From contig OZ059895.1 of assembly GCA_964057225.1 (NCBI GenBank), positions 13,454,001 through 13,518,000 of the forward strand: a stretch of 64,000 bases of DNA. Reading direction: 5' to 3'. How positions within the stretch are numbered: the first letter of the stretch is position 1; every line of letters starts with the position of its first letter. Under the pieces are notes generated by a model that worked only from the letters and a program-made list of their open reading frames with translations, ran no database searches and was not told where the DNA came from. A program made the translations under genes and the position numbers. Source of the stretch: Auanema rhodensis (lineage: Eukaryota > Animalia > Nematoda). Positions 1-64,000 of the stretch are shown one piece after another.

Positions 1-76
1 ATATACTTACCTATTTTTTTCACCCTATATAAGCTCAAAATTCACCTCAAGCAGAAAAACTCCCAGCACCACAAGA

Positions 77-712
77 ATGGCACTCGTCTTCCCTCCACCA
101 GCCTGCGAGACACCTATCGCGATGATCAAGGAAAAGTGGATCAAAATACATTCGCTCCAGTTAGAACTACAACAACTGGAGACAACAAACAACAGGACTA
201 AAAAGATAAGAATCCTCCAATCATTTTCGGAGAATTTAGCCAGAGTTACTCTATTAATAGAGACTCTGGAAAGGTTACAATGTTCATGTAACAATGATGA
301 AGAAGAGCTGGCCAAAATGGCGCAAAACTGGTCCGAGGCCACTGCCCGCACCAAGGCCACCATCAACAAACTACGCGAAGAACTAGGCTATCCAGCCTCC
401 GAAAATGTAGCTAGCGCGGATCTCATCCCAAGATGGGCCGCGGAAGAGATCCACAAGAGCTGGACAGAAGAAAGTATGATGGAATCGACTAACCAGTCGA
501 TTAGGAAGGCGGGAGACCTGATCAGCCAGGCCTTAAGGATACTAATGGCGACGCGCGCCACCACTCCGGACCAGAAAAGAAAGAAAATGATGATAGCAGG
601 CCAGGCGACGGAACTGCTGACAGACGTCAGCCTGTTCCACATATGGACGGTCGCCGACCGGCAACCCGCGACTGACTTCCAGCTGGGACAAATCGAGGAG
701 GAAGAAGGATAA
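77..712 (+). CDS. Orphan 211-aa helical/coiled-coil-like protein in the 3' region of the LTR element
   Basis: Intronless ORF, more GC-rich than its flanks, with TATATAA about 45 bp upstream of the ATG. No family recognised. Confidence 0.6.
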   Translation: MALVFPPPACETPIAMIKEKWIKIHSLQLELQQLETTNNRTKKIRILQSFSENLARVTLLIETLERLQCSCNNDEEELAKMAQNWSEATARTKATINKLREELGYPASENVASADLIPRWAAEEIHKSWTEESMMESTNQSIRKAGDLISQALRILMATRATTPDQKRKKMMIAGQATELLTDVSLFHIWTVADRQPATDFQLGQIEEEEG

Positions 713-949
713 CAGCTGCACGAGGTGAATTCAGAGTTTTTCTTCTCTTTTCTTCTCTTTTCTTTTCTTTTCTTTTTCTTTTTATATTGTTTTCATTTTT
801 TTTTTATATTATTCCTATTACACTATTATTCCTATTCTAGTATTCCAATTCTAATTCATTTATATATATATTTTTTTCTCTTTTGTTTCTTTTCCTAAAA
901 AGGTCTAATTTCTTATAGCTGAGGTCAGCTACTTTTTCAATATAAGGCA

Positions 950-1288
950 TGTTCCATACGTGTCTTATAAAGAAGGCGGTTGACAACGTCAACCGACTTT
1001 TGGTTAATGGAATTCAATAAGAAACTAGACCTGAACTACTTTTTGTATAAATTCAATTATATTTGTAATTAATATTTTGCTATATAAACCCCTGAGAAAG
1101 CAACTAGGTTGGCTTTCTCATAACATGTAGTTTCATTTATTTGATTATTGTATTTTGCTTTTATAGTTGTATTTCCATATTCTGAATAAACTTCTTTTTC
1201 TCTACTCTCTGTTACTTTTACAATGGCATTCACACTATTAAAGTCCATATGGTTACCTAGCCGGAACCCTAGGAACCAATATGGAACG
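950..1288 (+). repeat. 3' LTR (339 bp, TG...CG termini)
   Basis: Terminal inverted repeat TGTTCCATA / TATGGAACG; internal TATATAAA and AATAAA. Confidence 0.65.
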
Positions 1289-1358
1289 CTAACATGAAAT
1301 TGGAAAAAAAAACAATAACGAGGATAAGTATGTAAATCATTGAATATCAGGTATTTTC

Positions 1359-1477
1359 GCTTACGACCATACCACGTTGAAAGTACGCCATCCCGTCCGA
1401 TCTGGCAAGTCAAGCAACGTTGGGCCCGGTTAGTACTTGGATCGGAGACGGCTTGGGAATCCCGGGTGCCGTAAGCT
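1359..1477 (+). rRNA. 5S rRNA
   Basis: 119-nt GCTTACGACCAT...GTAAGCT, closely similar to C. elegans 5S as I recall it, with internal control region and TTTT terminator. Confidence 0.97.
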
Positions 1478-1491
1478 TTTCAAATTTTTTT
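1477..1491 (+). terminator. RNA polymerase III oligo-dT terminator (TTTT caaa TTTTTTT); present in every full unit
   Basis: T runs directly after the 5S 3' end. Confidence 0.85.
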
Positions 1492-1492
1492 A

Positions 1493-1521
1493 ACGATCAT
1501 ACCACGTTGAAAGTACGCCAT
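1493..1521 (+). pseudogene. 29-nt duplicate of 5S nt 5-33, downstream of every full gene
   Basis: ACGATCATACCACGTTGAAAGTACGCCAT versus gene ACGACCATACCACGTTGAAAGTACGCCAT. Confidence 0.9.
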
Positions 1522-1887
1522 GCAGCTGATTTTCAATTTTATCTCTTCAGTAACAAATGTTTTTAATTTTCCAGCAGTTTTACTTAGATAGCTCAACCCG
1601 AGGCATCAAAATATCTTCAATCTTATTTCTATATTACAGTTATAAACCAGTAGTTTATGAACCTTCATCTTAACTTTACTGTTTCTATCTATTTCCTATT
1701 GAAACAAACATTGTTTTAACACTATACAACTGTGAAACCTTTTTTAATTTATTGTATTTGGAGCTCATAAGATTTGATATCATCGAGGAATTTAGATGTA
1801 ACGTAGAAAATTACATAACTAACATGAAATTGGAAAAAAAACAATAACGAGGATAAGTATGTAAATCATTGAATATCAGGTATTTTC

Positions 1888-2006
1888 GCTTACGACCATA
1901 CCACGTTGAAAGTACGCCATCCCGTCCGATCTGGCAAGTCAAGCAACGTTGGGCCCGGTTAGTACTTGGATCGGAGACGGCTTGGGAATCCCGGGTGCCG
2001 TAAGCT
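1888..2006 (+). rRNA. 5S rRNA
   Basis: Full-length copy. Confidence 0.95.
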
Positions 2007-2416
2007 TTTCAAATTTTTTTAACGATCATACCACGTTGAAAGTACGCCATGCAGCTGATTTTCAATTTTATCTCTTCAGTAACAAATGTTTTTAATTTTC
2101 TAGCAGTTTTACTTAGATAGCTCAACCCGAGGCATCAAAATATCTTCAATCTTATTTCTATATTACAGTTATAAACCAGTAGTTTATGAACCTTCATCTT
2201 AACTTTACTGTTTCTATCTATTTCCTATTGAAACAAACATTGTTTTAACACTATACAACTGTGAAACCTTTTTTAATTTATTGTATTTGGAGCTCATAAG
2301 ATTTGATATCATCGAGGAATTTAGATGTAACGTAGAAAATTACATAACTAACATGAAATTGGAAAAAAAACAATAACGAGGATAAGTATGTAAATCATTG
2401 AATATCAGGTATTTTC

Positions 2417-2535
2417 GCTTACGACCATACCACGTTGAAAGTACGCCATCCCGTCCGATCTGGCAAGTCAAGCAACGTTGGGCCCGGTTAGTACTTGAAT
2501 CGGAGACGGCTTGGGAATCCCGGGTGCCGTAAGCT
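2417..2535 (+). rRNA. 5S rRNA (C-box G>A variant)
   Basis: Full-length; TTGAATCGG. Confidence 0.9.
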
Positions 2536-2945
2536 TTTCAAATTTTTTTAACGATCATACCACGTTGAAAGTACGCCATGCAGCTGATTTTCAATTTTAT
2601 CTCTTCAGTAACAAATGTTTTTAATTTTCCAGCAGTTTTACTTAGATAGCTCAACCCGAGGCATCAAAATATCTTCAATCTTATTTCTATATTACAGTTA
2701 TAAACCAGTAGTTTATGAACCTTCATCTTAACTTTACTGTTTCTATCTATTTCCTATTGAAACAAACATTGTTTTAACACTATACAACTGTGAAACCTTT
2801 TTTAATTTATTGTATTTGGAGCTCATAAGATTTGATATCATCGAGGAATTTAGATGTAACGTAGAAAACTACATAACTAACATGAAATTGGAAAAAAAAC
2901 AATAACGAGGATAAGTATGTAAATCATTGAATATCAGGTATTTTC

Positions 2946-3064
2946 GCTTACGACCATACCACGTTGAAAGTACGCCATCCCGTCCGATCTGGCAAGTCAA
3001 GCAACGTTGGACCCGGTTAGTACTTGGATCGGAGACGGCTTGGGAATCCCGGGTGCCGTAAGCT
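2946..3064 (+). rRNA. 5S rRNA
   Basis: Full-length, one substitution. Confidence 0.92.
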
Positions 3065-3474
3065 TTTCAAATTTTTTTAACGATCATACCACGTTGAAAG
3101 TACGCCATGCAGCTGATTTTCAATTTTATCTCTTCAGTAACAAATGTTTTTAATTTTCCAGCAGTTTTACTTAGATAGCTCAACCCGAGGCATCAAAATA
3201 TCTTCAATCTTATTTCTATATTACAGTTATAAACCAGTAGTTCATGAACCTTCATCTTAACTTTACTGTTTCTATCTATTTCCTATTGAAACAAACATTG
3301 TTTTAACACTATACAACTGTGAAACCTTTTTTAATTTATTGTATTTGGAGCTCATAAGATTTGATATCATCGAGGAATTTAGATGTAACGTAGAAAATTA
3401 CATAACTAACATGAAATTGGAAAAAAAACAATAACGAGGATAAGTATGTAAATCATTGAATATCAGGTATTTTC

Positions 3475-3593
3475 GCTTACGACCATACCACGTTGAAAGT
3501 ACGCCATCCCGTCCGATCTGGGAAGTCAAGCAACGTTGGGCCCGGTTAGTACTTGGATCGGAGACGGCTTGGGAATCCCGGGTGCCGTAAGCT
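3475..3593 (+). rRNA. 5S rRNA
   Basis: Full-length, one substitution. Confidence 0.92.
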
Positions 3594-4003
3594 TTTCAAA
3601 TTTTTTTAACGATCATACCACATTGAAAGTACGCAATGCAGCTGATTTTCAATTTTATCTCTTCCGTAACAAATGTTTTTAATTTTCCAGCAGTTTTACT
3701 TAGATAGCTCAACCCAAGGCATCAAAATATCTTCAATCTTATTTCTATATTACAGTTATAAACCAGTAGTTTATGAACCTTCATCTTAACTTTACTGTTT
3801 CTATCTATTTCCTATTGAAACAAACATTGTTTTAACACTATACAACTGTGAAACCTTTTTTAATTTATTGTATTTGGAGCTCATAAGATTTGATATCATC
3901 GAGGAATTTAGATGTAACGTAGAAAATTACATAACTAACATGAAATTGGAAAAAAAACAATAACGAGGATAAGTATGTAAATCATTGAATATCAGGTATT
4001 TTC

Positions 4004-4036
4004 GCTTACGACCATACCACGTTGAAAGTACGCAAT
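4004..4036 (+). pseudogene. Truncated 5S stub (first 33 nt) of a 399-bp unit; representative of about 34 such units
   Basis: The 5S 5' end runs straight into spacer GCAGCTG; 130 bp are missing. Confidence 0.9.
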
Positions 4037-4801
4037 GCAGCTGATTTTCAATTTTATCTCTTCCGTAACAAATGTTTTTAATTTTCCAGCAGTTTTACTT
4101 AGATAGCTCAACCCAAGGCATCAAAATATCTTCAATCTTATTTCTATACTACAGTTATAAACCAGTAGTTTATGAACCTTCATCTTAACTTTACTGTTTC
4201 TATCTATTTTCTATTGAAACAAACATTGTTTAAACACTATACAACTGTGAAACCTTTTTTAATTTATTGTATTTGGAGCTCATAAGATTTGATATCATCG
4301 AGGAGTTTAGATGTAACGTAGAAAATTACATAACTAACATGAAATTGGAAAAAAAACAATAACGAGGATAAGTATGTAAATCATTGAATATCAGATTTTT
4401 TCGCTTACGACCATACCACGTTGAAAGTACGCCATGCAGCTGATTTTCAATTTTATCTCTTCCGTAACAAATGTTTTTAATTTTCCAGCAGTTTTACTTA
4501 GATAGCTCAACCCAAGGCATCAAAATATCTTCAATCTTATTTCTATATTACAGTTATAAACCAGTAGTTTATGAACCTTCATCTTAACTTTACTGCTTCT
4601 ATCTATTTCCTATTGAAACAAACATTGTTTTAACACTATACAACTGTGAAACCTTTTTTAATTTATTGTATTTGGAGCTCATAAGATTTGATATCATCGA
4701 GGAATTTAGATGTAACGTAGAAAATTACATAACTAACATGAAATTGGAAAAAAAACAATAACGAGGATAAGTATGTAAATCATTGAATATCAGGTATTTT
4801 C

Positions 4802-4920
4802 GCTTACGACCATACCACGTTGAAAGTACGCCATCCCGTCCGATCTGGCAAGTCAAGCAACGTTGGGCCCGGTTAGTACTTGGATCGGAGACGGCTTGGG
4901 AATCCCGGGTGCCGTAAGCT
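4802..4920 (+). rRNA. 5S rRNA
   Basis: Full-length copy. Confidence 0.95.
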
Positions 4921-5330
4921 TTTCAAATTTTTTTAACGATCATACCACGTTGAAAGTACGCCATGCAGCTGATTTTCAATTTTATCTCTTCAGTAACAAA
5001 TGTTTTTAATTTTCCAGCAGTTTTACTTAGATAGCTCAACCCGAGGCATCAAAATATCTTCAATCTTATTTCTATATTACAGTTATAAACCAGTAGTTTA
5101 TGAACCTTCATCTTAACTTTACTGTTTCTATCTATTTCCTATTGAAACAAACATTGTTTTAACACTATACAACTGTGAAACCTTTTTTAATTTATTGTAT
5201 TTGGAGCTCATAAGATTTGATATCATCGAGGAATTTAGATGTAACGTAGAAAATTACATAACTAACATGAAATTGGAAAAAAAACAATAACGAGGATAAG
5301 TATGTAAATCATTGAATATCAGGTATTTTC

Positions 5331-5449
5331 GCTTACGACCATACCACGTTGAAAGTACGCCATCCCGTCCGATCTGGCAAGTCAAGCAACGTTGGGCCCG
5401 GTTAGTACTTGAATCGGAGACGGCTTGGGAATCCCGGGTGCCGTAAGCT
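5331..5449 (+). rRNA. 5S rRNA (C-box G>A variant)
   Basis: Full-length. Confidence 0.9.
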
Positions 5450-5859
5450 TTTCAAATTTTTTTAACGATCATACCACGTTGAAAGTACGCCATGCAGCTG
5501 ATTTTCAATTTTATCTCTTCAGTAACAAATGTTTTTAATTTTCCAGCAGTTTTACTTAGATAGCTCAACCCGAGGCATCAAAATATCTTCAATCTTATTT
5601 CTATATTACAGTTATAAACCAGTAGTTTATGAACCTTCATCTTAACTTTACTGTTTCTATCTATTTCCTATTGAAACAAACATTGTTTTAACACTATACA
5701 ACTGTGAAACCTTTTTTAATTTATTGTATTTGGAGCTCATAAGATTTGATATCATCGAGGAATTTAGATGTAACGTAGAAAACTACATAACTAACATGAA
5801 ATTGGAAAAAAAACAATAACGAGGATAAGTATGTAAATCATTGAATATCAGGTATTTTC

Positions 5860-5978
5860 GCTTACGACCATACCACGTTGAAAGTACGCCATCCCGTCCG
5901 ATCTGGCAAGTCAAGCAACGTTGGACCCGGTTAGTACTTGGATCGGAGACGGCTTGGGAATCCCGGGTGCCGTAAGCT
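5860..5978 (+). rRNA. 5S rRNA
   Basis: Full-length. Confidence 0.92.
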
Positions 5979-7186
5979 TTTCAAATTTTTTTAACGATCA
6001 TACCACGTTGAAAGTACGCCATGCAGCTGATTTTCAATTTCATCTCTTCAGTAACAAATGTTTTTAATTTTCCAGCAGTTTTACTCAGATAGCTCAACCC
6101 GAGGCATCAAAATATCTTCAATCTTATTTCTATATTACAGTTATAAACCAGTAGTTTATGAACCTTCATCTTAACTTTACTGTTTCTATCTATTTCCTAT
6201 TGAAACAAACATTGTTTTAACACTATACAACTGTGAAACCTTTTTTAATTTATTGTATTTGGAGCTCATAAGATTTGATATCATCGAGGAATTTAGATGT
6301 AACGTAGAAAATTACATAACTAACATGAAATTGGAAAAAAAACAATAACGAGGATAAGTATGTAAATCATTGAATATCAGGTATTTTCGCTTACGACCAT
6401 ACCACGTTGAAAGTACGCAATGCAGCTGATTTTCAATTTTATCTCTTCCGTAACAAATGTTTTTAATTTTCCAGCAGTTTTACTTAGATAGCTCAACCCA
6501 AGGCATCAAAATATCTTCAATCTTATTTCTATACTACAGTTATAAACCAGTAGTTTATGAACCTTCATCTTAACTTTACTGTTTCTATCTATTTTCTATT
6601 GAAACAAACATTGTTTAAACACTATACAACTGTGAAACCTTTTTTAATTTATTGTATTTGGAGCTCATAAGATTTGATATCATCGAGGAATTTAGATGTA
6701 ACGTAGAAAATTACATAACTAACATGAAATTGGAAAAAAAACAATAACGAGGATAAGTATGTAAATCATTGAATATCAGATTTTTTCGCTTACGACCATA
6801 CCACGTTGAAAGTACGCCATGCAGCTGATTTTCAATTTTATCTCTTCCGTAACAAATGTTTTTAATTTTCCAGCAGTTTTACTTAGATAGCTCAACCCGA
6901 GGCATCAAAATATCTTCAATCTTATTTCTATATTACAGTTATAAACCAGTAGTTCATGAACCTTCATCTTAACTTTACTGTTTCTATCTATTTCCTATTG
7001 AAACAAACATTGTTTTAACACTATACAACTGTGAAACCTTTTTTAATTTATTGTATTTGGAGCTCATAAGATTTGATATCATCGAGGAATTTAGATGTAA
7101 CGTAGAAAATTACATAACTAACATGAAATTGGAAAAAAAACAATAACGAGGATAAGTATGTAAATCATTGAATATCAGGTATTTTC

Positions 7187-7305
7187 GCTTACGACCATAC
7201 CACGTTGAAAGTACGCCATCCCGTCCGATCTGGGAAGTCAAGCAACGTTGGGCCCGGTTAGTACTTGGATCGGAGACGGCTTGGGAATCCCGGGTGCCGT
7301 AAGCT
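7187..7305 (+). rRNA. 5S rRNA
   Basis: Full-length. Confidence 0.92.
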
Positions 7306-8513
7306 TTTCAAATTTTTTTAACGATCATACCACATTGAAAGTACGCAATGCAGCTGATTTTCAATTTTATCTCTTCCGTAACAAATGTTTTTAATTTTCC
7401 AGCAGTTTTACTTAGATAGCTCAACCCAAGGCATCAAAATATCTTCAATCTTATTTCTATATTACAGTTATAAACCAGTAGTTTATGAACCTTCATCTTA
7501 ACTTTACTGTTTCTATCTATTACCTATTGAAACAAACATTGTTTTAACACTATACAACTGTGAAACCTTTTTTAATTTATTGTATTTGGAGCTCATAAGA
7601 TTTGATATCATCGAGGAATTTAGATGTAACGTAGAAAATTACATAACTAACATGAAATTGGAAAAAAAACAATAACGAGGATAAGTATGTAAATCATTGA
7701 ATATCAGGTATTTTCGCTTACGACCATACCACGTTGAAAGTACGCAATGCAGCTGATTTTCAATTTTATCTCTTCCGTAACAAATGTTTTTAATTTTCCA
7801 GCAGTTTTACTTAGATAGCTCAACCCAAGGCATCAAAATATCTTCAATCTTATTTCTATACTACAGTTATAAACCAGTAGTTTATGAACCTTCATCTTAA
7901 CTTTACTGTTTCTATCTATTTTCTATTGAAACAAACATTGTTTAAACACTATACAACTGTGAAACCTTTTTTAATTTATTGTATTTGGAGCTCATAAGAT
8001 TTGATATCATCGAGGAATTTAGATGTAACGTAGAAAATTACATAACTAACATGAAATTGGAAAAAAAACAATAACGAGGATAAGTATGTAAATCATTGAA
8101 TATCAGATTTTTTCGCTTACGACCATACCACGTTGAAAGTACGCCATGCAGCTGATTTTCAATTTTATCTCTTCCGTAACAAATGTTTTTAATTTTCCAG
8201 CAGTTTTACTTAGATAGCTCAACCCAAGGCATCAAAATATCTTCAATCTTATTTCTATATTACAGTTATAAACCAGTAGTTTATGAACCTTCATCTTAAC
8301 TTTACTGTTTCTATCTATTTCCTATTGAAACAAACATTGTTTTAACACTATACAACTGTGAAACCTTTTTTAATTTATTGTATTTGGAGCTCATAAGATT
8401 TGATATCATCGAGGAATTTAGATGTAACGTAGAAAATTACATAACTAACATGAAATTGGAAAAAAAACAATAACGAGGATAAGTATGTAAATCATTGAAT
8501 ATCAGGTATTTTC

Positions 8514-8632
8514 GCTTACGACCATACCACGTTGAAAGTACGCCATCCCGTCCGATCTGGCAAGTCAAGCAACGTTGGGCCCGGTTAGTACTTGGATCGG
8601 AGACGGCTTGGGAATCCCGGGTGCCGTAAGCT
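8514..8632 (+). rRNA. 5S rRNA
   Basis: Full-length. Confidence 0.95.
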
Positions 8633-9037
8633 TTTCAAATTTTTTTAACGATCATACCACGTTGAAAGTACGCCATGCAGCTGATTTTCAATTTTATCTC
8701 TTCAGTAACAAATGTTTTTAATTTTCCAGCAGTTTTACTTAGATAGCTCAACCCAAGGCATCAAAATATCTTCAATCTTATTTCTATATTACAGTTATAA
8801 ACCAGTAGTTTATGAACCTTCATCTTAACTTTACTGTTTCTATTTCCTATTGAAACAAACATTGTTTTAACACTATACAACTGTGAAACTTTTTTTATTT
8901 ATTGTATTTGGAGCTCATAAGATTTGATATCATCGAGGAATTTAGATGTAAAGTAGAAAATTACATAACTAACATGAAATTGGAAAAAAAACAATAACGA
9001 GGATAAGTATGTAAGTCATTGAATATCAGATTTTTTC

Positions 9038-9156
9038 GTTTACGACCATACCACGTTGAAAGTACGCCATCCCGTCCGATCTGGCAAGTCAAGCAACGTT
9101 GGGCCCGGTTAGTACTTGGATCGGAGACGGCTTGGGAATCCCGGGTGCCGTAAGCT
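9038..9156 (+). rRNA. 5S rRNA
   Basis: Full-length, C2T. Confidence 0.92.
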
Positions 9157-9562
9157 TTTCAAATTTTTTTAACGATCATACCACGTTGAAAGTACGCAAT
9201 GCAGCTGATTTTCAATTTTATCTCTTCCGTAACAAATGTTTTTAATTTTCCAGCAGTTTTACTTAGATAGCTCAACCCAAGGCATCAAAATATCTTCAAT
9301 CTTATTTCTATATTACAGTTATAAACCAGTAGTTTATGAACCTTCATCTTAACTTTACTGTTTCTATTTCCTATTGAAACAAACATTGTTTTAACACTAT
9401 ACAACTGTGAAACCTTTTTTAATTTATTGTATTTGGAGCTAATAAGATTTGATATCATCGAGGAATTTAGATGTAACGTAGAAAATTACATAACTAACAT
9501 GAAATTGGAAAAAAAACAATAACGAGGATAAGTATGTAAATCATTGAATATCAGGTATTTTC

Positions 9563-9681
9563 GCATACGACCATACCACGTTGAAAGTACGCCATCCCGT
9601 CCGATCTGGCAAGTCAAGCAACGTTGGGCCCGGTTAGTACTTGGATCGGAGACGGCTTGGGAATCCCGGGTGCCGTAAGCT
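9563..9681 (+). rRNA. 5S rRNA
   Basis: Full-length, T3A. Confidence 0.92.
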
Positions 9682-10086
9682 TTTCAAAATTTTTTAACGA
9701 TCATACCACGTTGAAAGTACGTCATGCAGCTGATTTTCAATTTTATCTCTTCAGTAACAAATGTTTTTAATTTTCCAGCAGTTTTACTTAGATAGCTCAA
9801 CCCAAGGCATCAAAATATCTTCAATCTTATTTCTATATTACAGTTATAAACCAGTAGTTTATGAACCTTCATCTTAACTTTACTGTTTCTATTTCCTATT
9901 GAAACAAACATTGTTTTAACACTATACAACTGTGAAACTTTTTTTATTTATTGTATTTGGAGCTCATAAGATTTGATATCATCGAGGAATTTAGATGTAA
10001 AGTAGAAAATTACATAACTAACATGAAATTGGAAAAAAAACAATAACGAGGATAAGTATGTAAATCATTGAATATCAGGTATTTTC

Positions 10087-10205
10087 GCTTACGACCATAC
10101 CACGTTGAAAGTACGCCATCCCGTCCGATCTGGCAAGTCAAGCAACGTTGGGCCCGGTTAGTACTTGGATCGGAGACGGCTTGGGAATCCCGGGTGCCGT
10201 AAGCT
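10087..10205 (+). rRNA. 5S rRNA
   Basis: Full-length. Confidence 0.95.
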
Positions 10206-10611
10206 TTTCAAAATTTTTTAACGATCATACCACGTTGAAAGTACGCAATGCAGCTGATTTTCAATTTTATCTCTTCCGTAACAAATGTTTTTAATTTTCC
10301 AGCAGTTTTACTTAGATAGCTCAACCCAAGGCATCAAAATATCTTCAATCTTATTTCTATATTACAGTTATAAACCAGTAGTTTATGAACCTTCATCTTA
10401 ACTTTACTGTTTCTATTTCCTATTGAAACAAACATTGTTTTAACACTATACAACTGTGAAACCTTTTTTAATTTATTGTATTTGGAGCTAATAAAATTTG
10501 ATATCATCGAGGAATTTAGATGTAACGTAGAAAATTACATAACTAACATGAAATTGGAAAAAAAACAATAACGAGGATAAGTATGTAAATCATTGAATAT
10601 CAGGTATTTTC

Positions 10612-10730
10612 GCTTACGACCATACCACTTTGAAAGTACGCCATCCCGTCCGATCTGGCAAGTCAAGCAACGTTGGGCCCGGTTAGTACTTGGATCGGAG
10701 ACGGCTTGGGAATCCCGGGTGCCGTAAGCT
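10612..10730 (+). rRNA. 5S rRNA
   Basis: Full-length. Confidence 0.92.
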
Positions 10731-11140
10731 TTTCAAAATTTTTTAACGATCATACCACGTTGAAAGTACGCAATGCAGCTGATTTTCAATTTTATCTCTT
10801 CCGTAACAAATGTTTTTAATTTTCCAGCAGTTTTACTTAGATAGCTCAACCCAAGGCATCAAAATATCTTCAATCTTATTTCTATATTACAGTTATAAAC
10901 CAGTAGTTTATGAACCTTCATCTTAACTTTACTGTTTCTATCTATTTCCTATTGAAACAAACATTGTTTTAACACTATACAACTGTGAAACCTTTTTTAA
11001 TTTATTGTATTTGGAGCTAATAAGATTTGATATCATCGAGGAATTTAGATGTAACGTAGAAAATTACATAACTAACATGAAATTGGAAAAAAAACAATAA
11101 CGAGGATAAGTATGTAAATCATTGAATATCAGGTATTTTC

Positions 11141-11259
11141 GCTTACGACCATACCACGTTGAAAGTACGCCATCCCGTCCGATCTGGCAAGTCAAGCAAC
11201 GTTGGACCCGGTTAGTACTTGGATCGGAGACGGCTTGGGAATCCCGGGTGCCGTAAGCT
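11141..11259 (+). rRNA. 5S rRNA
   Basis: Full-length. Confidence 0.92.
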
Positions 11260-12467
11260 TTTCAAATTTTTTTAACGATCATACCACGTTGAAAGTACGC
11301 CATGCAGCTGATTTTCAATTTCATCTCTTCAGTAACAAATGTTTTTAATTTTCCAGCAGTTTTACTCAGATAGCTCAACCCGAGGCATCAAAATATCTTC
11401 AATCTTATTTCTATATTACAGTTATAAACCAGTAGTTTATGAACCTTCATCTTAACTTTACTGTTTCTATCTATTTCCTATTGAAACAAACATTGTTTAA
11501 ACACTATACAACTGTGAAACCTTTTTTAATTTATTGTATTTGGAGCTCATAAGATTTGATATCATCGAGGAATTTAGATGTAACGTAGAAAATTACATAA
11601 CTAACATGAAATTGGAAAAAAAACAATAACGAGGATAAGTATGTAAATCATTGAATATCAGGTATTTTCGCTTACGACCATACCACGTTGAAAGTACGCA
11701 ATGCAGCTGATTTTCAATTTTATCTCTTCCGTAACAAATGTTTTTAATTTTCCAGCAGTTTTACTTAGATAGCTCAACCCAAGGCATCAAAATATCTTCA
11801 ATCTTATTTCTATACTACAGTTATAAACCAGTAGTTTATGAACCTTCATCTTAACTTTACTGTTTCTATCTATTTTCTATTGAAACAAACATTGTTTAAA
11901 CACTATACAACTGTGAAACCTTTTTTAATTTATTGTATTTGGAGCTCATAAGATTTGATATCATCGAGGAATTTAGATGTAACGTAGAAAATTACATAAC
12001 TAACATGAAATTGGAAAAAAAACAATAACGAGGATAAGTATGTAAATCATTGAATATCAGATTTTTTCGCTTACGACCATACCACGTTGAAAGTACGCCA
12101 TGCAGCTGATTTTCAATTTTATCTCTTCCGTAACAAATGTTTTTAATTTTCCAGCAGTTTTACTTAGATAGCTCAACCCGAGGCATCAAAATATCTTCAA
12201 TCTTATTTCTATATTACAGTTATAAACCAGTAGTTCATGAACCTTCATCTTAACTTTACTGTTTCTATCTATTTCCTATTGAAACAAACATTGTTTTAAC
12301 ACTATACAACTGTGAAACCTTTTTTAATTTATTGTATTTGGAGCTCATAAGATTTGATATCATCGAGGAATTTAGATGTAACGTAGAAAATTACATAACT
12401 AACATGAAATTGGAAAAAAAACAATAACGAGGATAAGTATGTAAATCATTGAATATCAGGTATTTTC

Positions 12468-12586
12468 GCTTACGACCATACCACGTTGAAAGTACGCCAT
12501 CCCGTCCGATCTGGGAAGTCAAGCAACGTTGGGCCCGGTTAGTACTTGGATCGGAGACGGCTTGGGAATCCCGGGTGCCGTAAGCT
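12468..12586 (+). rRNA. 5S rRNA
   Basis: Full-length. Confidence 0.92.
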
Positions 12587-13794
12587 TTTCAAATTTTTTT
12601 AACGATCATACCACATTGAAAGTACGCAATGCAGCTGATTTTCAATTTTATCTCTTCCGTAACAAATGTTTTTAATTTTCCAGCAGTTTTACTTAGATAG
12701 CTCAACCCAAGGCATCAAAATATCTTCAATCTTATTTCTATATTACAGTTATAAACCAGTAGTTTATGAACCTTCATCTTAACTTTACTGTTTCTATCTA
12801 TTTCCTATTGAAACAAACATTGTTTTAACACTATACAACTGTGAAACCTTTTTTAATTTATTGTATTTGGAGCTCATAAGATTTGATATCATCGAGGAAT
12901 TTAGATGTAACGTAGAAAATTACATAACTAACATGAAATTGGAAAAAAAACAATAACGAGGATAAGTATGTAAATCATTGAATATCAGGTATTTTCGCTT
13001 ACGACCATACCACGTTGAAAGTACGCAATGCAGCTGATTTTCAATTTTATCTCTTCCGTAACAAATGTTTTTAATTTTCCAGCAGTTTTACTTAGATAGC
13101 TCAACCCAAGGCATCAAAATATCTTCAATCTTATTTCTATACTACAGTTATAAACCAGTAGTTTATGAACCTTCATCTTAACTTTACTGTTTCTATCTAT
13201 TTTCTATTGAAACAAACATTGTTTAAACACTATACAACTGTGAAACCTTTTTTAATTTATTGTATTTGGAGCTCATAAGATTTGATATCATCGAGGAATT
13301 TAGATGTAACGTAGAAAATTACATAACTAACATGAAATTGGAAAAAAAACAATAACGAGGATAAGTATGTAAATCATTGAATATCAGATTTTTTCGCTTA
13401 CGACCATACCACGTTGAAAGTACGCCATGCAGCTGATTTTCAATTTTATCTCTTCCGTAACAAATGTTTTTAATTTTCCAGCAGTTTTACTTAGATAGCT
13501 CAACCCAAGGCATCAAAATATCTTCAATCTTATTTCTATATTACAGTTATAAACCAGTAGTTTATGAACCTTCATCTTAACTTTACTGTTTCTATCTATT
13601 TCCTATTGAAACAAACATTGTTTTAACACTATACAACTGTGAAACCTTTTTTAATTTATTGTATTTGGAGCTCATAAGATTTGATATCATCGAGGAATTT
13701 AGATGTAACGTAGAAAATTACATAACTAACATGAAATTGGAAAAAAAACAATAACGAGGATAAGTATGTAAATCATTGAATATCAGGTATTTTC

Positions 13795-13913
13795 GCTTAC
13801 GACCATACCACGTTGAAAGTACGCCATCCCGTCCGATCTGGCAAGTCAAGCAACGTTGGGCCCGGTTAGTACTTGGATCGGAGACGGCTTGGGAATCCCG
13901 GGTGCCGTAAGCT
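13795..13913 (+). rRNA. 5S rRNA
   Basis: Full-length. Confidence 0.95.
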
Positions 13914-14318
13914 TTTCAAATTTTTTTAACGATCATACCACGTTGAAAGTACGCCATGCAGCTGATTTTCAATTTTATCTCTTCAGTAACAAATGTTTTT
14001 AATTTTCCAGCAGTTTTACTTAGATAGCTCAACCCAAGGCATCAAAATATCTTCAATCTTATTTCTATATTACAGTTATAAACCAGTAGTTTATGAACCT
14101 TCATCTTAACTTTACTGTTTCTATTTCCTATTGAAACAAACATTGTTTTAACACTATACAACTGTGAAACTTTTTTTATTTATTGTATTTGGAGCTCATA
14201 AGATTTGATATCATCGAGGAATTTAGATGTAAAGTAGAAAATTACATAACTAACATGAAATTGGAAAAAAAACAATAACGAGGATAAGTATGTAAGTCAT
14301 TGAATATCAGATTTTTTC

Positions 14319-14437
14319 GTTTACGACCATACCACGTTGAAAGTACGCCATCCCGTCCGATCTTGCAAGTCAAGCAACGTTGGGCCCGGTTAGTACTTGG
14401 ATCGGAGACGGCTTGGGAATCCCGGGTGCCGTAAGCT
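14319..14437 (+). rRNA. 5S rRNA
   Basis: Full-length, two substitutions. Confidence 0.9.
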
Positions 14438-14843
14438 TTTCAAATTTTTTTAACGATCATACCACGTTGAAAGTACGCAATGCAGCTGATTTTCAATTTT
14501 ATCTCTTCCGTAACAAATGTTTTTAATTTTCCAGCAGTTTTACTTAGATAGCTCAACCCAAGGCATCAAAATATCTTCAATCTTATTTCTATATTACAGT
14601 TATAAACCAGTAGTTTATGAACCTTCATCTTAACTTTACTGTTTCTATTTCCTATTGAAACAAACATTGTTTTAACACTATACAACTGTGAAACCTTTTT
14701 TAATTTATTGTATTTGGAGCTAATAAGATTTGATATCATCGAGGAATTTAGATGTAACGTAGAAAATTACATAACTAACATGAAATTGGAAAAAAAACAA
14801 TAACGAGGATAAGTATGTAAATCATTGAATATCAGGTATTTTC

Positions 14844-14962
14844 GCATACGACCATACCACGTTGAAAGTACGCCATCCCGTCCGATCTGGCAAGTCAAGC
14901 AACGTTGGGCCCGGTTAGTACTTGGATCGGAGACGGCTTGGGAATCCCGGGTGCCGTAAGCT
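14844..14962 (+). rRNA. 5S rRNA
   Basis: Full-length. Confidence 0.92.
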
Positions 14963-15367
14963 TTTCAAAATTTTTTAACGATCATACCACGTTGAAAGTA
15001 CGTCATGCAGCTGATTTTCAATTTTATCTCTTCAGTAACAAATGTTTTTAATTTTCCAGCAGTTTTACTTAGATAGCTCAACCCAAGGCATCAAAATATC
15101 TTCAATCTTATTTCTATATTACAGTTATAAACCAGTAGTTTATGAACCTTCATCTTAACTTTACTGTTTCTATTTCCTATTGAAACAAACATTGTTTTAA
15201 CACTATACAACTGTGAAACTTTTTTTATTTATTGTATTTGGAGCTCATAAGATTTGATATCATCGAGGAATTTAGATGTAAAGTAGAAAATTACATAACT
15301 AACATGAAATTGGAAAAAAAACAATAACGAGGATAAGTATGTAAATCATTGAATATCAGGTATTTTC

Positions 15368-15486
15368 GCTTACGACCATACCACGTTGAAAGTACGCCAT
15401 CCCGTCCGATCTGGCAAGTCAAGCAACGTTGGGCCCGGTTAGTACTTGGATCGGAGACGGCTTGGGAATCCCGGGTGCCGTAAGCT
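15368..15486 (+). rRNA. 5S rRNA
   Basis: Full-length. Confidence 0.95.
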
Positions 15487-15892
15487 TTTCAAAATTTTTT
15501 AACGATCATACCACGTTGAAAGTACGCAATGCAGCTGATTTTCAATTTTATCTCTTCCGTAACAAATGTTTTTAATTTTCCAGCAGTTTTACTTAGATAG
15601 CTCAACCCAAGGCATCAAAATATCTTCAATCTTATTTCTATATTACAGTTATAAACCAGTAGTTTATGAACCTTCATCTTAACTTTACTGTTTCTATTTC
15701 CTATTGAAACAAACATTGTTTTAACACTATACAACTGTGAAACCTTTTTTAATTTATTGTATTTGGAGCTAATAAAATTTGATATCATCGAGGAATTTAG
15801 ATGTAACGTAGAAAATTACATAACTAACATGAAATTGGAAAAAAAACAATAACGAGGATAAGTATGTAAATCATTGAATATCAGGTATTTTC

Positions 15893-16011
15893 GCTTACGA
15901 CCATACCACGTTGAAAGTACGCCATCCCGTCCGATCTGGCAAGTCAAGCAACGTTGGGCCCGGTTAGTACTTGGATCGGAGACGGCTTGGGAATCCCGGG
16001 TGCCGTAAGCT
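15893..16011 (+). rRNA. 5S rRNA
   Basis: Full-length. Confidence 0.95.
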
Positions 16012-16333
16012 TTTCAAAATTTTTTAACGATCATACCACGTTGAAAGTACGCAATGCAGCTGATTTTCAATTTTATCTCTTCCGTAACAAATGTTTTTAA
16101 TTTTCCAGCAGTTTTACTTAGATAGCTCAACCCAAGGCATCAAAATATCTTCAATCTTATTTCTATATTACAGTTATAAACCAGTAGTTTATGAACCTTC
16201 ATCTTAACTTTACTGTTTCTATCTATTTCCTATTGAAACAAACATTGTTTTAACACTATACAACTGTGAAACCTTTTTTAATTTATTGTATTTGGAGCTA
16301 ATAAGATTTGATATCATCGAGGAATTTAGATGT

Positions 16334-16699
16334 CGTTCCATTCGGAGACTCTATATATGTAACTGCAGGGTTAGAGCCAGACCGACTAGAGGAATGAGGA
16401 ATGGCACCGCCTTCCCTCATGCCCCTATTCGGGAGTTCGCCCCTTTGCAAGCCCATGGACGGTTTGCATCTAACTTAGTTAATCTTATATATTAGTCTTT
16501 GTCTTGTAAATGTAGTTTACTTCATCCTTGTGTTAATGTATTGTAATGATATTGTATTGTGTATAATAAACCTATATATTTCCTTATCTTATGTAATCCT
16601 TATGCTCTGTTTCCATACCGCTACACTTATGGAATACTATACGCGTAGTTGAGCAGACTACAATGGTCTGTTCAATATACGTAGGAGCATAATGGAACG
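16334..16699 (+). repeat. 5' LTR (366 bp)
   Basis: CGTTCCATT...AATGGAACG; identical by eye to 22954-23319; AATAAA at 16565. Confidence 0.95.
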
Positions 16700-16720
16700 T
16701 GGAGGTTCCACCTCGAACTC
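16700..16720 (+). promoter_or_regulatory. Primer binding site, tRNA-Gln
   Basis: TGGAGGTTCCACC is complementary to the 3' end GGTGGAACCT-CCA of metazoan tRNA-Gln. The following TCGAACTC matches the T arm after a short gap. Confidence 0.85.
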
Positions 16721-17681
16721 ATTTTTGTCGCAAAAACTCGCATAAAAAGTCCATATTTTGATATCTAAATTAAAACTTCCTCCACGGTTAGCAACATAAT
16801 GAGGGCGCCAACTTGTATAAGGTGCAGGTACAAGGGATCTCTCTTTTAGAGAGCTAGGACTATATAATTTTGAAATTTCACCCGCTGTCCCCACTCATAA
16901 AACCGTCTGAGTGTCCACCCTTATAATACCGTATCCTGCACCGCTTCTCTTGCATTTTTTTTGAGGACGTTTGGATCGAAATAGGGGACAATTTCACCAA
17001 ACGAAATTTTGATTACATTATTATTTGGCAACGAGGAGTTAGAATGAAATTTTGAAAGCGCACAAAGTTTAATATTTTATTGTGGTCAGGACTAGAGATT
17101 TGAAAGTTAAATTCAGGCGTAAAAGAGCATGCTAACTAAATATTTTTGCGGGAGCCGTTATTCGGTTTTTATTTTTTTTTGATTGTGAGAATAGACCACA
17201 CTAGTCCGAAAAATCCTGGCACAAATTTTATTGCCTGTCAGGTCATTTTGGCGAAAGCACATGGGCTACGGATGTTTTCTTCTCCGTAGAATGTGTCACC
17301 TTCCTCAGCTCATTTTTGTTGCTAACATCATAAGATATTCCCACACACCTACCGTAGTCTTCATATTGTAATATTCTATAAATTAGTGAAATGGTTTAAA
17401 GAAAAAAAAATTGCGTTTTATAAACGAGCTTTGGTCTCAGTCCATTAGTAAAATGAGCAATCTTTTTTAAATATTCTTGGAATCTCATTAGCATGCCAAA
17501 ATCATTCCGGAAAAGAATCGCCCACGGCTTTTAATAATCAACGTGCACATGAGCCATTTTCCCAAGGCGCACGCACTCCTTCTTTATTAATAAGCTCGAC
17601 CAAAGTTTGTGTTATGGAAAAAAAAAAAGAGAGAGAGAACAAATGAGTGAAATTAAGTATTTATTATATATAAAACAATTG

Positions 17682-18279
17682 TTAAAAGCCCCATTTAAAA
17701 TGCAACTGTCTCACAAATTCTATAGGCTGTGAGATGGGCTCATTGCTAGGCTCTAAATACTGCGAATACACTGAATCCGCAGAGGTCCTTAGCAATAAGC
17801 CCATAGGAGACTGTTCATAAAACAAATAAATTTTAAACAAAATTTTAGACATATAATCATAAAAATCATGAGGCTTATGCTCATACCAATTCCAAGGGGA
17901 TGCGATTAAATTGGGGTTTTCATACCAATGCGCACACAAATCGGTGAGGCACCATCGCCCAATAGCTGCAACCTCATCCGCTATTTCTTGCATTAGGGAG
18001 AAATTCACTAATCCCCTCCCCAGATAATGCATTTTTAAATCCTCGATAAACTAAAATTTTTTTTTTATTATTATTAATATAACATGTTTCTTTGTTTTAA
18101 CCAACCATCTTAATCATGTCTGGGTGAGGCCTATAAGCTAACACTTCGTCTTGATCATACAAGACGAGGTCAGCGTACAGCTTTCTCAAGACAAAAGTCA
18201 TTCCCGATAGACCTTCATAAGCCATTCTTTGATTTTTTTTTCCTTCTTCAGCTCTACAAATATAAAGAATCTTATGCAT
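17682..18279 (-). CDS. Antisense two-exon accessory gene of the LTR element (about 180 aa, unknown function)
   Basis: A 55-nt GT..TTTTAG intron (18051-18105) joins the two track ORFs in frame (DMIKM|FIEDLKMHY). TTTTCAG lies 20 nt before the ATG and AATAAA about 17 nt after the stop. Confidence 0.7.
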
Positions 18280-18639
18280 AAAAAGGGGACATAAAACGAC
18301 TGAAAATCTCTCTCATACTTTCAAGAATTCAATTAGAGTAAAGTATTAAGATTGAGGCTGGAAAGAGCGAAGACCAACAAAATTTATAATTGATGAACAT
18401 CTGTGAAAAAGAATAAAGAAAAGAGAATACGGTAGATAGGCGGAGCCAGATCTCAGGCCAAGATTTTAGAACTCTTTCTCATCTAATAACGATTCTCGGC
18501 GAAAGACGCCACGTCTCAATCTTCAAACTTTTCTTAATTTTCCCTATAACCGACCTGAATTTCTTGTCACTCATTCAACGTCAACATCCCCCATATAACG
18601 AAACACTCGCGGTTTTTCCAAACCAAGAGTGATTCCAAA

Positions 18640-21600
18640 GTGGCACGAAGATACTCTTCGGCCGTCCCTGCTCTATACCCTTCTGAGTCCAGTGACGACA
18701 TCGCAGTCGCCAGTCGAACCAGAAGCCGCACTCGACTCCTCAGTGTTCAGATTGAAGAGCCTGAACAAGAGGTAAAACCCAAAGTCGAGAAAACCTTCAT
18801 TCCTCGAGAAGGCACGTATTCACCTCCGGACAACACCGAGGAGGACCCTGATTTCTATATTCAGGACTACAATATTCAAACTTCAGCTTCAACTCCAAAG
18901 GTACACTCTTTTAAAAGTAATAAAAAGATTCAAAAAATTCAAAAACCAAAACAAATAACCTCTAATACTTCACCAGCCACCCCCCACCTAAACTTATCAA
19001 CTTTATCAGTTAATACTGATAACGATCTTGCATCTTCTTTTGAACTAACTCTAACACCGCAGGCATTTTCCACTCCGATAGAAAACTCACAACTTAATAA
19101 AACCTCATCTCTCACTATTCGCAAATCACCCTTATCAGTTATCACTGATAAGCTTGATTCGAAAAAGCTTGATTCTAAAAAGATTAATAAAAGAAAAACT
19201 AATACACCGCGTAGGCGCTCAACCTCTAATAATCCCGTAGAACCAAATCAGGAAATTACCGAAGTTTTGCCCTTATCACTAACTACTGATAAGTTCAAAA
19301 GTAAGAAATCTTTAACAGCTCGCTTAATAAAAGTTTTGAATTTGTCTCCAGGGGAGGTAACAACAGAACAAGTTGATAACTCTCTTCACGTATCCTCCAA
19401 CCCAACCCTTAATAAGTCAGATAGCGCTATACCCAGCTCAAGCGTTTCAATACATTCGACGCCTCAGGCAACGAGTCGAGTTATCAAACTCCCAGGGAAG
19501 CGGTTCTCCTCAGCCGCCCCTACCATTAGTTATCCAACATCTGGTAACTCGAAAAAGGGAGGTAAGAACTTAACGGCGAGAAGCTCAGGCAGTAAAGGGA
19601 TTACGTCATCTCGCACATACCCTGAGGATATACCAACCATGACGGAGACACCACGTCTTCCGGGAGCTGGTAAATCTACCATTGCGCACGCATTAAGCTC
19701 ACCTTATTGCCCCATATACGACGGAAGTCGTAACTTTAGAGATTTCGTGGCAAAGTTTAATACCTTTTCTAACGCCTTAGGCTTAGTGATGCCCGAAAGA
19801 CTAACTATTTTACCATTACTATTGAAAAATGATAGAGCAGAGGAAGCTTATTTAGAGCTACCTGACAAGGTCAGAACAGCTGGACCTTGGGTTACCCTAA
19901 TAGAAGAGTTAACATCCAAGCTGTGTCCCGAATACAATCAAGACCCTGCCCTTATCACACTTCAAAACAGCACTCAAGGCGATTTATCAATTGATGGTTT
20001 TGCACAAACGTTAAGAAACCTCAGCTTAAATGCTTTCTCTAATAGTGATACTCATAAAGATCACATTCTGAGGTCCACATTTTTGAGAGGCTTGAAAAAT
20101 ACGATACGCCCAGGGGTAATTCGAGCAAAACCCAAAACTTTTGCTGAGGCTGTTGATAGTGCTCGCTGGGAGGAATCAATTGCAAACCAAGTAGCAGACC
20201 CTCAGGCGCTATTGGTTAACGCAATTGAAAGAACTTTCCCCCCGCGCAGAAACAATGGTGGGAGAGGTATGGCAAGAGGTTATCAATCTTTTAATAATAA
20301 AAATTATCAAAATTATAATAATTATAACAATTATCATCCAAACTTTCAAAACAATCAAAATTATCATAAATTTTCAAAAAATCAAAAAGGCTGGAATTTC
20401 CAAAACCCATTTGCTAGGAACCGCAATTTTGGTGACCGCGGTCGAAATTATCAGAATCAAAATCAAAATGGGTATCAAAGAAGCCACAATGCATCACAAA
20501 ATCAAGAAATGAGCAATAATAGACAGAGAAATAACAGTACCTTTAGGGGAAATAACAACAATAGAGGCAGAGGTAGAGGCTCAAGAGTCAATAATTTGAC
20601 TCTGATATCTCCTTTGACTTTAGCCGTAGCTTTATCAGTAATCTTATCACTGGTTACAACAGCTGAAGCATACCAGCTATGTACTAAAGCTACTGGAGGA
20701 GCCCTTCTCCGTCCCCCATCTCTCCGAAAATGCTTATTACCACCAATAAAGCATATCTTACGAACAAAAGTTCATCTTTATACAAGGAATCAAACGGCAC
20801 ATGAATGGGATGCATGGAGATGCTCCAAAGAAATTCATAAAATGTGTATCAGAGACCTTTTGTTCCTTAGAGATACCAATACAACGATAGCGGAGATTGA
20901 ATATAGAGCACAAAAGAACATGACAGCTAATGACAGATATTGTGTCATAAATGACTTGCTCTATACAAAACCAACAGACAAAAAGCCACAACCCGCTATC
21001 GTAATACCACAAGAACACCCCATAATTGAGGAAATAATCAAAGTTTTTCATGAGGATCCTACAATTGCAGCACATCAAGGAATTATTAAAACAAAAGAAG
21101 CAATTCTAAGAAGATTCTATTGGACAAATATGCAGAACGACATTACTATATTCATCAAGAACTGCATTAAATGTGCTCAAAGAAAAAAAGATCCACATTC
21201 CATGACGGTACAACCAATAGGTCATTTTGAGATACCAAGCAAGCCATTTGAACGAGTCCACATGGACGTAATGGGACCATTTCCCCCTTCAAAAAGAAAC
21301 TGTACCTACGTCATTACCATGCAAGACGCATTTACAAAATGGTCAACAACAATTGCTGTACCTCAAATAACAACGGAAATCACAATTGACCGATTTCTAC
21401 GACATTTCGTTTACATTTTTGGACCACCCCATCGCTTGATCACCGATAGAGGTTCGAACTTTGTATCCAAAAAGTTCGAAGAAATGTGTACTAAACTTGG
21501 AATCAAACATGAACCAACACTACCACACCAAAAGAACTCAAATGGACAAGTGGAAAGACTTCACAGAACCCTCGAAGAAGGATTAACCCACTACTTAAAA

Positions 21601-22254
21601 GAGGACCTTAGTGACTGGGATACTGTATTACCAAAAATCACTTTTGCTATTAACAATATTCAGCACGCGACTACAGGGATTGCGCCTTACATTGCATTAT
21701 TCGGTAAAGAATGCAGAATGTCAATGGACGCTGAATTACCAGAAACGATCACCAAAATTCAAGAAATTTCTGAAGAATTACTCCAAAGAAGACCAGATAT
21801 GGACAAGAGAGACAAAATAATAAAGAACCGCATAGCTAAAAATCAAGAAAATGCGAAAAAGAAGAAAGATAGAACGCAAAGAGCACACCATAGAGACATT
21901 CAACCGGGCGACATGGTGATGACGACTATAAAATCACACCAAATCGGCCAAAAGCTTCGGAAAAGCTATGATGGACCATACGAAGTCATCAACGTAGAAG
22001 GATCAAAAGTTCAAATCAGAAATTCATCAGGAAAACTACAAGATATCCACAAAGATAACTTGAAAATCTTCTCTCCTGCTTCACAAAACATCTCTTACAA
22101 CACTCGCGCAAGATTTCGAGAAAGTCAAGCAGAAGAAGATAGCGACATCGAAATAATAGAAGTGATCAACAGGAACAACAAGGATAGCATAGATACAGAG
22201 CCAGAAGATGAAAATGAAGACGAAATATGGCTTCCGAGGAATGAAGAAGAATAA
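18640..22254 (+). CDS. Polyprotein: Ser/Thr-rich leader, Gag capsid, N/Q/RG-rich region, signal peptide plus glycoprotein stub, integrase
   Basis: Gag motifs YDGSRNF, QGDLSIDGF, FLRGL..PKTFAEA. Hydrophobic LTLAVALSVILSLVTTAEA|YQLC. Integrase HHCC, VHMD/ITDRGSNF/VER, YDGPY. First in-frame ATG is at 19639. Confidence 0.92.
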   Translation: MARRYSSAVPALYPSESSDDIAVASRTRSRTRLLSVQIEEPEQEVKPKVEKTFIPREGTYSPPDNTEEDPDFYIQDYNIQTSASTPKVHSFKSNKKIQKIQKPKQITSNTSPATPHLNLSTLSVNTDNDLASSFELTLTPQAFSTPIENSQLNKTSSLTIRKSPLSVITDKLDSKKLDSKKINKRKTNTPRRRSTSNNPVEPNQEITEVLPLSLTTDKFKSKKSLTARLIKVLNLSPGEVTTEQVDNSLHVSSNPTLNKSDSAIPSSSVSIHSTPQATSRVIKLPGKRFSSAAPTISYPTSGNSKKGGKNLTARSSGSKGITSSRTYPEDIPTMTETPRLPGAGKSTIAHALSSPYCPIYDGSRNFRDFVAKFNTFSNALGLVMPERLTILPLLLKNDRAEEAYLELPDKVRTAGPWVTLIEELTSKLCPEYNQDPALITLQNSTQGDLSIDGFAQTLRNLSLNAFSNSDTHKDHILRSTFLRGLKNTIRPGVIRAKPKTFAEAVDSARWEESIANQVADPQALLVNAIERTFPPRRNNGGRGMARGYQSFNNKNYQNYNNYNNYHPNFQNNQNYHKFSKNQKGWNFQNPFARNRNFGDRGRNYQNQNQNGYQRSHNASQNQEMSNNRQRNNSTFRGNNNNRGRGRGSRVNNLTLISPLTLAVALSVILSLVTTAEAYQLCTKATGGALLRPPSLRKCLLPPIKHILRTKVHLYTRNQTAHEWDAWRCSKEIHKMCIRDLLFLRDTNTTIAEIEYRAQKNMTANDRYCVINDLLYTKPTDKKPQPAIVIPQEHPIIEEIIKVFHEDPTIAAHQGIIKTKEAILRRFYWTNMQNDITIFIKNCIKCAQRKKDPHSMTVQPIGHFEIPSKPFERVHMDVMGPFPPSKRNCTYVITMQDAFTKWSTTIAVPQITTEITIDRFLRHFVYIFGPPHRLITDRGSNFVSKKFEEMCTKLGIKHEPTLPHQKNSNGQVERLHRTLEEGLTHYLKEDLSDWDTVLPKITFAINNIQHATTGIAPYIALFGKECRMSMDAELPETITKIQEISEELLQRRPDMDKRDKIIKNRIAKNQENAKKKKDRTQRAHHRDIQPGDMVMTTIKSHQIGQKLRKSYDGPYEVINVEGSKVQIRNSSGKLQDIHKDNLKIFSPASQNISYNTRARFRESQAEEDSDIEIIEVINRNNKDSIDTEPEDENEDEIWLPRNEEE

Positions 22255-22920
22255 CAACAAGATAATGCTACGTTATTTAAATTATTGTAACAAAATAACG
22301 ATGAATTAGAGAAAAAAAAATTAATACTAAATAACATTCAAAATAAAAATAGCATTTAATAGAGATTGAGAAAAGAAAAATAAGGCAAATTCTAAACGAG
22401 GAGATGTTATGACTAATGGTTCCAAGTTACCGTAATCCTATGCGGACTAGAGGACATTTTGACAACCATCCGAGCTCCATGTGCCTCTCCAAATAAGATG
22501 AGATAAACACTGGTAGGCGTATCAACCACAATTTCATCTTAAGTGGTAGTCTCCATTAGTAATCAAGGATTCACTCTGGGAGACATATGGAGACACATTA
22601 TTAAATCATAATCTCGGTTCAATTTAGAAATGAGTACTTCTTGAGACCATTAGTCAAAATAATAACATATTCCCATTCATTACTAGCCCCTTATTCTACA
22701 ATCTCTATTAGGAAATGCTTGAATATTAAGATAATTAATTTATGAAATTAATAATATTCTAATTCATCGTCACTTCATATTATATTGAACCCTTCTTATA
22801 AATTATTGTAATTTTGTTTGTATACTAACTAAAACTCTATCATACTATAGTTATTGTGAAGCTAAAACAATTGAACTCTAAAACTCAGTTACATATAAGC
22901 CCAAATTTTTGTTTAAAATA

Positions 22921-22953
22921 TCGCGAGGTCGCGACAATCTTTGAAAAAGGGCA
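22921..22953 (+). promoter_or_regulatory. Stem-loop and polypurine tract (GAAAAAGGG) before the 3' LTR
   Basis: TCGCG-AGGT-CGCGA, then PPT 22943-22951 ending 2 nt before the LTR. Confidence 0.75.
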
Positions 22954-23319
22954 CGTTCCATTCGGAGACTCTATATATGTAACTGCAGGGTTAGAGCCAG
23001 ACCGACTAGAGGAATGAGGAATGGCACCGCCTTCCCTCATGCCCCTATTCGGGAGTTCGCCCCTTTGCAAGCCCATGGACGGTTTGCATCTAACTTAGTT
23101 AATCTTATATATTAGTCTTTGTCTTGTAAATGTAGTTTACTTCATCCTTGTGTTAATGTATTGTAATGATATTGTATTGTGTATAATAAACCTATATATT
23201 TCCTTATCTTATGTAATCCTTATGCTCTGTTTCCATACCGCTACACTTATGGAATACTATACGCGTAGTTGAGCAGACTACAATGGTCTGTTCAATATAC
23301 GTAGGAGCATAATGGAACG
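22954..23319 (+). repeat. 3' LTR (366 bp)
   Basis: Direct repeat of 16334-16699. Confidence 0.95.
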
Positions 23320-23411
23320 ATGTAACGTAGAAAATTACATAACTAACATGAAATTGGAAAAAAAACAATAACGAGGATAAGTATGTAAATCATTGAATAT
23401 CAGGTATTTTC

Positions 23412-23530
23412 GCTTACGACCATACCACGTTGAAAGTACGCCATCCCGTCCGATCTGGCAAGTCAAGCAACGTTGGGCCCGGTTAGTACTTGGATCGGAG
23501 ACGGCTTGGGAATCCCGGGTGCCGTAAGCT
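23412..23530 (+). rRNA. 5S rRNA
   Basis: Full-length. Confidence 0.95.
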
Positions 23531-23940
23531 TTTCAAAATTTTTTAACGATCATACCACGTTGAAAGTACGTCATGCAGCTGATTTTCAATTTTATCTCTT
23601 CAGTAACAAATGTTTTTAATTTTCCAGCAGTTTTACTTAGATAGCTCAACCCGAGGCATCAAAATATCTCCAATCTTATTTCTATATTACAGTTATAAAC
23701 CAGTAGTTTATGAACCTTCATCTTAACTTTACTGTTTCTATCTATTTCCTATTGAAACAAACATTGTTTTAACACTATACAACTGTGAAACCTTTTTTAA
23801 TTTATTGTATTTGGAGCTCATAAGATTTGATATCATCGAGGAATTTAGATGTAACGTAGAAAATTACATAACTAACATGAAATTGGAAAAAAAACAATAA
23901 CGAGGATAAGTATGTAAATCATTGAATATCAGGTATTTTC

Positions 23941-24059
23941 GCTTACGACCATACCACGTTGAAAGTACGCCATCCCGTCCGATCTGGCAAGTCAAGCAAC
24001 GTTGGGCCCGGTTAGTACTTGGATCGGAGACGGCTTGGGAATCCCGGGTGCCGTAAGCT
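23941..24059 (+). rRNA. 5S rRNA
   Basis: Full-length. Confidence 0.95.
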
Positions 24060-25267
24060 TTTCAAAATTTTTTAACGATCATACCACGTTGAAAGTACGC
24101 AATGCAGCTGATTTTCAATTTTATCTCTTCCGTAACAAATGTTTTTAATTTTCCAGCAGTTTTACTTAGATAGCTCAACCCAAGGCATCAAAATATCTTC
24201 AATCTTATTTCTATATTACAGTTATAAACCAGTAGTTTATGAACCTTCATCTTAACTTTACTGTTTCTATCTATTTCCTATTGAAACAAACATTGTTTTA
24301 ACACTATACAACTGTGAAACCTTTTTTAATTTATTGTATTTGGAGCTAATAAGATTTGATATCATCGAGGAATTTAGATGTAACGTAGAAAATTACATAA
24401 CTAACATGAAATTGGAAAAAAAACAATAACGAGGATAAGTATGTAAATCATTGAATATCAGATTTTTTCGCTTACGACCATACCACGTTGAAAGTACGCC
24501 ATGCAGCTGATTTTCAATTTTATCTCTTCCGTAACAAATGTTTTTAATTTTCCAGCAGTTTTACTTAGATAGCTCAACCCAAGGCATCAAAATATCTTCA
24601 ATCTTATTTCTATATTACAGTTATAAACCAGTAGTTTATGAACCTTCATCTTAACTTTACTGTTTCTATCTATTTCCTATTGAAACAAACATTGTTTTAA
24701 CACTATACAACTGTGAAACCTTTTTTAATTTATTGTATTTGGAGCTCATAAGATTTGATATCATCGAGGAATTTAGATGTAACGTAGAAAATTACATAAC
24801 TAACATGAAATTGAAAAAAAAACAATAACGAGGATAAGTATGTAAATCATTGAATATCAGATTTTTTCGCTTACGACCATACCACGTTGAAAGTACGCCA
24901 TGCAGCTGATTTTCAATTTTATCTCTTCCGTAACAAATGTTTTTAATTTTCCAGCAGTTTTACTTAGATAGCTCAACCCAAGGCATCAAAATATCTTCAA
25001 TCTTATTTCTATATTACAGTTATAAACCAGTAGTTTATGAACCTTCATCTTAACTTTACTGTTTCTATCTATTTCCTATTGAAACAAACATTGTTTAAAC
25101 ACTATACAACTGTGAAACCTTTTTTAATTTATTGTATTTGGATCTCATAAGATTTGATATCATCGAGGGATTTAGATGTAACGTAGAAAATTACATAACT
25201 AACATGAAATTGGAAAAAAAACAATAACGAGGATAAGTATGTAAATCATTGAATATCAGGTATTTTC

Positions 25268-25386
25268 GCTTACGACCATACCACGTTGAAAGTACGCCAT
25301 CTCGTCCGATCTGGCAAGTCAAGCAATGTTGGGCCCGGTTAGTACTTGGATCGGAGACGGCTTGGGAATCCCGGGTGCCGTAAGCT
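25268..25386 (+). rRNA. 5S rRNA variant
   Basis: Full-length, two C>T. Confidence 0.9.
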
Positions 25387-26594
25387 TTTCAAATTTTTTT
25401 AACGATCATACCACGTTGAAAGTACGCAATGCAGCTGATTTTCAATTTTATCTCTTCCGTAACAAATGTTTTTAATTTTCCAGCAGTTTTACTTAGATAG
25501 CTCAACCCAAGGCATCAAAATATCTTCAATCTTATTTCTATATTACAGTTATAAACCAGTAGTTTATGAACCTTCATCTTAACTTTACTGTTTCTATCTA
25601 TTTCCTATTGGAACAAACATTGTTTTAACACTATACAACTGTGAAACCTTTTTTAATTTATTGTATTTGGAGCTCATAAGATTTGATATCATCGAGGAAT
25701 TTAGATGTAACGTAGAAAATTACATAACTAACATGAAATTGGAAAAAAAACAATAACGAGGATAAGTATGTAAATCATTGAATATCAGATTTTTTCGCTT
25801 ACGACCATACCACGTTGAAAGTACGCCATGCAGCTGATTTTCAATTTTATCTCTTCCGTAACAAATGTTTTTAATTTTCCAGCAGTTTTACTTAGATAGC
25901 TCAACCCAAGGCATCAAAATATCTTCAATCTTATTTCTATATTACAGTTATAAACCAGTAGTTTATGAACCTTCATCTTAACTTTACTGTTTCTATCTAT
26001 TTCCTATTGAAACAAACATTGTTTTAACACTATACAACTGTGAAACCTTTTTTAATTTATTGTATTTGGAGCTCATAAGATTTGATATCATCGAGGAATT
26101 TAGATGTAACGTAGAAAATTACATAACTAACATGAAATTGAAAAAAAAACAATAACGAGGATAAGTATGTAAATCATTGAATATCAGATTTTTTCGCTTA
26201 CGACCATACCACGTTGAAAGTACGCCATGCAGCTGATTTTCAATTTTATCTCTTCCGTAACAAATGTTTTTAATTTTCCAGCAGTTTTACTTAGATAGCT
26301 CAACCCAAGGCATCAAAATATCTTCAATCTTATTTCTATATTACAGTTATAAACCAGTAGTTTATGAACCTTCATCTTAACTTTACTGTTTCTATCTATT
26401 TCCTATTGAAACAAACATTGTTTAAACACTATACAACTGTGAAACCTTTTTTAATTTATTGTATTTGGATCTCATAAGATTTGATATCATCGAGGGATTT
26501 AGATGTAACGTAGAAAATTACATAACTAACATGAAATTGGAAAAAAAACAATAACGAGGATAAGTATGTAAATCATTGAATATCAGGTATTTTC

Positions 26595-26713
26595 GCTTAC
26601 GACCATACCACGTTGAAAGTACGCCATCTCGTCCGATCTGGCAAGTCAAGCAATGTTGGGCCCGGTTAGTACTTGGATCGGAGACGGCTTGGGAATCCCG
26701 GGTGCCGTAAGCT
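26595..26713 (+). rRNA. 5S rRNA variant
   Basis: Full-length, two C>T. Confidence 0.9.
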
Positions 26714-27920
26714 TTTCAAATTTTTTTAACGATCATACCACGTTGAAAGTACGCAATGCAGCTGATTTTCAATTTTATCTCTTCCGTAACAAATGTTTTT
26801 AATTTTCCAGCAGTTTTACTTAGATAGCTCAACCCAAGGCATCAAAATATCTTCAATCTTATTTCTATATTACAGTTATAAACCAGTAGTTTATGAACCT
26901 TCATCTTAACTTTACTGTTTCTATCTATTTCCTATTGAAACAAACATTGTTTAAACACTATACAACTGTGAAACCTTTTTTAATTTATTGTATTTGGAGC
27001 TCATAAGATTTGATATCATCGAGGAATTTAGATGTAACGTAGAAAATTACATAACTAACATGAAATTGAAAAAAAAACAATAACGAGGATAAGTATGTAA
27101 ATCATTGAATATCAGATTTTTTCGCTTACGACCATACCACGTTGAAAGTACGCCATGCAGCTGATTTTCAATTTTATCTCTTCAGTAACAAATGTTTTTA
27201 ATTTTCCAGCAGTTTTACTTAGATAGCTCAACCCAAGGCATCAAAATATCTTCAATCTTATTTCTATATTACAGTTATAAACCAGTAGTTTATGAACCTT
27301 CATCTTAACTTTACTGTTTCTATCTATTTCCTATTGAAACAAACATTGTTTTAACACTATACAACTGTGAAACCTTTTTTAATTTATTGTATTTGGAGCT
27401 CATAAGATTTGATATCATCGAGGAATTTAGATGTAACGTAGAAAATTACATAACTAACATGAAATTGGAAAAAAAACAATAACGAGGATAAGTATGTAAA
27501 TCATTGAATATCAGATTTTTTCGCTTACGACCATACCACGTTGAAAGTACGCCATGCAGCTGATTTTCAATTTTATGTCTTCCGTAACCAATGTTTTTAA
27601 TTTTCCAGCAGTTTTACTTAGATAGCTCAACCCAAGGCATCAAAATATCTTCAATCTTATTTCTATATTACAGTTATAAACCAGTAGTTTATGAACCTTC
27701 ATCTTAACTTTACTGTTTCTATCTATTTCCTATTGAAACAAACATTGTTTAAACACTATACAACTGTGAAACCTTTTTAATTTATTGTATTTGGATCTCA
27801 TAAGATTTGATATCATCGAGGGATTTAGATGTAACGTAGAAAATTACATAACTAACATGAAATTGGAAAAAAAACAATAACGAGGATAAGTATGTAAATC
27901 ATTGAATATCAGGTATTTTC

Positions 27921-28039
27921 GCTTACGACCATACAACGTTGAAAGTACGCCATCCCGTCCGATCTGGCAAGTCAAGCAACGTTGGGCCCGGTTAGTACTT
28001 GGATCGGAGACGGCTTGGGAATCCCGCCTGCCGTAAGCT
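27921..28039 (+). rRNA. 5S rRNA variant (GG>CC)
   Basis: Full-length; CCCGCCTG. Confidence 0.85.
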
Positions 28040-28449
28040 TTTCAAATTTTTTTAACGACCATACCACGTTGAAAGTATGCCATGCAGCTGATTTTCAATT
28101 TTATCTCTTCCGTAACAAATGTTTTTAATTTTCCAGCAGTTTTACTTAGATAGCTCAACCCAAGGCATCAAAATATCTTCAATCTTATTTCTATATTACA
28201 GTTATAAACCAGTAGTTTATGAACCTTCATCTTAACTTTACTGTTTCTATCTATTTCCTATTGAAACAAACATTGTTTAAACACTATACAACTGTGAAAC
28301 CTTTTTTAATTTATTGTATTTGGATCTCATAAGATTTGATATCATCGAGGGATTTAGATGTAACGTAGAAAATTACATAACTAACATGAAATTGGAAAAA
28401 AAACAATAACGAGGATAAGTATGTAAATCATTGAATATCAGGTATTTTC

Positions 28450-28568
28450 GCTTACGACCATACCACGTTGAAAGTACGCCATCCCGTCCGATCTGGCAAG
28501 TCAAGCAACGTTGGGCTCGGTTAGTACTTGGATCGGAGACGGCTTGGGAATCCCGGGTGCCGTAAGCT
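28450..28568 (+). rRNA. 5S rRNA
   Basis: Full-length, one C>T. Confidence 0.92.
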
Positions 28569-29376
28569 TTTCAAATTTTTTTAACGATCATACCACGTTG
28601 AAAGTACGCCATGCAGCTGATTTTCAATTTTATCTCTTCAGTAACAAATGTTTTTAATTTTCCAGCAGTTTTACTTAGATAGCTCAACCCAAGGCATCAA
28701 AATATCTTCAATCTTATTTCTATATTACAGTTATAAACCAGTAGTTTATGAACCTTCATCTTAATTTTACTGTTTCTATCTATTTCCTATTGAAACAAAC
28801 ATTGTTTTAACACTATACAACTGTGAAACCTTTTTTAATTTATTGTATTTGGAGCTGATAAGATTTGATATCATCGAGGAATTTAGATGTAACGTAGAAA
28901 ATTACATAACTAACATGAAATTGAAAAAAAAACAATAACGAGGATAAGTATGTAAATCATTGAATATCAGATTTTTTCGCTTACGACCATACCACGTTGA
29001 AAGTACGCCATGCAGCTGATTTTCAATTTTATCTCTTCCGTAACAAATGTTTTTAATTTTCCAGCAGTTTTACTTAGATAGCTCAACCCAAGGCATCAAA
29101 ATATCTTCAATCTTATTTCTATATTACAGTTATAAACCAGTAGTTTATGAACCTTCATCTTAACTTTACTGTTTCTATCTATTTCCTATTGAAACAAACA
29201 TTGTTTAAACACTATACAACTGTGAAACCTTTTTAATTTATTGTATTTGGATCTCATAAGATTTGATATCATCGAGGGATTTAGATGTAACGTAGAAAAT
29301 TACATAACTAACATGAAATTGGAAAAAAAACAATAACGAGGATAAGTATGTAAATCATTGAATATCAGGTATTTTC

Positions 29377-29495
29377 GCTTACGACCATACCACGTTGAAA
29401 GTACGCCATCCCGTCCGATCTGGCAAGTCAAGCAACGTTGGGCCCGGTTAGTACTTGGATCGGAGACGGCTTGGGAATCCCGGGTGCCGTAAGCT
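29377..29495 (+). rRNA. 5S rRNA
   Basis: Full-length. Confidence 0.95.
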
Positions 29496-29904
29496 TTTCA
29501 AATTTTTTTAACGACCATACCACGTTGAAAGTACGCCATGCAGCTGATTTTCAATTTTATCTCTTCCGTAACAAATGTTTTTAATTTTCCAGCAGTTTTA
29601 CTTAGATAGCTCAACCCAAGGCATCAAAATATCTTCAATCTTATTTCTATATTACAGTTATAAACCAGTAGTTTATGAACCTTCATCTTAACTTTACTGT
29701 TTCTATCTATTTCCTATTGAAACAAACATTGTTTAAACACTATACAACTGTGAAACCTTTTTAATTTATTGTATTTGGATCTCATAAGATTTGATATCAT
29801 CGAGGGATTTAGATGTAACGTAGAAAATTACATAACTAACATGAAATTGGAAAAAAAACAATAACGAGGATAAGTATGTAAATCATTGAATATCAGGTAT
29901 TTTC

Positions 29905-30023
29905 GCTTACGACCATACCACGTTGAAAGTACGCCATCCCGTCCGATCTGGCAAGTCAAGCAACGTTGGGCCCGGTTAGTACTTGGATCGGAGACGGCTT
30001 GGGAATCCCGCCTGCCGTAAGCT
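29905..30023 (+). rRNA. 5S rRNA variant (GG>CC)
   Basis: Full-length. Confidence 0.85.
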
Positions 30024-30433
30024 TTTCAAATTTTTTTAACGACCATACCACGTTGAAAGTACGCCATGCAGCTGATTTTCAATTTTATCTCTTCCGTAAC
30101 AAATGTTTTTAATTTTCCAGCAGTTTTACTTAGATAGCTCAACCCAAGGCATCAAAATATCTTCAATCTTATTTCTATATTACAGTTATAAACCAGTAGT
30201 TTATGAACCTTCATCTTAACTTTACTGTTTCTATCTATTTCCTATTGAAACAAACATTGTTTAAACACTATACAACTGTGAAACCTTTTTTAATTTATTG
30301 TATTTGGATCTCATAAGATTTGATATCATCGAGGGATTTAGATGTAACGTAGAAAATTACATAACTAACATGAAATTGGAAAAAAAACAATAACGAGGAT
30401 AAGTATGTAAATCATTGAATATCAGGTATTTTC

Positions 30434-30552
30434 GCTTACGACCATACCACGTTGAAAGTACGCCATCCCGTCCGATCTGGCAAGTCAAGCAACGTTGGGC
30501 TCGGTTAGTACTTGGATCGGAGACGGCTTGGGAATCCCGGGTGCCGTAAGCT
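30434..30552 (+). rRNA. 5S rRNA
   Basis: Full-length. Confidence 0.92.
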
Positions 30553-31360
30553 TTTCAAATTTTTTTAACGATCATACCACGTTGAAAGTACGCCATGCAG
30601 CTGATTTTCAATTTTATCTCTTCAGTAACAAATGTTTTTAATTTTCCAGCAGTTTTACTTAGATAGCTCAACCCAAGGCATCAAAATATCTTCAATCTTA
30701 TTTCTATATTACAGTTATAAACCAGTAGTTTATGAACCTTCATCTTAACTTTACTGTTTCTATCTATTTCCTATTGAAACAAACATTGTTTTAACACTAT
30801 ACAACTGTGAAACCTTTTTTAATTTATTGTATTTGGAGCTGATAAGATTTGATATCATCGAGGAATTTAGATGTAACGTAGAAAATTACATAACTAACAT
30901 GAAATTGAAAAAAAAACAATAACGAGGATAAGTATGTAAATCATTGAATATCAGATTTTTTCGCTTACGACCATACCACGTTGAAAGTACGCCATGCAGC
31001 TGATTTTCAATTTTATCTCTTCCGTAACAAATGTTTTTAATTTTCCAGCAGTTTTACTTAGATAGCTCAACCCAAGGCATCAAAATATCTTCAATCTTAT
31101 TCCTATATTACAGTTATAAACCAGTAGTTTATGAACCTTCATCTTAACTTTACTGTTTCTATCTATTTCCTATTGAAACAAACATTGTTTAAACACTATA
31201 CAACTGTGAAACCTCTTTTAATTTATTGTATTTGGATCTCATAAGATTTGATATCATCGAGGGATTTAGATGTAACGTAGAAAATTACATAACTAACATG
31301 AAATTGGAAAAAAACAATAACGAGGATAAGTATGTAAATCATTGAATATCAGGTATTTTC

Positions 31361-31479
31361 GCTTACGACCATACCACGTTGAAAGTACGCCATCTCGTCC
31401 GATCTGGCAAGTCAAGCAACGTTGGGCCCGGTTAGTACTTGGATCGGAGACGGCTTGGGAATCCCGGGTGCCGTAAGCT
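31361..31479 (+). rRNA. 5S rRNA
   Basis: Full-length. Confidence 0.92.
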
Positions 31480-32288
31480 TTTCAAATTTTTTTAACGATC
31501 ATACCACGCTGAAAGTACGCCATGCAGCTGATTTTCAATTTTATCTCTTCCGTAACAAATGTTTTTAATTTTCCAGCAGTTTTACTTAGATAGCTCAACC
31601 CAAGGCATCAAAATATCTTCAATCTTATTTCTATATTACAGTTATAAACCAGTAGTTTATGAACCTTCATCTTAACTTTACTGTTTCTATCTATTTCCTA
31701 TTGAAACAAACATTGTTTTAACACTATACAACTGTGAAACCTTTTTTAATTTATTGTATTTGGATCTCATAAGATTTGATATCATCGAGGGATTTAGATG
31801 TAACGTAGAAAATTACATAACTAACATGAAATTGGAAAAAAAACAATAACGAGGATAAGTATGTAAATCATTGAATATCAGATTTTTTCGCTTACGACCA
31901 TACCACGTTGAAAGTACGCCATGCAGCTGATTTTCAATTTTATCTCTTCCGTAACAAATGTTTTTAATTTTCCAGCAGTTTTACTTAGATAGCTCAACCC
32001 AAGGCATCAAAATATCTTCAATCTTATTTCTATATTACAGTTATAAACCAGTAGTTTATGAACCTTCATCTTAACTTTACTGTTTCTATCTATTTCCTAT
32101 TGAAACAAACATTGTTTAAACACTATACAACTGTGAAACCTTTTTTAATTTATTGTATTTGGATCTCATAAGATTTGATATCATCGAGGGATTTAGATGT
32201 AACGTAGAAAATTACATAACTAACATGAAATTGGAAAAAAAACAATAACGAGGATAAGTATGTAAATCATTGAATATCAGGTATTTTC

Positions 32289-32407
32289 GCTTACGACCAT
32301 ACCACGTTGAAAGTACGCCATCTCGTCCGATCTGGCAAGTCAAGCAATGTTGGGCCCGGTTAGTACTTGGATCGGAGACGGCTTGGGAATCCCGGGTGCC
32401 GTAAGCT
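32289..32407 (+). rRNA. 5S rRNA variant
   Basis: Full-length. Confidence 0.9.
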
Positions 32408-33216
32408 TTTCAAATTTTTTTAACGATCATACCACGTTGAAAGTACGCAATGCAGCTGATTTTCAATTTTATCTCTTCCGTAACAAATGTTTTTAATTTT
32501 CCAGCAGTTTTACTTAGATAGCTCAACCCAAGGCATCAAAATATCTTCAATCTTATTTCTATATTACAGTTATAAACCAGTAGTTTATGAACCTTCATCT
32601 TAACTTTACTGTTTCTATCTATTTCCTATTGGAACAAACATTGTTTTAACACTATACAACTGTGAAACCTTTTTTAATTTATTGTATTTGGAGCTCATAA
32701 GATTTGATATCATCGAGGAATTTAGATGTAACGTAGAAAATTACATAACTAACATGAAATTGGAAAAAAAACAATAACGAGGATAAGTATGTAAATCATT
32801 GAATATCAGATTTTTTCGCTTACGACCATACCACGTTGAAAGTACGCCATGCAGCTGATTTTCAATTTTATCTCTTCCGTAACAAATGTTTTTAATTTTC
32901 CAGCAGTTTTACCTAGATAGCTCAACCCAAGGCATCAAAATATCTTCAATCTTATTTCTATATTACAGTTATAAACCAGTAGTTTATGAACCTTCATCTT
33001 AACTTTACTGTTTCTATCTATTTCCTATTGAAACAAACATTGTTTAAACACTATACAACTGTGAAACCTTTTTTAATTTATTGTATTTGGATCTCATAAG
33101 ATTTGATATCATCGAGGGATTTAGATGTAACGTAGAAAATTACATAACTAACATGAAATTGGAAAAAAAACAATAACGAGGATAAGTATGTAAATCATTG
33201 AATATCAGGTATTTTC

Positions 33217-33335
33217 GCTTACGACCATACCACGTTGAAAGTACGCCATCTCGTCCGATCTGGCAAGTCAAGCAATGTTGGGCCCGGTTAGTACTTGGAT
33301 CGGAGACGGCTTGGGAATCCCGGGTGCCGTAAGCT
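33217..33335 (+). rRNA. 5S rRNA variant
   Basis: Full-length. Confidence 0.9.
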
Positions 33336-34542
33336 TTTCAAATTTTTTTAACGATCATACCACGTTGAAAGTACGCAATGCAGCTGATTTTCAATTTTAT
33401 CTCTTCCGTAACAAATGTTTTTAATTTTCCAGCAGTTTTACTTAGATAGCTCAACCCAAGGCATCAAAATATCTTCAATCTTATTTCTATATTACAGTTA
33501 TAAACCAGTAGTTTATGAACCTTCATCTTAACTTTACTGTTTCTATCTATTTCCTATTGAAACAAACATTGTTTAAACACTATACAACTGTGAAACCTTT
33601 TTTAATTTATTGTATTTGGAGCTCATAAGATTTGATATCATCGAGGAATTTAGATGTAACGTAGAAAATTACATAACTAACATGAAATTGAAAAAAAAAC
33701 AATAACGAGGATAAGTATGTAAATCATTGAATATCAGATTTTTTCGCTTACGACCATACCACGTTGAAAGTACGCCATGCAGCTGATTTTCAATTTTATC
33801 TCTTCAGTAACAAATGTTTTTAATTTTCCAGCAGTTTTACTTAGATAGCTCAACCCAAGGCATCAAAATATCTTCAATCTTATTTCTATATTACAGTTAT
33901 AAACCAGTAGTTTATGAACCTTCATCTTAACTTTACTGTTTCTATCTATTTCCTATTGAAACAAACATTGTTTTAACACTATACAACTGTGAAACCTTTT
34001 TTAATTTATTGTATTTGGAGCTCATAAGATTTGATATCATCGAGGAATTTAGATGTAACGTAGAAAATTACATAACTAACATGAAATTGGAAAAAAAACA
34101 ATAACGAGGATAAGTATGTAAATCATTGAATATCAGATTTTTTCGCTTACGACCATACCACGTTGAAAGTACGCCATGCAGCTGATTTTCAATTTTATCT
34201 CTTCCGTAACAAATGTTTTTAATTTTCCAGCAGTTTTACTTAGATAGCTCAACCCAAGGCATCAAAATATCTTCAATCTTATTTCTATATTACAGTTATA
34301 AACCAGTAGTTTATGAACCTTCATCTTAACTTTACTGTTTCTATCTATTTCCTATTGAAACAAACATTGTTTAAACACTATACAACTGTGAAACCTTTTT
34401 AATTTATTGTATTTGGATCTCATAAGATTTGATATCATCGAGGGATTTAGATGTAACGTAGAAAATTACATAACTAACATGAAATTGGAAAAAAAACAAT
34501 AACGAGGATAAGTATGTAAATCATTGAATATCAGGTATTTTC

Positions 34543-34661
34543 GCTTACGACCATACCACGTTGAAAGTACGCCATCCCGTCCGATCTGGCAAGTCAAGCA
34601 ACGTTGGGCCCGGTTAGTACTTGGATCGGAGACGGCTTGGGAATCCCGCCTGCCGTAAGCT
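34543..34661 (+). rRNA. 5S rRNA variant (GG>CC)
   Basis: Full-length. Confidence 0.85.
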
Positions 34662-35071
34662 TTTCAAATTTTTTTAACGACCATACCACGTTGAAAGTAC
34701 GCCATGCAGCTGATTTTCAATTTTATCTCTTCCGTAACAAATGTTTTTAATTTTCCAGCAGTTTTACTTAGATAGCTCAACCCAAGGCATCAAAATATCT
34801 TCAATCTTATTTCTATATTACAGTTATAAACCAGTAGTTTATGAACCTTCATCTTAACTTTACTGTTTCTATCTATTTCCTATTGAAACAAACATTGTTT
34901 AAACACTATACAACTGTGAAACCTTTTTTAATTTATTGTATTTGGATCTCATAAGATTTGATATCATCGAGGGATTTAGATGTAACGTAGAAAATTACAT
35001 AACTAACATGAAATTGGAAAAAAAACAATAACGAGGATAAGTATGTAAATCATTGAATATCAGGTATTTTC

Positions 35072-35190
35072 GCTTACGACCATACCACGTTGAAAGTACG
35101 CCATCCCGTCCGATCTGGCAAGTCAAGCAACGTTGGGCTCGGTTAGTACTTGGATCGGAGACGGCTTGGGAATCCCGGGTGCCGTAAGCT
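35072..35190 (+). rRNA. 5S rRNA
   Basis: Full-length. Confidence 0.92.
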
Positions 35191-35998
35191 TTTCAAATTT
35201 TTTTAACGATCATACCACGTTGAAAGTACGCCATGCAGCTGATTTTCAATTTTATCTCTTCAGTAACAAATGTTTTTAATTTTCCAGCAGTTTTACTTAG
35301 ATAGCTCAACCCAAGGCATCAAAATATCTTCAATCTTATTTCTATATTACAGTTATAAACCAGTAGTTTATGAACCTTCATCTTAACTTTACTGTTTCTA
35401 TCTATTTCCTATTGAAACAAACATTGTTTTAACACTATACAACTGTGAAACCTTTTTTAATTTATTGTATTTGGAGCTGATAAGATTTGATATCATCGAG
35501 GAATTTAGATGTAACGTAGAAAATTACATAACTAACATGAAATTGAAAAAAAAACAATAACGAGGATAAGTATGTAAATCATTGAATATCAGATTTTTTC
35601 GCTTACGACCATACCACGTTGAAAGTACGCCATGCAGCTGATTTTCAATTTTATCTCTTCCGTAACAAATGTTTTTAATTTTCCAGCAGTTTTACTTAGA
35701 TAGCTCAACCCAAGGCATCAAAATATCTTCAATCTTATTTCTATATTACAGTTATAAACCAGTAGTTTATGAACCTTCATCTTAACTTTACTGTTTCTAT
35801 CTATTTCCTATTGAAACAAACATTGTTTAAACACTATACAACTGTGAAACCTTTTTTAATTTATTGTATTTGGATCTCATAAGATTTGATATCATCGAGG
35901 GATTTAGATGTAACGTAGAAAATTACATAACTAACATGAAATTGGAAAAAAACAATAACGAGGATAAGTATGTAAATCATTGAATATCAGGTATTTTC

Positions 35999-36117
35999 GC
36001 TTACGACCATACCACGTTGAAAGTACGCCATCTCGTCCGATCTGGCAAGTCAAGCAACGTTGGGCCCGGTTAGTACTTGGATCGGAGACGGCTTGGGAAT
36101 CCCGGGTGCCGTAAGCT
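35999..36117 (+). rRNA. 5S rRNA
   Basis: Full-length. Confidence 0.92.
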
Positions 36118-37327
36118 TTTCAAATTTTTTTAACGATCATACCACGTTGAAAGTACGCAATGCAGCTGATTTTCAATTTTATCTCTTCCGTAACAAATGT
36201 TTTTAATTTTCCAGCAGTTTTACTTAGATAGCTCAACCCAAGGCATCAAAATATCTTCAATCTTATTTCTATATTACAGTTATAAACCAGTAGTTTATGA
36301 ACCTTCATCTTAACTTTACTGTTTCTATCTATTTCCTATTGAAACAAACATTGTTTAAACACTATACAACTGTGAAACCTTTTTTAATTTATTGTATTTG
36401 GAGCTCATAAGATTTGATATCATCGAGGAATTTAGATGTAACGTAGAAAATTACATAACTAACATGAAATTGAAAAAAAAACAATAACGAGGATAAGTAT
36501 GTAAATCATTGAATATCAGATTTTTTCGCTTACGACCATACCACGTTGAAAGTACGCCATGCAGCTGATTTTCAATTTTATCTCTTCAGTAACAAATGTT
36601 TTTAATTTTCCAGCAGTTTTACTTAGATAGCTCAACCCAAGGCATCAAAATATCTTCAATCTTATTTCTATATTACAGTTATAAACCAGTAGTTTATGAA
36701 CCTTCATCTTAACTTTACTGTTTCTATCTATTTCCTATTGAAACAAACATTGTTTTAACACTATACAACTGTGAAACCTTTTTTAATTTATTGTATTTGG
36801 AGCTCATAAGATTTGATATCATCGAGGAATTTAGATGTAACGTAGAAAATTACATAACTAACATGAAATTGGAAAAAAAAAACAATAACGAGGATAAGTA
36901 TGTAAATCATTGAATATCAGATTTTTTCGCTTACGACCATACCACGTTGAAAGTACGCCATGCAGCTGATTTTCAATTTTATCTCTTCCGTAACAAATGT
37001 TTTTAATTTTCCAGCAGTTTTACTTAGATAGCTCAACCCAAGGCATCAAAATATTTTCAATCTTATTTCTATATTACAGTTATAAACCAGTAGTTTATGA
37101 ACCTTCATCTTAACTTTACTGTTTCTATCTATTTCCTATTGAAACAAACATTGTTTAAACACTATACAACTGTGAAACCTTTTTTAATTTATTGTATTTG
37201 GATCTCATAAGATTTGATATCATCGAGGGATTTAGATGTAACGTAGAAAATTACATAACTAACATGAAATTGGAAAAAAAACAATAACGAGGATAAGTAT
37301 GTAAATCATTGAATATCAGGTATTTTC

Positions 37328-37446
37328 GCTTACGACCATACCACGTTGAAAGTACGCCATCCCGTCCGATCTGGCAAGTCAAGCAACGTTGGGCCCGGTT
37401 AGTACTTGGATCGGAGACGGCTTGGGAATCCCGCCTGCCGTAAGCT
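37328..37446 (+). rRNA. 5S rRNA variant (GG>CC)
   Basis: Full-length. Confidence 0.85.
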
Positions 37447-37856
37447 TTTCAAATTTTTTTAACGATCATACCACGTTGAAAGTACTCAATGCAGCTGATT
37501 TTCAATTTTATCTCTTCCGTAACAAATGTTTTTAATTTTCCAGCAGTTTTACTTAGATAGCTCAACCCAAGGCATCAAAATATCTTCAATCTTATTTCTA
37601 TATTACAGTTATAAACCAGTAGTTTATGAACCTTCATCTTAACTTTACTGTTTCTATCTATTTCCTATTGAAACAAACATTGTTTAAACACTATACAACT
37701 GTGAAACCTTTTTTAATTTATTGTATTTGGATCTCATAAGATTTGATATCATCGAGGGATTTAGATGTAACGTAGAAAATTACATAACTAACATGAAATT
37801 GGAAAAAAAACAATAACGAGGATAAGTATGTAAATCATTGAATATCAGGTATTTTC

Positions 37857-37975
37857 GCTTACGACCATACCACGTTGAAAGTACGCCATCCCGTCCGATC
37901 TGGCAAGTCAAGCAACGTTGGGCTCGGTTAGTACTTGGATCGGAGACGGCTTGGGAATCCCGGGTGCCGTAAGCT
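37857..37975 (+). rRNA. 5S rRNA
   Basis: Full-length. Confidence 0.92.
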
Positions 37976-38784
37976 TTTCAAATTTTTTTAACGATCATAC
38001 CACGTTGAAAGTACGCCATGCAGCTGATTTTCAATTTTATCTTTTCAGTAACAAATGTTTTTAATTTTCCAGCAGTTTTACTTAGATAGCTCAACCCAAG
38101 GCATCAAAATATCTTCAATCTTATTTCTATATTACAGTTATAAACCAGTAGTTTATGAACCTTCATCTTAACTTTACTGTTTCTATCTATTTCCTATTGA
38201 AACAAACATTGTTTAAACACTATACAACTGTGAAACCTTTTTTAATTTATTGTATTTGGATCTCATAAGATTTGATATCATCGAGGAATTTAGATGTAAC
38301 GTAGAAAATTACATAACTAACATGAAATTGAAAAAAAAACAATAACGAGGATAAGTATGTAAATCATTGAATATCAGATTTTTTCGCTTACGACCATACC
38401 ACGTTGAAAGTACGCCATGCAGCTGATTTTCAATTTTATCTCTTCCGTAACAAATGTTTTTAATTTTCCAGCAGTTTTACTTAGATAGCTCAACCCAAGG
38501 CATCAAAATATCTTCAATCTTATTTCTATATTACAGTTATAAACCAGTAGTTTATGAACCTTCATCTTAACTTCACTGTTTCTATCTATTTCCTATTGAA
38601 ACAAACATTGTTTAAACACTATACAACTGTGAAACCTTTTTTAATTTATTGTATTTGGATCTCATAAGATTTGATATCATCGAGGGATTTAGATGTAACG
38701 TAGAAAATTACATAACTAACATGAAATTGGAAAAAAAACAATAACGAGGATAAGTATGTAAATCATTGAATATCAGGTATTTTC

Positions 38785-38903
38785 GCTTACGACCATACCA
38801 CGTTGAAAGTACGCCATCCCGTCCGATCTGGCAAGTCAAGCAACGTTGGGCCCGGTTAGTACTTGGATCGGAGACGGCTTGGGAATCCCGCCTGCCGTAA
38901 GCT
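38785..38903 (+). rRNA. 5S rRNA variant (GG>CC)
   Basis: Full-length. Confidence 0.85.
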
Positions 38904-39712
38904 TTTCAAATTTTTTTAACGATCATACCACGTTGAAAGTACTCAATGCAGCTGATTTTCAATTTTATCTCTTCCGTAACAAATGTTTATAATTTTCCAG
39001 CAGTTTTACTTAGATAGCTCAACCCAAGGCATCAAAATATCTTCAATCTTATTTCTATATTACAGTTATAAACCAGTAGTTTATGAACCTTCATCTTAAC
39101 TTTACTGTTTCTATCTATTTCCTATTGAAACAAACATTGTTTAAACACTATACAACTGTGAAACCTTTTTTAATTTATTGTATTTGGATCTCATAAGATT
39201 TGATATCATCGAGGGATTTAGATGTAACGTAGAAAATTACATAACTAACATGAAATTGGAAAAAAAACAATAACGAGGATAAGTATGTAAATCATTGAAT
39301 ATCAGGTATTTTCGCTTACGACCATACCACGTTGAAAGTACGCCATGCAGCTGATTTTCAATTTTATCTCTTCCGTAACAAATGTTTTTAATTTTCCAGC
39401 AGTTTTACTTAGATAGCTCAACCCAAGGCATCAAAATATCTTCAATCTTATTTCTATATTACAGTTATAAACCAGTAGTTTATGAACCTTCATCTTAACT
39501 TTACTGTTTCTATCTATTTCCTATTGAAACAAACATTGTTTAAACACTATACAACTGTGAAACCTTTTTTAATTTATTGTATTTGGATCTCATAAGATTT
39601 GATATCATCGAGGGATTTAGATGTAACGTAGAAAATTACATAACTAACATGAAATTGGAAAAAAAACAATAACGAGGATAAGTATGTAAATCATTGAATA
39701 TCAGGTATTTTC

Positions 39713-39831
39713 GCTTACGACCATACCACGTTGAAAGTACGCCATCCCGTCCGATCTGGCAAGTCAAGCAACGTTGGGCTCGGTTAGTACTTGGATCGGA
39801 GACGGCTTGGGAATCCCGGGTGCCGTAAGCT
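39713..39831 (+). rRNA. 5S rRNA
   Basis: Full-length. Confidence 0.92.
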
Positions 39832-40640
39832 TTTCAAATTTTTTTAACGATCATACCACGTTGAAAGTACGCCATGCAGCTGATTTTCAATTTTATCTTT
39901 TCAGTAACAAATGTTTTTAATTTTCCAGCAGTTTTACTTAGATAGCTCAACCCAAGGCATCAAAATATCTTCAATCTTATTTCTATATTACAGTTATAAA
40001 CCAGTAGTTTATGAACCTTCATCTTAACTTTACTGTTTCTATCTATTTCCTATTGAAACAAACATTGTTTAAACACTATACAACTGTGAAACCTTTTTTA
40101 ATTTATTGTATTTGGATCTCATAAGATTTGATATCATCGAGGAATTTAGATGTAACGTAGAAAATTACATAACTAACATGAAATTGAAAAAAAAACAATA
40201 ACGAGGATAAGTATGTAAATCATTGAATATCAGATTTTTTCGCTTACGACCATACCACGTTGAAAGTACGCCATGCAGCTGATTTTCAATTTTATCTCTT
40301 CCGTAACAAATGTTTTTAATTTTCCAGCAGTTTTACTTAGATAGCTCAACCCAAGGCATCAAAATATCTTCAATCTTATTTCTATATTACAGTTATAAAC
40401 CAGTAGTTTATGAACCTTCATCTTAACTTTACTGTTTCTATCTATTTCCTATTGAAACAAACATTGTTTAAACACTATACAACTGTGAAACCTTTTTTAA
40501 TTTATTGTATTTGGATCTCATAAGATTTGATATCATCGAGGGATTTAGATGTAACGTAGAAAATTACATAACTAACATGAAATTGGAAAAAAAACAATAA
40601 CGAGGATAAGTATGTAAATCATTGAATATCAGGTATTTTC

Positions 40641-40759
40641 GCTTACGACCATACCACGTTGAAAGTACGCCATCCCGTCCGATCTGGCAAGTCAAGCAAC
40701 GTTGGGCCCGGTTAGTACTTGGATCGGAGACGGCTTGGGAATCCCGCCTGCCGTAAGCT
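40641..40759 (+). rRNA. 5S rRNA variant (GG>CC)
   Basis: Full-length. Confidence 0.85.
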
Positions 40760-41568
40760 TTTCAAATTTTTTTAACGATCATACCACGTTGAAAGTACTC
40801 AATGCAGCTGATTTTCAATTTTATCTCTTCCGTAACAAATGTTTATAATTTTCCAGCAGTTTTACTTAGATAGCTCAACCCAAGGCATCAAAATATCTTC
40901 AATCTTATTTCTATATTACAGTTATAAACCAGTAGTTTATGAACCTTCATCTTAACTTTACTGTTTCTATCTATTTCCTATTGAAACAAACATTGTTTAA
41001 ACACTATACAACTGTGAAACCTTTTTTAATTTATTGTATTTGGATCTCATAAGATTTGATATCATCGAGGGATTTAGATGTAACGTAGAAAATTACATAA
41101 CTAACATGAAATTGGAAAAAAAACAATAACGAGGATAAGTATGTAAATCATTGAATATCAGGTATTTTCGCTTACGACCATACCACGTTGAAAGTACGCC
41201 ATGCAGCTGATTTTCAATTTTATCTCTTCCGTAACAAATGTTTTTAATTTTCCAGCAGTTTTACTTAGATAGCTCAACCCAAGGCATCAAAATATCTTCA
41301 ATCTTATTTCTATATTACAGTTATAAACCAGTAGTTTATGAACCTTCATCTTAACTTTACTGTTTCTATCTATTTCCTATTGAAACAAACATTGTTTAAA
41401 CACTATACAACTGTGAAACCTTTTTTAATTTATTGTATTTGGATCTCATAAGATTTGATATCATCGAGGGATTTAGATGTAACGTAGAAAATTACATAAC
41501 TAACATGAAATTGGAAAAAAAACAATAACGAGGATAAGTATGTAAATCATTGAATATCAGGTATTTTC

Positions 41569-41687
41569 GCTTACGACCATACCACGTTGAAAGTACGCCA
41601 TCCCGTCCGATCTGGCAAGTCAAGCAACGTTGGGCCCGGTTAGTACTTGGATCGGAGACGGCTTGGGAATCCCGCCTGCCGTAAGCT
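41569..41687 (+). rRNA. 5S rRNA variant (GG>CC)
   Basis: Full-length. Confidence 0.85.
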
Positions 41688-42496
41688 TTTCAAATTTTTT
41701 TAACGATCATACCACGTTGAAAGTACTCAATGCAGCTGATTTTCAATTTTATCTCTTCCGTAACAAATGTTTATAATTTTCCAGCAGTTTTACTTAGATA
41801 GCTCAACCCAAGGCATCAAAATATCTTCAATCTTATTTCTATATTACAGTTATAAACCAGTAGTTTATGAACCTTCATCTTAACTTTACTGTTTCTATCT
41901 ATTTCCTTTTGAAACAAACATTGTTTAAACACTATACAACTGTGAAACCTTTTTTAATTTAATGTATTTGGATCTCATAAGATTTGATATCATCGAGGAA
42001 TTTAGATGTAACGTAGAAAATTACATAACTAACATGAAATTGAAAAAAAAACAATAACGAGGATAAGTATGTAAATCATTGAATATCAGATTTTTTCGCT
42101 TACGACCATACCACGTTGAAAGTACGCCATGCAGCTGATTTTCAATTTTATCTCTTCCGTAACAAATGTTTTTAATTTTCCAGCAGTTTTACTTAGATAG
42201 CTCAACCCAAGGCATCAAAATATCTTCAATCTTATTTCTATATTACAGTTATAAACCAGTAGTTTATGAACCTTCATCTTAACTTTACTGTTTCTATCTA
42301 TTTCCTATTGAAACAAACATTGTTTAAACACTATACAACTGTGAAACCTTTTTTAATTTATTGTATTTGGATCTCATAAGATTTGATATCATCGAGGGAT
42401 TTAGATGTAACGTAGAAAATTACATAACTAACATGAAATTGGAAAAAAAACAATAACGAGGATAAGTATGTAAATCATTGAATATCAGGTATTTTC

Positions 42497-42615
42497 GCTT
42501 ACGACCATACCACGTTGAAAGTACGCCATCCCGTCCGATCTGGCAAGTCAAGCAACGTTGGGCCCGGTTAGTACTTGGATCGGAGACGGCTTGGGAATCC
42601 CGCCTGCCGTAAGCT
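42497..42615 (+). rRNA. 5S rRNA variant (GG>CC)
   Basis: Full-length. Confidence 0.85.
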
Positions 42616-43024
42616 TTTCAAATTTTTTTAACGATCATACCACGTTGAAAGTACTCAATGCAGCTGATTTTCAATTTTATCTCTTCCGTAACAAATGTTT
42701 ATAATTTTCCAGCAGTTTTACTTAGATAGCTCAACCCAAGGCATCAAAATATCTTCAATCTTATTTCTATATTACAGTTATAAACCAGTAGTTTATGAAC
42801 CTTCATCTTAACTTTACTGTTTCTATCTATTTCCTTTTGAAACAAACATTGTTTAAACACTATACAACTGTGAAACCTTTTTTAATTTAATGTATTTGGA
42901 TCTCATAAGATTTGATATCATCGAGGGATTTAGATGTAACGTAGAAAATTACATAACTAACATGAAATTGAAAAAAAACAATAACGAGGATAACTATGTA
43001 AATCATTGAATATCAGATTTTTTC

Positions 43025-43143
43025 GCTTACGACCATACCACGTTGAAAGTACGCCATCCCGTCCGATCTGGCAAGTCAAGCAACGTTGGGCCCGGTTAGT
43101 ACTTGGATCGGAGACGGCTTGGGAATCCCGCCTGCCGTAAGCT
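43025..43143 (+). rRNA. 5S rRNA variant (GG>CC)
   Basis: Full-length. Confidence 0.85.
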
Positions 43144-43951
43144 TTTCAAATTTTTTTAACGATCATACCACGTTGAAAGTACGCCATGCAGCTGATTTTC
43201 AATTTTATCTCTTCAGTAACAAATGTTTTTAATTTTCCAGCAGTTTTACTTAGATAGCTCAACCCAAGGCATCAAAATATCTTCAATCTTATTTCTATAT
43301 TACAGTTATAAACCAGTAGTTTATGAACCTTCATCTTAACTTTACTGTTTCTATCTATTTCCTATTGAAACAAACATTGTTTTAACACTATACAACTGTG
43401 AAACCTTTTTTAATTTATTGTATTTGGAGCTGATAAGATTTGATATCATCGAGGAATTTAGATGTAACGTAGAAAATTACATAACTAACATGAAATTGAA
43501 AAAAAAACAATAACGAGGATAAGTATGTAAATCATTGAATATCAGATTTTTTCGCTTACGACCATACCACGTTGAAAGTACGCCATGCAGCTGATTTTCA
43601 ATTTTATCTCTTCCGTAACAAATGTTTTTAATTTTCCAGCAGTTTTACTTAGATAGCTCAACCCAAGGCATCAAAATATCTTCAATCTTATTTCTATATT
43701 ACAGTTATAAACCAGTAGTTTATGAACCTTCATCTTAACTTTACTGTTTCTATCTATTTCCTATTGAAACAAACATTGTTTAAACACTATACAACTGTGA
43801 AACCTTTTTTAATTTATTGTATTTGGATCTCATAAGATTTGATATCATCGAGGGATTTAGATGTAACGTAGAAAATTACATAACTAACATGAAATTGGAA
43901 AAAAACAATAACGAGGATAAGTATGTAAATCATTGAATATCAGGTATTTTC

Positions 43952-44070
43952 GCTTACGACCATACCACGTTGAAAGTACGCCATCTCGTCCGATCTGGCA
44001 AGTCAAGCAACGTTGGGCCCGGTTAGTACTTGGATCGGAGACGGCTTGGGAATCCCGGGTGCCGTAAGCT
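43952..44070 (+). rRNA. 5S rRNA
   Basis: Full-length. Confidence 0.92.
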
Positions 44071-44881
44071 TTTCAAATTTTTTTAACGATCATACCACGT
44101 TGAAAGTACGCAATGCAGCTGATTTTCAATTTTATCTCTTCCGTAACAAATGTTTTTAATTTTCCAGCAGTTTTACTTAGATAGCTCAACCCAAGGCATC
44201 AAAATATCTTCAATCTTATTTCTATATTACAGTTATAAACCAGTAGTTTATGAACCTTCATCTTAACTTTACTGTTTCTATCTATTTCCTATTGAAACAA
44301 ACATTGTTTAAACACTATACAACTGTGAAACCTTTTTTAATTTATTGTATTTGGAGCTCATAAGATTTGATATCATCGAGGAATTTAGATGTAACGTAGA
44401 AAATTACATAACTAACATGAAATTGGAAAAAAAAAACAATAACGAGGATAAGTATGTAAATCATTGATTATCAGATTTTTTCGCTTACGACCATACCACG
44501 TTGAAAGTACGCCATGCAGCTGATTTTCAATTTTATCTCTTCCGTAACAAATGTTTTTAATTTTCCAGCAGTTTTACTTAGATAGCTCAACCCAAGGCAT
44601 CAAAATATTTTCAATCTTATTTCTATATTACAGTTATAAACCAGTAGTTTATGAACCTTCATCTTAACTTTACTGTTTCTATCTATTTCCTATTGAAACA
44701 AACATTGTTTAAACACTATACAACTGTGAAACCTTTTTTAATTTATTGTATTTGGATCTCATAAGATTTGATATCATCGAGGGATTTAGATGTAACGTAG
44801 AAAATTACATAACTAACATGAAATTGGAAAAAAAACAATAACGAGGATAAGTATGTAAATCATTGAATATCAGGTATTTTC

Positions 44882-45000
44882 GCTTACGACCATACCACGT
44901 TGAAAGTACGCCATCCCGTCCGATCTGGCAAGTCAAGCAACGTTGGGCCCGGTTAGTACTTGGATCGGAGACGGCTTGGGAATCCCGCCTGCCGTAAGCT
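44882..45000 (+). rRNA. 5S rRNA variant (GG>CC)
   Basis: Full-length. Confidence 0.85.
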
Positions 45001-45410
45001 TTTCAAACTTTTTTAACGATCATACCACGTTGAAAGTACTCAATGCAGCTGATTTTCAATTTTATCTCTTCCGTAACAAATGTTTTTAATTTTCCAGCAG
45101 TTTTACTTAGATAGCTCAACCCAAGGCATCAAAATATCTTCAATCTTATTTCTATATTACAGTTATAAACCAGTAGTTTATGAACCTTCATCTTAACTTT
45201 ACTGTTTCTATCTATTTCCTATTGAAACAAACATTGTTTAAACACTATACAACTGTGAAACCTTTTTTAATTTATTGTATTTGGATCTCATAAGATTTGA
45301 TATCATCGAGGGATTTAGATGTAACGTAGAAAATTACATAACTAACATGAAATTGGAAAAAAAACAATAACGAGGATAAGTATGTAAATCATTGAATATC
45401 AGGTATTTTC

Positions 45411-45529
45411 GCTTACGACCATACCACGTTGAAAGTACGCCATCCCGTCCGATCTGGCAAGTCAAGCAACGTTGGGCTCGGTTAGTACTTGGATCGGAGA
45501 CGGCTTGGGAATCCCGGGTGCCGTAAGCT
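45411..45529 (+). rRNA. 5S rRNA
   Basis: Full-length. Confidence 0.92.
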
Positions 45530-46338
45530 TTTCAAATTTTTTTAACGATCATACCACGTTGAAAGTACGCCATGCAGCTGATTTTCAATTTTATCTTTTC
45601 AGTAACAAATGTTTTTAATTTTCCAGCAGTTTTACTTAGATAGCTCAACCCAAGGCATCAAAATATCTTCAATCTTATTTCTATATTACAGTTATAAACC
45701 AGTAGTTTATGAACCTTCATCTTAACTTTACTGTTTCTATCTATTTCCTATTGAAACAAACATTGTTTAAACACTATACAACTGTGAAACCTTTTTTAAT
45801 TTATTGTATTTGGATCTCATAAGATTTGATATCATCGAGGAATTTAGATGTAACGTAGAAAATTACATAACTAACATGAAATTGAAAAAAAAACAATAAC
45901 GAGGATAAGTATGTAAATCATTGAATATCAGATTTTTTCGCTTACGACCATACCACGTTGAAAGTACGCCATGCAGCTGATTTTCAATTTTATCTCTTCC
46001 GTAACAAATGTTTTTAATTTTCCAGCAGTTTTACTTAGATAGCTCAACCCAAGGCATCAAAATATCTTCAATCTTATTTCTATATTACAGTTATAAACCA
46101 GTAGTTTATGAACCTTCATCTTAACTTTACTGTTTCTATCTATTTCCTATTGAAACAAACATTGTTTAAACACTATACAACTGTGAAACCTTTTTTAATT
46201 TATTGTATTTGGATCTCATAAGATTTGATATCATCGAGGGATTTAGATGTAACGTAGAAAATTACATAACTAACATGAAATTGGAAAAAAAACAATAACG
46301 AGGATAAGTATGTAAATCATTGAATATCAGGTATTTTC

Positions 46339-46457
46339 GCTTACGACCATACCACGTTGAAAGTACGCCATCCCGTCCGATCTGGCAAGTCAAGCAACGT
46401 TGGGCCCGGTTAGTACTTGGATCGGAGACGGCTTGGGAATCCCGCCTGCCGTAAGCT
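46339..46457 (+). rRNA. 5S rRNA variant (GG>CC)
   Basis: Full-length. Confidence 0.85.
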
Positions 46458-46867
46458 TTTCAAATTTTTTTAACGATCATACCACGTTGAAAGTACTCAA
46501 TGCAGCTGATTTTCAATTTTATCTCTTCCGTAACAAATGTTTATAATTTTCCAGCAGTTTTACTTAGATAGCTCAACCCAAGGCATCAAAATATCTTCAA
46601 TCTTATTTCTATATTACAGTTATAAACCAGTAGTTTATGAACCTTCATCTTAACTTTACTGTTTCTATCTATTTCCTATTGAAACAAACATTGTTTAAAC
46701 ACTATACAACTGTGAAACCTTTTTTAATTTATTGTATTTGGATCTCATAAGATTTGATATCATCGAGGGATTTAGATGTAACGTAGAAAATTACATAACT
46801 AACATGAAATTGGAAAAAAAACAATAACGAGGATAAGTATGTAAATCATTGAATATCAGGTATTTTC

Positions 46868-46986
46868 GCTTACGACCATACCACGTTGAAAGTACGCCAT
46901 CCCGTCCGATCTGGCAAGTCAAGCAACGTTGGGCCCGGTTAGTACTTGGATCGGAGACGGCTTGGGAATCCCGCCTGCCGTAAGCT
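46868..46986 (+). rRNA. 5S rRNA variant (GG>CC)
   Basis: Full-length. Confidence 0.85.
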
Positions 46987-47620
46987 TTTCAAATTTTTTT
47001 AACGATCATACCACGTTGAAAGTACTCAATGCAGCTGATTTTCAATTTTATCTCTTCCGTAACAAATGTTTATAATTTTCCAGCAGTTTTACTTAGATAG
47101 CTCAACCCAAGGCATCAAAATATCTTCAATCTTATTTCTATATTACAGTTATAAACCAGTAGTTTATGAACCTTCATCTTAACTTTACTGTTTCTATCTA
47201 TTTCCTATTGAAACAAACATTGTTTAAACACTATACAACTGTGAAACCTTTTTTAATTTATTGTATTTGGATCTCATAAGATTTGATATCATCGAGGGAT
47301 TTAGATGTAACGTAGAAAATTACATAACTAACATGAAATTGGAAAAAAAACAATAACGAGGATAAGTATGTAAATCATTGAATATCAGGTATTTTCGCTT
47401 ACGACCATACCACGTTGAAAGTACGCCATGCAGCTGATTTTCAATTTTATCTCTTCCGTAACAAATGTTTTTAATTTTCCAGCAGTTTTACTTAGATAGC
47501 TCAACCCAAGGCATCAAAATATCTTCAATCTTATTTCTATATTACAGTTATAAACCAGTAGTTTATGAACCTTCATCTTAACTTTACTGTTTCTATCTAT
47601 TTCCTATTGAAACAAACATT

Positions 47621-47716
47621 CGAGATCTTACCGGCTTGGGCAAACGGCGACGACGCAAAACCACAAAACCTCATAAGCGGTTGTGCATCACTCGTGAGCG
47701 GTCGTTTCACATTTAA
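47621..47716 (+). pseudogene. C-terminal remnant of a basic Maverick core-like protein
   Basis: RDLTGLGKRRRRKTTK...*; the stop abuts the capsid ATG. LTGL|G fits the adenain-type cleavage consensus. Confidence 0.55.
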
Positions 47717-49051
47717 ATGGCTAAATTGATAGATTCAAAATCAGCACAAGCCCTTTTACCTAATATCAACTATGGTGATATACCTGCGTCGGCATTAGGT
47801 GTAGAGTCTACTCGTACTGTACAAGTCCCTTTGAAAAATACTTTTCTTCCTCAAGGACCATGGGAATTTGTTATAGCTCAAAATTCCAAATCATTCCTCA
47901 ATCTGAGAAGATGTTGGTTGAATGTAAAATTTAAAATTGTAACCACAAACGGTGATCCAGTACCAGACAACCTTGTTTTTGCACCATGTCAACAATTTGC
48001 TGCCAGTTTAATACATTCGTATCATTTGAAAATTGGCGATGTTAGCGTGTATGACTCTACCGTGAATCATGCCTATAAAACATATATCGAGAATATTTTA
48101 ATGTATAGCAACGATGTTAAAGAGAGCAAACTTGCCATATCAGGATATTATGCTGATAGATATATAGATAATGCATCCAGTGCTGGATTGAGAACGCGTC
48201 AAGCGCTTGTAAAAAATGGCATATTGTGTGAGATGGCTGCTCCCGTCAGTATCGACCTATTTAATCAAGAGCGACTGTTTGTAAACTATTCAAAAATGGA
48301 GCTAACTGCATATCCAAACCGTGATAACTTTTTAATTGACACTCTAGGCTGGAATAATGAAAACAAGGACACTACATTAAAGGAGGAGTTTCCAAATTTG
48401 AAAGTAGATATCAGCGATGTACATTTGCTCATTCAAGAGTTTGATCTAAACGCTGGATTAGCTATGGCTATAGAAGATAAACTCGCAAAGGATCGAATAC
48501 ACTACCCCATGACATCAGTGAAAATGCGCTCTTATTTCATAGAAGGAGGCCGCTTGGATTCACCTAATAATATATTACTCACGTCTCATACACCAAAACG
48601 TGTTGTAGTAGGTCTTGTCGGCGCACACGCTTATAATGGTACTTTTAAACATTCGCCATTCAACTTTAAACCGTTTGATTTGAAAAATATATACTTGACG
48701 CTCAACAATAGGGTAATACCTACCCGTCCTTATAATTTAGAATGGCGATCTTCCTATGCCACAGCATATATTGACATGCTGGAAGGTTTGGGACTTGGTC
48801 GTACAGATTCATCCAATGGTATTACACCAGCAATGTATAAAGCTGGTTTCACATTTTTTGTATTTGATATTAGTCCTACTGTGCATTCGTCAGAGTTATT
48901 TGATGTTATACGACAAGGTAATGTAGCCTTGAAATTGGAATTTGGTCAACAAACGCCGCAAGAGGGCTTATATGCAATTGTTTATGCAGAGTATGACTCT
49001 ATTCTTTCAATTGACAACAATCGTGCTCCATATATTGATACCAGTTTGTAA
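47717..49051 (+). CDS. Maverick/Polinton major capsid protein (double jelly-roll, PY)
   Basis: 444 aa; PKRVVVGLV..AYNG..SPFNFKPFDL, GFTFFVFD and IVYAEYD motifs; tail-to-tail with pPolB. Confidence 0.88.
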   Translation: MAKLIDSKSAQALLPNINYGDIPASALGVESTRTVQVPLKNTFLPQGPWEFVIAQNSKSFLNLRRCWLNVKFKIVTTNGDPVPDNLVFAPCQQFAASLIHSYHLKIGDVSVYDSTVNHAYKTYIENILMYSNDVKESKLAISGYYADRYIDNASSAGLRTRQALVKNGILCEMAAPVSIDLFNQERLFVNYSKMELTAYPNRDNFLIDTLGWNNENKDTTLKEEFPNLKVDISDVHLLIQEFDLNAGLAMAIEDKLAKDRIHYPMTSVKMRSYFIEGGRLDSPNNILLTSHTPKRVVVGLVGAHAYNGTFKHSPFNFKPFDLKNIYLTLNNRVIPTRPYNLEWRSSYATAYIDMLEGLGLGRTDSSNGITPAMYKAGFTFFVFDISPTVHSSELFDVIRQGNVALKLEFGQQTPQEGLYAIVYAEYDSILSIDNNRAPYIDTSL

Positions 49052-49188
49052 TGTATGTAATAAAATTCTTTAAAAGATTTAAGAATAAAATTTATTAATA
49101 CAACTATTTTAAAAATAAATACATGTACAATGATAAAATTTTATAAATACAAATATATACAAGATAAAAATTTATAAATTCAAATATA

Positions 49189-52100
49189 TTAAACACAATA
49201 ACCGTAGGGTAAAGTACTATAATCTTGAAGATAACAAAGTTTATCCATTACGACTTTAGTACTTTTTGTCATATCCATTGTGGATATGGCACCGAGTTGC
49301 CTCTTTAACAATGTCGTATTGGTTTTTAAAACCAATTTTTCTCCATCCATAACGAGTCCGCGAACCAGTCGCTCCATACTTTCAAAGTTTACCACTGACG
49401 CTGCCGTGTGGTCCAACGTCTGAAAATTATAAAATTATTTGAAAAGTCAAAGCTCGTACTTACCACTCCCTTTGCCTTTGTTACATATTTTACATCACCA
49501 GCTGCATTTACAAGTTTATAACTATAAACTTTTGCCGCTGGTGACACAAACTTGGTCATTGACCAACCATCGGGTATTTCAGAGGTTAGTTTACCTAACC
49601 ATTCACCCTTCATATCCTCAATTGGATCTGGCTCATCTAGGCATCTTTGATAAATTAGAGAATCCGTGTCTAAATAATGTAAGTTTAAATTGAATACAAA
49701 GTATAAAATTACCTGTATACACCAAATTCTTTCCAATTTTCTCCATTGCCTTATACAATAGTAGCCTTGCATGAGCGGTTGTATAGGCCGCAATAGCTAC
49801 ATTTGTAAAAGGCGGTGGTGCCAAATGTGAATCCTCTGGTACTGTTGTGCAGTACGCAACATTATCCACAATTTTGAACCCGGTGAGTTCCCTTGCAGGA
49901 TCAGTAATGATCCTACCAATTTCTGGGTCCTCAACACCAATAATCTTGGTTTGGGCTTTATCTGGTCTTTGACCCATTTTACCCCAGACACTATAAGCAA
50001 ATTTGTAATGTATTGTTTTTAAAAAGTTTACAAACCTATTTAGCTGCAGTTTGGCAATGCTACGCATGGCAGCATTCTTTTCAATTTTATTGCTCTCCAG
50101 AGCAACACCAGTGTTCTCCTCGTGCTCTTGGAGATATATCACCTGTAAAATTCTATTTAATGTGATACTTTTGTTAAAACATACCTTTTCTTCCTCTGTC
50201 ATGTTTGGCTTTGGCCAGCCCGACGCCTCTTGTTTAATTTTTATGTACTTTTGTACAAATTCTTTAAACAGGCCGCCTTGTTGCCATTCTTCCCAGTGCC
50301 ACACCTCATGCACATTAAGCACTTTATAGCCACGTTGTATGGCACACTCGAGCTCAACATGTGTCACAGTTAGATGCAGCTTTCTAGCATTTACATCATT
50401 CTGGTGCTCACATGTTACATTTTTACTTTTGACTGCACAAGTGCGGCAGTTTGTAAAAATAAGTTTACCGCCAATACGTGTGCCTAATACAGGGTACAGC
50501 AAATTTGTGGGTGCAAGCACGTCACATTTTACTAGCCCCTTGTATGGGCAACATGTCTCAAAGCTTCTGAAACCCTCAGTAATAACTTTGGGATTACCTA
50601 CAGGGTAATAGGCATCAAAAGCGGTGACATATGGATATAGTGAACAAAAGTCCACATACTCGAGCGAGTATCTATCCGAAGCTTGTGCCAAAAGCTTATA
50701 TGTCTGGGTGCGGCCACCGGTAAAGGCATCTCTAGGTGCCAAGCGTGTAACAACATTTGTTTCACGCATAAATTTCGCCATTTCTTCATTGGCCGAAATT
50801 TGTGCATTAATTTCGTGCTCCCACACTGTGGTAACACTAATGCCTTGGCTTTGAATTGCTTCAAGCCTTTTCATGGTTTTATCATAAACCTAAATTTTAA
50901 AAATTAAAATGATTAAAAAAGTCACAATTACCTCTTCCATTGTTTCACCATTTCTGCTTGGTGCTATAGCGCTCTTGTTGGTGCACTGGGGGCAACCATG
51001 GTAAATACAACCATTAATCTACAAAAATTTGCACTTTTTACATTTATTACAAATTACTCACCTCATAGCCATGATTGGCAACGGGGTCATAAGCATCGAG
51101 TAGATAGCGATGGCCATCTACTCTCACTGCAAATTCACCACCATTAAGCTTATGCATTAATGGGCGGCCCAATCCTTGTTCTAGCCATTTTATATACTTT
51201 ATGGCTATTATACTCTGCTTTTGACCGGCATAATAACCAGTCTCGGGCAGAATACCCACTTGGTTCTCTTTAATATGATTCATTTTCAGCTGTAATATAC
51301 TAGTTTTGAAAATGCTTGTATTTGAAAAAACTTGCCTGGAATAAAGAGAAACTGGCAAATGTCATACATTGTATGACAGGGTTCCAGCCAGTGGTGGCGG
51401 TTGCCAACTTCATGTAAACTTTCATACAGTTGGTTAAAATACGGACATCTGTCCTACAATATTCCAAAAGCTCTTCATCAAAATCAAACGCTCTTTGATT
51501 ACGCTCTTCATACCAAATATCGAATGAAGCTAGGTCTTCTGCTTTCATTCTAGCAGTACAATAGTACTGTTTTGGTGGTAAAGATGGCAACACTTTGCCA
51601 TAATTTATTGGGTGATTATAGAGGTAAGGAAACTGTCCTTTACTCATATCAGGTACACCAAATGCCTTGGGTAACGCTGATAGGGGTAAAGGCACTAATA
51701 AATAACTATCTTTAAAATATAAATGATTAAATTTTTGACCTCTTAAAGGCTTGACAACCATGCTTATAATCTTGGTCCCATTTAAAATTGGATCAGGATA
51801 TATTCCACGGTTTATCAGCCTAGACACCAAGAAATGTATGTCAAAGCGTGAACCATTATGCGCAATCAAAATTGCATTATCATTCTCAACAGAGTTGAGT
51901 AACCAATCAAGGAAACGATCTGTTACAGACCATTCACTATCACCTTGTTGGTACCCAAAATGGCCCTCCTTGGTTGTGCATTTTTCGCATGAATTGGCGT
52001 CTATACAACTTTCACAAAATTTATTATACACAACCATATTGGGCCATTGTTCATCTGCATATTCATGAACATTTGTACCGCTTTTTAACACAACCGTTTC

Positions 52101-54393
52101 AAAGTCATAGAATATAATCTTAAACAAGTAAGTATTACACTTGTAAAGATGTTAAATACAAACCTTGTATTTCTCTTGCCTCTTTTTTAACTGATCCTTC
52201 TTCTTGTCGTTAGGTGGTACCCAACAACAAGAGTGATCTTCAGGCTTTGTTTGCCCACACTTTTTGCAAAATTTCTCATTGCAATTGTGCGGTCTATCAG
52301 CACGCACCCTGTGATAATGATCACAGTTTTCACATGTCTGAATTTAGTCATGTTAAATTTTATATATATTTTTTAAATTACCTTAAACATTCGACATGTT
52401 TTTCTAATATGCCTGTCAAAGCATTGACGAGTTTTGAACAAAACTCTACAACTATCACATCTTATGCTACTCTCAACCACATTTTCCATCGAATTACATT
52501 TTAAGGTGTGGCATTTCTTACACTTGGCTTTACATCTATGCAACACTGTTTTGTAAGATAATTTACAGTGTTGGCATATAATACCATCAAAAACCTGTGA
52601 TCTACTACAAGTAGTAATACAGTCATAATGATTATTTCGGTAGCCTAGTGTTACCACTTTGCTAGCCGTTTCATTAAAAATACGCTGAATAGCGTACATA
52701 CGCTGTCCAGGTGGCCTAGCGTATACTACAAACTTATAGTCTGTATTACAACTTGCAATAATATTTAAATGATTTAAATTATAATTTGGTAAATGTACAG
52801 AAATACCACACCTATTTAATAAATTGATATGATGTGGTTGATTTGGCAACAAGATGTAGTTGCGACGAAGATTTTGTATCCTCCGCTTTTCAACAACATC
52901 TTCTGCTGCCTCTTCATCGGCTTTCCACATTCCCACAACTGCTGCTCTAGCCAGGCAATGAGTGTCAGTGTTCTCAATTGTGCCAGGTATTTTGAGTTCG
53001 GCATCAAAATAGAAACCAACTCTACCTTCACCAGGCATCAGGCTTGGCTGCACTGGTCTCTCATCAAACACATACATTTCAATATTCATTGCCTGGCTAA
53101 TTACAGCCTCTCGCTTTGATTGCTGCACCTTGCTGATGGCATTCATGATGGCAACGCCATCCAAATGCTCCCTTCTACGGAAATCCATAAATATGGATCC
53201 CTTTTCAAAGGATGGGTGCTCTATTGATAAACAAAATAGCGCTTTTTGTTTATCTGGCACACCACTTTCAGCAAGGCACCGATCAAGAAACTCATTAAAT
53301 AGCCGCGGCATGACAACATGCATTGGCTCATCAATGGCTTCCAAATGTGGGAACGTGAGCGATCTAACGACCACGTTGGTGAACCGACCAGTTCGTTTTA
53401 TGCGTCGGTGTGACCACTATAATACATATTTTTTATAATGGTTATACGCTTTTAATTTAAATATAAATAATTTTTGTTTATAACTTTTAATAAATTTACT
53501 TTTCTTTAAATTATTTTTATATTCTTTTATTAAAAATAAATGGCATTTGATTTTTAAATATAAAGTTTTTTCTTTTATAAACATTTGTTAATGTTAAAAA
53601 ATAAATGAAAAGGTCAAGATTGTGTTTTATTATTTTACTAGTTCAAAATGTTTGAAATATTTATAATTTGTAAGAATTCAAAATTGGTTGAAAGAAAGAT
53701 AGATGAGGAAAGATAGATAGATAGTGAGATGAAATGTAAAGATTTTAAAATGAATGCTGTTCAAAAGAATGAATATGTAAATTTCAAAATACTTGCAATT
53801 TGTTTGATAAAAGATATAGATTGAGATGAAATGTAAAGATGAGAGAGAGAGAATTTTATGAATGCAATTGAAAAAGAGAAATAAATTTCAAAATGTTTTC
53901 AAAATATGCAACTGGAGAAAGAGAAAATTTCATGTTTCAAAAGATATATTATGAAATGATATGTAAATAAAAGATCGCACCTCTATTTTACAGACATCGT
54001 TAAAAGCCGCTCCATATCCGACTTGCCCTCCACTGGTTGATGGGGTAGCGGGATCCCATTCTCTTAAAAAGAAAAAACTAATTGTTATAATTTTTAATAT
54101 CGCTTACTCATCACTGTCATCCAAGGTTATTACTTCAATAACCCTTGATGATGAGGGCCCACTGTTAAAAGTGGGTGATGTGGGCTCACAGAGCTCGATC
54201 CCACCAGCCTCGGTAAACTTTATACGTTTACTAAAAAACAAAATATATATAAAGATTCAAAGTATTGTTAAATTACCTGAGCTGATTAATCTCTTCATAA
54301 TCAAATCCTAGCTCTTCACATAAACGTTTATAACTGAAAAAAGAAAAAGTTTACAAACAAATAATCAAAAAGACACAACCTATTAGCAGCCAT
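49189..54393 (-). CDS. Protein-primed family B DNA polymerase (pPolB), about 14 exons, with an N-terminal OTU-like domain and an internal VSR-like nuclease domain
   Basis: ExoI FYDFET, ExoII AHNGSRFD, ExoIII YCRTDV, motif A DFCSLYP, motif B KLQLNS-VWGK (intron 49991-50035), motif C YTDTDS (intron 49670-49712). The upstream exons I checked join in frame to the ATG at 54393. Confidence 0.9.
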
Positions 54394-54600
54394 TGTACCT
54401 TGATATAATGAATATATCAGTCTACACATTGCTGTTGGCATTGTAATTTGTTATGTAACATGGATTTGGGTACAGCTGTCAAAACTAGCAGTTGCGATAA
54501 ACTTTAAAATAAATAAGCTTATTGAATACATCTGTTTTTATTGTCCCCATCGGATTAATTTTTGTTATTAGTTCTTATTAAATTAACTTTATGCGTTTCA

Positions 54601-55618
54601 TTGAGGTCAGCGCAACTGTTTGTTAATCTTATTGTATTTACCTTCAATGTGTGCTCTATAGAGTTATTGTATTGTTATATTAGTAAAATAAAGTTTAAAA
54701 CTAATCTTTTATTATAATTTGAAACCTTTACTTGTTAGAATAAATATAATTAATAACATTTTGTAATTTCAAAAATTAATAATTTAATGTCGTTCTTATC
54801 GAATTAACTTTCGATATGTGTTCCATTAAATTTTGGTATTTTATATCGTTCTTATCGAATTAACCTTCGATATGTGTTCCATTAAATTTTGTATTTCATA
54901 TCGTTCTTATCGAATTAACCTTCGATATGTGTTCCATTGAATTTTGTATTTCATATCGTTCTTATCGAATTAACCTTCGATATGTGTTCCATTGAATTAC
55001 CCATAACAAGTACGGTGAACAAAACGATATACATGCAAAAATTTTACTGTTCTTTAAAATAAAAACAATACAAACACAATACAATAAAAAATAAACAAAT
55101 CAAGTAAACAAACATTATTAATAAATTTAATAAATAAATAAAATTTAAAAAACAAATTTACATATTTAAATATTTAAATATTTAAATATAATTTATATAT
55201 AAAATTTAAAGTTTAAATAAAATTTATATATATAAAATTTAAATATAATTTAAATATTTAAAGTTTAAATATAATTTATATATATAAAATTTAAATATAA
55301 TTTAAATATTTAAAATTAAGATTTTTATTTTTACTTAATATATTTAAAAATAATTAAAAATATATACATACATTTAAAAGCATATTTAAATTTGATTTAA
55401 AAAAAAAAATCATGCTTTAAATCATGATTTTTAAATTTAAAAAAGGAGAATCCATGAACCATGATCCCAAAATATGATTTTAACAGCTGACGCTCAAAAA
55501 TATGTTTTTGACAGCTGACGCTCCCCAAAAGTATGTTTTTAGCAGCTGACGCCCCCAAAAGTATGTTTTTGACAGCTGTTTGGGGGCGTGGTTAGTAAAT
55601 TTTGCACGGCTCTCTACT
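54601..55618 (-). repeat. Maverick long terminal repeat, copy 1
   Basis: Shared with 58333-59178; contains 54-55-bp tandem repeats, an AT-only block and 31-32-bp subterminal repeats. Confidence 0.88.
54789..54998. repeat. Minisatellite, about 4 x 54-55 bp, with an ATCGAA-N6-TTCGAT palindrome
   Basis: TCGTTCTTATCGAATTAACCTTCGATATGTGTTCCATT repeated; 3 copies at 58522-58677. Confidence 0.9.
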
Positions 55619-55619
55619 T

Positions 55620-55796
55620 AGAACGCCTCGTCATCGTAAAGCTGTTATTCGATATTCACCATCACCGGTTCGTACACTCAAAAGTAAAAGGTCAAAGACT
55701 TTTGATACTGCCGCCGAATCATATTACACACCACGGGAAGGAGACTCACAGAATGGCCAAGGTCGTAAAAGGTTCTACATTAGATTATGGAAATGA
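55620..55796 (+). pseudogene. C-terminal remnant of a basic Maverick protein cut by the piece A terminus
   Basis: RTPRHRKAVIRYSPSP...QNGQGRKRFYIRLWK*; QxGxG motif, basic composition. Confidence 0.5.
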
Positions 55797-56820
55797 TATT
55801 TTGGCGAGCATTTATTACGATATAAAACACCCAGCTTCATATACATCAGCCAAGAATTTATTATCGCAAGCACGAAAACATGGCATTTCAAAGGTACAAG
55901 TTGATGATTTTTTGCAAGATTCTGAAACTTTTACACGACATAAACCAACCAGAATGCGTATGCAGACTAGAAAGACTAGAGGATGTGGTCGATTTCTAAC
56001 AGTGCAAGCAGATTTGGTTGATATGCAAAAATATAAAAAATTAAACGACGGCTATGCTTACATGTTGACCATGATTGATGTTTATACACGCATGTTATAT
56101 GTTAGGCCTTTGAAAACTAAAGGTGGTATAGAGGTTGCTAGTGCATTTAAAAGTTTATTCAAGAATTTTATACCAATTCAGTTGATTACTGATAATGGCA
56201 CAGAGTTTTATAATAATCATTGTGAAAAACTATTCAAAAGGTTTGCCATACTGCACAGATCTACAAGTTCACCACAAAAGGCTGCAATGGTGGAGCGAGC
56301 AAATAGAACTTTAAAAACACGCATGATGAAATATCTCTATTACAAGAATAATCATCGTTGGATTGATATCCTAGATGATTTGGTTGAAGGAATAAACAAA
56401 TCTTATAACCGCTCTATAAAAATGCGGCCCATTGATGTTAAAGCAAATATATTCATTGAAGAATATGCACCAGCTGTTAAAAGCCGCTTTAAAATTGGTG
56501 ATACTGTTCGCATAAGCAAAAATAGGCGTACTTTTGAAAAAAGCTACGAGTCTGGATATACAATGGAGCTGTTCACAATTGATGAGGTTGTAACCGGAAA
56601 CCCAACCGTGTATAAACTTGTAGATTATAATGGTGAACGTATAAAGGGAATATTCTACGAACCTGAACTTGTCTTGGCTACTAATAAAAGCAACAAGTAC
56701 TATATAGAAAAAGTTTTAAAAGAGCGTACTCGAAGCGGTAAACGTCAAGTATTTGTAAAATGGAGTGGATATCCCGACAACTTTAATGAATGGATAGATG
56801 CAGAAAATTTAAATGTATAA
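55753..56820 (+). CDS. Maverick retroviral-like integrase with C-terminal chromodomain
   Basis: QADLVD, ITDNGTEF and VERANRT (DDE); YYIEKVL..FVKWSGYPDNFNEWI. The track start at 55588 lies inside the terminal repeat, so the first ATG is used. Confidence 0.92.
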   Translation: MAKVVKGSTLDYGNDILASIYYDIKHPASYTSAKNLLSQARKHGISKVQVDDFLQDSETFTRHKPTRMRMQTRKTRGCGRFLTVQADLVDMQKYKKLNDGYAYMLTMIDVYTRMLYVRPLKTKGGIEVASAFKSLFKNFIPIQLITDNGTEFYNNHCEKLFKRFAILHRSTSSPQKAAMVERANRTLKTRMMKYLYYKNNHRWIDILDDLVEGINKSYNRSIKMRPIDVKANIFIEEYAPAVKSRFKIGDTVRISKNRRTFEKSYESGYTMELFTIDEVVTGNPTVYKLVDYNGERIKGIFYEPELVLATNKSNKYYIEKVLKERTRSGKRQVFVKWSGYPDNFNEWIDAENLNV

Positions 56821-57116
56821 TTTTTCAATGTTATAAACAATTGTATATATAATAAATGATTTATTTGATATATCGCATAATGTAACAATAAAAAACCAGC
56901 AAAATACAAACAACAATTCAACCTGGAAAAAAAAAAAATGTAGACTATTCAAATTTTCAAATTCTTACCAGTTGGTTGATCATTCGTCCTCAATTGATGA
57001 GCCATTGATGGATATTCGCAAGAGCTGGAAAAAAAAATGTTACGGCTGAGAATATAAAAATGCCACATAACAAAACAAGAATAAAACGCCAATTGTACTA
57101 TTTGTGCTTGTTGTAG

Positions 57117-57703
57117 TCAAAATGAAGGAACAAAGCGGATAAACATGTTCAGGTTGAGTGCTTCAGGACTTAGTTTAAAGTAGAATACATTCTGCTTATA
57201 ACCAAAAGTCTTTACAGTAGCCTCATCTGCATATATAACAATATAGCCCATATTGTTCAACAATTGCTTGCACGTCATGGTGTTATAAGAGCGCATCTAA
57301 AAAAAATTATAAAATTGAAAATAAATAAATATGCAAGCTTACATTAATAGAAAAGTTTTCGGGCTTATAGTGACGAAACTCCTTCAAAAGACCCAACGCA
57401 TCATTCCTTCCTCTACACTTTATACAGAGGCTGAAACAGTGATACTCGTCTATAACCTGCAATGATTCCCTACAAGTTTTGCAGAGACAAATTGGTCTCA
57501 TTAATACACTCCTTGGTGGAGTGCTCTCTCTCAGAATCTCCATCTGCTTTATTGGTGAATCTAAATTAAAGATTTAAAAAAGACAAGTTAAGGTTCATAC
57601 CAAAACTTGTGAAATTTGGTGCTGGTGTGGGTGGTCGTGGTACTTCAGGTTCAGGCGATTTGCGCACAACATTTGTCACATCAGCAAGTACAGCACGCTT
57701 CAT
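57117..57703 (-). CDS. Three-exon Maverick orphan protein (about 166 aa) with a D-box-like motif and a Cys/His cluster
   Basis: GT-AG introns 57561-57600 and 57297-57342 join the exons in frame; CLCKTC...HCFSLCIKC. Confidence 0.65.
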
Positions 57704-58332
57704 TTCCGCTAAAGATCCAACTTTCTAAAATATAAGGCAAACTTGCAGAGAGGAGCAGTCTATGGCGATTGGCAAAGAGTGGCAGGAGATGGTGAAACGT
57801 CGGATCCTCGGATAGTTGGCAGAGCTGAAATGTAAATGTAGCAAAATTGCCAACCTTTTATACAAAGATTTTTGAAAAGTACAACCCATTGTGTTACAAT
57901 CAAGTTTGCTGATGAAATTCTTTTATTAATTAGATTTTACAGCATATTTATGCAGATATACTCATCTCATCGACAGTTGCCAGCAGTTGGCGCACTCTGA
58001 ACCTGTAAACAATCTGCATATTAATTAGTTTTTACATCTCTTTAAACATTATTGTTTACCGTTTGTGCCATAAACAACAGCCATCTCTGTAAAACATTTA
58101 CGCTTTTTAAACTTTGCTTAATAGCTCATATATTAATCATAGTATACTTTTAAACCCATATTGTACCACAAAACATATGACTGCCAACGTTTTATATGTA
58201 AAAAATATTTCATTCTTTAATATTTACCAATGATTATATTACGAAACTAAAACTTTTGAAATGTTAAAATGATTATACTATATTTAGAACCCCACAGTGC
58301 AGTTATTAGTGTTTATTAACCATCGATATGCG

Positions 58333-59178
58333 TTGAGGTCAGCGCAACTGTTTGTTAATCTTATTGTATTTACCTTCAATGTGTGCTCTATAGAGTTATT
58401 GTATTGTTATATTAGTAAAATAAAGTTTAAAACTAGTCTTTTCTTTTAATTTGAAACTTTTACTTGTTAGAATAAATATAATTAATAACAATTTGTAATT
58501 TCAAAAATTAATAATTTAATGTCGTTCTTATCGAATTAACCTTCGATATGTGTTCCATTAAATTTTGGTATTTCATATCGTTCTTATCGAATTAACCTTC
58601 GATATGTGTTCCATTAAATTTTGGTATTTCATATCGTTCTTATCGAATTAACTTTCGATATGTGTTCCATTGAATTACCCATAACAAGTACGGTGAACAA
58701 AACGATATACACGCAAAAATTTATTGTTCTTTAAAATAAAAACAATACAAAAACAACACAATAAAAAATAAACAAAATAAGTAAACAAAATAAGTAAACA
58801 AACATTATTAATAAATAAATAAATGAAATTTAAAAACAAATTTATATATTTAAAATTTAAATATTTAAAATTTATAATTTTTATTTTTACTTAATATATT
58901 AAAAAATAATTAAAACTATATACATACATTTGAAAAAACAAATTTAAAATTTGATTTAAAAAAAAAAAATCATGCTTTAAATCATGATTTTTAAATTTAA
59001 AAAAGGAGAATCCATGAACCATGATCCTAAAATATGATTTTAACAGCTGACGCTCAAAAATATGTTTTTGACAGCTGACGCGCCCCAAAAGTATGTTTTT
59101 AGCAGCTGACGCCCCCAAAAGTATGTTTTTGACAGCTGTTTGGGGGCGTGGTTAGTAAATTTTGCACGGCTCTCTACT
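58333..59178 (-). repeat. Maverick long terminal repeat, copy 2 (same orientation as copy 1)
   Basis: Direct repeat of 54601-55618 with indels. Confidence 0.88.
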
Positions 59179-61840
59179 GACGCGCATTCTCCGTGATGCG
59201 AAAGACAGCCTTCAGTATTCAAAATTAAATTCGATATTACAGTGTCATCTGGCATTCTTGTCATTACTCCTCGTTCTAGTACCAGTCGAGGTTTTTCTTC
59301 GCATTGTTCATTATTGAACGATCGTCCGGGCGAAAATGTTGGCTCGTTTGTTGCATATGTAATGCTATCAAGTTTTTTCAATTCCTCAGAGCTCCATTTC
59401 CTATCTCGTACTGCCAACCTGCATTCTGCGGCTGGTATTTTTTCGATTCTGTCAACTGTACTGTTGTAGTCTCGAAGAAATAGGAGGTCTCTTATACATA
59501 TTTTATGAACCTCTTTAGAGCATCTCCAGGCGTCCCATTCGTGAGCTGTTTGATTTCTTGTGTAAAGATGAATTCTTGTCCGAAGCACGTGTTTTGTTGA
59601 TGGTATGGAACATTTTCTAAGGTGGAATCAGAAGGGCTCCTCCGGTAGCTTTTGTGCATAGCTGATAAGCTTCCACAGTGGTGATCAGTGATAAGATTAC
59701 TGATAAAGCTACTGCTAATGTTAAAGGAGATATTAAAGTCAAGTTATTGACTCTAGAGCCTCTTCCTCTTCCTCTTCCTTTGTTGTTGTTATTTCCCCTG
59801 AAGGGATTATTTAAGCGTTGACGGTTATCGTTTATCTCCAGGTTGCGTGATAAAGTATTATTTCTTTGATACCAATTCGAGTTAGGTTGATTTGAAAAAT
59901 TTCGACCGCGATTACCAAAATTGCGATTTCTTGCGAATAAATTTTGATAATTTTGAGGTTTTTGATAGTTTGATGAATTTTGATAATTTTGATAATTTTA
60001 ATCATTTTTATTATTGAATGATTGATATCTTCTACCGTTTCCTCGCCTACCAGTATCTCTCCTTTGTGGGAATGTTCTTTCTATTGCGTTTACAAGTAAC
60101 GCTTGAGGGTCAGCTACTTGATTAGCTATTGATTCTTCCCAACGGGCGTTATCAATAGCTTCAGAAAAAGTTTTGGGTTTTGCTCTGATTACCCCAGGGC
60201 GTATGCTGTTTTTGAGTCCTCGCAAAAATGTTGATCGGAGGATGTGATCCTTGTGAGGATCACTCTGAGAAAATGCGTTCAAACTTAAGTTACGTAGGGT
60301 TTGCGCAAATCCATCTACTGATAAGTCGCCTTGGGTGGAATTTTGAAGCGTTATCAGTGCCGGGTCCTGATTATATTCAGGGCAAAGCTTCGATGTTAAC
60401 TCTTCGATCAGTGTGATCCAAGGTCCAGTTGTCTTTATTTCATTGGCCAGCTGTGTATAAGCTTCTTCCGCTCTTTCGTTTTTGAGAAGTAGAGGCAAGA
60501 TAGTTAATCTCTCAGGCATCACTAAGCCTAAGGCATTAGAGAAGGTGTTAAATTTCGCAACGAAATCTCGAAAGTTACGACTTCCATCATACAGTCCTGT
60601 GTGAAATAGTTGAGACACCCCTATGTTAGAGGCCCCAGAAAACCCCTTCAAACTACAAAAAAAAATTTTTCAATATTGTTTTCTAAATTTATAAGGAAAT
60701 TTAGTGTTTTTTAACTATTTTGAATAATCCCTTTTGATTTAACAAAATTTGAGATTAGGAACATGTTAATTCATTAAAAAATATTCTAAAATGATTCTAA
60801 GCACAAAGCTCAATCAATAACTAAGTTTTTCCTATGGCATAGCTTCAAACAAGTAAGCTTCAGCATCTGAATCTTACTGAATATCTATGAAGATAACTTG
60901 GTTAACATACAACCAAATTCTCCCGTTCAAAAGAAAAAATGACGTTTAGTGTACTCCTAACATTCTATAAAAAAATTGTTTCTGAAGTCTTGATGAAACT
61001 TCTGAAATTCAAAAAAGAAGACTTCAAGCAGTTTATGAAAATTTCGGAGACTCCGGAAAATACTTTTAAACATAATTTTTTGATTGTTTTAAATTTTTTC
61101 TAAGTTCATTATCATTTTTAACACTCAAAATATATTTTTTCTGATTTTTTGTAGTTTGTCTGAGAAGGTATAAGGGATTCTAGTGAGTGTCCCAACTATT
61201 TCGCACAGGACTGTATATGGGGCAGTATGGAGAGCTTAATGCCTGAGCAATGGTTGATTTACCAGCTCCCGGGAGACGTGGTGTTTCAGTCATTTCTGAT
61301 GAAATGCCTTTGGGGTGTGTGATAGGTGATGTTATCACTTCACTTATTGATGCTTCTGGGTAAGTGTTCTTCTTGTCTCTGAAGAGCCACCGGTCTCTGA
61401 ATCGATTGAAGAGCTTATAACGGGAACCGCTGTTGTAGAACGAGCTTTTTGGACCTTGATAACCCTGCCAGATGCCTGAGGCGGTGTTATAGGAGTTGAT
61501 TGGGAGCTAAGGATCGCGCTATCTGATTTGTTAAGATAAGAGTTATGTGAAGCAAATCGAGGTCTTTCGGTATTGGGAGTTGTTGCTTTATCACCTGGAG
61601 ATAATTTTAAGATCTTTATCAGTCGGGCTGTTAACGATCTCTTGTTTTTGTACTTATCAGTTGTAAGTGATAACGGTGAAACTTCTGAAGCTTCTGCGGA
61701 GGGTGCTTCTGCCTCAGTGGTTACTTTTGTTCGTTTACGGGGTGTGCTGGTTTTCCTCTTATTGGAAATATTCTTTTTGAGCTTATCAGTGATGGCTGAT
61801 AAAGGAGATTGGCTGGTGTTAGCTTCGGTGAGCTTCGTAT
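59179..61840 (-). pseudogene. Decayed sister LTR retrotransposon fragment: leader, gag, longer env-like region
   Basis: Translations match the 18640 polyprotein; frameshift near 59620, stop near 61344, MITE insertion; cut by Maverick termini. Confidence 0.9.
60592..61213. mobile_element. Tc1/mariner-type MITE, 622 bp
   Basis: TIRs CAGTCCTGTGYGAAATAGTTGRGACAC and a TA duplication; removing it restores PIYDG of gag. Confidence 0.92.
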
Positions 61841-61875
61841 TAGAATAAACATACGTAGTAGAGCAGGCTAAGGTT

Positions 61876-61946
61876 AATAGAGAGCCGTGCAAAATTTACT
61901 AACCACGCCCCCAAACAGCTGTCAAAAACATACTTTTGGGGGCAAC
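61876..61946 (+). mobile_element. Maverick terminus C (71-bp stub)
   Basis: AATAGAGAGCCGTGCAAAATTTACTAACCACGCCCCC, the reverse complement of the 59178 end with one mismatch. Confidence 0.8.
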
Positions 61947-62263
61947 AGTAGAGAGCCATGCCGAATTTACTAACCACGCCCCCAAACAGTTGCTAAAAAC
62001 ATACTTTTGAGGGCGTCAGCTGCTAAAAACATACTTTTCCTCCCGAGGCAGGCTCTCGAGCCTGCGCATGGATCAAACTGCATGATTTTTTTTTAAAATC
62101 ATTTTTTAAATTATTTTTTAATGTATTTTTAAATGAATTTTTATTATTTATATATTGGTAATTGTATTTGTAAATATTTTAAAAATTATTTCTTTTTAAA
62201 TGTTTTTGTAAAATTAATTCGTTCTAAATGTAATTTTAAAATTATTTCTTTTTAAATATATTT
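61947..62263 (+). mobile_element. Terminus D of a related Maverick subfamily
   Basis: AGTAGAGAGCCATGCCGAATTTACTAACC..., followed by subterminal repeats and an AT block. Confidence 0.75.
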
Positions 62264-62564
62264 CGTTCCATGCGGACGCCTAGTGTATGTAGTTAGTGGG
62301 TTAGAGTTAGACTGACTAGAGGACTAATGAATGGCTCCGCCTTACCTCGGTTCTCTAACCGGGAGTTCGCCCCTTAACAAGCCCATGGACGGTTTGTATC
62401 TAGTTTAGTTTATCTTGTATATTAGTCATTGTCTTGTAAATGTAGTCTACTCCATTCTTGTATTATTGTAGTGTAATGTTGTTGTATCGTGTATAATAAA
62501 TCTATCCCTTCCCTTATCTTATGATATCCTTATGCTCTGTTCCCATACGCTACACTTATGAAAT
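62264..62564 (+). repeat. Diverged LTR of a sister family, interrupted
   Basis: Starts CGTTCCATG; colinear with about the first 300 bp of the 366-bp LTR. Confidence 0.85.
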
Positions 62565-64000
62565 CGTTCCATTCGGAGACTCTATATATGTAACTGCAGG
62601 GTTAGAGCCAGACGGACTAGAGGAATGTGGAATGGCACCGCCTTCCCTCATGCCCCTATTCGGGAGTTCACCCCTTTGCAAGCCCATGGACGGTTTGTAT
62701 CTAACTTAGTTAATCTTATATATTAGCCTTTGTATTGTAAATGTAGTTTACTTTATCCTTGTGTTATTGTATTGTAATGATATTGTATTGTGTATAATAA
62801 ACCTATATATTTCCTTATCTTATGTAATCCTTATGCTCTGTTTCCATACCGCTACACTTATGGAATACTATACGCGTAGTTGAGCAGACTACAATGGTCT
62901 GTTCAATATACGTAGGAGCATAATGGAACGTGGAGGTTTCACCTCGAACTCATTTTTGTCGCAAAAACTCGCATAAAAAGTCCATATTTTGATATCTAAA
63001 TTAAAACTTCCTTCACGGTTAGCAACATAATGAGGGCGCCAACTTGTATAAGGTGCAGGTACAAGGGATCTCTCTTTTAGAGAGCTAGGACTATATAATT
63101 TTGAAAATTTACCCGCTGTCCCCACTCATAAAACCGTCTGAGTGTCCACCCTTATAATACCGTATCCTGCACCGCTTCTCTTGCATTTTTTTGAGGACGT
63201 TTGGATCGAAATAGGGGACAATTTCACCAAACGGAATTTTGATTTCATTATTATTTGGCAACAAGGAGTTAGAAGGAAATTTTGAAAGCGCACAAAGTTT
63301 AATATTTTATTGTGGTCAGGACTAGAGATTTGAAAGTTAAATTCAGGCGTAAAAGAGCATGCTAATTAAATATTTTTGCGGGAGCCGTTATTCGGTTTTT
63401 ATATTTTTTTTTTGATTGTGAGAATAGACCACACTAGTCCGAAAAATCCTGGCACAAATTTTATTGCCTGTCAGGTCATTTTGGCGAAAGCACATGGGCT
63501 ACGGATGTTTTCTTCTCCGTAGAATGTGTCACCTTCCTCAGCTCATTTTTGTTGCTAACATCATAAGATATTCCCACACACCTACCGTAGTATTCATATT
63601 GTAATATTCTATAAATTAGTAGAATGGTTTAAAGAAAAAATTGCGTTTTATAAACGAGCTTTGGTCTCAGTCCATTAGTAAAATGAGCAATCTTTTTAAA
63701 TATTCTCGGAATCTCATTAGCATGCCAAAATCATTCCGAAAAAGAATCGCCCACGGCTTTTAATAATCAACGTGCACATGAGCCATTTTCCCAAGGCGCA
63801 CGCACTCCTTCTTTATTAATAAGCTCGACCAAAGTTTGTGTTATGAAAAAAAAAAGAGAGAGAGAACAAATGAGTGAAATTAAGTATTTATTATATATAA
63901 AACAATTGTTAAAAGCCCCATTTAAAATGCAACTGTCTCACAAATTCTATAGGCTGTGAGATGGGCTCATCGCTAGGCTCTAAATACTGCAAATACACTG
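62565..64000 (+). mobile_element. Second copy of the 16334 LTR element (5' LTR 62565-62930, PBS 62931-62943, leader); runs off the window
   Basis: Near-identical to 16334-17773 with scattered substitutions. Confidence 0.95.

Follow-up and report, generated by a model that had tools for sequence, protein, structure and literature searches.

The 1231-codon open frame found in this stretch of Auanema rhodensis DNA is best read as that of a young Ty3/gypsy copy of gag-env-pol type, which carries a signal sequence and the first 74 codons of an envelope glycoprotein, predicted to be of class III (gB-type), and has lost most of env together with the protease (PR), reverse transcriptase (RT) and RNase H by an in-frame deletion (probability about 0.92). 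The window, that is, the whole stretch of 64,000 nucleotides that was analysed, also holds a fragment of a sister subfamily. An earlier note on this DNA had proposed an envelope-like glycoprotein at 20590..20905, fused between Gag and Pol. The envelope is present, but it ends at 20892, and the sequence beyond is derived from pol. The fusion does run in one frame and in the order proposed, although Pol is represented by its integrase part only, as Pfam gives no match to PR, RT or RNase H. The features are as follows.

16330..16333, + strand: left target-site duplication, 4 bp (flanks compared with empty 5S spacers)
16334..16699, + strand: 5' LTR, 366 bp, 100% identical to the 3' LTR
16700..16711, + strand: primer-binding site, a 12-mer directly 3' of the 5' LTR
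18559..22254, + strand: single open frame, 1231 codons stop to stop, first Met at 19639
19639..20601, + strand: Gag, with a capsid domain followed by an N/Q-rich and RG-rich tail (Pfam, BLASTP)
20602..20670, + strand: internal hydrophobic signal sequence ending in A-X-A (hydrophobicity; cleavage site by eye)
20671..20892, + strand: predicted N-terminal stub of a class III (gB-type) envelope glycoprotein, 74 codons (identity to the sister copy and fold of the sister domain)
20884..20892, + strand: joint of the in-frame deletion, where 9 nt can be assigned equally well to env or to pol (contig breakpoints)
20893..22254, + strand: pol end, comprising a linker, the integrase zinc finger, core, GPY motif and acidic tail
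22943..22953, + strand: polypurine tract, ahead of the 3' LTR
22954..23319, + strand: 3' LTR, 366 bp
23320-23323: right target-site duplication, 4 bp (flanks compared with empty 5S spacers)
59179..61834, - strand: sister-subfamily fragment with gag, signal and 148 env residues (about 75% nucleotide identity)

The element in the 5S rDNA array

Most of the window is a 5S rDNA array, in which 49 5S genes were counted. The Ty3/gypsy LTR element (6986 bp, 16334-23319) is inserted in a 5S spacer; comparison of its flanks with empty spacers puts it about 90 bp ahead of the next 5S gene, which is at 23412. A primer-binding site, a polypurine tract and a target-site duplication are all found, as in an LTR element. 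Because these three features accompany identical LTRs, the insertion is taken to be very recent.

LTRs usually terminate in TG...CA. The ends of this element are CG...CG instead, within a 7-bp terminal inverted repeat, and the same start, end and repeat are common to all three young LTRs of the window (16334-16699, 22954-23319 and 62565-62930). The last of these belongs to a third young copy, consisting of LTR and leader, which starts at 62565 on the + strand, runs past the window end and is 97.6% identical to the first. Its host site is an older LTR (82% identity, at 62264), which likewise starts with CG. As this copy lies outside any 5S spacer, it counts against strict 5S targeting. In a contig of sequencing run X1, the 29 bases before the LTR start (22954) resemble by eye the 5' half of a reversed tRNA-Cys gene, a single case that may hint at the targeting of polymerase III genes; no tRNA gene was found within the 64-kb window. 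A literature search found no published report of nematode LTR elements that target 5S rDNA or polymerase III genes. Of all the leads, these LTR ends and the insertion in a 5S spacer are the two that did not turn up in the literature consulted, and both were observed in this window.

The capsid Met is preceded by 360 open codons that lack a Met (18559-19638), and the sister fragment has a comparable open stretch at 61344-61895. Translation may begin at a non-AUG codon here, or a spliced leader may be involved; a search of the window with a spliced-leader motif found no match. The Gag capsid matches Pfam Ty3_capsid weakly (E 0.01), and Gag aligns by BLASTP with the Gag of nematode homologues that span Gag to env at E values of 1e-19 to 1e-29. 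The RGRGRG of its tail is at 20563, and no CCHC knuckle was seen in Gag.

The 1.85-kb leader of the element contains an antisense open frame of 122 codons (17682-18312, - strand); a short AT-rich GT-AG intron, near 18050-18105, probably separates it from a further exon upstream. The open frame has no Pfam match, and Atlas gave only a hint, below 0.9, at peptidase S28; it may be the small extra open frame reportedly described by Sacco et al. 2022. Elsewhere in the window, a Polinton/Maverick-like cluster (47717-56820) contains a split protein-primed DNA polymerase B, an integrase with a chromodomain and a 444-codon open frame devoid of Pfam matches. A 236-codon open frame (2-712, + strand) is truncated by the window start and has no significant Pfam match.

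The envelope domain and its homologues

The internal signal noted after RGRGRG is present as a hydrophobic stretch that begins at 20602, and its predicted cleavage point, between AEA and YQLC, places the signal end at 20670. With a 19-residue Kyte-Doolittle mean of 2.24 it is the sole stretch above 1.7 in the 1231-codon frame, and its hydrophobicity was equalled in 3 of 1000 shuffles. No second hydrophobic anchor is found in the window frame. The cysteine-bearing domain that follows contains, as had been described, the sequon NQT (20788), together with DAWRC at 20809, and is 79% identical to the domain of the sister copy.

As the earlier note has it, the sister copy (59179-59750, minus strand) repeats this junction and has a longer domain, which measures 148 residues. 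This copy is not an in-frame fusion today, since its signal and cysteine domain lie in different frames (5-nt gap near 59627), and its gag has a stop at 59998-60000 and a 624-nt insertion. Over 94 aligned codons of the two copies, 45 are identical, 35 differ synonymously and 14 change the amino acid; this excess of silent over replacement changes indicates that the region was under purifying selection. The element that interrupts the sister gag has inverted ends of 30 nt. On either side of the whole fragment is an inverted arm (59087-59179 and 61946-62038, about 93 nt each), the arrangement to be expected had a DNA transposon captured the gag-env piece. Contigs of runs X8 and X11 extend 795 and 230 bases past the sister end at 59179. 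Both window copies have lost the part of env that would hold the anchor.

The window domain alone has no match in Pfam, PDB sequences or Atlas. The env domain and Gag-env likewise gave no match in word-indexed protein searches, and neither Gag-env in metagenome contigs nor Gag-env or env in viral contigs was found. An unindexed phmmer search with the sister domain gave 15 matches (best E 2.3e-25). Nine of the ten homologues looked up are named nematode proteins, from the genera Caenorhabditis, Auanema, Pristionchus and Heterorhabditis. Downstream of the domain, Pfam detects Monjiviricetes_fusion in five and Glycoprotein_B in seven of the 15 homologues. A Gag family is found upstream in six of the 15, and a protease family downstream in three. 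A hydrophobic signal precedes the first cysteine in nine of ten homologues examined, the tenth beginning inside the signal. A strong hydrophobic anchor follows env in seven of 15, the other homologues being partial sequences, and in all four homologues that reach the protease the anchor precedes the protease motif. The full gag-env-pol order in one frame is seen in homologues P0006 and P0011, which, like the others, are gene predictions in which false introns may join frames. P0006 is a single predicted protein with Gag, env, anchor, protease motif, RNase H and integrase, and no RT domain.

A model of the sister domain built from a 17-row alignment (pLDDT 75.5) consists of long beta strands and one helix; a single-sequence model (pLDDT 30.8) was too poor for use. 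Comparison with viral fusogens, the check that had been suggested for this domain, returned class III fusogens by both structural methods. In Foldseek, all 34 PDB rows listed are herpes gB (best E 1.9e-5), and rhabdo-like and nyavirus glycoproteins were also matched among the BFVD viral models. In an unbiased VIA search, herpes gB comes first (Z 7.0-7.6; at best 7.6, with an rmsd of 3.2-3.8 over 117-119 aligned residues, gB residues 135-346), followed by Chandipura G (Z 5.6), Thogoto, GP64 and Bourbon, the top nine rows all being class III fusogens. Since every VIA Z is below 8, it is the concordance between these rows and the sequence evidence that carries the class III assignment. A profile search of PDB sequences with the alignment gave nothing significant. 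The likeness to rhabdovirus G noted earlier is real, as Pfam Rhabdo_glycop_FD matches three of the 17 aligned members weakly (best E 7.8e-4), but it is unspecific, given the lower Z of Chandipura G compared with gB. These comparisons support the prediction that a viral fusogen of class III is the source of the domain, which would be its N-terminal fusion domain; the fusion domain was modelled from the sister copy, and the C-terminal half of the class III protein is seen in the homologues only.

The joint between envelope and integrase

In the window the gene order is Gag, env stub and integrase, so that env stands between gag and pol. Pfam assigns Integrase_H2C2 and rve to the open frame, and no PR, RT or RNase H. 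The integrase core has the D,D(35)E residues D903, D963 and E999. Integrase is the last domain of pol, and that of the window is 30% identical to the integrase of P0011. A metagenome scan found two distant integrase loci (27% and 34% identity), and the one protein obtained when long polyproteins were sought through their integrase, from a moth, was set aside.

Contigs of four public runs were compared with window positions 18200-23300, and all four runs have a contig break at 20884-20892. Contigs of X1 and X6 leave the window sequence at 20892 and continue with bases resembling those that encode the next env residues in the sister copy, one of them for 1311 further bases, and one contig of X3 stops at 20892. 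In all four runs contigs enter at 20884 from other sequence, which extends 2447 bases upstream in X1 and X6. Since contigs leave and enter exactly at the joint, longer relatives exist, and the window copy has been deleted in frame. With P0011 as the yardstick, the gap at the joint amounts to about 1400 residues; the rest of env, the membrane anchor, PR, RT and RNase H have been removed. The window copy is accordingly not an intact autonomous errantivirus, as it lacks these three enzymes and its env is cut after 74 codons. The earlier note regarded the lineage as possibly infectious; the copy in the window is short of most of env and of all three enzymes. Nine nucleotides of shared sequence are typical of reverse-transcriptase template switches, and a template switch at those 9 nt during reverse transcription would be a likely origin for the deletion of about 4 kb.

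Alternatively, selection might maintain the deleted copy as a non-autonomous source of Gag or of a secreted stub-integrase fusion, since all 1231 codons are open and the deletion keeps the frame. We consider this very unlikely: with identical LTRs the copy is too young for decay, one third of deletions keep the frame by chance, and the joined form is absent from the listed contigs of the four runs. Even less credence is given to a collapse of the assembly at 20884-20892 that would conceal a full-length insertion in the 5S array. The element does lie within a highly repetitive array, and among the pieces listed from the four runs no contig bridges the joint. However, the coding sequence at the joint is unique and stays in frame, the 9 shared nucleotides fit a template switch, and the LTRs and the target duplication are otherwise clean; moreover, contigs drop rare variants, which makes a missing bridge weak evidence. 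A genuine deletion in a young gag-env-pol copy thus accounts best for the joint.

Relation to known elements and proposed processing

The NERVs (non-canonical nematode endogenous retroviruses) of Sacco et al. 2022 reportedly have one continuous gag-env-pro-pol frame; they are said to encode a glycoprotein of RNA-virus type and extra small open frames, and to be present in root-knot nematodes. The envelope of Atlas virus is a phlebovirus-like Gn-Gc of class II, placed after pol. Atlas virus (PMC9094657), one of the enveloped Bel/Pao elements of nematodes, resembles the window family as an LTR element that has acquired a fusogen from a virus, but its fusogen is not homologous to the window domain. 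Cer1 CERV was dropped as a counterpart because, in the available part of the source, it is described as a nuclear export protein rather than an envelope (PMC10309623).

The gag-env-pol arrangement is already published for nematodes. Chary and Hayashi (eLife 2026, PMC13524379) report that elements of Nematoda, Bryozoa and Platyhelminthes have only gB-type ENV and the order GAG-ENV-POL. They attribute the first report of the nematode layout to Sacco et al. 2022 (J Gen Virol 103:1739, PMID 35550022), in whose nematode metavirus env and pol are in flipped order. Thirty-six nematode elements appear in their supplement 1. The order, the gB-type fold and the signal before the ectodomain agree with the window family; the anchor after the ectodomain has its counterpart in seven of the 15 homologues. 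Closest among the 30 nematode ENV rows compared (supplement 2) is Clat_errantivirus_4, of the C1 cysteine group. Aligned by hand, the sister domain shares about 38 of 135 residues with this ENV, and all six cysteines align; homologue P0003, 32% identical to the sister domain, is by eye nearly the same as the printed Clat_errantivirus_4 ENV. The 12-nt primer site equals, by eye, the tRNA-Gln site of Clat_errantivirus_4 and Ctro_errantivirus_1. None of the 30 rows is near-identical, so the window family may be unlisted; the deleted copy itself would fail the 'intact' filter of that study. No mention of CG...CG LTR ends or of insertion in 5S spacers was found in the available portion.

The same paper argues for an ancient ENV acquisition and puts such ENVs in an ancient group, which speaks against a recent independent capture; the earlier note had proposed an independent one. 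A recent capture from a rhabdovirus-like virus, founding a new lineage, is the least probable of the readings weighed, in spite of the weak Rhabdo_glycop_FD matches and those among the BFVD models, because homologues of the same layout occur in the four nematode genera, gB outranks rhabdovirus G in Foldseek and VIA, and the C-terminal half of the homologues matches Monjiviricetes_fusion and gB. The 32% identity of the sister domain to P0003 suggests a place among the published C1-type ENVs of nematodes.

In an intact member of the family, one Gag-Env-Pol polyprotein would be made, with a topology deduced from hydrophobicity and gene predictions, in which frameshifts may be concealed. Gag would remain cytosolic, the internal signal would thread Env into the ER, and signal peptidase would free Env from Gag. 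The Env anchor would then stop transfer, so that the enzymes beyond it (protease, RT and integrase) would again lie on the cytosolic side and be released by the viral protease. In the window copy, which has no stop-transfer anchor, the integrase would be drawn into the ER behind the stub. Together with the missing enzymes, this suggests that the copy supplies Gag at most and has no mobility of its own.

A further reading, rather doubtful in our view, is that the family represents an unlisted and currently active enveloped retrovirus of nematodes. Host signal peptidase would cut its capsid, class III fusogen and enzymes from one polyprotein threaded through the membrane, much as happens with the structural polyproteins of alphaviruses, and its integrase would join the non-canonical CG...CG ends and aim at polymerase III genes such as 5S rDNA.

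With the layout already published, what is gained is one more member of the family and a clear case of a young copy deleted in frame. The entry mechanism of such elements is stated to be unknown (PMC13524379). The processing of a Gag-signal-Env-anchor-Pol polyprotein and cell entry by a lone gB-type protein are questions on which these elements bear; a family active now would provide material for them, which the window copy would not. The CG...CG ends and the 5S-spacer site, if constant genome-wide, could bear on integrase specificity.
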